A DNA stretch of 64,000 nt, taken from Magallana gigas. Taxonomy: Eukaryota. Shown one piece after another: positions 1 through 64,000 of the stretch. A model generated the notes under the pieces. The model was not told the origin of the DNA and did no database searches. It saw only the letters and a program-made list of their open reading frames with translations. A program made the translations under genes and the position numbers. The DNA is taken from assembly GCF_963853765.1 (NCBI RefSeq), contig NC_088856.1, positions 34,658,001 through 34,722,000 on the forward strand. The letters are read 5' to 3'. Position 1 is the first letter of the stretch. Each line of letters opens with the position of its first letter.

Positions 1-49
1 GACCTTGAACTTGAACCACAACCACATGTAGTATATAATAGCGAGCGCA

Positions 50-76
50 GCTCGCCGGCGCGCAGCGCCGGCGAGC
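50..76. repeat. GC-rich perfect hairpin (12-bp stem, 3-nt loop), probably part of a non-autonomous DNA element
   Basis: GCTCGCCGGCGC-GCA-GCGCCGGCGAGC in an otherwise AT-rich background; followed by GAGCGAAGCGAGC. Confidence 0.7.
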
Positions 77-738
77 GAAGCGAGCTCTAAGAACCAGTGT
101 GCGCGGGAAAAAGAACGAGCTAAACCTACAGTTCATCAAACAAAATTTTTTGTCTACGTCCCATAATGCTCTCTAATGTTTTCACCCGTGGTGCTATGCC
201 AAAAATGGCCGACTTTTAACTCGTAATTTACAGTGACTTAAAGTTTGAAGACACGTTTTGAGTACCGCATATGCTTTGGCGAGACTCAAAAGATTTGTTA
301 CATGCTTCCATACCTCCGTAATGGGTCGAGAAACGTAAACAAAGACGAACAAAGTTATGGATGACGTCACAGTGCACTCGCACTATAGTTCCCGCGATAA
401 ATTTAGAGGTGGATCAAACATCTGTAATGCTTGTACTAGCTATTTCAGTACAGACTGCGATACCTGCCTCATTGACGTATGATTTGTTTTTAATTTTTTT
501 TAATATAGAGATTTTATGTATATATATTAGCAAGAGCCATACTTTACTGTCATATCGATCCATTTTTAAGCTAATTGTGCATGAATGAGTAGGGAGGAAA
601 TAAACAATAGGACATTTTGAAATAAATCAAAAAGGAATAAAATAAAAAAATAAACAGTTAAAAAAATTATGTAGATATGGGATATAGTCAGACCATTAAA
701 TTTAAAAGTGGGAAATTACACACCTACAAACAGGTACC

Positions 739-741
<3 letters not shown>

Positions 742-779
<38 letters not shown>
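742..779. repeat. (CT)n microsatellite
   Basis: uninterrupted CT run. Confidence 0.95.
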
Positions 780-781
<2 letters not shown>

Positions 782-1104
782 GAAGTGGGTTGCGCTGTAT
801 GTATCATAACCATTAAAATTAGTACCTTTGGCATACTTATTGTAGAGCAATATACTCTCTCAAAAATTTTTGACGTTCGTTGATACCTAAATAAAACTAT
901 AAGTTGACAATGATGCAAGGTATGTGTACATATAATTCTTGCTGCGCTCGCCAGAACGGTAGCACCGTAAAACATATTAATTATGTATAATGACGGAAAG
1001 AGTTCCATGTCCTTAGTAATTAAAGTATGTCCCAAGTTATTGCTTCCATCACTTTTTGACGATTTTTAATAAAAATTCACATACCTGTGAAAGAAATACA
1101 GTTG

Positions 1105-1480
1105 AAATAGATAAAAGGGAATCTGTCCAAGATATCTTCATGGAACAATCATCATTTTTCACTAATAAAAGTTCACAGGAACGAAAACAAATTTCTTACG
1201 GAGATTTATAATGGAAAATGTTTACATCTTTTCTCCATTCGGAAGTACTCGGGATACCTCGTGCAATTGTTCAACGTTATCATCCGGGCTTCATGGCTGA
1301 TGCAATGCAAAATCCCCGTAGAAATTTTATTTTTGGCTGTGTATTGAAACCTGAAGCGGTAGATGGGACGTTTCAGAATAGATAATCTGGACATTTTTCA
1401 TATAATTAGTGGATGAACGTAGTTTGAGCACAAAGGTATTCAAGATTATCGAAATATCAAGCAAAAAGTGGTGGAAGCAA
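1105..1480 (+). repeat. dispersed repeat, diverged copy (other copy inverted at ~17,605-17,915)
   Basis: shares colinear blocks (GGAGATTTATAATGG, ATCCGGGCT, CAAAATCCCCGTAGA, TATCAAGCA) with the reverse complement of 17,605-17,915; termini not defined. Confidence 0.65.
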
Positions 1481-2449
1481 AAACTCGGGACAGAGTATAG
1501 AAAAATGACGGCATTTTGGAGAATTAAACTCAAGCGACCAAATAGACTATTAGAAACACATGACTATCGGAAACACATGACGGCACGATACGAAAAATTT
1601 CCTGTTTTATCTAAAGGGTAACGTTAAGTTCAAATTAATGAAAGAGCCACTGTAACAGCCTCGGGCATGAACTTTGATTTTCGCTTGTGACGTTGCATTT
1701 TACAGCGTTCAACGTCTGTGACGTCATAATAAAACTCTTTCATTGGCCAACGCTTTCCACATACTTTACATGCAAAAAAAAAGTGGAATGTAAATATTCG
1801 CAGATTAACGAGCAACTTTCGTTTACATTGGCAAAAATCAACCCACCTGACAACAGACGCTTTCACGGCCAAGTTCACCATTCGTTTCATGATTTGGATT
1901 TAAATATACATTACGTAATTTGGCATGCATAATGCTGCAAATATAAATATTGTATGTAATGCTAACTTAATACTAGGATTTTAATTTTTCAAATCGTTTT
2001 TGAATACATTTTATCATAATAGAAGATTTGAGTAATATCAAAAATATATAATACAGAAATAATGAACTTGTTTTACCAAGACCGCCATCTCTGGAATTTT
2101 TCATGTTCACAGAAAGACAGAGCAACAGGAAATGGGCCATCGACCAAGAGTCCTGGTGGTGCTTGTTGTGTGCCAGTTAGTGGTGACCCAGTTTTTGGTG
2201 GAGACCGACACTTCCGCTGTGGCGTCCTTAGTTACGGCAGCGTCCCTAGTACCCCTGATCACGTCTCTTTGTATATATATTTATATATAAATTTCATCTT
2301 AGCCTTTCCTGTTGTTAAATCAAAATAGTTATTTTTTATGTATATGGTATGGTAGTTTGTTTTTGGTTTTGCATATTGGTAGAACACAAACAAATAATTG
2401 TACGTAACTCATTACAATGAGGTGCCGTTGTAGTATTGATTGTCATTTA

Positions 2450-3445
2450 GTGATACCACTTATTCAAATATGTGATATCACCTATTCAGCGTTTAAATTC
2501 AGTGATAGCTCCTATTCAAATAGGTGACATCACCCATTAGCATTCAATTTGAATTGGTGATATCACGTATTCGAATATATGATACTAGTATCACCTCTTT
2601 AAAGTAAGTCTGAAATAATTAATGCCCCCTATAATGATGAGTTGTTGCCCATTATTCGTTATCATTTAAACACTAAAACTCTATATCTGTATTGTTTTCT
2701 CTAAATTATTTTATTTTTTAAAGAGAGTAGTTATGTTTGGTTAATATGTTTAAAACAAATAGCACACGAACACACTAAATTATCTAAGTTTTTATCATTT
2801 TATCTGTTACGCGAGTCAGAAGCGCAAAGTAAAAGATGGCGGCAAGGTCACACTTCATCTACTTGTGCTCAAATTGCAATGTACGTAGCACTACAGTTCA
2901 CCGTGTCAGGAGAGTCTTCAGTCAAATTGAACGATTCAAATCCATGTTGCAAACTTTTTAACAATCATTGTCACTATTTAAGAACACCAGGGATTACTGA
3001 ATCGTTCTTTGAATGTTATTTTAAATGGCATCCTTTGCCTTGGCGGTCGCCATATTTATTTTCAATCGAATGTCTAAATTCAGGGATTATTCATTATTTA
3101 TTAATGTAGTAATAAATGCAAATAGGTGATATCACCTATATGAACAGGTGATACCGGTATTGCAGATTAAATTCAAACCATAAAGGTGAAATCACCTTTT
3201 CGAATAGATGATATCACTATCAAATAAGGAAAAAGTGATATCATCTATTTAATTCAAATAGGTGATATAACCTATTTAAGAGGTGGTATCACCCTTTCAA
3301 AAAGGTGATATCACTTATTTTAATAAATTGATACCACCTTTTTGATTGAATTCGTGATATCACCTATTTGAAAAGGTGATGTCGCCTATTTGAAAATGTG
3401 ATATCACCTTTTTTAAAAAGTAGTATCACCTATTCGAAAAGGTGA
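2450..3445. repeat. two arrays of degenerate palindromic ~21-bp units (core AGGTGATATCACCT) flanking a ~500-bp unique spacer; probable non-autonomous transposon
   Basis: arrays at ~2,450-2,598 and ~3,121-3,445; perfect 18-bp palindrome ATAGGTGATATCACCTAT at 3,122-3,139, with many mutated copies. Confidence 0.75.
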
Positions 3446-3855
3446 GCTTCCTTAACGACAATAAATAATAAAACAGCGCCTCATACAAGTTTGACAATGA
3501 TACATGTAGTACGGTTTTCGAATACAATAAGACAGTTAGCAAAAATACAATTTATATAAAAGAACTCTATTTGAGATTAATCTAACAATTTTCTATATGT
3601 TGTAAAATATTGACATACAGTGAAAATTTATGTTTTAGAACATTTCATTTCAAGACAAAATGTTAAAGATTCTTCATTATTACGACCATTGCATTGTTTG
3701 CTATCTTCGTACCCGCATAAACAACAGAAATATCATTTTATTGTTTAAACAAACCATCTCTTACAAATACGTTATGACAGATCCATTGTACTGATTGTGA
3801 CATGTCGTCAGAATACCCCCACTGTTCTAAACACTCTGTTTGATGTCGTTTGCAG

Positions 3856-6800
3856 TCGATAATGAGGTGGATCCAGACCTTTCCAGGGCCGCTCTAGCGA
3901 CATGTGCCCTGTATGCCAGCCTGCAAAGACCAGGTAACTGTTAATACTATTTTGACACTTTTTCTGTTATCAAATAGAGCAAACTCTGGCAATATGTTCG
4001 AAATGTATTTCTATAGTGTTCTTCATTCAAGACATATAATATAGATAATCAGTATATCGTTTGCCCCTAAGACCATAAATATATACATTTAAAAGTATTT
4101 TTCCGTTTGACCGATACCTGACTGTATAGGTAAATTTGTGGTTTTAATAGCTACAGCCTCCTCCTGCCCCGCCACTACCTGTCCCAATGGGTGGGTACGG
4201 TACCAAACCTCTTGTTACCTGGTGGTAACCTACGAACTCCAAACCTGGTCTGGAGCACAGGTATTAAGTTTAATTGCGTTTTACAGAGAGGAAGCATTCA
4301 TTTTTTTAATTTTTTTTTGCAATTGTGTTAACATCCCAATTCTGAGCCTCATTAGTGTTTAAAACAATTCTTGTGTTAATGGTTAAAATCGATTACCTGC
4401 AGTGAACAGTGCGCTGTTTGACTAAGAGATGTACATGTTTATGCATATATGTACATTCACCCTTTTATTTTTAGGCAAAATGCGTCGCGGAAAATTCTGG
4501 TTTAGTCGAAATCGAAACAGAAGCGGAAAATAACTTCCTAAAGGATGTTGCCGCAAAGACCTTCTTAAATGGTGAGACAATAGGTTTATATTATATAAAT
4601 AGTGCCCGTTTGGCACCCCGAGAACACTATTGTCAACCGACGCGAAGCGGAGGTTGACAATGGTTTTCGAGGGGTGTCAATTTCAACTCTTACCCTCCTA
4701 AACGGGAACTGAATATTTTATTATACATTACTAAATGTCTTAATTTTAAAGAAAACTTTACTACTTATATATGAATGACGTGAATTCTTTGGCGAACCGT
4801 ACGCGCATAGTTTACGCGCATGTAACAATTCATTGTGTTACCCATTGCTAAGTGTGTTGCTAACGCTGAGGGTAATAGAACGGATTATAAACTGCGTCTA
4901 AACCAATCAGATTTCAGTTTTTAACATGAAGTATAATAAAACTTAATATTACAGCAAATCATTGAAGCAATCCAATTTTAATCGGAGATTTTATTTTAGC
5001 CCCAATCTTTGCCATTAACACCTCGTATAATCATGATTTTCCCCCCAAAGTTAAAATGTGCATCAAATTGTCTTCCATCCCTTATATTTTGTGTAATATA
5101 TACAAGAATTTGTAATAATTATTACTGATTTAATTTCAACTTTCATATTCAATGACTTATACAGTAAAACACGCTTATAACGAAGTCCCAGGGACGGCCA
5201 ATTTAACTTCGTTATAAGCGTAATTCGTTATATCCGTCAAGTTTACAACATGAAATAGAGACTTGGGGAATGAAATTCACTTCGCTGTAAGCGTCAATTC
5301 ATTATAAGCGTGTTCCTATAACCGTGTTTTACTGTATATCGATAATTGTGAAAAGTTCGAAAGGGGGTGGGGGTAATTAGAGTTAAAGCTTACCCCTGAT
5401 AATTCACTGAATACTGCTAATTATGTTTTCATGCATGTTCAAAGATGGATAAAAGAAACACCATTGAGTACTAGTTTTTAGAACGTCATTGATTTAAGGC
5501 AATGTATCAAAGAAACTGTATGCCTTACTTCTATGGTTTAGCCTCTTTGGTATTTTGGTTTTCATGCTTTAGACACAAAACTTTGTTGTTAAATTATAAT
5601 CAAAATTTTTATAGTACTTCGCTGCAATTGATATGTAATTGCAATTAGTGCACTGCAATTACTCATGAAAACACGAATACATGACTCTATCGTGACATGG
5701 ATTTTGTTATTGTAATTTCTAGAAAAATTGATATTTTCATTAAAAAAAGATTATTATACATATTCTTTATTTGCACAAGACATACAATAATAGATGAAGA
5801 GATTTAATACAATACTATTTCTTTTCAACCAGGTTTATGAAATTTATAATGCAAGAAAGGAGACAATATTTAAAAGTAGACCGATGTGCAAAAACGATAA
5901 AGAAGCGAGATGGCCGTGGCTCCATTACTTTAGTAAATCTGCAGATAGAAGAACTGTATAACCTTAAACAATACTAAATAATGATGAAGAAATAATTCTT
6001 TTAAAAATATTAACAGAATTAGAATTAGTTTACTCAGAGATGATGCCATCAAAGTTTTAGGATATATTATAGTTAGTTTATAGCCTTAAGATACGGTACA
6101 GGTGACTGGTTCAGCAATCTAGCCTTCTTTAATTACAGAAAAAAATATGGGTATAACATTAAATAGTTAAAGAAGTTGTTAGATTATGAACGTTCGACCA
6201 TATCAGAGTTAAAGAAAACTGTCAAGTACACGTTACCAGTTCTAGTCATGATATACTAGTAATCCAACATACAAAGAAAGAATAAGTAATTAGAATGAAG
6301 GGACCCATAGTACACATGCGTTTTTTACGTTGGCGTTCTGCATAGGGTACTTTCGTGAAGCTAAGCTGTCAAGTAGAGGATGTTTTATACTATTATAAGG
6401 TTTGGTGACGGTTAATTTATATCGTTAAGCGTTATGAACGAGTTCAAACCTTAACTTGGACATTGCTACGTCTCAGAAATGTATTGTTCATAGATGGGGA
6501 AACATCAAAACCCTGCCATAGATATTTATTGTATTTACATTTTGAACTAAGTGTCATCGCGAATTGCATTTTGATATCCTTACAGTGCTTTGTTGAGATA
6601 TGATTGAAACTTTTACACGATTTCAAATCCAATAACTGTACTCTAAAGTTGTTCTTTCCTGAGACTTCCCGGGTCATAGGGTTTCCACCATCCATGTTAT
6701 GCTATAATGAGCGCTAAAATAATATTTGTTAAAGTGTAATAAAGGATATAATTACATCTTATGGCATAGGTTATTACATATAAATAATAGCAATATTGAA

Positions 6801-9800
6801 ATAATGGTATGGTACATGCACATGTAAAGTACATTGATAATGTATATAAAATAAAATTTTACTAACAGGCGAAGAAACCAGAGAAATTTTTCTTAATTAT
6901 CATGAATATTGAAAGCTAGATGGAGATACTTCCCCAAATTACACAGTTCTTTAAAATTTTGAACACTTAATAATTGTATAAATTTGTATACAGAAGGTTT
7001 TTTCCAATAATATTTCTTAATATATTTTACTCGGATTTCTCTATACTGTTGACATTTCAAAACAAAATGGAATTCATCTTCAATATCTGAACAAAATTTA
7101 CATAAGCGTCTTTACATAAGCGTCTTTCTTTTGGTACATTAGTGTGTCGTCCACTTTCAATTGCAAGTCTATGAGATGACAATCTAATTCTTGTAATTTG
7201 TTTCTTATATGTAGAAGGTATTGATTTTGTTAAATAATATTGTAATGAAAACTGGTCAATAATATGCTTGTAAAAATAACATCGAGATGAGGATGATCGA
7301 ACTAATCTGTTCTACAAGTTGTTGAGTAAAGTGATCAATGATTCTTTGCTTAATTAAAGGAAAATAGGTTTCACAATGTATATACTCCTGTTCATACCAT
7401 ATATGTCCTAGACCTATTTCAAAAAGTTTATTCTTAATTACAGTAACCCAATTTTCAGCAGGTGTCAAAGACGATTCACACTCATTATACAGCATTTTGT
7501 AACAGGACTGCAAAATACAATTCTGACTTTGTAACAATTTGAACCAAAATTTGAATATTCTAAACATTCGTATAGTTTTCATAGGTAGCCTCCCAGTTTC
7601 AAAATATACAAGTGCAGTGTTTGTATTCTTCTTCACACTTAACACAAATTTAATATATTCTAAATGCACTTTTTCTATATCATTTGCAGCATGCATGCCC
7701 CATATCTCACAGCCATAATTTAATATACTAGCAATATAAGTATCAAAAATTGACAGCATTGTTTCTGTATTCAGATACAATTGACTTGTTTTTGACTTTA
7801 AAGAAAACATGGCTTTTCTCCCTTGGCTCGCCAACTGTTTCTGTGTATTGTTAAACTTTCCATTATATTGTAACAAAAGGCCCAGGTATATAAAGCTATC
7901 GACAACCTCAATTGGCTCGCCATTTAAATGCCACCTTTCACAATTGTGAATTTTACCACCATTTCTAAAAATTACAATTTTGGTTTTTTGTACATTTACA
8001 GTAAGATCCCAGACAGATGTATAAGAATACAATGTATTTAACATTTCTTGAAGCTCATGTGCAGTTTCGGAGAAAATTACCATGTCATCTGCATACATTA
8101 AAACAAAAAGATTTAACTCTTGAATTTGTATTGGTATGTTACCTTTGCACAAAAATTCCATTTCAAAATCATTCACATACTAGTATAATGAAAACAATAT
8201 TGGAGATAGCACTTCTCCCTGCAAAAGTCCTGTGTTATTTTTAAAAAACTCAGATAACTTTCCTGCTGAATTAACACATGATTTCATATTATTATACATA
8301 CTACGAATAAAATTCAACAATTTTCCTCTAATACCAACGTTAGACAATTTTCCCCATAATTTCAATCTTTCAACAGTGTCAAATGCTTTCTTAAAGTCAA
8401 CAAAACAACAATACGATCTTTTTTTCTTTCTTATTGACATATCAATAATATTTGAAAGGCTAAATATAGCCTCAGCTGTACCTCGTTTGGGTTGAAATCC
8501 AAACTGTGCATCAGTGATTACATCATTTGCGTTAGACCATGCTAACAATCTTTGATTCAAAATAGATGTGAATAATTTACAAAAGCAACTGACAAGACTA
8601 ATGCATCTATAATTATTGGGGTCTAATGCATCACCCTTTTTAAAAACTGGTATTATAATACACTGTGCCCACATATTAGGGAAAAAACCGGTAGACAATA
8701 TTCTATTGAATAATCTTAGTATAAATGGAACAAGATAATCTTTAAACTCAATGAAATATTCGTTAATTAACAAATCAGTACCATGTGATTTTTCTTTTTT
8801 TAAACGTTTGATAGCATCAACAATTTCTTTTTCTGTGATTGGACAGTCTAGTTCCTCAAAAATGGGATCAGCGTCTATACAATCTGTACTTTTTTCGGAC
8901 GCGTTCATGGCGTGCGCGATATTTTTAAAATGTTCATAAAATACACTTGGATTGATATTTGTCTGCTGCCTTTTTTTCCCTCGAAAATTTCGGTAGAAGG
9001 TTTTCGGGTTACTTTTACGTAGGTAGTCCAGCATGTTTCCCTCCGCTTGTTGATACTGACGTTTGAGCCTTGCTGTCAGGACTTTGTATTCTTTTTTCGA
9101 TCGTAATAGACATTCATGGGTTGCTTTTGTTTTGTTGCGATTGAAAAGAAACAGATCACGCCTGTACGTATTGTACTTTCTCTGAGCTTCGATTAATTAT
9201 AGGACAGTTTTGGACCGGTGGGAACGACATTGATGTTGAGGGTCAATGGCGCTGGGTGACGTCAGGAAACCCCTTCACATTCACGGACTGGGGGCCGGGA
9301 GAGCCCAATGACACGGGGGGAAACGAGGACTGTATGCTTCTCTTATCTAATACTGGCTACACATGGAACGATTTGCCATGTTCGACAAACTCACTCTACA
9401 TCTGCGAAAAACCGTAAGTTGTACAATATGTTGTAACTCTCAAATAATATTTGAAACTGTAAAATATGATTGCACAAAAGAACATTTAAAAATTTTGACA
9501 CAATAAATATTATAAATGGGCATATTTCTTTTAATTGTGGGAATTGCCAAATTGAATATCTTAACTGCAACTTTAATTTATGAAACAACATTAATATAAA
9601 GTCCATATTTACAAAAGACAAAGTCGTTTTCATTGGTAGGGGTCATTGTATTTTCTTGAATCTCCATAGGATAATGAGGACACCATCTTATGGTAGTTGT
9701 ATATTTATATATATATATAAGCTTATGTTAAAAGGAGATCAATAGACAAACTTGCACTCATGGTTAAACCGACAAAAACTATTTCTTCTTGCGTTCGCGT

Positions 9801-10767
9801 TCCCTGTTGTAAAATGGTATACTTTGACCTGTGAAATATTATAATTTACCACGTGATTTCTAACCCCATGTACATGTAACTGTGAATACAAGACTCCCGT
9901 AACGTGACGTGTTATGTTACACACATTCTGCTTGTCCATACCTATTTCAATTCATTCCAGTCGACTGATGGTTTCTCCAATATATCTTTAAGAGATTATC
10001 GGTTTCATGCGTTACTGATTATTAATAATCTACTTGTTAATTCTTTTCGAACACGTCAATTTTTGACATTAGCTACTGGTTGATATGTATAATGGATATA
10101 TGCCGAAAACAGTTCTGTATGAAAAAATATTAGAGAGTTTCGAGGCCCGTTAGGGCCGAGAACTGTCTGGTATTTTTTTTCATACAGAACTGTTTTTCGG
10201 CATATAATATCATACACTGCCATTGAATTTCATTGTTCATTTACCTGAGACAGTACTGTAACCACTAGTAACGGTCTGACATTAAGAAGCTCACTAGTCT
10301 AAAATTTTACACTGCTGGAACAAATAAATGACATCACAGCAGCGTTTCAACATGTAGAGTTAGAACACTGCTGTGATGTCATTTTACCTTAAAATTTTAC
10401 CTGTGACAGTCCGATAGTGACCAGAGTGATCCAAAAAGGACCCAAAATACGGCGTTAAGTGCAGCCATTTATTATTCTGTTTTATTTCTTAATCTAAGAA
10501 TGATAATTACCCACCATTCATGTACTTGTAATTGAAATATACACGTGTGTACTAATTCTAAAAATGCAGACCCCCCCCCCCCCAAAAAAAAAATCTTATT
10601 CCTTGTTACTGGTATCTGAAGCTGGTATTAAAAAATTGGAGATGAAGGACATTTTCCCTATTGAGTTATCATGAATTTTATCACACGTGATCACGTCCTT
10701 TAACACAGCCCAAATGTTTTACTTTTAAATAAGAACATTATATTTTTCTTATTCCAGTGCGACGTGA
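3856..10767 (+). CDS. C-type lectin domain protein (perlucin-like, EPN/WND type), 5'-incomplete model
   Basis: Exons 3856-3933, 4151-4260, 4475-4571, 9203-9413, 10758-10767 with GT-AG sites and matching phases (1,0,1,2). Translation ...CPNGWVRYQTSCYLVVTYELQTWSGAQAKCVAENSGLVEIETEAENNFL...FWTGGNDIDVEGQWRW...DWGPGEPNDTGGNEDC...WNDLPCSTNSLYICEKPAT*: six CTLD cysteines plus EPN and WND. AATAAA signals at ~10,813 and ~10,894. Start exon not identified; last micro-exon less certain. Confidence 0.88.
4590..4940. mobile_element. hairpin-bearing non-autonomous DNA element (Crypton-like by inference), copy A
   Basis: core stem ATTGTCAACC-13 nt-GGTTGACAAT (4,629-4,661); the ~230-bp tail is the reverse complement of 59,340-59,570; no TSD seen. 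Confidence 0.7.
5162..5334. mobile_element. Tc1/mariner-pogo-type MITE
   Basis: 12-bp TIRs CAGTAAAACACG / CGTGTTTTACTG with TA on both sides (TA TSD); 173 bp, non-coding. Confidence 0.85.
6893..9191 (-). mobile_element. 5'-truncated, disrupted non-LTR retrotransposon ORF2 (RT plus C-terminal Cys/His motif; RTE-X or CR1/L2 group)
   Basis: RT motifs NYRCISL, QFGF, FVDFKKAFDTV, GLLQGEVLSPILF and YADD in ORFs 8180-9034 and 7256-8176. These two ORFs are in the same frame, separated by TAG. After a frameshift near 7,290 comes RIRLSSHRLAIESGR...CKFC..DIEDEFHFVLKC..Y..IR, ending at a stop ~6,893. Open frame extends to ~9,191; no endonuclease domain; a possible 3' end with AATAAA lies near 5,765. Confidence 0.92.
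10097..10381. mobile_element. double-hairpin non-autonomous DNA element fragment
   Basis: ~32-bp inverted repeats 10,097-10,128 / 10,171-10,206 around GGCCC-GTTA-GGGCC; second inverted repeat AATGACATCACAGCAG / CTGCTGTGATGTCATT at 10,327-10,381. Confidence 0.6.
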
Positions 10768-11348
10768 AAGGTTTTAGTATCCGTGTTACCTTTGGTGGAA
10801 AGCATGAAATTTAAATAAAAATCAACTATTTTAGCAAATTTCTATTGTTACATTAAAGTTCTTTTTACAAGTATGTGACTTTTTTACTGGAAATAAAATA
10901 AAAATATTCAAATATTGGTGGGTTTTTTTTTCTTCACAAATATATAGAGAACTGTATATGTAGTTAAAATGGCTCGTCTAGGAGCAGCGCATTTTTTTTT
11001 CTTCAAATTTTGCGGTCGCTAGTTGCAACAGATAGCTTGAAAACGTTCTTTTTTTTTTATTACTGTCATAAATATCTCTCCAAAGTCGTCTAAGGTGGAT
11101 CAAGCTCTCCAAAGATGTATAATGAATCACTAGAAACTACAACTTCATACAAAGAAGGGGGGTACTACGTGTATATTTTAAATTTCGATCTAGAGTTTTG
11201 TTTGTTCATAGCTACATGATCTTTTCAAGTTTAAATCGCATTGTATTTGGAAAGTGAAAGATTAAAAGAAATGAATATGACCTTTTATCAATATTTGATT
11301 GGTTATTATATCAGTGTATTGGGATTTATTTATCAGATTATCCTTTAA

Positions 11349-11678
11349 AGCAATATGAGCTGCAATTTTCATGCTGAAATTTTTTTTTACGAAAAATGTT
11401 ATTTTCGAATAAAATGACAAAATATCATGGTTGATAAAGTTCTGTTAGCCATATTTTTATTGGAAAAGCCGTAAAGTAGCCTTAATTATTAAATTATTGT
11501 CGTCCTGTACAAAAATTGATCTGCTATATATTCCTTGGAAGAGAAATCTTTCTTCTGATGAAAATTAATGAGTATTTTAAACCTTTTTATCATGAGAGTT
11601 TAATTTACATGCACACTAATCATGACTAGCAGGTTTTTGCAGCAAAATTAAATTCTAAAAAATACAGCTCATATTGCT
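11349..11678. mobile_element. Kolobok-type non-autonomous DNA transposon (TTAA TSD)
   Basis: TTAA|AGCAATATGAGCTG ... CAGCTCATATTGCT|TTAA: 14-bp TIRs starting with AG, TTAA on both flanks; second copy at 63,883-64,000. Confidence 0.8.
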
Positions 11679-12959
11679 TTAAGTTATTCCAAATATTCAA
11701 TCCCGGAATAAGTTTATAAAAACTTCAAATCAGAAAATACTCATTAAAGGAATAATAAATTAATTTTTCTAGCAACTTACGCACATGAAATAATAATTTA
11801 AAGTTTCCCCAGTTATTCCAGAAATTGAAACAATCTTTTCTTCAGTTTACTTTCCCTACCCTTGATCCAAATTTCAGTTCAACATCACACACATTGATTC
11901 AGATAGTCCTTTAAAATGATAAATCAACAAGACACAGGATGCTAATATTCTTAATCTTAACATTTAATGTTTTCATACAAACCAATCTTCAATAACAAGT
12001 AAGTACTGGTATTTGAAACTGAGGGTTACACTGTCATGAAAATTTAACATCAGACATTAAATACGTCATACAATACTGCACACACAATACATTTCACTGA
12101 ACAATGACACCTGAAGTCCCCAACTGGATTTTTTTTTGATTTCATAATAAAGCTACTGTAGCTGAAAAATTATAACACAAATGTAACAACAGTCTAATCA
12201 GGTAATTATCAATAGATTATTAATTTTTTGCTATTTTTGTGTAAATATCAAAATTTTAAATTTTCATAATTTGTGACATTTTTAAAAAATCACTTTAAAA
12301 TGGCAAATTATGACTGAAACTGTACCTATAGTTCTTTTGTACGGTTTGAGACAATAAATATTTGCAAGCAGAGCTCAAGGTTCAAGAAATCCTCCATAAA
12401 AACCTTTACAATATTTTTCACCAACATGGCAAAATTAATATGAAAGAAAGAAATTTCAAATACATGTACCAAAAGTATAGGGAATTTTTAAAAGGACTTC
12501 ATACCTTCTTTTTTGATGAACATGACAGGTCCATTATACGATATATCTCTTTGTAAAGAAACAATTGACAACCAGACTCTGTAGATACGATTGTAAATTG
12601 TTTACAGAAAATGTGTAGTGTTGGAACAAACAATAGCTCTGTGTTTTATGCATAAATAACATAGAATAACAAAACAAAAATCAAACAAATGATTTCCTAG
12701 TCAAAACCTTCTCATCCTCTAAAATAATTTACTGAATAATCATGAAACAAATATTACTCATTCAAAGGAGTACAAAAAAAGTCATGTAAAAGTCTTTGGA
12801 TTAAAAAATAAGTTATTATTAAAATAACATGAACAGGTATAAAGCCAAATATCGGGACTAAAATAAAGCTTGTGAAAAGATGTTAAAATGTTCATTTTGT
12901 ATTCTGAATGAGTAAAGCCACATATATTTGAGCGGAGAGCCTGAGCAAGATTTCAAGAG

Positions 12960-15900
12960 TTACTTTTCTTTCTTCTTCTCTTTCCGTTTACCCTGTTTAG
13001 AGGTGATGGGCTTAGGTTTAACGATGCGAGACTGAGGTAAGTATGCGGTGGTGATTTGCTGCATGACCATCAACGACAGACACGCAAGTGTGGCGAACAC
13101 TCCCCACCACGTGGTTCCCGCGGCAGCATTGCTGAACCAATCAGAGAATAGGGCCATCACTAGTGTCACGGAGACTAACGTAAAGGCACACAGTCCTGAA
13201 GTGGCGTGATAGAGTTTCATGTCTGCCAGTCGAATTTTCCAGGAACTTACCAGATTATTATACTTCAGTAATACTCCACCAAAACACTGCACACAGACCC
13301 AGAGAACGGTCACTAGCCCCATTGTGCCGTGCCAGGTGGTGAAATGCTCTTTGTTGTTGATTTCCTTATTGTAATATATTATAATGAATCCTGCAATGGC
13401 AGAAAATAGGGATGCTACCATCATGTAACCATGTATATTGGCTTTGGTTGATCTTTGCCATGATGGTATCAGAGAACTGCTTGGTGAAAAGACAGTGATT
13501 GCTTCAAACATCAGCAGTCCCATCTGCAATCATACAAAATGCACATGTATGCATACATATATACTAGTATCTATAACAGGAATACTTATTTTTGAAAGAA
13601 CCCATTTTGCACTTTTTTTTGGTGACTCATATTGAAATTTTAATGGCTGTCAATTGATGATGAATGTATAAAGCTCCTGTAACCTTCTATTTTCCATACA
13701 TTTGTTACTTTCACAAGCTGAGTCATTATGTCTCTTAAATGAAGTTCTGATTCAATATGCATGTATCACAAAAATTTTCTTTAGAAATCAAAATGTTATA
13801 GCACAATGCAAACATAGGTAATCATAGATTACTAAGCTCACCGAGACGGAGCATCACCCTTATGAGACATCACCTTCATAAGACCACCTTTATCATTTTA
13901 TATGAAAATCATACTTTATGATCTTGGATATCCATGGATTCTGTTTTGACAAAATATCGTATATCATCTGATAAATTTTTTTATGATAATCATATGTTCA
14001 TATGTTAATCAATACAATGATATAAAATTAAATATTGCATCATGTCATATTTCTAATATAATATATATCATATAATAAATAAAATACCGTAATAAACAAT
14101 AATGAGATTTGATATTGTAACGTATGATATGACATTGTATTGTGTTATACCTTATTGTATTTGATCACATAATACAATATCGAAAAATATAATACAATAT
14201 AGTATCATATTACAATATCATATTACATAATACATCATAACACTGAAACATGATATTATATTGTATGATATAGAATGTTATTGTATTGAATGACACTGAA
14301 ACATAGTTGATACATTATATGATATTATATCATATAATACAATATAATTTGATTCCAACATTGTATCTTATCAAATGATACAATATTATGTGATATGGTA
14401 AAATATTATAAAATACATTATTATATTATACATATTGCATCATATGACACAATAAAATATATTACAATATCATATAATACAATTTCATGTGATATGATAA
14501 TATATCATATAAACCAATATCATATCATACAATATTGTATGATACAATATTATATAATATTACAATATCATATAATACAATTTCATGTGATATTATTCTA
14601 TATTACTGAAACCAATATCATATTATACAATATTGTATGATACAATATTATAGAATATACAATATTGTATCATAGGATACAATATAATATTTTGCAATAT
14701 CTTATGTAATTGTATCATGTGATAAAATAATAAATTAAAAATACAATATAATATTATACAATATTGTATCATAATATACAATACTATACATAACAATATC
14801 ATGATACATAATCATAATTATCATAAAATATCAAAAAAATTGATACAATATCATATCGTATCGTATAACTTTTTATAATATAACATATGATATCATATTG
14901 TATCATATCAAACAATATTGTTTCATATCATACAATACTTTATCATAGGAATCATGTTATATCATTTATCAACAAACACATCTATCTATCGAGCTGGTTT
15001 GAGTGAGGTAGGAGATTTCTTTAGCATCCTTGATAATGGAGATCAGGCTCTGCTTCTGAAGCAACCTCTGCATTTAATTTATAATAAAGTTAAATCAACT
15101 ATGCAAGCTATCATCTATAAAACATATGACCTGTTCCAAAAAACTAAACCTCATCCAGCATCCGAAACCTATGGCTCAGATTCAGCATTCAAGCCCATCA
15201 GGTGCATTTGTATCATAAGACGCATCATCCATGCAATTTTGGTGAAGTTTGGACCAGTAATAACTAAGATATCATCATCAGAGGGCACTAGCAATTAAAA
15301 CCTTAACTTCCTCCAGCATCCGCAACCTATGGCTCAGATTCAGCATCCATGCCTGTCAGGTGCATCTGTATCATAAGACACACCATCCATTCAAGTTTGG
15401 TGCAGTTAGGACCAGTAATAACTAAGATTTATTTTTTAGCATCCTTGATAATGGAGATCAAGCTCTGCATCTGAAGCTACCTCTGCGATTCATTCATATT
15501 ACAGTTAAATCAACTATGCAAGTTTGAAATAGTACTATCATCTATTAAACATGTGACCTGTTCCTAAAAACTTCACTTTATCCAGCATCCGAAACCAGAC
15601 TATGCATTCAAGCCTGTCAAGTGCATCAGTATCATAAGACACACCATCCATGGAAGTCTAACCAGCTCTTAAAACCTTAACCTCCTCCAGCATCCGAAAC
15701 CTATTGCTCAGAATCAGCATTCAAGCTTGTCAGGTGCATCAGTATCATAAGACGCACCATTCATACAAGTTTGGTGAAGTTAGGACCAGTAGTAACTAAG
15801 ATATAATCATCAGAGGGCACCTGCAACAAAAACTTAACCAGCTCTAAAAACCTTAACCTCTTCCAGCATCCGAAACCTATTGCTCAGATTCAGCATTCAA

Positions 15901-16409
15901 GCTTGTCAGGTGCATCAGTATCATAAGACGCACCATCCATACAAGTTTGGTGAAGTTAGGACCAGTAGTAACTTAGATATTGCTATCAATGGGCACCCGC
16001 AACAAAAACTTTAACCTGCTCCAAAAGCCTTAACCTCCTCCAGCATCCGAAACCTATAGCTCAGATTCAGCACTCAAGCCTGTCTGGTGCATCAGTATCA
16101 TAAGGCACACCATCCATGCAAGTTTGGTGAAGTACAGACCAGCAGTAACTAAGATACTGCTATCAAAGGGCACCTGCAACAAAAACTTTAACCTGGTCCA
16201 ACAACCTTAACCTCCTCCAGCATCTGAAATTTAGGACCCAGATTCAGCATCCAAGTCTTTCAAGTCCATAAGTAGGTCCAGATGCATCATCCATGCAAGT
16301 TTGGTGAAGATAGGACAAGTAATAGCTTAGATACAGGACCTGCAACAAAAACTTTAACCAGGTCCGGACGCCGACGCCGACGCCACCGCCGACGCCGACG
16401 CCGACGCCG

Positions 16410-16441
<32 letters not shown>

Positions 16442-18344
16442 TAGCATAAGCTCTCCTTGACTTCGTCTCGGTGAGCTAAAAAGTCAAAGCAAACATGTAA
16501 GGGTTTTCATTTTTTCATTCATTTCATGTAAGGGTTTTCATTTTAATCATGTGCAGCACATGTCAATGTATAATCATGGCGCCATGGTCATTTCATTGAC
16601 AATTACAAAAAATATACCCAGCATTATTTTTCAGTAATTTTGCTTATTTTTTCTAATGCTAAGCAACTTTACAAACATATCTGTTCTGTAGTTCATGAAA
16701 TTCAAAAAAATAATATAATTGTGCTCTCTGACAAAGGAAGATAACTTCTGTACATATATGTGACAGAGTTTGTCCATTGTAATTTTATGACAATTAATTA
16801 CATAATGAACTAGGTATGTCTATAAATATATATTGGTACATGTACTAGTATTTTCATATTTGATTGATCAGGGTATGAATAGTAGTACTTACTGCTATAG
16901 CCATCAAAGTTGGATGCCATGAAAATAGACCTGGAAAAGTGTGAAAAAATAAAATCAATATTAAAATAATTACCTGTTTTATTCACTTTCCCGAATACTA
17001 ACTCATTTTTTCTTACATTTTCCATTCCATATAGTACCTGTAACTGTACAAGGTTCCTCGAGGTAAAAATATCTAGAATTACACTAGAATTTTCTTTTTC
17101 TACAGCCAATAAAAATTAAAAAACAAAAAATAGAATTTTTTTAATCACATTATTTAGAACAATATAATTAAATGCAAAAGACAAAAACCCGTATAACCTA
17201 ATACCATAATTTTGTACTCTTTTTTGATGTTTTTAAAAAATAAAAAGAATTGTACCCCTCCCAAAAACTTCCTGGACAGCCTCAGTTTAAAAGGGGGTAA
17301 CCTGAAATTAGACCACATAAAAGCGAGCACAGCTTGCTGGTGGGAAGTACTGCACTGCAAGTTCTGTTGACACTTGACAGTCCCTGCATTGGCAAAGATA
17401 AAACTCAAACTATTGCTCCCTTTAACATACTAAATTTTCTGATTTAAGTGTACATGTTTCTAATAACCTGACAGTGAAATTGTGCTTGTGTTATTGGCTT
17501 CGCCTATCAGTCGCCCACATCATAAAATATAAATGTTTATACATGTATACTGCTAAACTATTTTTATTAAACTCTGTCCTAAGATATTCTTGATTCACAT
17601 TTTGCTTAATTGCTTGATATCTATAAATACCTCAGGGTTCAAACGATGTTTATTCAAAAGTACGAAAAATTTCCAAGATTTCTCAGTCGAAACGCCCCTG
17701 TTAGCTTATCATTTTACAATGCTAAAAAATGTGATGTCTACGGGGATTTTGTATTGCAGCAAGCCCGGATAATAACGGTGAAAATAGCGCGATGTATTCC
17801 GAGAAAAGATTCCCCATTATAAATCTCCATAAGGAATCTGTTTTCATTCTTGTGAATTTTTCCAAGCGAAATATGATGTGTTAATGAAATTATCTTGGAA
17901 ATTTTCCCTTTCAACCATTTCAATTGTTCTTCTTTCATATGTATGTGTATTTTTATTAAAAATCGTCCAAATGCGCTGCTTAGATATCTTGGGATAGACT
18001 ATAGTGTTCATTTTTTTTCAAGTTGATGCATCTATTGGTAAACCATGTACATGTACCTGCGTGCATTTAATCATATTAATGCTGCACTCGCCTAAACGGT
18101 AAAACACATTAGCGACCCAATGGAAATTGAATGCTAACAGTTGGTTAAATTGATTGTAACCTTTAAGACATTTTTAAAACAAGGGCCGCACACGGTCTGT
18201 AGGCGTTGTCAAAGGTAGACTGTGACAAACCCGTGCTTCTCGCTCAGACTGTGTAAAAACTTGGAAACACTACTTACTGCTTCCCGGCCAAGCAATATAA
18301 ATAATGCAACCCGTGAATGCAAGAGCTGCAAAATGAGCAACCAT
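12960..18344 (-). CDS. CYB561D2: cytochrome b561 domain-containing protein 2-like (transmembrane ascorbate ferrireductase)
   Basis: Exons complement(18278-18344, 16893-16930, 12960-13523), GT-AG, 669 nt = 222 aa. MVAHFAALAFTGCIIYIAWPGSSLFSWHPTLMAIAMGLLMFEAITVFSP...HGYMM...HFTTWHG...KLYHATSG matches the family motifs SLFSWHP and KLYHATSG, with heme-ligand His residues and multiple TM helices. Start codon position uncertain. Confidence 0.9.
14020..14950. repeat. AT-rich degenerate low-complexity repeat (ATACAAT/TATCAT motifs)
   Basis: ~930 bp of reshuffled ATACAATAT / TATCAT / TATTGTAT motifs in both orientations. Confidence 0.85.
15140..16350. repeat. satellite-like tandem array, ~178-180-bp unit, ~6-7 partial or complete copies
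   Basis: CC(T)CCAGCATCCGAAACCTAT recurs at ~15,150, 15,308, 15,580, 15,680, 15,857, 16,034 and 16,211; a block at ~15,016-15,140 is duplicated at ~15,430-15,570. Confidence 0.9.
16366..16436. repeat. (CGCCGA)n followed by (AT)n microsatellite
   Basis: directly visible; lies just inside the 3' end of the Helentron-type element. Confidence 0.9.
17605..17915 (-). repeat. dispersed repeat, inverted copy of ~1,105-1,480
   Basis: reverse complement aligns by eye with the copy at 1.1-1.5 kb. Confidence 0.65.
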
Positions 18345-18572
18345 GTTAGGCACAAAACAAGCTGAACAAATTCTGACACTAGCAACATCACAACTCGCAT
18401 TCAATTAATTTCTTTATACTTAGTTAAAAGCAAAATGTTTAAAAAAGCGTTTTAATGATCCAAATTCAAAAATATCTAATAGCTAAGTCACAATGCAGTG
18501 TGATTCCGGATTGATAGGACTTGGTAGTGCGCGAGTGGCTGGAAACCACCCTATGCGCGGATTGTAAGGAGG

Positions 18573-18648
18573 TATTCTCTTTTGAGAAGTGGACAGGCAT
18601 AGCCTACATCCATGTAGGCTATGCCTGTCCACTTCTCAAAAGAGAATA
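18573..18648. repeat. perfect 37-bp inverted repeat with 2-nt spacer
   Basis: TATTCTCTTTTGAGAAGTGGACAGGCATAGCCTACAT-CC-ATGTAGGCTATGCCTGTCCACTTCTCAAAAGAGAATA, no mismatches. Confidence 0.97.
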
Positions 18649-21360
18649 TATAAGGAGGGGGAGGTCAATGACAACATTCAAATTTCTTTAAATTACATTA
18701 TAGAATTACCAAAAATATAGCTTGGACCCCCTGGCAAACTGAAGCCCCCTTGAGAAATTTTCTATATACACACAGAGACAATAAATCTTTGATGCACGCA
18801 TGATCTGCCACATTAATTTGTCTGTGTTACCATTTTTAAATTTATTTCATGTTCTTAAATAAGTTAGTACAAACTTTACAAATAAAATTCTACACTGCTT
18901 TATGTACAACGTTGCATGAAAAAAAAGATATACATCGAATTCTTTAACTTTGATTTTTTAAAATTTTATCTGCAACTCATTTAGGGAAAATTAGCATAGG
19001 AACTGCAACCCCTTCTTTTAAAATTTTTAAGATGATCTTATGTAAAACACACATTGACTTTCGAATGTTAAATGCCTTTTCAATAAAATCGAGTACTATT
19101 CAAATGGAGCTACAAGCTTCTGTAATGATTTTGCGAGATTTGCCAAGCACCAATATCACATTCTGATCAGTGATTCGCTAAAATGTGTGTCTCGCGAATA
19201 ATCTGATTTCATTTTCTAAAGCGTCTGCAGATTTCTTTAAAATAAGATAAATGATACACGTATATTATTTTTAACATCCACTTTAGCACTGTTTAGACAG
19301 TCGAGCAGTATAAACGACAAATGATGGGGGAAAACAAGCGAAATGGGTGATCATTCTCATCTACAAAAAATTTAAGATGGCTGGGTGGTCGTGGCCATTT
19401 TTATGCTATTTTTTCCTTCTAATGAAGAAGATCTATGTTTAAGGATATTTGCAAAATGCTCAAATTGTATGGATTTTTCTCTACTTAATAATATTTTATA
19501 GCTAAACCAATATTTGAAAATTTAAGCTTGTTGTTAATTAGTTGGTTACTCACCTCTTTAAAAACCCTCCCTTTATATATACAGTATTATACATTAACTA
19601 CAAATATATTTACTAAAGCACATTCATTCTAAGAAAACGTTTATAATGCACCTCTACATGTACTTGACGATTTTTTAAAAGTACAAATAATTCTCAGTAG
19701 ATTTTTGGTCGAACCTTCGATTACTTTCATTTTCTTCTCTACAGTTACTTACTATAGTATATACTATAGGATCTCCGGAATCATGACAACAAATAGTTAC
19801 TTAGTATTTTGTATATTATTAAGTCCGAGATTTTCCGGGCTTTTAACGTTACACTTTCTATCATGAAAAGGTGTGTTTTAACGCATGTAGCTCCGTGTGG
19901 TGTTTGAATGAAACGATTGATCTTGCTGGGATAAAAAGAAATGCTTAATTTAACTGATTCTATATCCTGACAAAATATGTTAATGTAAAATAGTCATTAT
20001 TTATAGATTTTACATATGCATATATAATGCTAATTTCTATAATACCGGCAATGTACAGTATGTAATATGGTATAGACACAGATGGTCGAGAATATAGTTC
20101 AATGACGAAATGATCTTGAAGTTAAAAGGCGATTGGATTCCGTTAATTTGTTTTCTTGATATCACAACGTTGCCTCTGTAGTCCGTGAAAGTTTTGTTAC
20201 AATATTATTTTCGGAAAGCTATATACCGAAGGAGAAGAAATAATGAAAAAAGAAAAAAAGATCAGAATAACGGACACCTGACCACCCCCCCCCCCCCCCC
20301 CCCCCACTGAAAAAGCTACGACCAGTAACAATATACATGTAACTTAAACCCACCAAAAAAAAAACCCCAAAACCAAAAAAACAACAACAAAACAAAACAC
20401 AAAAAAAAAAACCCCAAGCTTCCAATCAGTCGCCAATAGGGCACAGGTTACGACTGGTTATCTCTCTTGAGTTTTAAAAATTCAAATGACAATTTACAAA
20501 ATAATCGTTAGAAATATATCGTTATCGTAATATGTTGTTATATCCAAAGACATGTAACAAAAAAAAATTAAAAATGGATGAAGGGTAGTTGTCATCTTAA
20601 ATCATCTGACTATTTTCTCATGTACCAGTAATTACATATGGCAATGCATAAAGTTTAAGTAAACAATTGAATTTTCAAGATGATGTTTACTAACGAAGAC
20701 CGTCAGGGGTCTGCAGTCATTTCTGGGGATAACTTTAAACACCAACCCGACAAGTCAACATTTATATTTTTTTCAGCTCATTTAATTGTCATTAACAAAT
20801 TTTGATTCCCAATTACCTAAATTTTTGTAAAGGACACTAGCCTTTTTGCTATGAAAACAAAGAACTGTTCTTTTGTTGTAAGAACGAGTTAAACTATAAG
20901 ACCATTTACACCAGAATCACCCAGTAATCCACTAACTGCGGAACAGAGTACAAGCACCATATGTTGTTGTACGACTATATCGTTTCAATGTACATTTATC
21001 ACACAGGAACATGTTTGGTGAAATCAGGCAAACACCATCGGCTTTCATTTGGAAAAATAAAGCAGGTTCTAATACGCGTTTTGCTAGAGCCCCGCTAACA
21101 GTTGTTGATGTGCTCTCCGTCTTGCAGTCTATGACCAGTCGCTGGAGATTGAATACAGAAGGGCAAGTTGTTCACTAGTATTTGTTTTTTTACAGAATTC
21201 TTTGAGAACTGAATCTCCAAACATAAAGTATCTGGCAACGTGTTATAACTTTTTTATCCAGGTTTTAGCGGGAAATAAGTTGTTGGTGCCATCATTATAT
21301 CCATGCTTACCATCTTTTTCTTTTTTTTTTTTGGTTAAAAAGGTTGAGAAAATATCAACC

Positions 21361-21842
21361 AGGATGGGAACTGGAGGGGGATGGATCCAATCTTTATTGG
21401 TATTCTTGTACATCACAGCGCCGTGTCACGCCCTCGTATATGAAGAGAAGATGCCACATTTACTCCGCAATTGTTTGGAACGGACAAGTCATAAAAAGGG
21501 CAACGTGACGCGGGACACAGCCGAGTCCATCGACTACATGTGTACGAAGGAATATCTGTTCAAAACCCCCGAGGAAAGATGGCACCCAGATCTAGATAAA
21601 GTCATAAACACCAAGACTCTTAAAAAATTTGCATCTTTGTTCAAAGAACTTGACATTGGAGAAACCAGGAGTCATAAAATACGTTACAGATACTCCAGTA
21701 TCAAGAGACATTTTGTCAGGGTCAGACGAGCAACGCCAATAATCCGTAAAGAAATCCGAATGCTGTCAGAGGAAGAAAGACAGAAGTTCCTCAAAGCTCT
21801 GGTGGCAATGAAAGCGGACACTAGCGATCCCGTATAATTCAA

Positions 21843-21910
<68 letters not shown>

Positions 21911-24070
21911 AAATACTATCATGTAATCATCGTTTCTCCAATGAATACTATAAACAATTTTCAAACTCTTTCTTTTAGCAAAGACAGCCAAATGTATACG
22001 ACTGGTTCTGTAACTTGCACCCCAACAAGGTGGCTCCCAATGCGCACTATGGGCCGGCGTTCTTTGGATTCCATCGAATATACCTCTATCTGCAAGTTCT
22101 ATTACATGTACCAAGCTTTTGAACTAAAAATTGATCAATAGGTTGCGTATTCGACTTAACGATTTTGGTTCAAGAAAGTGCATACCGAAATGGTATCACT
22201 TTTAGAAATTTTAAATGACAATAAAAGTATTGTTCAAACTCTTTTTCCTATACAATTTAGAAAATAAATGTTATAAGCTGTACAATTTTCTTCTTTTAAA
22301 ATAACACGTGTAAACGGCTGTAATTATCCTTTAGATTATATATGTTACTTTTTCAGATTTGAGCAACAGCTGAGGACATACGAACCAGACACGTTTTTGC
22401 CATTTTGGGACTCCACGTACGAAAGTTTACTGGGCACTCCTACATCCAGTGTCTTGTTCACGGAAGATTTCCTGGGCGGGGGTACGGGGACCGTCACAGA
22501 CGGACCCTTCAAAAACTGGAAGCACGATAAGGTGGGTGTCCTTATTAGAAACACAGCCAACAGTGGGCAGCTCTTCCAGCGAGAGACAATAGATAAAATC
22601 ATGATGAAGATGTTTATGTCGGATATTTCAAACCCTGATGCCGAGTTTGATGTTAACCTTGAGGCAAAGCATGGTCAGGTCCATGCCTGGATAGGCGGCG
22701 CTATGGATAATTTGGACTATTCGCCGGCGGATCCGATCTTTTACATGCACCATTGCTTTGTTGATGCAATCTGGGAGCGGTTCAGAGATAACCAGGTCAA
22801 GCGTGGGATGGACCCAACATCTTATCCCGACGTCACCGAAGGACATGCAGCGAACAAACCGATGAAGCCTTTTTATCTAGAAGTGAAAAATGGTAAGAAA
22901 ATATACTTGAAGAACAAAGATGGGTATGCCTTAAAATGGTCCCAGTTAGTACGATACGTATATCCGAAAAGAGAGTGCAAGAGAAATAGCGATTGTCAAT
23001 CAGATGTGATGGTATGTCGAGAGGAACGGTGTATGACAATGACAGCTCATGAATACGAGGCTTCAAAGGCAGCGCCACCACCGCCGCCGCCGCCACCAGC
23101 ACCACCTAAGAGACGACATTCATCGTCTGTATATAAGACACCTATCAACAAAGCTCCTATCACTGCAGCTTTTTTTACCACAACTCCAGCCCCCACGCGG
23201 GGTGTAGACGACCTTCCTGGCTGGGATAACTGGTTTATGTGGAGAAAGAAGAGAAGCGTTAGTTATGTTCACACACGATATCCCTATCCCTATCATTATA
23301 TACGGCGCCATCTTTACTACCTGACCAGACGCTACAGGAAAAAGTCGAGACAGCAGAGGAGGGAAAAGATAGGAGAGGTTGGAATCAAATACAAGTACTC
23401 TGATGAGAAGACATCCCCGATCTACCATTCTCTTCAGAATACGTTTACCATCGACGGCGTGGAAGATATTGACAACTGGGTGTACATCCCAATTATAGTT
23501 TATTACAGACGACCAAACGAAGTCCATTATGATGCTCATCCTATAAGCCATGGTCATCCTATTATGAATAAGGACGTCTTCAACCAGTATCACGATGCCA
23601 ACTACATCACGCACAAAGTGGGCAATCCTGCAAAGAATGCCAACTGTTATCATATTGGTTCCGGGGCCACCAAGGTATATGTGAAGGCAACAGGGATGAA
23701 CTACAATGGGTTCTACACGGACTATGCTCTAGTCGATGAAAGGCAGCCCCTGTCCTTTGGGTTGACCGAAGTCGGGGTGAAGAAGCCGGTTGGTAAAACT
23801 CCATCAAAAGTCTATATTTCTGCCCACGATCCATGTGGCAGAAGTTGTAAAGCTCGGTGTCTGGTCGCGGGCTCCAATCCGCCTCGTTACAGAGCGTGCT
23901 CAGGGACGATTGGCGTCACCTCAAAGGGGCCTCTGATGTATAGTTCCAACATCGGCGACGCCCATCTCAACACATACGATTTCTCAACCCTTCCTCCAAC
24001 TCTGTCCAGTAAGAAAATATTCCTAGTCTTCTATTGTGACCAGAGCGAGGTGTGGCCGTGGGACGCATGA
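21361..24070 (+). CDS. secreted tyrosinase-like protein (type-3 copper), 765 aa
   Basis: Exons 21361-21831, 21979-22091, 22357-24070 (2,298 nt, in frame; intron 2 is GC-AG). Signal-peptide-like MGTGGGWIQSLLVFLYITAPCHA. CuA His: NLHPNK, NAHYG, FFGFHRIY. PFWDS motif. CuB: KHGQVHAWIGG and SPADPIFYMHH. Then Cys-rich, poly-Pro and basic Tyr-rich segments and a C-terminal Cys-containing domain. Confidence 0.93.
21849..21909. repeat. (CT)n microsatellite in tyrosinase intron 1
   Basis: ~30 CT units starting 18 nt after the donor. Confidence 0.95.
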
Positions 24071-24483
24071 TAGCAGATTATGAATCTTGAATAATAAGAT
24101 GTCACTATGTGCCATTTGATGAAATACATAAACTGCATGTGGTAAAATTTTTATTGTCTTTATTTAGAGATATACATGTATATTCTGTATTGTCTGTTTT
24201 AGAACTCTTGCCCAAATTATTGTACATGTACAAATTGAAAAATAAACTTGCGAAAAGAAACAAAATTTAATCCTCTCAAAATATTTTTAAAATACTGTTG
24301 ACGTGGATTACGTGAAGGTATGTGTGTGTGTTCCTTTCAATTTGACTATGTTTGCTATAGGACATGTACAATATTTGATATAGGGTTTGGACAGTTAGAG
24401 AACCAAACACATCTTTTAAAAAACACTACGAAAATACTAGTATTCCTTAAAAATAAATGATTTTAGTATTAAACCGTATAAGA

Positions 24484-25048
24484 AACAGATCCACATCGCT
24501 CACCTGACTAACAATAGCCATGCCTTTGATCAATTTGCTTTTAGCTAAAAAGATGCACATTACAGTGAAGTATAATTATGTTGTTTTATTTTTTTTTCAA
24601 ATCTTCCCAATAAATTTTCTTATGTTAAACATCGAACCTCTATTTCAAAATTTCAAAGATTTTTCTCTGTTTATCCTATGTTAATTTCAACTCCCTACCG
24701 TGGCCCGAGCCTGACCTCGGGCATCATGATTTGAACAAGTTTGCATCAACATTACGTAAAAGATGCTTCAACACAAGATTTAGCTTTTCTGGCGAATTGG
24801 ATTTGGAGAAAACTTTTAATGGATGCAAACCTTTCAATAATTCTAAATTATATCCCCGTGAAAGAAAACAATGCAACGAACTAGTATAATTTTTACCTAA
24901 GGGTGAATTGTGCCAAGTTTGGTGAACTAGTGGCCCAGTGGGCACTGTGACTCGGCAGGGAAAATTTGAAAAGTTTAAAGACGGACGGACACCAAACAAA
25001 ACGCGATCAGAAAAGATCACTCGAGTTTTCAGCTCATATGAGCTAAAA
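24484..25048. mobile_element. Helentron-associated non-autonomous element (CvA/pearl-like)
   Basis: starts ...CCACATCGCTCACCTGA and ends TTCAGCTCATATGAGCTAAAA; GACGGACGGAC microsatellite near the 3' end; internal CCAAGTTTGG core motif shared with the 15-16 kb satellite. Confidence 0.75.
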
Positions 25049-28000
25049 CATGAGATCAAAGAACAATGTAAGTTTTCATCACCAATAAGAAATGTATTTA
25101 AATTAAATACGTTATATCTTGATAGAGAAATCAATTCTCTGTGAAATTAAATCTGTTGTGCATAATTGAGGGACCCAGACTGGCGTGACTTACTATAGTC
25201 CTAATATCTGGACATACACGTCACTATATTGTAGTCATTTACTTGTTCATTTTAGAAACAATTTGTTATATTATTATGGATTATCAATATTCTTTAATAT
25301 TAGTTTAGTACGTTCTATTAGAGTTATATTATGAAATAATCGTATAATAACAAATACTTATCATACATGTAGTATAGTATTTCATTCTATTACTGCTTTC
25401 AGTAGAATAATTTAACTCAGAATATGCTAGGTTTGTCGTTATATAATTTATACATTAACTTTTGATAATCATGATTGGTCGCGTTTTTCGTATGGAACAT
25501 AGAACTCACCAAATCTCGTTACCCCTTCCCCCATAAAAAAAGAAACGAAAACAAGATTTCCAGCATACTATCAATTTTATTCTGACTGACATGGGGGATG
25601 CAGAACATATACAACAATTTTGTGATGATGAAATGCACCGGTCTTTGGAAACCTACTATTAACAACCAATGTGATTGGTCCAGTCACAATGTGACGTCAT
25701 CATGAAAACTGATTGACCATGATTATTTCTTTTAAAAATTTCATTTCCTGAGATGAAAAACACGATGATCGTAAAAGCGAAAGTCTTAAACAGTGTGCTA
25801 AAAGAAGGAAAATACAAGCTGTAATAAATAACAAAGAGAAAATGACTAGACATAATGAAAAAGGGTGAAAGAATGAGGTAATATTAAACATTCGAAAAAA
25901 CTCCGGCCTCCATATGGTTGTAACTTTAAAAATGTTTCGTTTAGGAAAAATGATCAAGTATGCACTGATAAAAAATCTAAAGGCCATTCACACAATGGAA
26001 TGGGTGAAAGGACAGTTTTTTTACAACCCTGATTTGTAAGCGCTATGCACGTAGTGCTTTACACTTTTTGTTTTCTATATGAGCAACATGTGATAAACAA
26101 GACAGAAGCCATTTTGGATGAATATTGAACAACGCCTGCATAAGCTGAATCAGGGATGTTATAAAAATGACAAGAGGAGTTATTTCCCCTTCACCTCAGT
26201 GACACACAGTCTTTCTGAGCATCACGTATTCAGCGGCAAACTCTCAAACAAAATATCGTACAGCCAGAATATAGCGTCAGGAACAAAGAGGGTGGTGAGA
26301 ATTTCCCTCTGGAAAAATCACTTACAGCATTCTTATTCTTAAATAAGTTTATCTATATGATGTCTAGATAAGGCAGATGATTATGTAATATGCATTTTCT
26401 ACAGGCATATAGCTGTTCTTACAGCTCCCTGAATAACATACATTCTTTTTGGTCTGGTAAGAAAATGGTGATATTTTGAGAAAAACAAAAAAACTAAGGA
26501 GAGAAAACCAAACAAATTAAAACTGGAGCAATTACGTGGGCATTTACACTATGAGTCTGGGTTCTGGCCCCTGATAACATGGAGAATTTGACCTTACAAG
26601 CAAATACACAACACCTATACAATACTTATCTAAGAGAGTCTATGTACATTGCAGGATATCAGAAAAAAGGGGGGGGGAAGCCTGCTAGATTTCTTAATGG
26701 AAATCAAAGGGTAGTTATAAAAATTTATCAGTTGATAGCTCTATTTAAAAATCATTAAAATCATAGAAAAATTCTTGGATGCCATAATTTGAGAAAGACC
26801 CAGAAAAATATCTATGGAAAATAAGAAAAAAAAATGAATACAGAACTGGGTAATAAGCTGGATGATATTTCTGTAGCCTACGGTTGACCTTTTGATAGGA
26901 GTGAACACACGTTCCATGTTATATGTACATCTGATTCAAATACTGGTTCCATATTGACAAGACAGACCTGTGCTGATTTGTCAACATCATCAATGCCATT
27001 TCTATTCATATGTTATACCAGGTATGTCAACATATATACAAACATTAAATATGATATACGTCACCATAGGCATACCATGTCTTACATGATCCAAAATAAT
27101 ACATCATGTTTTGAACATTAGTTGTGTACCATGAATATTATGCCCTTTATCACTGTATATTGTATTTTTCATCAAAGGTCTAAAACTAAAGCAATATCTC
27201 AATAATACTGGACAAAAATAGTCAGTAATGTCCATATCATATGTCTGAATAATTTAAATTTTCTTTTTTTCCCCCAGATAATGGTTCCAAAATAACTAAT
27301 ATTTTGAAAGAGGTGAAAAATACCCCCTATTAATATATTTTGGCATTTAAATTTTTAAAACAAAACTTTTTATCATGTGATATTGTGAAATCATGATAAA
27401 AATTTATCTGAATATGTAAAATATTTTAAAAATAACCTAATTAAGAAAACATGAGAGTGAATTTATTTAAAGTAAAATTCACTTAACAATGATATCAGGT
27501 CTCTGCTTTTGTCTCGAGAAAATTTCATATGCTATTGCAGAAGAGAATAAGTTCTCCTATTGCACACAAAAACAAATATTTTAAAAAACACAATATATAC
27601 AGCAAAGCAAAAGTTTAAAAATAAATCCCAACCATCAAATAATTGAAATTGTATTCTGAACATTAAAAAATATACTGAAAAATTATTTATTTTGTACAAA
27701 AAAAATAGCCTTATTCTCTTAATCAGGTTGTATGAAAAGTAGGAATATAGAGAGAGAAAACTGGTTCATTTCAAACAGAAAAATAAAATCCAAAACTTGT
27801 CATGCAATTCAATACACTATAATAATTATGTAACTTGAAGCAAAACACAACAAAAACCAAATTCTATAACACTAAAACAAGGAAGAATAACAGGCAACAG
27901 TAGCACTTGAATATATATTCTACTCAAAGAAAAAAAAATAAAATAAAACTAACAATGTTTAAAAACAAGACAACTTTTGATTGGCCACAGAGATAATAAT

Positions 28001-28170
28001 GACTCGGCGACAAAGATCTCCGACAGGTCTAAAAAAAAAAATTATACATGAAATCATAAATAATTATTGGAACAGGTTCAGTTTGACTGAACTGTAATAC
28101 AGAATGAAAGTCGTTAAAAAAGTTTCCAACACACTGTCCACAGAGAAGCTATTCTGACCGCTTGTCACAG

Positions 28171-31100
28171 TCAGGATCCCAGCTCGGACATATTGGTCAT
28201 CATCACATCCTGTGATGTCGGCACTGAGAGAGTGTCCTGATTGGATGAATGTTGTCCAATGGGTGAACTGGACTTTGGTGACCTCGAGAGGGGGGACAGA
28301 TCTAGACCCTGTTCACAACCTGCATCTTCCTTGTCCCCCCGGCTGTCCAGGGATACCTCGCTGTCAAACTGGTTCCTAGGGGACAGATCCAGGGCTTGTT
28401 TGGAGGAGTCGTCACCCTTGACTGCCACAGAGAGGGGACTGTTCACGGTTGAGTGACCATTTTCAAGGAATGTGTCATCTCGTTCTGAGCTTTCTTCTTT
28501 GACATCAATGAAACTGTCTCTGAAATGACAAGTAAAGAAATGCTAAGATTATTTCACATGTTGAATTGCATTAATGCTGCACAGAAATACTAACCCCCCA
28601 AAAAACTTTAAACCAAATGTTCATAATGCAACAAAAATATGTTAGTAAGGATATTACATTGAAAATTTTACTTTTAAATTTTTGTATAAATAAATAGTCT
28701 ATTAATGCTAATTTCAATAAATTAATTCTACATTAATTTTTTTCTATAGCAAATTTTGCATCATATTTCTCAAAGATGTCAGTCTTAAAATCATGAAAAC
28801 CATAAATATACAAATTCTAAAGGTGTTGTGTGCACTTTTATTTGCCTACTTCAACTGTCATTAATATTAATAAACATAAATAAAATATGTTACGTAAAAA
28901 AGCAATTGAATAATATTAAAGGTATGTCCCACAAAATTTTGTATACTCAGATCTAAAATGAATTCATTTTCATAAAAATTTAATGCAATACACAGGTATT
29001 AAAGAATGAGTAAATTCTCTCATTATTTTTGCTTCAAATTCAAAAAAAGCCAAAATGACCACTTTTTTCCAATCTAAACATACACATGTATTTGAAATCA
29101 ACAGAATAATGTAAATACTAACAGTTTTCATCATTTAAGAGATGAAATCAAACACTGATTTAAATTTAAATTTAAAAAAAAGACATGGGAGAAATATAGA
29201 GACTGCTATATTTAATTTTTTTTTCAAGCCAATATTTTAAAACTGGACAAATGTTTAATTGTGGTTCAGAGTGGAGAAGTATTTAGATTTTTGGGCAATG
29301 CACAGTAACATTTCTGTTTAGTGCATTACTTAGAAGTAGGAGAAATAAGGATTATCGTAACATCCTCTTTTTGTCGGTGTCTGGATTGTGGTGATTTAAG
29401 CGGTGGGGGTTGCCAGGGACAGGAAGGGCCGACAACCACAGGAAGTTGATCCCTGTCACCACAAACAAGCTCCGCGCTTCATGTTTGGGCGAACTCTGAA
29501 TCGCTTATTCATCACTTCAAAACCACGACTGTCATCTCGTCAAAAGCCACGCTATTTCTGAGCGTTGTAAACAAACAACATCAACCATTAAAATGTCATT
29601 ATTAGCATGTTCATAGCCTTTTCCCAATTCATCACCGAGGCTTCTCAACAAGTATGCATAATGAATGAATTTCCCGGTTTAATATGTCAATTGTATTGAG
29701 AGGCAAATAAATTTCCTTGGGACATGCACTAAATAGCAACAGGTTTCATTTTGATTACTTTTTTCTTATTAATTAAAGATGATACAAAAATGACTTCTAA
29801 GTTGATATATCATCTTGGCTTTATACAACGCTCCTTATAGACACATTTGCAGTATTCCAATAAAAAAAGGTGTATGATTTACATACCGGGGCTATTTAAC
29901 TGACACAGATTTTATCATATTTACGCCTATATTTGATGTATGTATCTAAATCGTTCATGTGGTTATAAAACAGCTAATATATCATAGATATGAATATTTT
30001 CTTTTGTTATGTCATTTTTAAAGATATTTATAAAAGGTACACCAAAAAATATAATGACTTGCACAAAATTGATTTTATCATTTTAAAATTTATTAGGATT
30101 TCATCAGTATCCAACCTGCATTTTTCTTTGGAACTTTCATGTCTGTATGCAATTGTATGGTTAGCATAATGTAGTTTTATCAATATCAAAGCATCCACAG
30201 CTTTTAGCACCTATTCTAACGTAATGATTACTTTTAAACATGGGGAACAAGAGGAAAAGATTTGAGCAAACATGTTGAAGTGCATTTGAAAAGCACAGAA
30301 GGCACTGGGTCAGTGCCCGTGATTCATTCAGGTTTCGGCGGCCTGGTACGATGTATGTAAAACAAGTTGTATCTGCGGTAAAAGTTCGCTCGTCCTCTCC
30401 GCTAACAAACAAAAAGAGCAACAGAGGCACGACAGAAGCCCAGAAATCTGGTCATGTTTAATGCATACAACAACATCACGATAGATGGATTGTCACACAA
30501 TGAAAACAAGTGAGCAGACTTCAGGAAACAACTCGTCACACATGAGCCGCGGTGCACTGTCGAGGGCTGTAAACGCCACTCGCGACACCGATAGCTGTCT
30601 AAGTTTGCCCCAGTGACCCAGGCTTGTCAGTTGCGTCAAATTATCCACGTTTTATATTTTTGGCAGAGTAAAGCGTGGTTGTTTTCTCGTTTGAAATTAG
30701 AGTTTTTCAATTGACTTTAATGACATCTGATAGATTGCTTGTCATAATCGGTTCAGCAAAGGGCGAGGCTTTCACGCACTTCATGTAAACAGAATCAAAT
30801 TAGCTAATTATCTCTAGACTCTTTTGACTCTTGTTTTATTATATTATGATTTATGAAATATAAAACATCTGTCTCTGGCGAACCAATAAGAAACATAATG
30901 TCTATGTAGGAAGCGAATTGTATGTTTAATACAAGAGTATATGTGACCCAGACAAAGCATTTTTTGTTTGTGAAGCTATTAACAGGTGTTCATGGATCAC
31001 GAAAACTTGTCAAATATATGTCACTTTGTTTCCAAAAATTGTCAACATAAAAGCATGAATATTAAAACTTATTAGCACAATCTTTTATACGTTGAATTAC

Positions 31101-34100
31101 TGAGATAGATTGAGAACAAAGGAATATCATTATTGGTTTCAGCCCTTAATTCACACAAAATATTAACATTTTGATCAGCGCAACACTGTCCTTTTTAAAT
31201 ATTTCATAAAAATTTCTTATGCAATATATCAGAGTATACTGACGGAAATAGCACGACCATCAACTTGATATGGAGTTGGCAGCAATATAAAAATTGATTA
31301 AAAAACCAATTTGGGCAAAACTATTGCCCACTACCTTTGAAAAATAAATAATAAAATAGCCATTATCCCTTTCATTTCATTAGAGAATTTCCTTTAATAA
31401 AACAAATGATCATTTGTCAAGGATTCATAAGTAAAGTATTTCCTCACATCAATAGCAATAATTCAATTTCTAAAAATCAAGAACCCTGCTAATTGACTTT
31501 AAAGATTTAGTAATGCATCCAAAATTATTGAAATAAAATTAGCATTACATTCCTACATAACATTCTATTTTATTATTTTACTTTCTGATAGCAAATTGTG
31601 TCACAATTTGTATAACAGATTTTAGAACTAACTTCAGTACAAGCTTTAAAACTTTTTTCCCCCAAAAAAACCTACCAATAATAATTAATGCACATGCTGC
31701 TTGTTTATACATGTATAATAACATTTTACCATTTTTCTGGTTTTATAACACCCTCCATGATAAAAAGAATGAAATAAATTATGCCAATTCATCCAAGTTT
31801 TGTAATTTAACCAAGACAAACCAAAATGTATTAGTTAATTGTTCTGGGTAACACAGAATTGAAGTTGAGAAAATTGTTCACGTCATTTCCAAATGAGATT
31901 GAGAAGAACTTCAACATATCAGGGTTTTCCCACCCAACAACATGATGTTCCTACAGGTCCTTCATTAAAAGTGCCTAAAAGCCTACTTGATTTAAATTGA
32001 TACTTCTTTGACACGTTTTACTCTTGTTGAAAAACTAACAAAGCAAATATTAAAATTGTTTGAAAATTTACGAATGTTCCTTACTACAAGAACTAAAATA
32101 CAGAGATAATAGGAGTAATATGGAGTAACAATTATTGGTTGACTCACCGTGAGGGGGACTCGTACTTGCTCAGGTTGTCTGAGCTACTGTTCCTGTTGGA
32201 CTTCATCGACAGATCCTCTACTCCATCCATAGACATGGAGCCATTGCTGTACTGGTGATTTAACATGGAGGCCTGTTCAATGGCAGCCTGCAAAGATTAC
32301 ATCAATTCTACAAATTTGATTTTTTAGAGAAATTAAAACTACAAATATGATCTTCTTGGAAAACACTCAAACTTTAAATCTATTTAACTGGAGTTGGCAA
32401 CAGTGTCACATCATTTTACCATTCAGAAATCAAATGTGCTGATAAATTTTTGCTTATTCTCGAAATTTACCCTTAAAGTGGCATTGAAAGTCTCTCCGAA
32501 GATAACAGGTTCAGCATTCATTGAGGGACTTTTTACATCTTTGACAGGCATATTTCTGAAATTCAATAAATTATTTGTCATATGTGCATGATCTTAACAA
32601 AACTTGCTTATAATTGGGTCCAAATTTATTCAAGGCCAAAGATGGGCAAAACATAATACATGCATTTCTCTTTGTCTTTCCAATATTGACCTGAATATCA
32701 CATTGAAAATAGAGTTTGCTTAGTTAGATTTGGAGATGATGAATGCGGATGTATTGCCGTACCCTCCGAGTTTCTGAGGTCGTCGTTTGTAGAACTCCAC
32801 CTCGTCTACGGTCCACACTGCTCCTTTCACATTCTCCACTCTCATGAAGCACTTGTGAAGACTAAGGTTGTGTCGCACCGCATTCTGTAAACCACAAATA
32901 TTAAGGGAAATTGAAAATAAATTATCTAAATCAAAAATTTCAAATGAATCATTTAAAGGTAAGAAGAATTGAATAAAAAAAAATTAGTTGCGAATTTTGT
33001 CACTTTTTTTATTCATCTCAGGTGAAAAAATTTTTAGAAAAAATTATTTGCAAACTTCGTCACTTTTTTATTTATTGCATAAAATGATGATCTTCTGATT
33101 TTCAATTCTAATGATCTACAGACTAAATCAAAATTGAGAGCAATAAAAAAAGTACAATAAGATTTATTTGAAATTTTAATATTAACGTTTGATTTATTTG
33201 TGCGTGCTCCAATAACGACACTGTCCTAGTGTAGAATTTACTGCCCAGTGCTTCAATAAATTAAACCTGATGACAGTACGCTTGATCACTGTATCAGGAA
33301 ATGCATTTTTTCAGCCCATCATAAAAAAAGGTAATTAAAAATTACGAGTCCATCTGACAGGTAAATTTAGATGCCATAAATCAATCTTTAGAAAATTTAA
33401 TTATACTTGTTATTTTAACAACAAACAAAAATTTCATCGAAATTAAAATTTTTGTCCACAGAAAAAAAAACCCCACTCTTCTAATTAAAATCATTATATA
33501 AACGAATTGATATTATCAAAAACAACATATTTGATATTAATCTGAGAGTTTAATACATTTAATGCATTGAAAGCATGAAGATTATTTAAAACAAAAAAAT
33601 TTAAAAAATAGAATAAGGAAACAACAAATATGCAGAAGAGCCAAAATAAATATTGCATAACCTGAAAGAGGACTCATCTATTATACAGACCCCAAAAATA
33701 TTTTTATTTAAATGTCAAGAACTATTTAGAGCACATTTTTAATCTAAGCATACATGAAATATGATAAAATGTTGTCAAATATTTTTATGTACTGTGTGAA
33801 AATGCCTAATCATTTCCAATTTGGCAGTGGTTTAATTTTATCAGTAAATCATGCCGAGGTAATTCATTATGTATCAGGTGAACAGGAAACGCTGCTAACA
33901 TATTTACACAATTTGTTGTTTTTATTATACACCCTGTCTTTAAATTTATGCTTTATTTTGACTGATGTAACAACGACGGTCGAATGACATTGAAATCTGA
34001 TGCTGTACTTTTAAATCACGCATTACGCCTTGTGGAAAAAATTTGTAAGTTATTCATCGAAATAAAACCATACAGATGGGAATCTTTGATCTAAAATAGC

Positions 34101-37100
34101 ATTTATTACAAAGGTGTTTTGTAAAAAAAGTTCTTTAAATAGATAGCAAATCTCATATTTATTTTACTGATTCTCATATTTTCATTTTTACAAAAGTCTA
34201 GTAGCATTTGATACATGTACTAAACTTCTTGAGCTAGTTGTGCCCCTTTGAACTTAGGACTGCAAAAATTTCAATAATCGAGGCACGTCAGAGAATAAGA
34301 TGATAGGACTGTACCTTCCAAGTCGCCTCATTGCGTCGGAAGTAAGCAAAGGTATTCTGGAACCACTGGTAGATCTCGTTTAGTGTCAGCTGTTTGTGAG
34401 GCGATTCAATGATAGCCTGTCAACAGACATGTATCATTGGATAATTAAAATCATTTATCAGTGATTTAACATTTATTAGTTCATCAGATCTAACATAACA
34501 ATGTGTTACAAGGTTCTCATCAACAATCTTCTGTTTCTCAAGATAATTCCCTTCTTATTGTAATCAGTTGCACCTGACAAGAGTTCAATAGACCCCAAAA
34601 AATGTGAAATTGCCCATTTCAAAATCATACTTCATATCAATCAAAAAATTTAAATCCTAACTAAGATGTGTTTCTATTTTTTTTTTTTACCTTTATTTAC
34701 ATTTACCTGTATAATATAAGATGAAAAAAAAATTTGCAAGGTGTACATGACTTAGCAACACTGTTACAAATTGATTGATAACTTAGTACCTGTTCCTCTT
34801 TATGAACAGTCAGAGCAAACACAATACACTTTGTTCCATGAATGGATTACCGATTCTTCAAAATGTAAAAAATAAATATGGCCTGCTTACCTGGCGAATT
34901 AATGAAGCGTACGTAAAAGGAGGTCGTACATCAGTGCTCTTGTAGAAATCACGGTTTCTTTGGATTTCTATAAACAGAAAAAACAGAGTCATAATGTTAT
35001 TCATTAATGTTGTCAGCAATTTTCCCATCACAGACACAGATTTGACATGTATTAAAATATCATCTGATTACTGTAACCTTAAATTCAAAAAGATATATTT
35101 AAGATTTATATCATGCACTATTAATTGTGGAGAAAATAAATCTACCGGTATTCTTTTCTGCGATGTTATTTTGTCAATTTTCCTCAAATAGAGCATAATT
35201 AGTAAAGATAGGCAATTACGAATATAACTTTAGGCCTCATTTTTAGAGAAGCATTTCAGTAAGCTCAATCATATACACTACACAAAAATTATCATTCTTC
35301 AATCTTCCTCCAACAAAACTATATGTCAGATTGTCCTTATTTAACATACAAGTTCATTCTAACCCTACATCATATAATAGAGTTAGAAAGATTATCAGAA
35401 GAAATTATGGCTATTTAAGTCGTACCCTCTGAGGTGCCGGCTGAGATCGGGAGGTTACACTTGTCTGAGACGCGCCGTCTCATTGGTCCACCGCCGGTGG
35501 GCGTTGATGGTTGTGAGTGGGACTGAGGTGTGGGGGGCTTGGAGAGTGATGTCACCATGGAAGGGGGGATCCCCAGGGAAAGGGACATAGGGTGCGTCAC
35601 CATGGGTACAGGGGTGGGTGGGGCTGAGACAGATGAGACGGGGGCCTGCTTCAGTGGGGAAGACAAGGCTGCCACTGGCTTGGGCGGGCTGGGGGCGGCC
35701 ACCACAGGGGAGGTCACTGTTGCCATGGAAATGGGAACAGGCGTAGAAACTTTGGGATGAAAAGCTTTCTGAAAAAAAAAAGCAGAAATGTAAAGTAACT
35801 GAACCTTTAAATCCTAAGTAATGATAAATAAATTCAAATTTTATTAATAAATCAAATTAGGATGAGGTTAGGCCGCTTACCTGTGGGGATGGAGGGTCTG
35901 GTTTAGACTTAGGCTGTTTCATGTGGAGATGCTGCATCATACCCTGAAGCAGTTCTTTCTCTCTTACCAACTGTTGAAAAGGAAAAGAACACCTTTGTTA
36001 ATGCTTCATAATTTTAAAGGGAGCTTGTATTGTCCGAATAACCTCCTGCATCCCTTCTGGTATCAATTCAACATCCTTGGTTATTGTAATAATCCCCATC
36101 TCAACCCATCCATCATTTTCCTGATATTTCATTTAAAACAAGATGGAGAAGTTAACTGGTCTTTCCAACAACAAAATATTCTAGTAAATAACAAATAAAT
36201 TGTTATTGCTTAATGATTAAATATCCTAAAGAAAAAAAAATCGTAGGATAGCCAGCTATGAAGAAGTGAAAAACTAATACTTATAGGGGAAAAATTATGC
36301 AATATAACCAAAATAAATCATGAAGTTTAAGGAAACAACTTAGCTATTCATTATATTTATTTTCCGGGGAAGGTGGTGTGTGAAATCAAAAACTGTGTTT
36401 TTAAAATTCCATCAATAAATATTTTAAATAGAGAGTTTGAGGAAACAGATGACTCAGGTAAATTCATACAAAAACATTCCATCAAAATCAAGCTGTCAAT
36501 TGGAAAAGATAGATGGGCACGATTGGTGAGAATACATCTCATAACCGTCAAAATCGTCACAAGGTTTTGTCAATGTTGTTTAGCACTTAATTTAATTAGG
36601 ACTGGTTTTGATACTGTTTGACAATCCACTGACAGGGGAACAGACAGACTCTCTACATCCCTCTTAGCATTAATATTGCCAGGATTTATAGGCAATGTGG
36701 AACAAAATCTTTGACATGCAAAAAACATTTTACATGCCCCCCCCCCTTTTTTGACTCTCAAATTAATATCATATTTAAAAATCATATACATAGAGTTTGA
36801 GTGCTTCAATTCTTTCAGTATACATTGATAAGATTATATTATATTTTTTATATCACCCTCCTTAAAAAAATGATCACATTACCAAAATTAATTAAATGCT
36901 TTTCAACAAAATTAAAGTCCCAAGGAGATTAAACAAACATATATTTAAGATGCCGTTTTCTTTCATTAATTTGAAGAACAATTTTTTTGAAAATATAAAA
37001 TCTGCAGAGATCGTGACATTTTCAGACTAAATGATACTATCTCCCGGATATTGATGGCCCCCATCTGAGAAAACACAGCAGAAGCAATCAGATCATATTA

Positions 37101-40100
37101 CAAACAAACAAATATTGAATAATGTTATCGAATTTAGCATCAGAATAAAAAAAAAATGTTTCGGAGGGAAAGGACCCCGAGCAAATTACATCAAAGTATC
37201 ATTTACACAAGCCTAAGTGATAGCTAACGGTTTATCGCTACCGGCAGTGTATCATGATGATGAATGCGAATACATACATGGTTTTAAATCAATTAACTGG
37301 ATCTGTCATGTAATTTGAATACCATTGTAAGCTGAGAAGTCAGACTTTGTTGTCTGGATATGACAGCTAGTTGTTTTCATTCAATTTCCTCACTATGAGG
37401 GTTCTAGCTGATTTTGGTGCATGCAGCCTAATTTTTAAAGATTAAAATATATAAGAAAAGTTTGGCTTTTGTTTATTTCAAATTAAAAATGTTTTAATTA
37501 AAAAAGACACAATTATAACATTGAAGTTTAAATAAAAAATAAATGTTTTAATGGAAATAAATTCAAATTTATATGCATTTTCAAGGTCAACTGGGTTATC
37601 TGTAAATGTTCTTATGGCATTCTGTAAAATTATTCTAAACATTCCTTTTCCCCCCTCGCTGAATTCAATTTAGTTAATTAGAATTTTAGGTATTTATTTG
37701 TTGAACTGAGCGCATTACAATTTCATGATAAAGTTACTCAGGGAATTTCAGGCAGATCATTTTTAGAAAATTACATCACATTCGCTTCCCATTCAACAAG
37801 TTCTAATCATAAGGGAATAAAAAAAAAAAAGAAAAAAAAGTTAATGTTCTGGGCATGTATCAAATTTATAGTCATCTTTGCACTAAAATCATGCCCCCCA
37901 AAAAATCATGCGCTTTCAAAAAATAATCTGATAAACGGAAGTAGCTTTTTCATGCTGCTTTTGTCTAATGATTAAATCAGGAAAGCAGTACCTTTACAAT
38001 GCAAGTTGAATATGCCAAAATGGCTGACCCTGGGGCCACCCCCACTTGTACATTTGACCCACTGACACACTGAGAATCTGAGGAGCTTCAGTGTCTCAAC
38101 CTTTCATGTCTTTGACACCTAGTTTTAAATTCAATCACAAACTTCCCCTCTCATGTTTTTTTTGGTCACAAGTCATTCTGATTAATGGGTGAGAAACAAA
38201 AGAAACTCTCCCAGCTGCTACTAATTACCCAATGTTGCAGCTTCCTTTTCTCATTCATAAGTGTGTCAAATGCCTGAGAAATGAAAAAAAAAAAATATCT
38301 ACTGCAGCAAAATTAATCCACTTGTTGACAGAGGCTGTGGGTGCTTATCAGAATTTCCATCTTTCCCCCGTATCCTAAGGTGCAATCCGTAAATAAAAAA
38401 ATAATATGAAGCTGTTTTGCAATCATCAAAGACAAAAGTGTTGATTCACTCTGCCCGGGTTTACTTAATAAACCCACTGATTACTAAAATTAGCGTCAAT
38501 AACATGCGTTGCAATCAGTCGTTTAACTCGGTCACTGGGTTGAATTAAGAGTCCATGAGGGATGGTGCCCAATGACAAATGAAAAGCTGAAGATTCTGCG
38601 TAGCAGGAGTCTTAATTATTTCTACAGGCAACATTCCTTTAATAATCTGTGTCTTTTATCTCTGCTGCTGAGCCAGTATTTTATTTATCTATGTATTTAT
38701 TTGTTCACGTATAAACTGTTACAAAGCAGGATCAATGGTAAAGAAAATCAATAGTAAAAAAATAATTATATACATCATGGGCATTCTCAGAATCCTAAAT
38801 AACCTAGTTCTAGCTGGAGCTAGAAATTTATCCCCATCTTCTCTCTTCAACCACCTAACTCTTCTTGAAAAAAAAAGTTGAAAAATGGGGGGGGGGGGGG
38901 GGGGTAGTTATTAATTTTGGATCTGTTTAGGCCCTGCAGTGCTAGGATTTTACCTGGATTTCCAGCTGGCTGACCACCTGCATCTGGACACGGGCCTGGG
39001 CGGTGCTCCGGTCATCCAACTGATGCTCTGTGGCTAAATGTCTATAGAAAATAGAACAAAAAAGTGTAAATCACCATGATAGTAGAGCTTTTGTACAGAG
39101 AGAGCTATTTATTTTTTCATTTATCCAAACTGCAACAATCATTCCACAATTCACACATTTTTGTAAGGATCACCATTATGCACTTAAGGAGGACTGTTAT
39201 CTAGGACAATGAAGTGCATATCTCTTTTGATTTCACAAAAAATTCAGATTCTGTAGACATTGAAATTCAAGACTAGTAAAAAATATGGCACGTTTTGGCC
39301 GCTTAATGTGCGCTACCTGTGTATTTTAAAAGATCATGTCATTTTGTTTTTAAATATAACTGATAACATTACAACCTTGAGAGAGAGAGAATTTATCCTT
39401 TAAAATATTTTCCCAGTCATCAGATCTAAATTTAGAACAAATATTTGCTACAAAATGTGTAAAAGAAAAGAACCTCCCCAAAAAACAGCGAGAAATAAAC
39501 TAGAAAACCTCTTTGATGAACTTGACAAATATTTATCTGATAGTAATCTTGTCTCTTCCCTCTTGTATTACAAGGAACCCCAGAATACAATAGTGATATT
39601 ACACACAGCAGTATTCATAACCAGGGCTCTCGTGTCACTGAACGCCTTTGCTCAGGGTGACTTAGACATTTTCACTCCGGCACCACACTAAACTGCTCTT
39701 TACCAGGGTGCAACAAACTCTCCAATGTCACACTCTATATACATAACCAAACAAAAATATCAAACCACCCCTAAAAAACCATGACAGTTTTTGCTTGTGG
39801 TTGTAGTGACCAAACAATCGTGTTTGTTTACAATAGCTGACTCAGAAAGTTTATAATACTGGATGAGTGGGTTGTATAGATTTATTTATTGTGATTCAGT
39901 CCCAAATTATCCCCCTGAAATTAAATAAAAAATCACACTCAAACAGTTTCTGGATTTACCTTTGGAATTCTCCCTGATCTTCGCATGGGGTGTCACAGTT
40001 TGGCCACTTACAGCGTCCATGCCGAAACAGACAACCTGTTTTAGATGACCCTGATTTTTCTTCTGTGTCAATGGAAATAGGATGCTGATTCATGAGACCT

Positions 40101-43100
40101 GAAGAAGATCGACGAATGATATCAATTATCTAAACACCATCTACTGTCATTTATTTCATAATCAATCATCACACTGAAGTAAATCCATTAATGTTACCAT
40201 TATCTATTTTAAATCTCTTTGTTTAAAAAAAAAATGAAAAAAAAAAAATATCATACATAATTATCTACAGCCTTTAACTTTTGACAATTTTTTCCATCTC
40301 ATTACATTCATTCCGTTTTACATTCTACCTATCAGCTTTCAGACTTTACCTGTCCCAGGTAAGAATCCGTCGGGTGACAGCCCGTTGGGCCAGTGCCCCT
40401 GGGTTGGGGGGTTTGGGGTGGTCAGTCCGTTGAATGGCGACTTGGGGTCTCCTCCCTCAAGCCCCGATTGGGCGGCCACTTCCTTCCACAGCTGCTGAAT
40501 TTCTGTTGGGGACATCATTCCTGGGGGATACAAAAATGGTCTGGTTAGGAAAAACATGACTGTCATTTCTTGGTGGTTCCCCCACCACTCACAGTACCGC
40601 TCCCACTGTTTCTCTGACCCCAAACTACTAGCTGTTAGTGCTCTGAACTCAGGCAGTGTTGTGTCAGGCAGAAAATTTAATCAATGTTCTTGTTTTCCTA
40701 GTATGATAAACAAAGCCTGTGTTGTCTTTAGCCCACAACAATAACAGCCAAACATTGGCAGCACCAACAGTGTAAACAATACATTTCAGTATTGATCTTT
40801 GAGCTTCACGTTTGCCACAAAATTTTGCACACTGACTAATCAAATCCCTTACAAAAATAATAACATTTCACATGATATGGCCATTTCCATTTCAAGACCT
40901 AGAACGTGCACTGTTTGCATGGTCACACTGAGAGACTGTTTCAACAGACGAAAAACTGCTGCCTTTGCCAATTTTTATTTCTGACTGCCTGAAAAATAAA
41001 CAATGAATATCTGGCTTGTCTGTTCGGCCTACATCAAGGTCACAAACAACACAATTTACCCTGTAAACAAATTAACTTGAATCCCGAATTGATGTTTGTA
41101 CAACAATAACTCTACTATACAGGTCTTCTCAAAAGTCATCTACCATTATTTATGAACAACCATCAGCTAAAAGAACTACTGCAGAAGTTAACAAAATTAT
41201 CTCTACCTAAAATGCAAAGCCCACGGGTCTAGGGGGTGCAACACAGAATTTATTGAATAAAAGAATAAAAAAATGTGGAGCATATCAAAAAGATATGTAA
41301 TTTTAACATGATAATGGCAGCTAGATTGGGACTGACAAACAATATCTAAAAGAACTGCTGAACAGAGCAGCGGATTTCAGGTTAATTGATAACACGAAGT
41401 GGGTCGTTAATTTCCGCTGCTGCTATTTTTGTTTACACTCTGCACAGCCGAGATCAATGAACTACAGTGTACTTGTTTGTTTTATTTTCTAGGCAGATTT
41501 TTTTTTAAGCTGAATTGTTTATCAGGCATCTGCTTAGGGGTTTTAAAGCTCTGAATTATTGAACTGCCTCTGTAGCAGCTCAAAGGGGTTGATAAGATAA
41601 AAAGGCAGATATGAAATAACATTGAAAGAAGGGGGGGGGAGATGAAAAAATACCTAAAAAATGAAGTATCTAAGAGCAATAAATTCAATCAAATCGGTCA
41701 TGATTCTCAAGTAAATCTCCTGGGACTTAATTGACACTCAATTTGAAAGACATAACGCACGTAACATTATTTACAAAAGCCAAGTTTCCAAAAGTAAATA
41801 GTTTGTATCTTCTGTTCAACACTGTGCCTACATGGATCCCAGAGGCCGGCATTAGAGCCCCTGGCACAGATGCAGCGTTTCCTGCGCCAGGGCCCTAGTC
41901 TGCAGCAGGTGAGAATCCCAGCTATCAAGATAAGGCCTGGCAGCAAACACAAACACGGTAAACAAAAGCATTAGTTCCAGGCAAACCTGAGTAAACAAAC
42001 ATGGGGACCACCCTTGCCCCAGTGTAAACAATGCACGGTATAAATAGCAACATTTTTTATCAGTCTCCACCAGAAAAATAAGCAAATCAAAACAGCTAAC
42101 TCCACTCTCCTCACGTTTCTCAGGTACATAGATCGATTCCACGATCTCAAGTTTCAGACCAGAAATTCTTTCAAACTCGGGAATAGGTTTTTTTCTTTTT
42201 AAACTTTCAATTTATGTACGTGCACTCAAGCAAATAAAAAATAATAATATTAACTATTGCCCGTAATCAAAATAAAGTGTACAAAATTATATGAAATTTT
42301 TTTCCTAAGAGTTTAAACAAACTTAAATGTTTAAGATTGAATTATTTTTTTGACCCTAATACATAAATCAACAACTCTTTTTGTTTCCATTTGCTTTGTC
42401 AATTTCTTTATCGCATCCGGCCTGAACACCATCTGCTGAGCATGAGGTACAGGCACATGTAAATCTCTAACTTTAATAATTAATCAATCAATCAACACAT
42501 TATTTCCCCATATACAGATAAAAAATATTGATACAACTACCTAACATATTAATTCCCCCCCTTACATTTAAGATTTCACACAGATTTCATCTGGTAGTGC
42601 TAGCGAACAATGTTGCACAAAGACTAATCTCCATTTATATAAAAGGCCATAAAAGATCTTTTCCCCCTTAATCTTTAAATTCTAAATACAAAATGAGGGA
42701 AGAAATACGTGCAGGTACATTGAAAAAAAATAAAATTGATTATGCCTCTGATATCTATCTTGAGAGACCTGGCTAAGCTTAGTTAGGGCAGCCCATCTTA
42801 CCATTGCGCAGGTACATCTGGAGTTCAGTGGGTCATGTGACAGGTGGGACTTGTTGGTGTTTACCTGTTTGTTTACCTGCATGGCCACAGACAGGGGGCC
42901 CCCAAAAACTCAGGTGTCGGGCTGGAGTAATTAGTTGACACCTTGTGTCCTTTATGTTTATCGAGTGGTCTAAACATCACATTTACTGGCATGTGTCCGG
43001 CCATTCACTCCCTGACACCTAACTGTCTTCCTACTGACACACATTTTATTTTTTGGGCTCTTGTCGCCCCCCTCTGATGAATGTATATTGCTGACCATGT

Positions 43101-46100
43101 TAATCCAGGGCTAAGTGTGCTGAGCATGCATTTTTACCAAGTGACAAAGAATAAACAGTTCTTTTATAGAAATAAAACTTTAAGTTTAAGGAAATAATGG
43201 GGGAATGATATTCAGAATATATGCACTTAACAATTATTTTATGTGAAAAATTTCACCTTCACAACACAATTATGAAACATATAATTTTTATACAGTGTCA
43301 ATTATTTTTTCTCCTAAAAAAAAACAACTTCAAAATAATAAATATATATACATGTATAAAAATTTAGGGTAGATATACATTACATAATGAATTTTTTTTT
43401 TTCCATCTCTGCATGAAATTCAGACACGCTTAGTCTTGCATGATCATGCAAAAAAACAAAAAGTACACAGAAAATAAATAAAAACTTTCCAGACTGTTTA
43501 ATGAAAAAGTTTTTAAAAAAAACACTGCACTACATAAAATTATCCAACATCACTCGATCATCATACACAGTCAGTCATGACTAATTCTAACCATTTCGCG
43601 CTGTAATTTGGGGAATGACTTTGTGGAACTAAGAGAGAAAAAATAATTACAAAGGGAATCTGTATTTTTAGAAAGTGCAATCTTTATGTCTGAAGCTTGT
43701 TGATTACACAAATTTTCTCTTGCTAGGTCGTCCATTAACTTGCGCAGTGACCAAAGCATTAATTTAGAGAAACCTTGTATATGGATGTTTTTTTTTAGCT
43801 GTTTCAATTGTCAGGCACTCTTAGTTATTTTTTCTTTGATCTCCTTAAATCCAAGTTAAAAAAATATTTCATCTAACCAGATCGAGTAATTTTTTTTTTA
43901 ATGGTATACTAAAATAAAAGTACACAGTCCCTTGAAATCATGATCAAAATGTTTATTTATAATTGCATTGTCTCCACACTTTTTTATTCTTTATATCCTA
44001 ATTATTTTTATGCTGTAAAGCAATTCCTCTCCTTCACACGTGAAAGAGCTGTCAGTTATATTGACAGTTGGATCAGTGAAATTGACACTGCTACAGTCCT
44101 GTACAGTTTTAATGTACCTAAAAAGTGGCTCTCTTTGACATGTCTGAATGTTCTAGTCAATTACCAGTGTAATCCCCAGATGCATGCATTCGGATTAATA
44201 GAGGAAGTTATATATTTCACTATAAGCATGTTGTCATGACATCTCGCTGAGGAATATTAATACTTTTATCCAATCTCCGCAAGAGAAAAAGAATTAAAAA
44301 ACATTTGATTTTTTTTCTCCAAAAATACTAGTTAAATGGCCGGTTGATTAATAATTTTTCAATTTTATTCTTTATGTCTAAAAATTATGTGTAAATACTA
44401 TTCAGTACATAATCCATCGTGATAAAATTGAAAGTGATTTCTACCAAAAATCCCTGAACAAATCTTGATAGGTAGATTCTATCACTATATATTAAAATAA
44501 ATTTCCTGTATTCGTATAGAAATGCTATCTATCCTAATCTTGCAAAAAAATCGCATACATGTACCAAGTTCTCCATTACAGTTTAGCTTATACAAATCTC
44601 AGCTACAATGATACAATGTAATTAAGGTATATATTTTTTTAACTTCACATTACATGCATATTCATCAAAGCGAGCATCTTGGGAGATGTTCTGATTTCCT
44701 TGAAAAACTGTTGTTGAATGAGTAAATCTTTTTCAATATAGTTTTGCCTCAATCAATATGAAGGTCACACTGGTTCTAGGTTCATCGACCTCTAAGGCTT
44801 GTTTAACCTAAAATCAGATTTCTAATAAATACATATTCAATAAACTAGCTGTATTTACAGAGAAGGAATCAAGAAACACTTTTAGCCTGATACCTATAAT
44901 AAAACACCTCTGTGATTTATTAGTCCATTAATGTCTGGAAAAATAAAGGCAATGATAGCTTGATTGCCGATTTAATAAATCTCCGCGTTTCGCTGCTGCC
45001 TTTTGGGAAACATTAAAAAAATCTTACATGCACCAATCTATCGAATATGCAATAAAAAACATTTTTACAAATTTACAGACAGAAATGGTGGAAAGTAACA
45101 CACTGAGGTGGCCTTGATAAGGCTTAAAGACTCGATCTGTTGCCATTATTCTCCAAATTGTTGGTTATTGGCACAGTTTTCACAAGTACAGTACATATAT
45201 AGCGACTAAAAGTGAATAAACTAATAAAACGAAAAGAGGAATTAGATACAAAACCAAACTAAAATAAAATCAATTCTGTAAAATAAATATCTGCACTTTT
45301 CAGTGATGCAAACCAGTTTGACATTTATTTTAATCAACAGTTAGACAAACAGCGACCCACAAATTAAATAGATTGAGCTAAAAAAACTATAAAAAAAAAA
45401 ACAACACAAAAAAGCCATGGAAACTGGTGTCTTGTAGTTGGGCCATATAAAACAAGTAAGCGTTGCTGATTGAAACAAGACTAGTCAGCATATTGCATCA
45501 TGTCGTGGGCAACAAGCGAATGCATCATACCATGTTGTGCGTCCATTCCAACTTCCTCCAAACATTATAAAACATCATTATCGTTTATTTTTTTCTAATT
45601 TTATTTGTTAGCAGATGGTGATCAGGCTTGAGGAAACGTCAGAATTTCGACATCAGGGCTTTGACGTGATTCATATCAGATGTAAATATTAACATCATGA
45701 AAGACAATGCAACAAAACACGCAGATAAGCCTCTGGTTTTTGATTTGCTCTGCCCCTATTTAATTATAACACCAGGCTCAAACCTTCCACAAGCTATGTC
45801 ATATTGGCGAGCAGATTCAATTCAACTATTTACTTTAATGATCTATTGAATTTGTTGTCTGCGCTTATGGACAGACTTTGTTACAACACAACCCTACAAA
45901 AACCTCACAAATTGAATTTGTAACTTTTTTTTATGTCAATATAAGTGTTCAACAACATAAAAATTCATGTTTATAAAAGAAAAAATACAGCTGATCAACA
46001 TCTATTTTGGGTTTACGATGCAACTTCTTAATTATCTGAATTTATAAACTTTTTCTGCATTATAGAACTTTAATTTTCACTCCCTCTCTAAACAGTCATT

Positions 46101-49100
46101 CCATAAAATAACATGCGCCAAAAAACATAACAACTAAAAGAGTCTTTTACCTTGTGGGACTCCGAATGGTTGTACAAGACATGCTAGAAGGAACTGTCGT
46201 TGCTGGAGCTGTATTTGCTGAATTTGTTGCACCAGCTGCTGTTGTTGCACAGCCAGTTGCTGAAGTTGTTGCTTACTGTTCTTATTCTTGTCTGAGGTGC
46301 CCTGCATCAGTTGGGATTGCTGAATGACATTCAGTTGAAGCTGCTCATTCAGTTCTTGGAGGATGTGTTCTTGTAATTTCTGCTGCTGTTAATGAATAAA
46401 ACATAACATGAACATTTTTATTAAAGTTTTGCTCGACTTTTAAAGACTTGTTATGAGTATACAAAAAGAAAAAAAAAAACCTGTTTATATATTATTCCTG
46501 GTATTAAAAGAAAACAAACAAAGATGAAAATAGCAATGGAAAACAGCCGTTACAAATATACCATACTGAAGCGGAAATATAGACTTTCAGTAGAACGCTG
46601 ACAAATTGGAAATAAGTGGCTATTATTTACAACTCTCTAAATTTGGACCACAGATAGGCATATTTGTGTAATTATGCAAATGACACCCCACGAACATACA
46701 AACAAGGTCTCAATTAAGGCCCCGAAACAAATGGCCGCGGTTTCCCCGGGCTGCTTATAAATTACAGACAAAGAGACATCCTCACTTAAGCATAACAGAT
46801 TGCAACAACAAAAACTATAACTTTAATCTGTTCATGGCGTTATGAAATGAATTAGCCGTGTCTCCGCTGAGGACTTCCTCATACACTGCCAGTCTGCAGG
46901 GATTCGGAGGTTATAGTAGATATGTTTCAGAGGAAATGACAAATTTGTTGGACACTCTTAGTACAGCACTGCTTTCAGAAACACTTTTGTTTAGTGCCAT
47001 TAAGAAGTGCACCAGTTTAAACTGTACAGATAACATCAGTTGATCCCTGTGTTCGTGCTACAGGTCACATATATATACATCATTCTTAGCACTGTCAACG
47101 ACATATTTCAAAATATGTAATTGCTTATTTCTGAACGTACATATCAGCAGACATTCCTTTCATAAGTTTCTGTAATTATCTTTTGTTCATATGAAAAATA
47201 CCGAAATTTCAATTCATACAAAATATATATTTCAAGTCATTTTTTGTCTGTCTTTCAGAGATGGGACATAAAAAAAAGGGCTTCAGTTGAACGGTGGTCA
47301 TCTTGACTTAGGTACCGTATCTTAGAACAAGCAGCCAGTTATTTATATGAACACTGTTAGATATTCTTCGACAGAAAATTTCAAGCACATTGTAAGAGTT
47401 AAAATCAGCATGTTTATAACTGTACTGGCAACTGTATGACACATATACAACCTATCAAAATAGAATTCATAAAAAATAATGCCAGTGTTTGTGTTGTTGG
47501 TTTCAAGTTTAGAGCATCTAAATTGTTTAATTTTATGACAAACAGGAAACACAGCAATTCTGGCTTCATGTTTTTTCCTACTTTAATTATCTCTGTCACT
47601 GATTTCTAAAAATATCTGAAATATTTCATGCTTGATTCAGAAAAAGAGAAGATATGCTTTTATAAATAAGTATATATTTTTTTCTCTTCCTTCAGGTATT
47701 ATAAGCTTGAATTGATTAGAGTCAGTTGACAGGTAGCAGACACCTAGATGACCATTCAAGGTGTGAAGTATACGCTCTACCTGTCCAAGGCCTGGCCATA
47801 TTCTAACCTAATGAACTAGAAAGCCTGGGGACACAGACAACTTGTCAAACTCTACGTTTGGCTGGCCTGCTAGTGGGAGAACATCATTTGATGTAGTGTT
47901 ATTTTTATAGGTTAATTTCCACACAGAATGGTCATAGTCTCATAAAAAAGGTCATTTTTCTTTGTCTACAAAACATCTAATTTAAGAGCAAAACATGCAA
48001 ATGATTTGAAACAAAAGACAAGGTGCATTTGTAACAAGATGAACAGACCAGACATGAGAAATGTTTTTAGGCCCCAGATAATCATTCATCATGTCTCAAA
48101 TCTTCTTGTTAGCATTATGTAATATGTACACAAATAAAACAAAGAATTTTTTAAATACGCCTTCTTTTTCATAAAAAAAATTTATGGGCATCATAAAAAC
48201 TAAATCAGTATTTACTTTATTGTTTTATATTTGCTTAAAGATACATGAAATAAAGATGGGTATAAAAATTTATAAGTTAAAAATACAATGATAATTCAGC
48301 CCTCTTTGTTTTATAACACGGTACCTCTTTGATTTTTGTTTTATGAAACATGCTTGATTTGTAGAGCCTATTTTATCTGAATATGGCCGTATGCTTTTTG
48401 GGGGGTTATCATACCTGGTGTTGCAACATTGCTGTCTGATGCTGCATCATCTGTTGCTGAGCGGATAGACCCTGATTTTGTTGCTGCAGCAACTGCTGCA
48501 TATGCTGAGGGAGCAACCCGTGTTGAGCAGCCATCATCATCAGAGGCTGCTGGCTGCCGGAATTGAGCTCGATGGCACTGTTGGACTTGACCTTGCGTTT
48601 AGCTGCACTTTGGCTAGAGGTGGGGGAGTTGGGGGTGGGGGAAAGGGAACTGAGGACTCGGTGAGCCGGGCTTTTGTCCTCAGCCTCTTGACAAAGGGGG
48701 GAGTGTCCCTGTAAAAGATGAAAAACTGTTAAAAGAATATTCTGAACACAGGTTGGCCTAATGTATGTAGCTTTATGAAAGCAAAATGGCTCATATAGTT
48801 AAAATTCAAAGCATGTTACACTCTGTTCAAAGAAGGAGATAAGAAAAAAAAATCAAGTGATTTGTGTGTAGACTGAAATGATATTGTGTTGGGGATAGGT
48901 GAAGTGGGAGGGAACTGTGGGGGTACCTTAACTTCCTCGTCCTTCATACTACTGCGCTCTGTTGTCTCCCGTCCTGAGGATAGATTTACAGCGCCTTCAT
49001 CACATCTCTCCATTATGCCATTCTCCTAGAAAGAGATAATGATAAGTTTTAGAGACATCCCTTGTCAGTATGTATGACAACAAGTGTTAGAATAACAAAG

Positions 49101-52100
49101 CGGTGGAGTGAAAACTGTGGCAAGACATCCATATATTGCCAATTAACTATGCATCTAAACCAGTCAAGGACAAAAAAAAAAACCCAAATACCAAACAGAG
49201 CTATGCATTCTCAGTATTTGGAACATCTGTGTTGTTGTATTTAGTAAAAGGAAAATGATCACATATATTGTACTACACTTAATAGTCTACAAACAGGTAT
49301 ATTACCGAAGTACATGTGCAGAAAGCAGATCAAGAAATTGTTAACATGAAGCATGTGTTTCTTTTGTTCATTTTTCCAAATAGCAATGTGATAAAAAAAA
49401 CAGTGAAAAGCTGTCAATGTGACAGCAATCTGTATCCATAATCCATGTCAACCCTGAATTGATAAACACTACCTATACAGTATCTAGTGAAATGGAGTAC
49501 CCTATATGCAATATTTTGCCAAAAAGTGACTAAGTTCAAAAGCTGGTATGTTTTCCATAAATTATCAGAACTCAAAATCCTAGAAATCCTTGGCAGCTGC
49601 CCGCCCATCCACCGGCCCGCCCGCCAGTTTCACCATTTTAATAACCGGATTTTAAATATTATTAAAAAGTCTGACTGTGTTCATATTACAAATGAAAATT
49701 CCAATTAACAACTAATCATTATCAATATCTGTGTCTACAAAAGTTAACGTTTATATATACATGTGCAATCCTTTTTAATTCCAGAAATTCATCTGATTGG
49801 TTAAGACTGTTTCACTTAATTTACACTTCAAAATTAAGCAGACAAATAGAGAGATAGAACCGTTTAAACTAAATAGATAACTATATCTTCAAGACTCTCA
49901 CCTAAGAGACAATTATCACTTTCGTGCAGAAATGGGTCAATCTTTATTAATGGAAACAGAGAACAAATGCTCCATGCAGTCCCGTCACTAATTCTGTGAC
50001 ATACACACGGCTCGAGTACCGTATATTCCAATGAACAGTGCTCATCAATCAAACTCAGCCACCTACATATCTCGATCATCAGGATTTTTTTCATTTCCTT
50101 CAAACTTACTCGTAAGAGAATGTTCAAGTACATTACCCCCTTCTTTTACTTATGGCTGTTGCATCACTCGTATCCCGATCCCATTAATTAAAACAATATA
50201 TGACTAATTCATAACCCATTGATGACCAACTCTTCACTGACTGTTCTAAATATAGCTCCTTTCTGATGTGTGTCACTAGGTCAACATGCTACCTCCCATG
50301 TCTTGTACCACTAAAACAGGTCTTTTCTCGCGGCTTAAGTGACGATATCCTGACTTAATAAGATTAAAATATAAATAACTTAAGGAATTATGGACACGTT
50401 CTTACAGAGTATCATGACTTCTATTCCTCTGTTATATAATAATTTTTTTCCTTCTTGACCTTAAGATAATTGAATGACTACAATGAAGACTTAAATTCTC
50501 CTGTTAACAGTCATATCATAACCTCAGATTTAATCAGTGCTAGTTATATACCCTGGTATATGAATCCTCTGCTAATTTTATTCTAAATGTATACTACGTA
50601 CAATTTACAATGCATGTACCACAATTAATAATATTATTCTATAATAATTAAACTTTAAGTAACAATAAAAAAGCAAAATTATCTAAATTTTAATCTTTAA
50701 GGCATGCAAGGACAAAAATTTTGAAAGCAAAGGTATGTTAAATTTTTTTTCTTGACATGAAAATTAAGTTTTCTTGTATAGTACAGAAGGATATATCAAG
50801 AAATTTTCTCTCTATCTCTTTAAATATCGTGCTATCAACAATTTGCTGTCAATAACAATCTAATTAAGTTAAACATAATGATTAATATTAAACTTCTGCC
50901 AATTCAGATTATAAAAGTACATATATTCTTATACAACCTATTTTTTTTTTCCTTTACAAAACTGCAATAAAAAAGGTTAAATATTTCAACATGACAATGA
51001 TCCAAAATCAGACAAGGATTTTAATTGGGAAATTGGCCTACAGGTGGGTATAGGTTTTAATTGGGGCATTATTAATTATGGAATAAAAGTCGACACAATA
51101 ATCCAGCCCGTAGGAGGCCTTTTTATTAAGCGATTGTTTTTATTTATCGTGACCCTCAACACCCCGAGAAACAAAATAACCGCTTAACCATAAACACAGT
51201 TCTGTTGTGTGTTTGCCTGCAATCTGATCCCATTTGAGCCGATCATATTTAAAAAAGCTGTTTATCAAATTAAAATCCCACAACATAATCAAAAGATATT
51301 AATCTTATATCAAAGAAATGTGAGTTTGCAGAAATATCAATTTAAAAACTCAAACACAACAATGCTGTTTCATGATTTTGTGTTCTTAACTTTGGCAAAT
51401 CCTGGACAGCCCCCCTGTTCTATAACAGTGTGCCCTCAAGACAGGTATAAAAAAAGATCAGCCGTTTAACTTTCAGGCCAATACACAATCCTCACATCAA
51501 ATTGCCTCGCCTGATATGTGTACACAGAAATGAAACATTCGTTTCAAATATTCTCCAGCACACTAGATCAGAAAAATATACTTACAAAAAGATCGAGGTA
51601 CATAATTGTATTTACCTACGACATTTTGTTGTGTGGGAAAAACACCATCCTGGCTGCCCAAAGTGTACAGCAATTTGTACATACTATAAACTTTCTTGAT
51701 AAGGCACCAATAAACAAATGTTTGTAATTCTTATCAATCGGAGTGCTTCATAAAATACACGCATTGAAACGCGCCACATTCAGAAAAACAGTAGAGGGGG
51801 AAATTCGAGAGCTGCACAGAATTACAATGTTAATCCGTTATATTCAACGCAGTGATAGATTGTGCCACTTTCCTATACATCTATCTATGTAAAAATTATA
51901 CTTGTTGAAGAGAAAAGGTTCGGAATCCTTCTTTTTTATTTTCATAACTACTGTGCAGCATACATTAGTTTGGTGTAATATACCTAGTCATACAAATCTT
52001 CAATTCATCAATACCCTTTACAGAATAAGTTTTTGTGTGGGCCTTCATCATCGGTTCAACACTGACTGATGTGTAATAGGCAATCATAAAAAAAATCACA

Positions 52101-53289
52101 CACTCATCCAAACACAAAGGATAAGCTCTATTACATCACAAAAACTGCCTTCCTACTGTAATAGAATGCCCAGAGAGAGAAAGAAACAATCATTCATAGA
52201 AAATTAACATGAATGATATTTTTTATGGTGCGTGTGCATATCCAAAATGTCTCCTTGTCCCATGATCAGGAACAGGAGGTCAATTGTTTTTATCAGAATT
52301 TAGAATTTACTTTGTTGAATACATCAATAAATATAAACAGATAATCATTTGTAGTACATGTATATATGCGTAATTGTCAATTCAAAAAAAATCACACAAT
52401 ACTGTTTTCTAATAATAGGAAATGTTATTGTAATTAAATTCTCTATTTAAGTAAATTAAGCCCAATCAAAATGACTAATGAAAAATCTATTCGACTGAAA
52501 TTAATGCAAAAGAACACTTTTTAGCTAAAAAACAATAATGTTATGAAAGTTACTGACCCTCTAAAATCATTATCATTTCTCAAAAGATAACAAATAAACA
52601 TTTTCCTGTGACCTGAATTTCAAAAGAACACTTTTTAGTTAAAAACAATAATGTTATGAAAGTTTCTGACCCTCTAAAATCATTATCATTTCTCAAAAGA
52701 TAACAAATAAACATTTTCCTGTGACCTGAATTTCAAAAAAATACTTTTTAGTTAAAAACAATAATTTTATGAAAGTTACTGGCGAATGAAGAGGCGTTGT
52801 ACTCGATCGGCAGCATTTTCCTGACATTAAGATTCTTACCTCACACGATCCACCCTCTGACACAGATTTCTGTCCCCGATGATGACGTGACAGATTGAGT
52901 TCTCCAGAATGCGAGGATGTGGGACTGGAGTGAGAACTACTGCCAGTACTCAGAATGTCTCGCCGGCGGTAGTACTCGGAGGGGCTGAGGGGCGAGTGTC
53001 GTTCACTCACTCGGTACTGACCGTGGGTCAAATCCAATTCCAGCATCTTGGCGTGCTCAGAGCTAGGCAGGCAGAGGGGAGGGGGTAGTGGAAGGTCCGA
53101 CTTTGTCCTGTCTGATGGGGAATATAGATGAGGGTCCTCCCTCTTGAATTTCTCCTCCAAAAAAGAAACCCCTCTTCCATAAATCTGTGAAAAGGCTGGG
53201 TGCATGAAGGAAGGATGAGGGGGGAAGGAGGCATAGAATGGTGAAGTTTCTACAGGGGAGTGGGAACTGTCATATTTTAAACTGGACAT
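28171..53289 (-). CDS. FOXP: forkhead box P transcription factor (FoxP), 927 aa, 15 coding exons
   Basis: Exons (minus strand) 52840-53289, 48927-49025, 48415-48708, 46151-46385, 40350-40520, 39960-40098, 38954-39041, 35881-35970, 35426-35768, 34891-34967, 34315-34416, 32763-32884, 32471-32555, 32148-32287, 28171-28519; total 2,784 nt, all GT-AG with matching phases. Q-rich region; [12 protein letters not shown]; C2H2 finger CKWPNC..CED..F..HL..EH; zipper [22 protein letters not shown]; forkhead domain [32 protein letters not shown]...[32 protein letters not shown]. The start Met is the first in-frame ATG of the most upstream phased exon; further 5' exons are possible. Confidence 0.95.
41958..42030 (+). 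promoter_or_regulatory. cluster of three GTAAACA forkhead consensus sites at exact 33-bp spacing (candidate FoxP intronic enhancer)
   Basis: GTAAACA at 41,958, 41,991 and 42,024, all on the same strand; function not demonstrated. Confidence 0.45.
49407..49652. mobile_element. short Helentron-associated element remnant
   Basis: 5' hairpin GCTGTCA/TGACAGC, internal AAGTGACTAAGTTCAA core, degenerate (GCCC)n tract, then ATAACCGGATTT; family assignment from recalled structure only. Confidence 0.5.
52507..52781. repeat. tandem repeat, ~113-114-bp unit x2.4
   Basis: unit starts CAAAAGAACAC at 52,507 and 52,621, and CAAAAAAATAC at 52,734. Confidence 0.9.
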
Positions 53290-55393
53290 CTTGGAAAAAT
53301 CAGTCTGTGAATCTCCTAGTAACATGATACTATAAAACAAACTCCTCTTTGACTCTCCCTCTCTGTTGGTCCACCAATATTTTTTCCTTGGTAGTTCTGT
53401 TGACAGTAGTGTTTTTTATCTCTCTAAACTGGAGCAGGAAGATAATGATATGGACTTCCACTTTTTTTCTTCCAAAATTATCCACCAGTAACTAATTGCA
53501 GGAAATGTTGATGAAAACACAAAATGACTGGTAAAAAAAACCCAAGAACACGAATTGACAATTTGTCCACTGAGTTAAGCTTCTTCGCTAAGGCATCAAG
53601 TATATCTTCCTCTCCGCGGAGTTCAGAGCGCACTGTGCTAGTAGAGCAATTTTTTTCCCACTCGAATTTTTTGTTGTTGCTTCAAACAATGCAAAAATAA
53701 AACTGTTTCAGAAATCAATAGTGTTTGCACGGCAACACTTTCAGTTTGGAATTCCACTAAGTATTGGCAACATCCAAGTTTATAAGAACATCAATTAAAG
53801 TCCAAAAAAAAAAAAAAATTAATAAATAAAATAAATTACTCCTAAATAAATTCTATATCCAAAAAAAAAAAAAAAAATCCTTCTAGAAAGTCTCTCAAGT
53901 GTAAGAAACAAGCGACAGCAGAAATCAATCGGTCTGCATGTTTCCTCACAGGTGTAGAAGATGATTCTGAGAACGAAAGACTAGCAGTCCTCCATGTGAC
54001 TGACAGTCGGTAAATGACTTGCTAAGTACAGCCGTCAATCACCTCCAGCTCGTAACAACAGACAACTAAACCATGTTAGGCTGACATACAATGTTATTGG
54101 AAGTTAGTCAACCGTCAGAGGTCGCAGATCAAAGGTCGGAGGCCACAGCAGACATTTCCTTCAGAGAGTGCATTTGAAAGACGTTTGAAACTGTACACCT
54201 TTATTTCTTTATACTCTTTTTTTTTCAGAGTTATAAATTTTCTCAACACTGAGTTGCACATTTCTACACACCAATAGAAATGAAAGGATTTAAAAAAAAA
54301 TGCTTTCTTTACAGGGGGCATTTAAAGACGTCGGTTTATAAAGACCTCAGTAAAAATAACAAAAAGTTATAAACAAAAATACATGTACCATAAATCAGTA
54401 ACAAAAACCTTAATATGTATCATATTTCTTCTACAAAAATTGTAAAAGTGTGTCATTTGGTATCTTTAATTAAAAAAAATGAAAAAAATCCCCAAAGCCA
54501 CAAATATTATAGAATGAAAAAAACCCCAGGATTTTTTAATCTCCAAAGCACACAAAAAATATAATCTTGATTATTTCAACATTTTAATCTGACTAGCTTA
54601 TTTTTCAGGAAATGGTTAAAGCACATGTTTTGAAGATACACTAGTTCGTGCATCATCTCTTAACTTAATTATATCATGCTGTATTTGACAAAGCTAGAAT
54701 CTCAATATTTTTTTCCTTCAAAATGCTACATACAATTTGAGAAACATTAAACTCTGATTTTGATATAACTTAATTCTATTTTATTCCCCACATCAAAGTA
54801 GAAAGCAAAATATGATAAAAATATGATAGGAACTTCAATAAGTTAAATTGACATCCATCACAAATTAGATTTCTCTCTGAACAAATGGTCAACTTTATAA
54901 TTAAAACCACGCAGACACACTTTCTCAAATCCACATATATAGCTATTAACTACCCCATCTCACTTTCCTCTTGCTAATTTACCTGATCTAGGCTAGCATA
55001 CTTGAAGGGAGATAACTTGTATAGCAACAAGCAATGCTCCAAATTCTTCTCTGATTTAGAATCCAGTAAATGTATAATGTTAAATATAATTGTTACATCT
55101 CAGTGGGCCGGCAGTCATTAAAAGAGGTGACTGTGATCATATTAAATCCAAATCCAAGGTTCATTTAGGTTTGAAATACTTATGTGGAGAGTGCAAAATC
55201 AAAATTACAACTGGTTTACAAATCTACTGACATCTTATAAGGATTCGGTCGGGGTAAATGTGCCAGAATTAAGGCCGCTTGAGTGTTGGGAATCAACTCA
55301 AAATTACTCTTTAAGGAAGGAAGTGTTTTCAAGTGCCCCAAAACAATTAGAATAAACTTTTTCAGGAGAGGTGACTTATGGATAATCAATTAC

Positions 55394-55469
55394 CTTTTCC
55401 GAGGAGAGTCTTCATGAATGGTCAGATGTGAGGAACTATAGGGGAGAGGATCCAGGGAACTTCCGGGGG
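55394..55469 (-). other. candidate upstream (probably 5'-UTR) exon of FoxP
   Basis: 76-nt GC-richer block with strong acceptor TGTTTTTTCAG| and donor AAG|GTAATT on the FoxP strand; its only open frame does not match the phase of the exon ending at 53,315. Confidence 0.4.
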
Positions 55470-56807
55470 CTGAAAAAACAACAATCCATCAGAGAGTGTA
55501 ACAAAAGCCGTCAAGTCTATCTCCACACACAAGACAGTAGCAGTGACTCTTCAAAGCTTCCCTCCTGACAAAATTTACATCAAATTAAAATTAATTATGA
55601 TACACAGCCCACAAAGTTTAAATGTCACAATTTATCGATATTCATAATTTGTCTTTTTACTTAATGATTACTAACCGCTTAATTGTAAAAATAGATCCCA
55701 TTAAAATTTGTGCATCCTTCTATCAATTTGAATTTGATGACCTGCTGAATATTATTATTTTGTGGTTGAGAATTTTTTTGTTCCTTCATTTTCCTATCAA
55801 GACATTTCATATGTGTCCCTTTTTTTTGAATTCTTGCTTTGTGAGACATTACAGGTTTATTTCTGTTTTACCTCTATTAAACTTACAAACTATATTCATA
55901 AAACAATCACTCATCACTTTGTAAAGTACAAGACACCACAAATTCACAGCAAAAGCTAAAAGAAATTCTTACATAAAAATAGGTTTAATTACAAAAACAA
56001 AAATTCTTTCCAACAATGGCGAAAAATGTAATGATATGATAACATTCATAACGCACATTACGCATATATGAAAACGTCAGGACAGTACTAGGAATTACAT
56101 CTGCAGAAGACATGACCCCCATTTTACCATCCAATTATAAATTGGGCATTACTTATGCAAATTATTTACAGAAATACAGTGCAATTTAAGTATCTATACA
56201 TGACATGAATAGCAGATTATAAATTATCTTAAAATATTGAAGTACGCAAACTTCATGGTTCATGACGGTATGATAATAAACGTAACACGTAATAATTGAT
56301 CATTCATATCGCCATTAAGGGCAATTTACTTGCATGGCTTTTCAACTTTATATTGTCAGTGTGTTAAAATGATTTTGGTAACATTAGAGAGGTAAATGCA
56401 GTACAGTATCTGATATATCATAAGATTCACGTTGATGTCTTTATACTTCAATCCATAATCCCCCCCTCTTTTTTATTAACTTGATGCAATTAGTTTAGGT
56501 ACTTGATTCCATTTTGCACAAAAGTGCAAGTTGCCAATTTGAACTAAAAACACATTGCTAAATAAAACAGTCTGTGATTGAACTTCCAATTCTTACAAAG
56601 TTTGCCCTCATTCAAGTATGAAAAAGTATATAGATTTTTGTACTTTTAAACCTGCTTTTTTTTCTCTTTAGAAATTCACTGCAGCCTTTAAGTATACACA
56701 TGCTACTCAACATACATCATTGATCATTGATATTTTATTAAATATAATATGATTTTGATACTTTATCTACCAATGATATAATATGAACACCAGTGCATAT
56801 TTTGCAC

Positions 56808-56833
56808 AGAGAGAGAGAGAGAGAGAGAGAGAG
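56808..56833. repeat. (GA)n microsatellite
   Basis: directly visible. Confidence 0.9.
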
Positions 56834-57590
56834 GTGATAACTATTATGCAAGAACCATGTAAATATTGACCACCACATTATCCTAATCACCCAACAGTGT
56901 GCAGCCAACACATTGAGTCATGTAACACATGATGCTCAATGACCACAGACATTGTGATACTCAGCCAGACAACAGCCCTGTCACTTTAATGCCCTGGCAG
57001 TGCAGTCATTTTGCAATCTTCACACCCGTCCCTCTGCATGGTGGGGGGGAATTCCCACAGTTCCATCATAGGCCTGGCATTGTTTATGGAGACAGGAACA
57101 TGTGTATGTCTTGTGTTTTATTTGGTCCGAGTGTCACCTCTGGGCTTGTCTTTGTACACCTATAGCCCAAACAACAATCATCAAAACAGATGTTGTTCTC
57201 TCCCTTTGTGCTGACATGTGTATCATATTTATTACATAACTTATTTGTAGACTGGTAACAATTCATTAGTGAACGATCAGGATCATAGGTATGAATCAAG
57301 GAGGGCCTGTTTTCCCTCTCCTATTTTAATGGAGCTGAACAATACAATATCAATATCCTATAAATATGTCAAATGAGATCATGCACAAATACAGTAGTTA
57401 ATATATATTATGAAAAGTACTGTTGATCACAGGTATTTAAGATGTTGCAAGTTACCGGCCCGGTATTTCCAATCTCTTTAGAATGTATGTCAATGAATAC
57501 CGGTAAACAAGATTCATCAAAACTTACAATTCAATTGGCTGAACAAATATCACCTTTGAATGTCATTACTTAGATGGATACCAATGCAGA

Positions 57591-57810
57591 GTTATCAAAC
57601 TAATTAACCCACTTAATGTAAACTGGCTGCTAATTATTTTAAGGTAGGTATTAAGTGAAATACATTTAGTAAGACCAAAACCACCCATGTGGCTATCAAT
57701 GCAGTTATCAAACTAATTAACCCACTTAATGTAAACTGGTTGTTAATTATTTTAAGGTAGATATTAAGTGAAATACATTAAGTAAGACCAAAACCACCCA
57801 TGTAGCTATC
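57591..57810. repeat. near-perfect tandem duplication, 113-bp unit x2
   Basis: GTTATCAAACTAATTAACCCAC at 57,591 and 57,704. Confidence 0.9.
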
Positions 57811-58203
57811 CTAGTAGGTCAAAGATTTAGAAAAATTTAGAATGTGATATATTGGTTTGATTGATATTGTATACCTATAAAAAAAAGTTTAAAACTAGAC
57901 ACAATCTAGATTGTTGGGAGCAACCAGAAGTCTTTCGTTTGAATGCACCTTAAAATAAGCTACTGGGATAGTTGTTCTTCGAATTAAATTCAACACTGTC
58001 TAAGGATTTCAATAGACATATATTTATACTGAAAAAAAGTGCTATTATTGTGATATTTGATATTAAAATTAAAACAGAAATTAGATTTCAAAGAAAAAAT
58101 CGTCAAAATTAATTAAGAAAAAACATTCGTCACTCTGGGGTTGAACCCGGTCACAAGTCCACCACTCTAACTAATAAAACACAGGAACTCTCAATTGAAG
58201 ACT

Positions 58204-58767
58204 TAGCTGCAGGTCTGTAGCTCCCGGTCTGAGAAAAATTCCGATGGACGACCTGGGAGCTACAGTGCCTCCCATACTAAAAATCTGCAATTTACGGCGC
58301 ACAAAAATTTGCGCTAGTTTTGGACTGATTAACCTTATTTCCAAACACATTCTATACAAATATTTGATTCCAAAAAATTCCTCAGACAGTTTACTACAGA
58401 TATCGTCACTTTACTTGCCTCTGATATTCTTTTAAACACCATCACCAGCCCCGTAATGTGAAGTGGTGCAGTTTGTTTACATGTAAAAATGGCGACTCTC
58501 GATCTTGACGTGAATTTAACATTCTTCAATTTCGGAGGTCGGTTAGCATGTTTAAGAGAAAGTTTGAGGCAAGTAAAGTACCGATATCAGTAGTAAATTG
58601 ACTGAAGAATTTAATGGTACTAATGTAAAAAAAAGGTTAATGAGTCCAAAACTAGCGCACATTTTTGGTCGCCATAAATTGCAGATTTTTACTATGGGAG
58701 GCACTGTAGCTCCCAGTAGGTCGTCCATCCAAATTTTTTCAGATCGGGAGCTACAGACCTGCAGCTA
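58204..58767. mobile_element. Mutator-like (MULE) non-autonomous foldback element
   Basis: ~133-bp imperfect TIRs (58,204-58,336 / 58,633-58,767) starting TAGCTGCAGGTCTGTAGCTCCC; exact 9-bp TSD TTGAAGACT at 58,195-58,203 and 58,768-58,776. Confidence 0.9.
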
Positions 58768-59339
58768 TTGAAGACTGAGGTCAAAATATTATTCTGTATT
58801 CATAAAAGCATATCTTTTAAAAAATAACAGAAAAATATTTAAAAGTAAAAACATTGAAAAATTTATTTAATGTTTTTTGTTTCTTTCCAGTGATGACCGG
58901 AACTGACTTCTGATATTCGTATATGCAAAGGACACTCCGCCTAAAGACTATCTACCATTGAAAGGTTTACCTTGATACTTTTTGAGAAAAATCATGAACG
59001 AGCAAAAACATTTAATCTTCAATTTCTAATGACCGAAAGGGACGACAAAAAAAAATGAATAATAATTTTTTTTTTTTTTTAGCATTTTTGAGAAAATGTG
59101 ACAAAAAATAAATCATAATACATTAAATAGAGGAAAAGAAATAATTAAAGCAATAACAAGAAGGTCTTCCCTTGGAAATGGAAGACCTTAAATATAACAT
59201 TATATAACTGCCTATTTATTTTTAGGGATATACTAAATTGTTTCCATTCCAAAATATAGGGGTGTACTGTTGTGAGAGTTTCAGGACTTTGATGACAAAC
59301 CCATTGATTGATGTTACCCAGCCAGAAGGGGTGTTAATT

Positions 59340-59715
59340 ATATATTATTATACTTTCATGATAAATACTGAAATCTGATTGGTTTAGACGAAGTTGATAA
59401 TCTGTTCTATTACCCTCAGTGTTAGCAACACACTTAGCAATGGGTAACACAACGAATTGTTACATGTGCGTAAATTATGCTCATACGGTTCGCCGTGAAA
59501 TTCACGTCATTTCTATAGAAAAGCGGTAAAAAAATCTATAAAATTAAGACATTCAGTATAATAAAATAAATAGTGCCTGTTTGGGAGGACAACAGTTGAA
59601 ATTGACACCATTGACACGAAAAAACCATTGTCAACCGACGCGAAGCGGAGGTTGACAATGGTTTTCGAGGGGTGTCAATTTCAACTGTTACCCTCCCAAA
59701 CAGGCACTATTTATA
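59340..59715. mobile_element. hairpin-bearing non-autonomous DNA element (Crypton-like by inference), copy B
   Basis: same core ATTGTCAACCGACGCGAAGCGGAGGTTGACAATGGTTTTCGAGGGGTGTCAATTTCAAC as copy A; flanking IR ATAGTGCCTGTTTGGGAGG / CCTCCCAAACAGGCACTAT; left tail is the reverse complement of copy A's tail. Confidence 0.72.
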
Positions 59716-60316
59716 TAATGATCAATGCATGTTCAAAATTCTCAATCACCAAAATTTTAATGAGATACTGGGAGATAAATGATAGTCACAAAAGGGAGAA
59801 CACCCTTTAGAAGTTGAATATACAGGGGACACAATTTCACATTGAACAAGGTTCTTATGCTGCAGAACTGTACCGTAGCTCCTTGGCCCATGGATTTATA
59901 GTTCCTCACAAGCAAAACACTTGTATAAATTGGCAAAAAATTATGAATATGGATTTATTAATCTCTTATCTGAAAGTCTGAAACCATTGATTTGACATTT
60001 CTTTAGACATTTGACTACTTATGTTGTTACTTTACTTGCCACTGAAAATCTTTGAAAACCACATTATTAGCCCTGCATGAGTAAGGGGAAGTAAGGGGAA
60101 GTAATGATTGAGGTCTGTTTATTGGCGAAAATGGTAACTCTTGATCTGCAAGTGAAGCAAATACATGTATTGAACTTATAATATGTAAACATGCATAAAT
60201 TTTTGTGGCTAATAATTGTAATTTTGCATGTGAGAATTGAGGAGCTGTAGTGCTGTCACCAGTGAACTCAATGTTTTCCATAGAGCTACAGAGGTCACAC
60301 CGAGGTTCCCTGGCCA

Positions 60317-60483
60317 TGATATATTTATTTCCCTTTGTATATAGGGCCATACAATGTCACATAGAGTTCCCCATGATTTATTTATTTCCCTTTGTATATA
60401 TATAGGGCCATACAATATGTCACATAGAGTTTCCCATGATATATTTATTTCACGTACATATATAGAGCCATACAATATGTCAC
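60317..60483. repeat. minisatellite, ~57-62-bp unit x3
   Basis: CATGAT(A/T)TATTTATTTC...ATAG(G/A)GCCATACAAT...GTCAC repeated three times. Confidence 0.85.
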
Positions 60484-63400
60484 TATGAGGTTCAAATTCT
60501 TATTTCACTTTATTTAGGATCATGCGATATGTTTTTAACAAAAAAAAAAATGAATAAGAAGACAAATGGAAATGAAAATCTTCAGTTGATCTACTACTTG
60601 ACAAACATATTAGGTAATTTTGAATTTAAACCAAGTGCTGAATAATTTTCTTATTTTACCAAACAGCCTAGATCTATTTATTCTACTTTTCTTGACTAAA
60701 TGAGTTTAAAAATAAATCAAGACAGACCTCCAAATTTGCTGAAATATTAACCTGATAAACACTGGGAAATTATGCCTGGTGAGAATTAGTTAAAACTCTG
60801 AATGTTTGTGTTTTCAGCCGTGGGATGATATCTCGATCTGGTTAAAAATCAATAAGTGATATTTAGATAAAACCCAACGCAGTGCTTTGAAACAGTCAAC
60901 ATTGTACTTGTATGTCATTTACAAAGAAAACTAGGTAAACATGAAATGTGCAAGGACTATTTGTTGTGGGGCAATATTCTCAAGGAGACAGCCATGTTAA
61001 TCTCGAACAACAGAACTTCCTGCAAATCAGCAATACCTCTCCCGTTTACTTGTCATCTCTCATCCGCATGTGGGAAGATGCCTTATATATATTTTTCATA
61101 AAATAAAATGCCCTTGCCACTTATGAATGGTACATCTTTTGTTTTTTAAAGTTACATATATAGTGAACGTTTACTATTATCTGCTTTTGTATAATCTGAA
61201 GTCAACCTGGTTACTTTCAAATTTATACTAGTAAATTTAAAGTTATTTTATTTTCATTTTATCATATATGCTAAATATATGTGTCTGCATATCTTATTTA
61301 TTTCACAATAGGTAATAGTTTGAAATTTGAAAAATCAACAAGAGAGTTTATTCTATACAGACCATTAAACAACTAAAAAATGACAGCTACAGGGTATAAT
61401 CTCACAATCTTTAAAGCCAACAAAGCATTGGGGCTTATAAACATGAAAATTATGTACATACTACAGATTTTTACCAAAATATAGTGAATATTAAAAGCAT
61501 ATTACACATACCTGAGTTATTGAAGTACATTTGTCGAACAGGTAAAGGGAAATAACTCTCATCATCAAGATAGAGTTTTTTATGGTCAATACATATATTT
61601 ATATAAAATATCCAGAAAACAGTTTACATCATTGCCAACACTTACAGCTTAAAACTCTGACTCTGCGTGAATATATGAAGCATTAATATATTATATGGGT
61701 AGAAAATTTTCCTCATTTTGACATATTTGAATCTTTATTAATTAAAAACCAATGTATATTAGGGATGAATAAGTTAGAATCAGTCTTTTTATTTCTTGAA
61801 TCAAATACAACTGTCATAAAAAAAAGATGTGGGACAATGAAAATAAATTATCTCAGAGATGTTTCAATATATTTTTTTTTTTTATCTAGACTGATATTCC
61901 TGTGGTATATTTAATTTATTACTTTTCAGGTTTGTTACTGACCGAATATGGAAATTAATACATCAGGTTGATCAGTCTCATAGATGCTAATACAGGTTAT
62001 GTATTTTTTCTGCAATATGTCCCTATGATATGCAGCAATATATATAAACTTCCTTGCCTTCAATGACAAGTACAAGGTTCTGCTGGTTTTTCTTTTTGGT
62101 TTTTTTTTTTTTTTTTTTTTTTTACACAAAAACAGCTGGTCTTAGTAAGCCAACTGTTGCCAAATACTTTGAAGAGGAAGTTACTTCAGAATCTCTATAA
62201 ACATTTGAGATGCATCAAATTTTATATGTAAAATTTTATATGCAATGGGGCATTATAGATGGATTAAATAGCTAAGCAGCATGCGCATGACCAAAACAAA
62301 AATTATTTCACCCACAAAAAAAATGCAAATCATTTGAACAACTGATATGCTTGCTGAACCCTTAAAGCACACTTTAACTTAAAAATAACCCCAGAGAAAA
62401 CATTCAGTCTGAGGCTTATCATCTCTTGTTTGGATTTATTCGGCCGAGTTAGTAGTTTGGCACAAAACAAACTTTTCAGGGTGGGTTTTTTCTCCCTAAA
62501 AAGTAAACAAATACCTTTCAAACAGGCACAAGCCCTCTCTTGACACAGACTGGTGTTCTACGATGTGATTCAACTTGTACCTCCTTCTGCATGCATTCTG
62601 TTTGCTCAATCTAAAAAAAAAATAATAAATCTTTATAAATTTTCATCGCAGTTTTTCAAAATTTGAAAAAGCTTGTAACACAAATGTCCTCTGTCATGGT
62701 CATTTGTGATACAAATTTTTCCCTCCGAATTTATGAAAACTAGGAGATACATAATTATCTTCAAAGTTGGTCTTCAAAATCATGTTCTTACTTATGGAAA
62801 TAACAAAACTTTAGCGGACAATGTATCAACATTATCAGTCATTTTGTTTCCATAATTTATAATGTATACCTATATACCAGACATACGAGGTCAGTCTCCT
62901 TATTTGGACTAGTGACACACATTTAGTGATCTGTTACATATTGCAGGACATGTTCCTAGAATACATGTATTTAGCATAACATAATCTGGCTGCGCAAAAA
63001 CTCTGAAATTAAGACACTGGCATCTTTGATGAATTTTTACCCACTAAATTAGGTGACACTTTTGTTTTACAACGTAAACTGACGCACACATTTCATATTA
63101 GATTTAAACACAAAATTACCAAAATATTTTTCCCCTACTCTCTGAAAATACAAGTAGCTATACAATAATTAAAATCTGAACTACATGTACTAGCTAAGAT
63201 GATAAACAATTTTACAAGAATATTTTTTTTAAAAGCAATAAAGGACAGAAATGACAATCACAAAAAGGTAAATATTATTCAAACTGCACTTGCAAAATTA
63301 ATGATTGATGACAAATTATAAGGACAACAAAACTGTTGCATAAGTATGCCGAAAATTAGATAGGGGGTTAGTCACACTTGTTTCAAATCTTTTTATTGCA

Positions 63401-63882
63401 ATGAAATTCTCAACAGCCAATGTATCAATATATCAAGCAGAAACATGCAATGTTGATTAGTTATCCCATTTCCTGAACCACTAAAGAAAGGATCAATATT
63501 ATATAAATAATCACTATGCTATTTGTGTTATGTTAATAATTCATACACCCCCTTCCCACCCACTACTGGTAGTCAAAACTTTTTCCATTTGATTATCATG
63601 AAATGACATGTTTTTGCATCAATCTCTAAGCTCTGAATTAGGACAAATTATCAACATTTTTGTCAATTTGGGAAAACCAGTTATTGTAAATTAAGCTTTA
63701 TAAATTTCATTAGACAGGAAATTATATTACATGAACAAGTATACAGATACAATTTGAATTGGTCAATTCTTATTTCAACTCATCGTATTACATAATATAG
63801 CTGCCTTTATTTTCTTTAACCTGCATTTCTAACATTACCGTGGATTCTCTAATACATGTAATTTCATGCACATGCACATTAA

Positions 63883-64000
63883 AGCATTATGAGCTGCAAA
63901 TTTCATGTTAAAATTTATTTTTAGAAAAATGTTATTTTCTATTTAAATGACAAAAAATATCATGGTTTTAAATTTTTGTTAGCCATATTTTGTGAGGAAA
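63883..64000. mobile_element. Kolobok-type element, second copy, cut by the window end
   Basis: TTAA|AGCATTATGAGCTGCAA...GAAAAATGTTATTTTC...ATCATGGTT...GTTAGCCATATTTT, colinear with 11,349-11,460. Confidence 0.75.

What the first reader, a model, noticed from the sequence alone, without database searches (positions are those of the whole stretch)
23243..23370. Tyrosinase may encode its own substrate: a convertase-bracketed Tyr/Arg/His-rich peptide
After the catalytic domain, a Cys-rich knot and a poly-Pro linker comes a canonical furin site RKKR. Next is SVSYVHTRYPYPYHYIRRHLYYLTRRY (27 aa: 8 Tyr, 5 Arg, 3 His, no acidic residue), then further basic sites (RRYR, RKKSR, RQQRR). Tyr next to Arg/His resembles the DOPA-cation adhesive and sclerotising peptides of molluscs. 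A second furin site, RVRR (21,718-21,729), separates the prodomain from the catalytic domain. Hypothesis: a polyprotein cut into pro-piece, enzyme, DOPA-precursor peptide and C-terminal domain, delivering enzyme and cross-linker together.
Basis: partly seen in the sequence, partly recalled or inferred. Interest (0 to 1): 0.7.

Follow-up and report, generated by a model that had tools for sequence, protein, structure and literature searches.

The report
Oyster pro-tyrosinase with tyrosine-rich linker
This is an expressed oyster gene for a secreted tyrosinase that looks built to be cut at two conserved furin-type sites; just after the second site sits an oyster-specific, strongly basic, tyrosine-rich stretch that could be a substrate for the enzyme itself, but that role is untested.

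Summary
Observation confirmed. The window holds a three-exon, transcribed gene (21364-24070, + strand) for a 764-residue secreted tyrosinase. RKKR (23243-23254) is followed by the stated 27 residues (8 Tyr, 5 Arg, 3 His, no acidic residue). RVRR lies at 21718-21729. These are the only two R-x-[KR]-R motifs in the protein.

Interpretation partly supported.
- **Processing:** both sites are conserved in oyster orthologues from four genera. Both recur at the same positions across the wider mollusc tyrosinase family: 37 of 49 full-length representatives have one before the catalytic domain, and 52 of 127 have one before a conserved C-terminal domain. That domain is about 225 residues long and has no Pfam, PDB-sequence or specific fold match. 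In an AlphaFold model of an orthologue both sites lie in low-confidence loops between well-folded modules.
- **Tyrosine-rich stretch:** it occurs only in the oyster-family orthogroup. Its length (41-43 residues), charge and Tyr count (6-10) are kept there.
- **"Bracketed" peptide:** weak. The downstream basic motifs differ between genera and vary within species.

The stretch therefore more likely stays as the N-terminal tail of the C-terminal fragment than leaves as a free peptide. Oxidation of its tyrosines by the enzyme is plausible but untested. An unchecked first-reader note on another part of this genome (s1-375892) describes tyrosinases as tripartite, convertase-processed proproteins.

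The parts
21364..21432 (+). Start codon and likely signal peptide (residues 1-23, MGTGGGWIQSLLVFLYITAPCHA)
   Evidence: Hydrophobic core followed by a small-residue motif, read from the sequence. No signal-peptide predictor was run. Least conserved region among orthologues, 25% identity.
21433..21717 (+). N-terminal pro-region (residues 24-118), helical, with two conserved Cys
   Evidence: 74% mean identity among four oyster genera. Helices with block-mean pLDDT mostly 72-94 (57 for residues 71-80) in the orthologue model. No Pfam match.
21718..21729 (+). RVRR, first furin-type site (residues 119-122); predicted cut before Ala123
   Evidence: R-[VA]-[RK]-R in all oyster orthologues. 37 of 49 family representatives have R-x-[KR]-R in the 30 residues before the catalytic domain, mostly 4-16 residues before it. 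Lies in a low-pLDDT loop of the model.
21832..21978 (+). Intron 1 (GT..AG) holding a (CT)n microsatellite at about 21838-21919
   Evidence: Transcript contigs join 21831 to 21979 (table 8). Sequence.
21979..22091 (+). Exon 2: CuA site (HPNKVAPNAHYGPAFFGFHR)
   Evidence: Translation. Matches the Saccostrea orthologue across both junctions.
22092..22356 (+). Intron 2, non-canonical GC..AG
   Evidence: The joint 22091>22357 with ends GC..AG is seen in contigs of three runs (table 5). It restores LYLFEQQLR, as in the orthologue.
21730..22960 (+). Tyrosinase catalytic domain (residues 123-395, across the two introns), with CuA and CuB (HGQVH...HH) histidines
   Evidence: PF00264, E 3.9e-19. The orthologue model matches Bacillus megaterium tyrosinase at Z 28.7, rmsd 2.1 A, 247 residues. 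81% identity among genera.
22961..23065 (+). Four-Cys knot and following short helix (residues 396-430)
   Evidence: The Cys columns are nearly invariant in the family alignment. 79% identity among genera.
23066..23197 (+). Variable Pro-rich linker (residues 431-474)
   Evidence: 20% identity among genera. Three-base Pro insertions in transcripts (table 4). pLDDT about 55 falling below 50 in the equivalent stretch of the orthologue model.
23198..23242 (+). Conserved Trp-rich motif RGVDDLPGWDNWFMW (residues 475-489); predicted C-terminus of the enzyme chain after cutting
   Evidence: LPGW[DN]xW[FY]xW is invariant in the orthologues. Similar W-rich runs precede the site in three distant family members.
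23243..23254 (+). RKKR, second furin-type site (residues 490-493); predicted cut before Ser494
   Evidence: R[KR][KR]R-S in every orthologue and allele read. Lies in the pLDDT<50 stretch of the model. The residue after the site is Ser in 27 of 52 family sites.
23255..23335 (+). Tyr/Arg/His-rich 27 residues (494-520)
   Evidence: Composition checked. 46% identity among genera, against 20% in the flanking linkers. Y497, H499, Y502 and Y504 are invariant. Three synonymous and no amino-acid variants in transcripts. Single copy in the genome.
23336..23383 (+). Basic tail RKKSRQQRREKIGEVG (residues 521-536) with loose dibasic motifs
   Evidence: 20% identity among genera; always basic. Basic residues vary within species.
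23384..24067 (+). Conserved C-terminal beta-sandwich domain (residues 537-764) with conserved Cys; the hallmark of this tyrosinase family, not in Pfam
   Evidence: 86% identity among genera. 206 representative clusters match it and at least 25 places in this genome. pLDDT above 90 over most of it. No Pfam, PDB-sequence or specific fold match. AlphaFold DB matches are mollusc and nematode tyrosinases.

Best explanation
The gene encodes a secreted pro-tyrosinase that furin-like proprotein convertases mature in the secretory pathway at two conserved sites. A cut after RVRR122 removes a folded N-terminal pro-region of about 95 residues. A cut after RKKR493, in a disordered linker, separates the enzyme chain (residues 123-489, ending in a Trp-rich motif) from a C-terminal fragment (494-764). 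That fragment has a 43-residue tail (net charge +10, 8 Tyr) joined to a conserved beta-sandwich domain of about 225 residues.

The Tyr/Arg/His-rich stretch is an oyster-family elaboration of this linker. It most likely stays attached as the exposed N-terminal tail of the C-terminal fragment. There its tyrosines, flanked by Arg and His, could give cation-pi stickiness and be oxidised by the co-secreted tyrosinase to DOPA or quinone. That would fix the fragment, and anything bound to it, into the organic shell or periostracal matrix.

Shown: the gene model, its transcription, the motifs, and their conservation within the orthogroup and the family. Inferred: the cuts, the fate of the tail, and oxidation of its tyrosines.
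For: - **Gene and transcript:**
- **Enzyme:** intact tyrosinase domain.
- **Sites:** the only two R-x-[KR]-R motifs in the protein. Both are conserved in Crassostrea, Saccostrea and Ostrea orthologues. Both recur at these positions family-wide, with Ser most often just after the site.
- **Structure:** both sites lie in low-pLDDT loops between confident modules. The whole-chain pTM of 0.86 indicates a compact precursor.
- **Tail under constraint:** length 41-43, Y 6-10, R 8-9, H 3-4, D+E 0-2 in four genera. Identity is 46% against 20% in the neighbouring linkers. Four Tyr and one His are invariant. Transcripts show only synonymous changes in it.
- **No conserved downstream cut:** the downstream basic motifs are not conserved and vary within species, so the tail probably stays on the domain.
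- **Precedents in the literature:** shell-matrix precursors cut at dibasic sites (Pif 177 into Pif 97 and Pif 80; PMC5379566, PMC13190495). Tyr-rich matrix proteins proposed as tyrosinase substrates (PMC13190495).
Against: - No protein-level evidence of any cut and no DOPA data.
- The tissue and stage of expression are unknown, because the runs are coded.
- The segment is modelled with low to moderate confidence only (pLDDT 44-75), so exposure is inferred.
- 5 of 18 informative paralogues and 75 of 127 representatives lack the second site, so cutting there is not essential to the family.
- Tyr is not significantly better conserved than the other residues of the stretch: 4 of 8 Tyr against 4 of 19 others are invariant.
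- The complex prediction of enzyme chain with C-terminal fragment gave no verdict.
Confidence: 0.5

Rival explanations
1. Two cuts release a free Tyr/Arg/His-rich peptide of about 27-40 residues. The enzyme converts it to a DOPA peptide that acts as a diffusible cross-linker or adhesive primer.
For: The upstream site is canonical and conserved. Every orthologue has an RR pair about 32-35 residues into the tail, and Ostrea has RKRR there. Short basic peptides between two canonical sites occur in other family members: L009 and P0085. At 30 mol% Tyr and strongly basic, the composition resembles small mussel foot proteins (established knowledge; likeness in composition only).
Against: No conserved R-x-[KR]-R at the downstream edge in Crassostrea or Saccostrea. 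The downstream basic residues are polymorphic within species: RKKSR/RNKSR, RRY/NRY/SRY, RRRK/RRGK. The downstream edge is the least conserved part, at 20% identity.
Confidence: 0.15
2. Latency model. The C-terminal domain, the pro-region or both cover the active site, as in latent plant and fungal polyphenol oxidases and in hemocyanin units. The convertase cuts are activation steps. A conserved Tyr/His of the tail sits in the pocket as a pseudo-substrate, as Tyr98 of the Streptomyces caddie protein does.
For: pTM 0.86 for a 737-residue three-module chain implies confident packing of the pro-region and C-domain on the catalytic domain. Alignments to hemocyanin functional units run on into the C-domain, to model residues 620-658. 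C-terminal shielding domains removed by proteolysis are established for other polyphenol oxidases (PMC11803259). The conserved Y-x-H...Y-x-Y at the start of the tail recalls the caddie protein's adjacent His and Tyr (from my own knowledge; those complexes are among the matches).
Against: The C-domain has no sequence or specific fold likeness to known shielding domains. PMC11803259 does not report a C-terminal shielding domain for mollusc tyrosinases. The hemocyanin alignments add at most a few residues in the C-domain (242-247 aligned, the same as for the catalytic domain alone). The tail has low model confidence. No coordinates were available to inspect the pocket. The complex test gave no verdict.
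Confidence: 0.2
3. The stretch is only a spacer and an extended polybasic convertase-recognition region. Its tyrosines have no role of their own, and the composition is lineage drift in a low-complexity linker.
For: Linkers of this family vary widely in length and composition (poly-Q, poly-T, Gly/Asn, Pro-rich). The Tyr-rich form exists in one orthogroup only. The stretch is predicted with low confidence.
Against: Length, charge and Tyr count are held across four genera while the adjacent linkers fall to 20% identity. The first 13 residues are nearly invariant. Changes within species are only synonymous in the 27-residue core. The joint composition arose in 0 of 5,000 shuffles.
Confidence: 0.12
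4. The tail is a cationic binding module that anchors the C-terminal fragment to chitin or other polyanions or to mineral surfaces, or it acts as an antimicrobial-like peptide. Oxidation of its tyrosines is not needed.
For: Net charge +10 over 43 residues with no acidic residue in the core.
Against: Nothing specific supports binding or antimicrobial activity. The conserved positions are mostly Tyr and His rather than the basic residues, which vary.
Confidence: 0.08

Closest known systems
Latent polyphenol oxidases and tyrosinases of plants and fungi, activated by proteolytic removal of a C-terminal shielding domain (PF12143, PF18132; hemocyanin PF14830)
   Same: A type-3 copper catalytic domain is followed by a linker and a beta-rich C-terminal domain, with a protease-accessible linker between them.
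   Different: The C-terminal domain here has no sequence or specific fold match to those domains. The cut sites are furin-type motifs in a secreted animal protein. There is also an N-terminal pro-region with its own site. By CuA spacing this enzyme fits the mollusc 'type a' group of PMC11803259, for which that paper reports no experimentally characterised member.
Streptomyces tyrosinase with its caddie protein (MelC1/ORF378)
   Same: It is a precedent for a tyrosinase acting on a Tyr of its own accessory polypeptide. His and Tyr lie close together in the accessory part. (From my own knowledge; the complexes are among the matches.)
   Different: The caddie protein is a separate bacterial protein with a defined fold that loads copper. 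Here the Tyr-rich part is a disordered stretch of the same precursor, and no contact with the pocket has been shown.
Shell-matrix precursor Pif 177, cut at a dibasic site into Pif 97 and Pif 80 (also BMSP)
   Same: A mollusc secreted precursor is split at a basic site into two products with different roles in the shell matrix (PMC5379566, PMC13190495).
   Different: Pif has no enzyme part. Here one product is an oxidase and the other carries a possible substrate.
Tyr-rich basic structural proteins that tyrosinases are thought to cross-link (shematrins, KRMPs, periostracal proteins; mussel foot proteins 3 and 5)
   Same: High Tyr content next to basic residues, and a proposed oxidative cross-linking or DOPA chemistry (PMC13190495, PMC11667028).
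   Different: Those are separate gene products, usually Gly-rich and much longer or repetitive. No sequence relation was shown, and no DOPA is known in this stretch.

Membership tests
Tyrosinase / type-3 copper protein (PF00264) | Match to the family profile above the curated cut-off | tested here: met
   PF00264 scores 70.3 bits (cut-off 22.6), E 3.9e-19, on the exon-3 part alone.
Tyrosinase / type-3 copper protein (PF00264) | Six copper-binding histidines (CuA H-H-H, CuB H-H-H) | tested here: met
   CuA H170, H179, H188 (HPNKVAPNAHYGPAFFGFHR). CuB H299, H303 and H326 of HH326-327. The matching columns are nearly invariant in the family alignments.
Tyrosinase / type-3 copper protein (PF00264) | Four-helix-bundle catalytic fold | tested here: met
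   The orthologue model aligns to Bacillus megaterium tyrosinase at Z 28.7, rmsd 2.1 A, 247 residues. It was modelled on the 76%-identical Saccostrea orthologue, not on the window's own chain.
Mollusc 'type a' polyphenol oxidases (PMC11803259) | Short spacing (7-9 residues) between the first and second CuA histidines; signal peptide | tested here: met
   Eight residues lie between H170 and H179. The N-terminal hydrophobic signal-like stretch is read from the sequence only; no predictor was run.
Furin / proprotein convertase substrates | R-x-[KR]-R motif in a secretory protein, in an exposed flexible region | tested here: met
   RVRR122 and RKKR493. Both lie in low-pLDDT loops of the orthologue model. 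They are conserved in orthologues and family-wide.
Furin / proprotein convertase substrates | Cleavage actually occurs | not testable with these tools
   No proteomic data were available, and transcript contigs say nothing about cleavage.
C-terminal shielding domains of polyphenol oxidases and hemocyanins (PF12143, PF18132, PF14830) | Sequence or fold likeness to those domains | tested here: not met
   No Pfam family at E up to 1. A profile of 130 sequences finds no PDB chain at E up to 10. Foldseek finds nothing at E up to 0.001. The best full-library Z is 5.5, to generic beta-sandwiches, and no hemocyanin or oxidase domain is listed.
C-terminal shielding domains of polyphenol oxidases and hemocyanins (PF12143, PF18132, PF14830) | The domain covers the active site with a placeholder residue | tested here: inconclusive
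   pTM 0.86 suggests packing, and the hemocyanin alignments reach into the C-domain. No coordinates could be inspected, and the complex test gave no verdict.
DOPA-containing adhesive or sclerotising proteins (mussel-foot-protein-like) | High Tyr content with flanking cationic residues | tested here: met
   8 Tyr in 27 residues (30%), 5 Arg, 3 His, no acid. This composition is kept in four genera.
DOPA-containing adhesive or sclerotising proteins (mussel-foot-protein-like) | Tyr converted to DOPA in the secreted material; located in an adhesive or hardened structure | not testable with these tools
   No peptidomic or localisation data. The tissue of the RNA runs is coded.
Polyprotein that releases a free peptide between two convertase sites | A conserved canonical site on both sides of the peptide | tested here: not met
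   The upstream site is conserved. Downstream, only Ostrea has R-x-[KR]-R; the other genera have loose RR pairs or R-x-x-R, and these residues vary within species.

The most novel reading that the evidence does not exclude
An animal tyrosinase precursor carries its own substrate. After the furin cut, the enzyme hydroxylates the Tyr/Arg/His-rich tail, whether free or still on the C-terminal domain, to a DOPA-cation motif. That motif glues or cross-links the product into the oyster's periostracum, larval shell or cement, so one gene delivers catalyst and cross-linker in fixed proportion. More broadly, the two-site, convertase-matured, three-part build with an undescribed C-terminal domain may be the general regulatory design of the large and experimentally uncharacterised mollusc tyrosinase family.
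Probability: 0.22. Interest if true: 0.75.

Novelty: new variant of a known kind. Interest (0 to 1): 0.5.

Why it matters
PMC11803259 reports no experimentally characterised member of the mollusc 'type a' tyrosinase group, which numbers dozens of genes per genome. These enzymes are credited with periostracum tanning, shell-matrix cross-linking, pigmentation and DOPA formation in adhesives.

Conserved pro-region and linker cut sites give concrete construct boundaries (start at residue 123, end near 489) for making active recombinant enzyme. That is useful for producing DOPA-bearing adhesive proteins.

They also suggest that activity is controlled by convertases.

The oyster-specific Tyr-rich cationic tail is a short, synthesisable peptide with a clear test: is it oxidised by its own enzyme, and does it stick or cross-link? 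A yes would be the first case I know of in which an animal phenoloxidase gene encodes both the enzyme and a DOPA-precursor handle.

Tried and rejected
- **Complex prediction** of the catalytic chain with the C-terminal fragment (orthologue sequences): score 0.23 against a mark of 0.34, and the partner itself folded poorly (pLDDT 26). No verdict either way.
- **Raw RNA reads** of run X21: no read laid, with about 1 in 100 reads sampled. No test.
- **First homologue search** with the whole last exon was swamped by poly-Pro words and gave only 4 hits. Repeating it on residues 283-557 added a Pinctada relative.
A local phmmer search for the catalytic domain replaced it.
- **Fold and sequence searches for the C-domain** gave only generic beta-sandwich matches. 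The ESM Atlas feature search gave nothing usable.
- **A canonical GT..AG reading of intron 2** was rejected. It drops or shifts the conserved LYLFEQQL; GC..AG fits and transcripts show it.
- **The Tyr-rich stretch as an unspliced intron or alternative exon:** rejected, because contigs cover it continuously.
- **A stand-alone gene copy of the peptide elsewhere in the genome:** none found.
- **Tyrosine sulfation** was considered and set aside, because the stretch has no acidic neighbours (from my own knowledge of the motif).
- **Literature searches** found no paper on the orthologue gene identifiers, and no paper that describes convertase sites in mollusc tyrosinases. The library is open-access only, so this does not prove absence.
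Full report
**1. What is there**

The finding lies in the last exon of a + strand gene. I rebuilt the gene as follows.
- Exon 1 is 21364-21831: ATG, signal-like start, pro-region and RVRR.
- Exon 2 is 21979-22091: the CuA site.
- Exon 3 is 22357-24070: the CuB site, Cys knot, linker and C-terminal domain.

Together they encode 764 residues. Intron 2 has GC..AG ends. Only that reading restores the conserved LYLFEQQLR seen in the Saccostrea orthologue.

Contigs of three public runs from three studies are spliced exactly at 21831>21979 and 22091>22357. They cover 22415-24135 without any joint, so the gene is transcribed and the Tyr-rich stretch stays in the mRNA. Across the coding sequence these contigs carry 31 synonymous and 6 amino-acid differences. 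In the 27-residue stretch and its basic tail the count is 3 synonymous and none non-synonymous.

**2. The observation**

- RKKR is at 23243-23254 (residues 490-493).
- The next 27 residues are exactly as written, with 8 Tyr, 5 Arg, 3 His and no acidic residue.
- RVRR is at 21718-21729.
- These are the only two R-x-[KR]-R motifs in the protein.

A 27-residue window with 8 or more Tyr appears in 2.2% of shuffles of the protein. The joint composition appeared in 0 of 5,000 shuffles.

**3. The protein**

The catalytic part matches PF00264 and solved tyrosinases and mollusc hemocyanin units by sequence. All six copper histidines are present. An AlphaFold model of the full-length Saccostrea orthologue, about 76% identical over the last exon, has mean pLDDT 85 and pTM 0.86. 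Its catalytic domain aligns to Bacillus megaterium tyrosinase at Z 28.7.

Neither the N-terminal 95-residue region nor the last 232 residues match any Pfam family. In the model the pro-region is helical and the C-terminal part is a beta-sandwich. Both are mostly confident. The two basic sites fall in the low-confidence stretches: pLDDT about 49-55 around residues 101-120, and below 50 for 451-492 in orthologue numbering. The sites themselves are at 118-121 and 466-469.

**4. The C-terminal domain defines a large family**

It matches 206 representative clusters, 173 of them at E of 1e-10 or better. In all but a few fragmentary sequences it sits at or near the end of proteins of 400-1000 residues. 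Of the 153 sequences held, 124 also match the catalytic domain. The window's own genome has at least 25 places that encode it.

It has no relative among solved structures by sequence profile. It has no specific fold match either: Foldseek finds nothing at E up to 0.001, and the best Z is 5.5, to generic sandwiches. In AlphaFold DB it matches tyrosinases of scallop, mussel, oyster and octopus, and more weakly entries I recognise as nematode proteins. It is therefore not demonstrably one of the known C-terminal shielding domains.

PMC11803259 places mollusc tyrosinases in a 'type a' group. It reports no experimentally characterised member and no C-terminal shielding domain for that group.

**5. 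The two cut sites are family traits**

- **Before the catalytic domain:** R-[VA]-[RK]-R is kept in Crassostrea virginica, Saccostrea echinata and Ostrea edulis, and the Pinctada relative has KRKKR. Of 49 representatives with a complete N-terminus, 37 have R-x-[KR]-R in the 30 residues before the domain, mostly 4-16 residues before it and usually followed by Gln.
- **Before the C-terminal domain:** 13 of 18 informative paralogues in this genome have such a site 20-60 residues upstream, as do 52 of 127 representatives. The density is 0.50 per 80 residues there against 0.10 elsewhere in the same proteins. Ser follows the site in 27 of 52 cases.

It agrees with an unchecked first-reader note on another part of this genome (s1-375892). 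Cleavage itself remains inferred.

**6. The Tyr-rich stretch is specific to the oyster family**

Among the 154 family sequences held at that point, a linker with a Tyr-rich window occurs only in this orthogroup. The nearest outside relative, from Pinctada, has RKKRS but no such stretch. The stretch has no second copy in the genome.

Within Ostreidae it is constrained.
- From the cut site to the start of the domain there are always 41-43 residues, with 6-10 Tyr, 8-9 Arg, 3-4 His and 0-2 acidic residues.
- The mean identity of the 27-residue core is 46%, against 20% for the Pro-rich linker before it and 20% for the basic tail after it.
- S-V-x-Y-[VI]-H-x-[RH]-Y-x-Y is nearly invariant.
- The Trp-rich LPGW[DN]xW[FY]xW just before the site is invariant too.

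**7. The 'bracket' is weak**

Downstream of the core, only Ostrea has R-x-[KR]-R. The other genera have an RR pair at about position 32-35 or R-x-x-R.

Alleles in the protein clusters change exactly these residues: RKKSR to RNKSR, RRY to NRY or SRY, RRRK to RRGK. The first site only switches among RKKR, RRKR and RKRR, and the core never changes within a species.

A conserved second cut is therefore not supported. The tail more likely remains on the C-terminal fragment.

**8. Mechanism and rivals**

- **Best reading (0.5):** a secreted pro-tyrosinase matured at two convertase sites. The oyster-specific tail is an exposed, cationic, Tyr-rich handle on the C-terminal fragment that the enzyme may oxidise.
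- **Latency or pseudo-substrate arrangement (0.2):** hinted at by the high pTM and by hemocyanin alignments that reach into the C-domain.
- **A spacer without a role for its Tyr (0.12).**
- **A purely electrostatic binding tail (0.08).**

The complex prediction gave no verdict.

**9. Known versus new**

Three things are already known.
- Proteolytic activation of latent phenoloxidases (PMC11803259).
- Dibasic processing of shell-matrix precursors (PMC5379566, PMC13190495).
- Tyr-rich substrates of tyrosinases (PMC13190495, PMC11667028).

In the open-access library I found no description of either of the following.
- The three-part, two-site build of mollusc tyrosinases with this C-terminal domain.
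- A Tyr-rich cationic stretch placed right after the cut site.

I class the finding as a new variant of a known kind. Interest is moderate as it stands and higher if self-oxidation is shown.

Noticed in passing
window 22092-22356: Intron 2 of the tyrosinase gene uses a non-canonical GC..AG pair (donor GCAAGT). Spliced transcript contigs from three runs confirm it. Gene finders restricted to GT..AG would mis-join or truncate this gene.
   Followed up: yes
window 21838-21919: A long (CT)n microsatellite fills most of intron 1. The read tool skips it as a repeat.
   Followed up: no
window 23080-23083: Transcript contigs carry three-base insertions (CCG or CCA), each adding one Pro to the poly-Pro run. 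This is a length polymorphism in the variable linker.
   Followed up: partly
window 23198-23242: A Trp-rich motif (LPGWDNWFMW) directly before RKKR is invariant in the oyster orthologues. Similar runs (WWNWWNRRKKR, WWFWFWKKRKRR) precede the site in three distant family members (P0055, P0056, P0098). After cutting it would be the C-terminus of the enzyme chain. Its role is unknown.
   Followed up: partly
window 21433-21717: The N-terminal pro-region (about 95 residues, two conserved Cys) is predicted as a confident helical module. It is 74% identical among oyster genera and has no Pfam family. Only 4 other of the 153 family sequences match it by sequence, although most have a pro-region of similar length ending in a furin-type site.
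   Followed up: partly
L009, L011, L019 (own genome: C10:8.25 Mb, C9:27.7 Mb, C5:49.4 Mb): Other tyrosinase paralogues have linker oddities of their own. L009 has a basic peptide between RKKR and RKRKR. L011 has an acidic Tyr run (TDYYDYYYD) just before RKKR. L019 has a cluster of four or more overlapping polybasic sites.
   Followed up: no
P0005 (relative closest to the Pinctada sequence, 357 residues): This family member carries a Gly/Tyr-rich low-complexity tail after the C-terminal domain (GGYAPNF..., GGYMANF..., PPPYAAK...). It is reminiscent of Gly/Tyr-rich shell framework proteins and is another possible case of a Tyr-rich extension on a tyrosinase.
   Followed up: no
AlphaFold DB match, rank 1: The database entry that is 99% identical to this C-terminal fragment is 987 residues long, against 764 for the transcript-supported model here. 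The public gene model may be fused to a neighbour or extended.
   Followed up: no

What the first reader, a model, noticed from the sequence alone, without database searches (positions are those of the whole stretch)
41943..42065. Three perfect forkhead sites spaced exactly 33 bp apart inside FoxP: candidate phased autoregulatory element
GTAAACA occurs at 41,958, 41,991 and 42,024 on the same strand. The spacers are unrelated in sequence, so this is not a tandem repeat. 33 bp is about three helical turns, placing the sites on roughly one face of the DNA. FoxP proteins bind this consensus and dimerise or multimerise through the zipper and domain swapping (established). Looser matches flank the trio: GCAAACA at 41,943 and ATAAATA at 42,040. 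A TATAAATA (42,039) and Inr-like TCAGTC (42,060) follow on the + strand, so an antisense promoter is possible, though TATA-Inr spacing (~23 nt) is short. Other Fox proteins could equally bind.
Basis: partly seen in the sequence, partly recalled or inferred. Interest (0 to 1): 0.72.

Follow-up and report, generated by a model that had tools for sequence, protein, structure and literature searches.

The report
Ancient forkhead-site array in FoxP intron
The three evenly spaced forkhead sites are real and sit inside a roughly 190-base non-coding element of an oyster FoxP intron that seven bivalve species have kept, with the sites, their order and their three-helical-turn spacing nearly unchanged, so it is almost certainly a working regulatory switch for FoxP, though which forkhead protein binds it is untested.

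Summary
Observation confirmed. GTAAACA (in fact GTAAACAA) lies at 41958, 41991 and 42024 on the + strand. Spacers are unrelated, there is no tandem repeat, and the stretch is single copy.

The host is an oyster FoxP gene on the minus strand. Spliced reads define the intron as 40520-46149.

The trio lies in a conserved non-coding element, about 41904-42098:
- It is 85-88% identical in two Saccostrea species, above the neighbouring coding exon (80-82%).
- A profile of it hits once, on the same strand and in the same intron, in Pecten, Mytilus and Sinanodonta; blastn finds it in Pinctada.
- Across the seven bivalves the three TTGTTTAC sites are the best-conserved islands (20/24 columns invariant against 23/182 elsewhere).
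- Site-to-site spacing stays at 31-33 bp (36 at the degenerate Pinctada site). An A/T-rich TATTTATA box sits 16 bp from site 3 in all seven.
- Oyster haplotypes carry almost no changes inside the block (1 of 64 codons, a start-codon artefact, against 15 of 57 beside it).

Stranded polyA RNA-seq shows only sense pre-mRNA, so the antisense-promoter idea gets no support.

Best reading: a forkhead-dependent intronic enhancer or silencer of FoxP. FoxP autoregulation is plausible but unproven. "Exactly 33" is not conserved; about three helical turns is.

The parts
41904..42098 (-). Conserved non-coding element (CNE), oyster-level core block; the deep bivalve core is about 41949-42090
   Evidence: By blastn it is 85% (S. 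echinata) and 88% (S. cucullata) identical, the highest of all intronic blocks and above the adjacent coding exon. Alignments A2-A4 cover it. A profile hits it in Pecten, Mytilus and Sinanodonta and blastn in Pinctada.
41958..41965 (+). Forkhead site 1, GTAAACAA (TTGTTTAC on the gene's sense strand)
   Evidence: Kept in 6 of 7 bivalves; Pinctada has TTGTTTGT.
41991..41998 (+). Forkhead site 2, GTAAACAA, extended to GTAAACAAACA
   Evidence: The 8-mer is invariant in 7 of 7 bivalves and is the most conserved 8-column window of the alignment.
42024..42031 (+). Forkhead site 3, GTAAACAA
   Evidence: The core GTTTAC is invariant in 7 of 7 and the full TGTTTAC in 6 of 7; Sinanodonta has AGTTTAC.
42039..42046 (.). 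A/T-rich box TATAAATA (TATTTATA on the sense strand), TATA-like or MEF2-like
   Evidence: Present in 6 of 7 species: exact TATTTATA in five, TATTTTTA in Mytilus, and CATTTATA in Sinanodonta. It lies exactly 16 bp from site 3 in all 7.
42008..42013 (.). CCACCC (GGGTGG on the sense strand), a CACCC-box-like motif between sites 2 and 3
   Evidence: Kept in 6 of 7 species at 16-17 bp from site 3.
42078..42084 (+). Fourth Fox-like site, ATAAGCA in oysters; ATAAACA in Pecten and Sinanodonta
   Evidence: A conserved island, TTGTTTATTTC in Pecten and Sinanodonta, 53-54 bp from site 3 in the species measured.
41949..41955 (+). Weaker Fox-like site ACAAACA just beyond site 1
   Evidence: Kept in Saccostrea. 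Pecten has a full TGTTTAC and Sinanodonta a TGTTTAT 13 bp beyond site 1.
41906..41934 (.). Oyster-only conserved flank: CAGGTG E-box-like motif and an inverted TATC..GATAAG pair
   Evidence: Invariant half-sites with a variable 2-nt centre in Crassostrea and Saccostrea, not alignable in the more distant bivalves.
40520..46149 (-). FoxP intron that holds the element
   Evidence: Spliced reads join 40519 to 46150, with ends CT..AC, which is GT..AG on the minus strand, in three RNA runs.
40348..40519 (-). Downstream FoxP exon (encodes ..[14 protein letters not shown]..)
   Evidence: tblastn with Saccostrea FoxP; splice joint and loose ends.
46150..46388 (-). Upstream FoxP exon (Gln-rich)
   Evidence: tblastn; splice joint.

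Best explanation
The trio is the core of an ancient cis-regulatory module, an enhancer or a silencer, in an intron of the single oyster FoxP gene.

The module is an array of same-orientation forkhead motifs (TTGTTTAC on the sense strand). The three main sites are held about three helical turns apart (31-33 bp). A fourth, weaker Fox-like site lies 53-54 bp upstream of site 3. An A/T-rich box sits exactly 16 bp from site 3, and a GGGTGG motif lies between sites 3 and 2.

Inferred mechanism: forkhead proteins occupy the three sites on roughly one face of the DNA, together with partners on the interleaved motifs, and this complex tunes FoxP transcription.

The most likely occupant is FoxP itself, bound as a zipper-linked oligomer. 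That would make the element an autoregulatory switch. I put that sub-claim at about 0.4. Any other forkhead protein that reads the canonical motif, FoxO or FoxA for instance, could bind instead or as well.

Shown here: the sites, the non-coding status, the conservation of sites, order and spacing, and the low polymorphism. Inferred: protein binding, which protein binds, and the direction of the effect on transcription.
For: 1. Sites and spacing are confirmed.
2. The block is non-coding:
   - 1-bp indels separate the species.
   - No splice joints touch it.
   - There is no Rfam match and no conserved RNA fold (-2.4 kcal/mol, 0 compensatory pairs).
3. The block 41904-42092 is 85-88% identical to two Saccostrea species, against 80-82% for the adjacent coding exon.
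4. It is the only syntenic non-exonic match at E below 0.001 between the oyster and the Pinctada FoxP genes (E 2e-6).
5. A 4-species profile hits exactly once per locus, on the sense strand, in the orthologous intron of Pecten (E 1e-11), Mytilus (2e-7) and Sinanodonta (4e-4). In 126 kb of control DNA it finds nothing better than E 0.9 apart from itself.
6. In the 7-species alignment 20 of 24 site columns are invariant against 23 of 182 others (Fisher p 2e-12). The five best 8-column islands are the three TTGTTTAC sites, TATTTATA and the fourth Fox-like site.
7. Spacings (site 3 to 2, then 2 to 1) are 33/33, 32/33, 32/33, 32/36, 32/33, 33/31 and 31/31. The distance from TATTTATA to site 3 is 16 in 7/7.
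8. In 29 in-frame oyster haplotype variants of an accidental ORF over the block, 1 of 64 codons inside varies (a start-codon artefact) against 15 of 57 outside (p 5e-5).
9. Literature:
   - TGTTTAC is the FOXP2 optimum, and FOXP2 ChIP peaks lie at FOXP2 and FOXP1 (PMC3695516).
   - FOXP2, FOXP1 and FOXP4 activate FOXP2 regulatory elements in reporter assays (PMC5826363).
   - FOXP1 and FOXP3 prefer two direct GTAAACA copies on one helical face and need the zipper (PMC2779587).
10. The oyster has one FoxP locus with the zinc finger/zipper region and the FAYF hinge.
Against: - No binding, chromatin or reporter data were available, so function rests on conservation.
- The canonical motif is read by most forkhead families, and the genome has about 30 forkhead-domain loci. 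FoxP occupancy is therefore not shown.
- Within oysters the spacers are as conserved as the sites, so the Fox sites are not the only constrained part.
- Published FOXP spacing tests covered 10, 14 and 20 bp, not about 32 bp.
- Spacing varies by 1-2 bp between species, and one oyster haplotype has a 1-bp deletion between site 3 and the A/T box.
- The element keeps one orientation relative to the gene in all species. An RNA-level role would predict that too.
Confidence: 0.7

Rival explanations
1. The element is Fox-dependent but not autoregulatory. Another forkhead protein occupies the sites, for instance FoxO, whose classic binding element is the same 8-mer TTGTTTAC, or a FoxA/FoxC/FoxK-type factor. 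The fixed spacing then comes from the interleaved partner sites and not from FoxP oligomer geometry.
For: All three sites carry the full 8-mer TTGTTTAC, which is also the DAF-16/FOXO element (my own knowledge). The genome has about 30 forkhead-domain loci. Interleaved conserved motifs, GGGTGG and TATTTATA, sit at fixed distances. Oyster spacers are conserved as well.
Against: Monomeric Fox proteins give no obvious reason for three same-strand sites to be kept 31-33 bp apart while the spacers diverge in distant bivalves. FOXP proteins are the forkhead subfamily shown to prefer multiple direct sites on one helical face through a zipper (PMC2779587).
Confidence: 0.35
2. The block is a core plus proximal promoter. 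Read on the + strand it has Fox sites at about -45, -78 and -111, a CACCC box at about -60, TATAAATA at -30, and a start near 42062-42069. It would drive an RNA antisense to FoxP, or, in the other direction, an internal FoxP transcript for a protein starting at MMSP.
For: TATAAATA is a perfect TATA consensus, kept in 6 of 7 species at a fixed position. TCAGT is kept in oysters, and a CA lies 30 nt downstream of the TATA start. In the random-primed single-cell run the strand ratio flips across 41130-43529 (about 41 against 22 reads), hinting at non-polyadenylated antisense RNA.
Against: Two stranded polyA libraries give 0 antisense reads over 41930-42529 against 2-11x sense depth. Sense depth shows no step at the block, and no pile of starts is reported. 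The antisense-looking reads of the single-cell run already begin at 41130, upstream of the TATA on the + strand. The Inr-like TCAGT is not kept outside oysters, and Mytilus has TATTTTTA. The annotated shorter isoforms of relatives (about 160-180 residues shorter than the longest) fit a start upstream of exon 2 rather than in this intron (inferred from lengths).
Confidence: 0.1
3. The element acts in the FoxP pre-mRNA. The U/G-rich sense-strand motifs (UUGUUUAC x3, UGUUUGUUUAC, GUGUUUGUGUUUG) would bind an RNA-binding protein that controls splicing of the 5.6-kb intron or use of the downstream exon.
For: The element keeps the same orientation relative to the gene in all seven species and lies 0.8-3.2 kb upstream of the same exon. 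The intron is well represented in polyA RNA on the sense strand. The GU-rich strings resemble CELF-type elements (my own knowledge).
Against: The conserved words are the canonical DNA forkhead motif. Spacing near multiples of a DNA helical turn, and a co-conserved GGGTGG and A/T box, fit double-stranded DNA recognition. The element is far from either splice site, there is no alternative splice joint in the reads, and there is no conserved RNA structure.
Confidence: 0.08
4. Chance cluster, or the remains of a decayed 33-bp minisatellite, with no function.
For: An equally spaced triple of some 7-mer occurs in 23% of simulated windows. The genome holds many 30-34-bp minisatellites whose unit contains GTAAACA. 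The local density of Fox-like words is about three times the window mean.
Against: The GTAAACA-specific expectation is 5e-5 per window. There is no repeat signal. Sites, order and spacing are kept in seven bivalves of five families, and polymorphism is reduced.
Confidence: 0.02

Closest known systems
Tandem GTAAACA elements preferred by FOXP1 and FOXP3 (Koh et al. 2009, PMC2779587)
   Same: Direct repeats of the same 7-mer on one strand, spacing near whole helical turns, and a FoxP protein in the genome with both zipper and forkhead domain.
   Different: The published elements have two sites 10-20 bp apart in synthetic oligonucleotides. Here there are three sites (plus weaker ones) about 32 bp apart in a natural, conserved element. 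Binding was not tested here.
FOXP autoregulation in vertebrates: FOXP2 promoter and enhancers activated by FOXP2/1/4 (PMC5826363), FOXP2 ChIP peaks at FOXP2 and FOXP1 (PMC3695516), and the Foxp3 autoregulatory circuit (PMC7008726, PMC6092677)
   Same: A FoxP-family gene carrying forkhead motifs in its own regulatory DNA. The location is intronic, like the Foxp3 intronic enhancers.
   Different: No sequence homology to the vertebrate elements was tested or claimed. The bivalve element is defined by conservation only, while the vertebrate ones are defined by binding and reporter data.
Deeply conserved non-coding elements near developmental transcription-factor genes (vertebrate CNEs/UCEs; for example the ultraconserved autoregulatory PAX6 enhancer cited in PMC5826363)
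   Same: Single copy, non-coding, more conserved than neighbouring coding sequence, inside a developmental transcription-factor gene, and holding sites for the gene's own family.
   Different: The lineage is bivalve molluscs, where I found no description of such elements. The element is only about 150-190 bp long, and at depth it is conserved mainly as motif islands with fixed spacing instead of a continuous block.
FOXP3/FOXP1/2/4 ladder-like multimers on TnG microsatellites (PMC10719092)
   Same: Multi-site recognition by FOXP proteins. Site 2 (TGTTTGTTTAC) and the stretch after site 1 contain two T3G-like units.
   Different: That mode needs long TnG runs (over about 29 nt). Here the units are isolated canonical motifs about 32 bp apart, so this is not that kind of element.
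DAF-16/FOXO binding element TTGTTTAC (my own knowledge)
   Same: Identical 8-mer at all three sites.
   Different: FOXO binds as a monomer, and no fixed multi-site spacing is known for it.

Membership tests
Conserved non-coding element / cis-regulatory module | Not protein-coding and not a known RNA gene | tested here: met
   1-bp indels between species, no splice joints, no Rfam match, no conserved fold.
Conserved non-coding element / cis-regulatory module | Conserved above the surrounding non-coding DNA at the orthologous position in other species | tested here: met
   85-88% identical in Saccostrea, above the adjacent exon. Unique hits in the same intron of Pinctada, Pecten, Mytilus and Sinanodonta, with a clean control search.
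Conserved non-coding element / cis-regulatory module | Single copy, not a transposable element or repeat | tested here: met
   One match in the 564-Mb genome; no tandem repeat.
Conserved non-coding element / cis-regulatory module | Open chromatin and enhancer or silencer activity | not testable with these tools
   No ATAC, ChIP or reporter data could be reached.
Homotypic cluster of forkhead sites | Three or more matches to TGTTTAC / RYAAAYA within about 200 bp | tested here: met
   Three exact 8-mers plus ACAAACA, GCAAACA and ATAAATA.
Homotypic cluster of forkhead sites | The sites are the conserved part | tested here: met
   20/24 site columns invariant against 23/182 elsewhere, p 2e-12.
Homotypic cluster of forkhead sites | A forkhead protein binds | not testable with these tools
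   Needs EMSA or ChIP.
FOXP tandem-site element (PMC2779587) | Direct-repeat GTAAACA copies on one strand | tested here: met
   All on the + strand in the window and all on the gene's sense strand in the other species.
FOXP tandem-site element (PMC2779587) | Spacing that puts the sites on one helical face | tested here: inconclusive
   31-33 bp is 2.95-3.14 turns at 10.5 bp per turn, and it is kept in 7 species. The paper tested only 10, 14 and 20 bp.
FOXP tandem-site element (PMC2779587) | A FoxP protein with zipper and forkhead domain is present | tested here: met
   One FOXP-CC locus. The exons encode the zinc finger, the start of the zipper and [23 protein letters not shown].
FOXP tandem-site element (PMC2779587) | Zipper-dependent cooperative binding | not testable with these tools
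   Needs recombinant protein.
Autoregulatory enhancer | Lies in or near the gene and carries the motif of the gene's own product | tested here: met
   Intron 40520-46149 of FoxP. TGTTTAC is the FOXP2 optimum (PMC3695516).
Autoregulatory enhancer | Bound by the gene's own product, and expression depends on it | not testable with these tools
   Needs ChIP, knock-down and site mutation.
TATA/Inr core promoter (antisense or internal) | TATA box consensus | tested here: met
   TATAAATA at 42039, kept in 6/7 species.
TATA/Inr core promoter (antisense or internal) | Initiator 28-33 nt downstream, conserved | tested here: inconclusive
   TCAGTC lies only 23 nt downstream and a plain CA lies at 30 nt. 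Neither is kept outside oysters.
TATA/Inr core promoter (antisense or internal) | Transcripts start there | tested here: not met
   0 antisense reads, no depth step and no start pile in two stranded polyA runs. The hint in the single-cell run is weak and does not fit the position.
Tandem repeat / minisatellite | Repeat units related in sequence | tested here: not met
   TRF finds nothing. Spacers are about 20-24% identical. Contrast the true 33-bp minisatellites found.
FOXP TnG-microsatellite element (PMC10719092) | Long uninterrupted TnG repeat (over about 29 nt) | tested here: not met
   At most two T3G-like units in a row.

The most novel reading that the evidence does not exclude
The element is an autoregulatory FoxP switch that predates the split of pteriomorph and unionid bivalves. 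On this reading its fixed three-turn spacing of same-strand sites reports the geometry of an obligate FoxP oligomer on DNA. Phased multi-site recognition through the zipper would then be an ancestral property of bilaterian FoxP and not a vertebrate FOXP3/FOXP1 peculiarity, and bivalves would offer a natural, evolution-tested template for that geometry.
Probability: 0.3. Interest if true: 0.8.

Novelty: new member of a known kind. Interest (0 to 1): 0.62.

Why it matters
Three things follow if this holds.

1. It would be a concrete, small (about 150-190 bp) and deeply conserved regulatory element in molluscs, a group where almost no cis-regulatory DNA has been characterised.

2. It is a natural experiment on regulatory grammar. 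Spacer sequences have drifted, yet site identity, orientation, order and spacing (31-33 bp, and an exact 16 bp to the A/T box) have been held. The species span Ostreidae, Pteriidae, Pectinidae, Mytilidae and Unionidae. By my own knowledge of bivalve time trees, not computed here, that split is of the order of 450-500 million years old.

3. It makes an old question testable outside vertebrates: whether FoxP proteins regulate their own gene, and whether they read DNA as phased oligomers. A handful of EMSA, reporter and CRISPR experiments in oyster would answer it.

Tried and rejected
Readings rejected:
- Tandem repeat or decayed minisatellite: no TRF signal, unrelated spacers, deep conservation.
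- Transposable element: single copy.
- Coding or alternative exon: 1-bp indels between species and no splice joints. The 96-aa ORF over the block is accidental.
- Known RNA family or structured RNA: no Rfam hit at E up to 1, and no consensus fold or covariation.
- Antisense TATA promoter: no support in stranded polyA reads.
- Recurrent genome-wide 'grammar': the 30-34 bp triple pattern gives 153 matches, almost all minisatellites. Two other non-tandem triples (chromosome 2 and chromosome 5) showed no telling gene context; one lies about 0.8 kb from a TSSC4-like ORF.

Dead ends:
- The look-up of encoding contigs had no record for Saccostrea isoform X2, Ostrea edulis X2 or the Pomacea protein.
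- The Littorina record covers only the 3' half of the gene, so no gastropod could be tested.
- Two metagenome scans with CNE patterns found nothing.
- A Logan contig of a relative that is 86% identical stops short of the element.
- Literature searches found no prior description of this element or of bivalve FoxP regulation.
Full report
**1. The observation**

GTAAACA occurs at 41958, 41991 and 42024 on the + strand, exactly 33 bp apart. All three are the 8-mer GTAAACAA.

In register the 25-nt spacers share only 5-6 positions. Tandem Repeats Finder reports nothing there. The repeat finder only picks up the short shared context around sites 2 and 3. The 400 bp around the trio are single copy in the 564-Mb genome.

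**2. Is it more than chance?**

The shape alone is not rare. In 300 order-3 Markov copies of the window, 23% held an equally spaced triple of some 7-mer with spacing 8-100. The real window has four such loci.

For GTAAACA specifically the expectation is about 5e-5 per window, and no simulation produced one.

Genome-wide, the exact 33/33 pattern has 26 matches against 0-1 for the reversed control. Of these, 24 are genuine 33-bp minisatellites, leaving this locus and one A-rich stretch as the only non-tandem cases. Relaxing the spacing to 30-34 bp gives 153 matches, again almost all minisatellites.

Statistics on one genome therefore say 'unusual'. The decisive evidence is comparative.

**3. Context**

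The runs that hold the stretch are labelled oyster.

The genome has a single FOXP coiled-coil locus, and it lies in this window on the minus strand.

tblastn with the Saccostrea echinata FoxP places 15 coding segments from 53325 down to 28174. Spliced RNA reads join 40519 to 46150 with GT..AG ends on the minus strand. The trio therefore lies in a 5,630-nt intron (40520-46149), between the Gln-rich exon and the exon encoding ..[14 protein letters not shown]... On the gene's sense strand the sites read TTGTTTAC.

The protein has the zinc finger, the start of the zipper and the FoxP-type FAYF hinge.

**4. Relatives**

Two routes gave orthologous DNA.

- An accidental 96-aa ORF over the trio served as a protein probe. 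It recovered Logan contigs of the same or very close oysters. One of them, 97.7% identical over 3.7 kb, keeps all three sites.
- FoxP proteins of other bivalves led to annotated genomic loci: Saccostrea echinata and S. cucullata, Pinctada imbricata, Mytilus coruscus, Pecten maximus and Sinanodonta woodiana.

**5. Conservation**

*Saccostrea.* In an intron-against-intron blastn the block 41904-42092 is the best-conserved piece, at 85% and 88% identity. The adjacent coding exon scores 80-82%. All three sites are intact. Site 1 to site 2 is 33 bp and site 2 to site 3 is 32 bp. Spacer 1 is almost invariant, and 1-bp indels rule out coding.

*Pinctada.* This block is the only syntenic non-exonic match at E below 0.001 across the whole gene (E 2e-6).

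*Pecten, Mytilus, Sinanodonta.* A profile built from four species was searched against the three remaining loci. It gives exactly one hit each, on the sense strand, in the orthologous intron 0.8-3.2 kb upstream of the same exon. E-values are 1e-11 for Pecten, 2e-7 for Mytilus and 4e-4 for Sinanodonta. The same profile finds nothing better than E 0.9 in 126 kb of control DNA apart from itself.

*Seven-species alignment.* The best-conserved 8-column windows are the three TTGTTTAC sites, TATTTATA and a fourth Fox-like island. 20 of 24 site columns are invariant against 23 of 182 elsewhere (p 2e-12).

| Species | Site 3 to 2 (bp) | Site 2 to 1 (bp) | Note |
|---|---|---|---|
| Crassostrea (window) | 33 | 33 | |
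| S. echinata | 32 | 33 | |
| S. cucullata | 32 | 33 | |
| Pinctada | 32 | 36 | site 1 is TTGTTTGT |
| Pecten | 32 | 33 | |
| Mytilus | 33 | 31 | |
| Sinanodonta | 31 | 31 | site 3 is AGTTTAC |

The A/T box lies exactly 16 bp from site 3 in all seven species. GGGTGG lies 16-17 bp from site 3 in six, and the fourth Fox-like site 53-54 bp from it in the species measured.

The correction is that the conserved quantity is about three helical turns, not exactly 33 bp.

**6. Population data**

Twenty-nine in-frame distinct haplotype translations of the accidental ORF, from many oyster runs, were compared (32 were recovered; three frameshifted ones were set aside). One of 64 codons inside the block varies, and that one is a start-codon artefact. 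Outside the block, 15 of 57 vary (p 5e-5). A few of the outside differences are also artefacts of ORF starts or of an indel in the window's haplotype, which leaves at least ten real ones.

Changes silent in that frame are invisible to this test. One such change is a common G/A polymorphism at 41957, directly beside site 1.

Two rare frameshift haplotypes exist inside the block. One is a 1-bp deletion between site 3 and the A/T box.

**7. Transcription**

Two stranded polyA libraries cover the whole intron at 1-18x, exclusively in the orientation of FoxP pre-mRNA. Antisense reads over 41930-42529 number 0. There is no step in depth at the block and no pile of read starts. This gives no support to an antisense or an internal promoter in those samples.

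In the random-primed single-cell library the strand ratio flips across 41130-43529: about 41 against 22 reads there, compared with 6 against 77 in the flanks. This could be low-level non-polyadenylated antisense or enhancer-type RNA. It already begins upstream of the TATA-like box on the + strand, the numbers are small, and the mate bookkeeping of that library is unclear. I leave it unexplained.

**8. What it is**

The block is non-coding and is not a known or structured RNA. It is single copy and sits at the same place in the same intron in five bivalve families. At depth it is conserved mainly as transcription-factor-sized islands with fixed order and spacing. That is the signature of a cis-regulatory module.

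Its dominant words are the canonical forkhead motif, so a forkhead protein is the expected reader.

Three lines of published work make FoxP itself a good candidate:
- TGTTTAC is the FOXP2 optimum, and FOXP2 ChIP peaks lie at FOXP2 and FOXP1 (PMC3695516).
- FOXP2, FOXP1 and FOXP4 activate FOXP2 regulatory elements in reporter assays (PMC5826363).
- FOXP1 and FOXP3, unlike FOXA, prefer two direct GTAAACA copies on one helical face and need the leucine zipper (PMC2779587).

This remains inference. The same 8-mer is the FOXO element, and the genome has about 30 forkhead-domain loci.

**9. Known or new**

The kind is known: a conserved intronic enhancer, a homotypic site cluster, and possible autoregulation as at Foxp3 and FOXP2. 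This particular element is not described in anything I could find. I file it as a new member of a known kind.

It is not a TnG-microsatellite element of the FOXP3 ladder type, because long TnG runs are absent (PMC10719092).

**10. Limits**

- No gastropod or other non-bivalve intron could be obtained, so the element's age beyond autobranch bivalves is unknown.
- Crassostrea-group proteins did not appear in the searches.
- No chromatin or binding data were reachable.
- The divergence time quoted elsewhere in this report is from my own knowledge, not computed here.

Noticed in passing
window 41130-43529: In the random-primed single-cell RNA run the strand ratio of reads flips (about 41 antisense-type against 22 sense-type reads; the flanks give 6 against 77). 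The stranded polyA runs show none. This may be non-polyadenylated antisense or enhancer-type RNA around the element.
   Followed up: partly
window 41347-41562, 42795-42998 and 45466-45741: Further intronic blocks are conserved between Crassostrea and Saccostrea (86%, about 72% and 75-79% identity). No match to Pinctada was found. They may be oyster-specific regulatory pieces.
   Followed up: no
window 41957: A common G/A polymorphism directly 5' of forkhead site 1. It is seen in 5 of 8 reads of one run, in an RNA contig and in a Logan contig. Saccostrea has T there.
   Followed up: partly
window 43246-43450: A 205-bp deletion allele inside the intron, seen in 5 reads of run X21 only.
   Followed up: no
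window 45380-45413: A large pile of single-cell reads with 'goes back' joints and poly-A between the sides (hundreds of reads). It looks like a priming or concatemer artefact at a short low-complexity patch, not a transcript.
   Followed up: no
G000:C2:38058422-38058492 and G000:C5:17308002-17308072 (L021, L022): Two other non-tandem GTAAACA triples with 30-34 bp spacing. The first lies inside an ORF with no Pfam match. The second lies about 0.8 kb from a TSSC4-like ORF. Conservation was not checked.
   Followed up: partly
G000:C9:46576757-46577378, C5:6714769-6714874, C5:10120858-10153043, C1:68783334-69418841 and others: Several minisatellite families with 30-34-bp units each carry one GTAAACA per unit, so arrays of evenly spaced forkhead-like words are common in this genome as plain repeats.
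   Followed up: no
window 52813-53325 (minus strand): The long ORF here (215 aa) is the first coding exon of FoxP, 78% identical to the Saccostrea N-terminus.
   Followed up: partly
L018 (Littorina saxatilis, GCA_037325665.1): The gene range on record for the 1144-aa FoxP covers only residues from about 503 onward. The 5' exons must lie elsewhere on the contig, so the record's range is incomplete.
   Followed up: no
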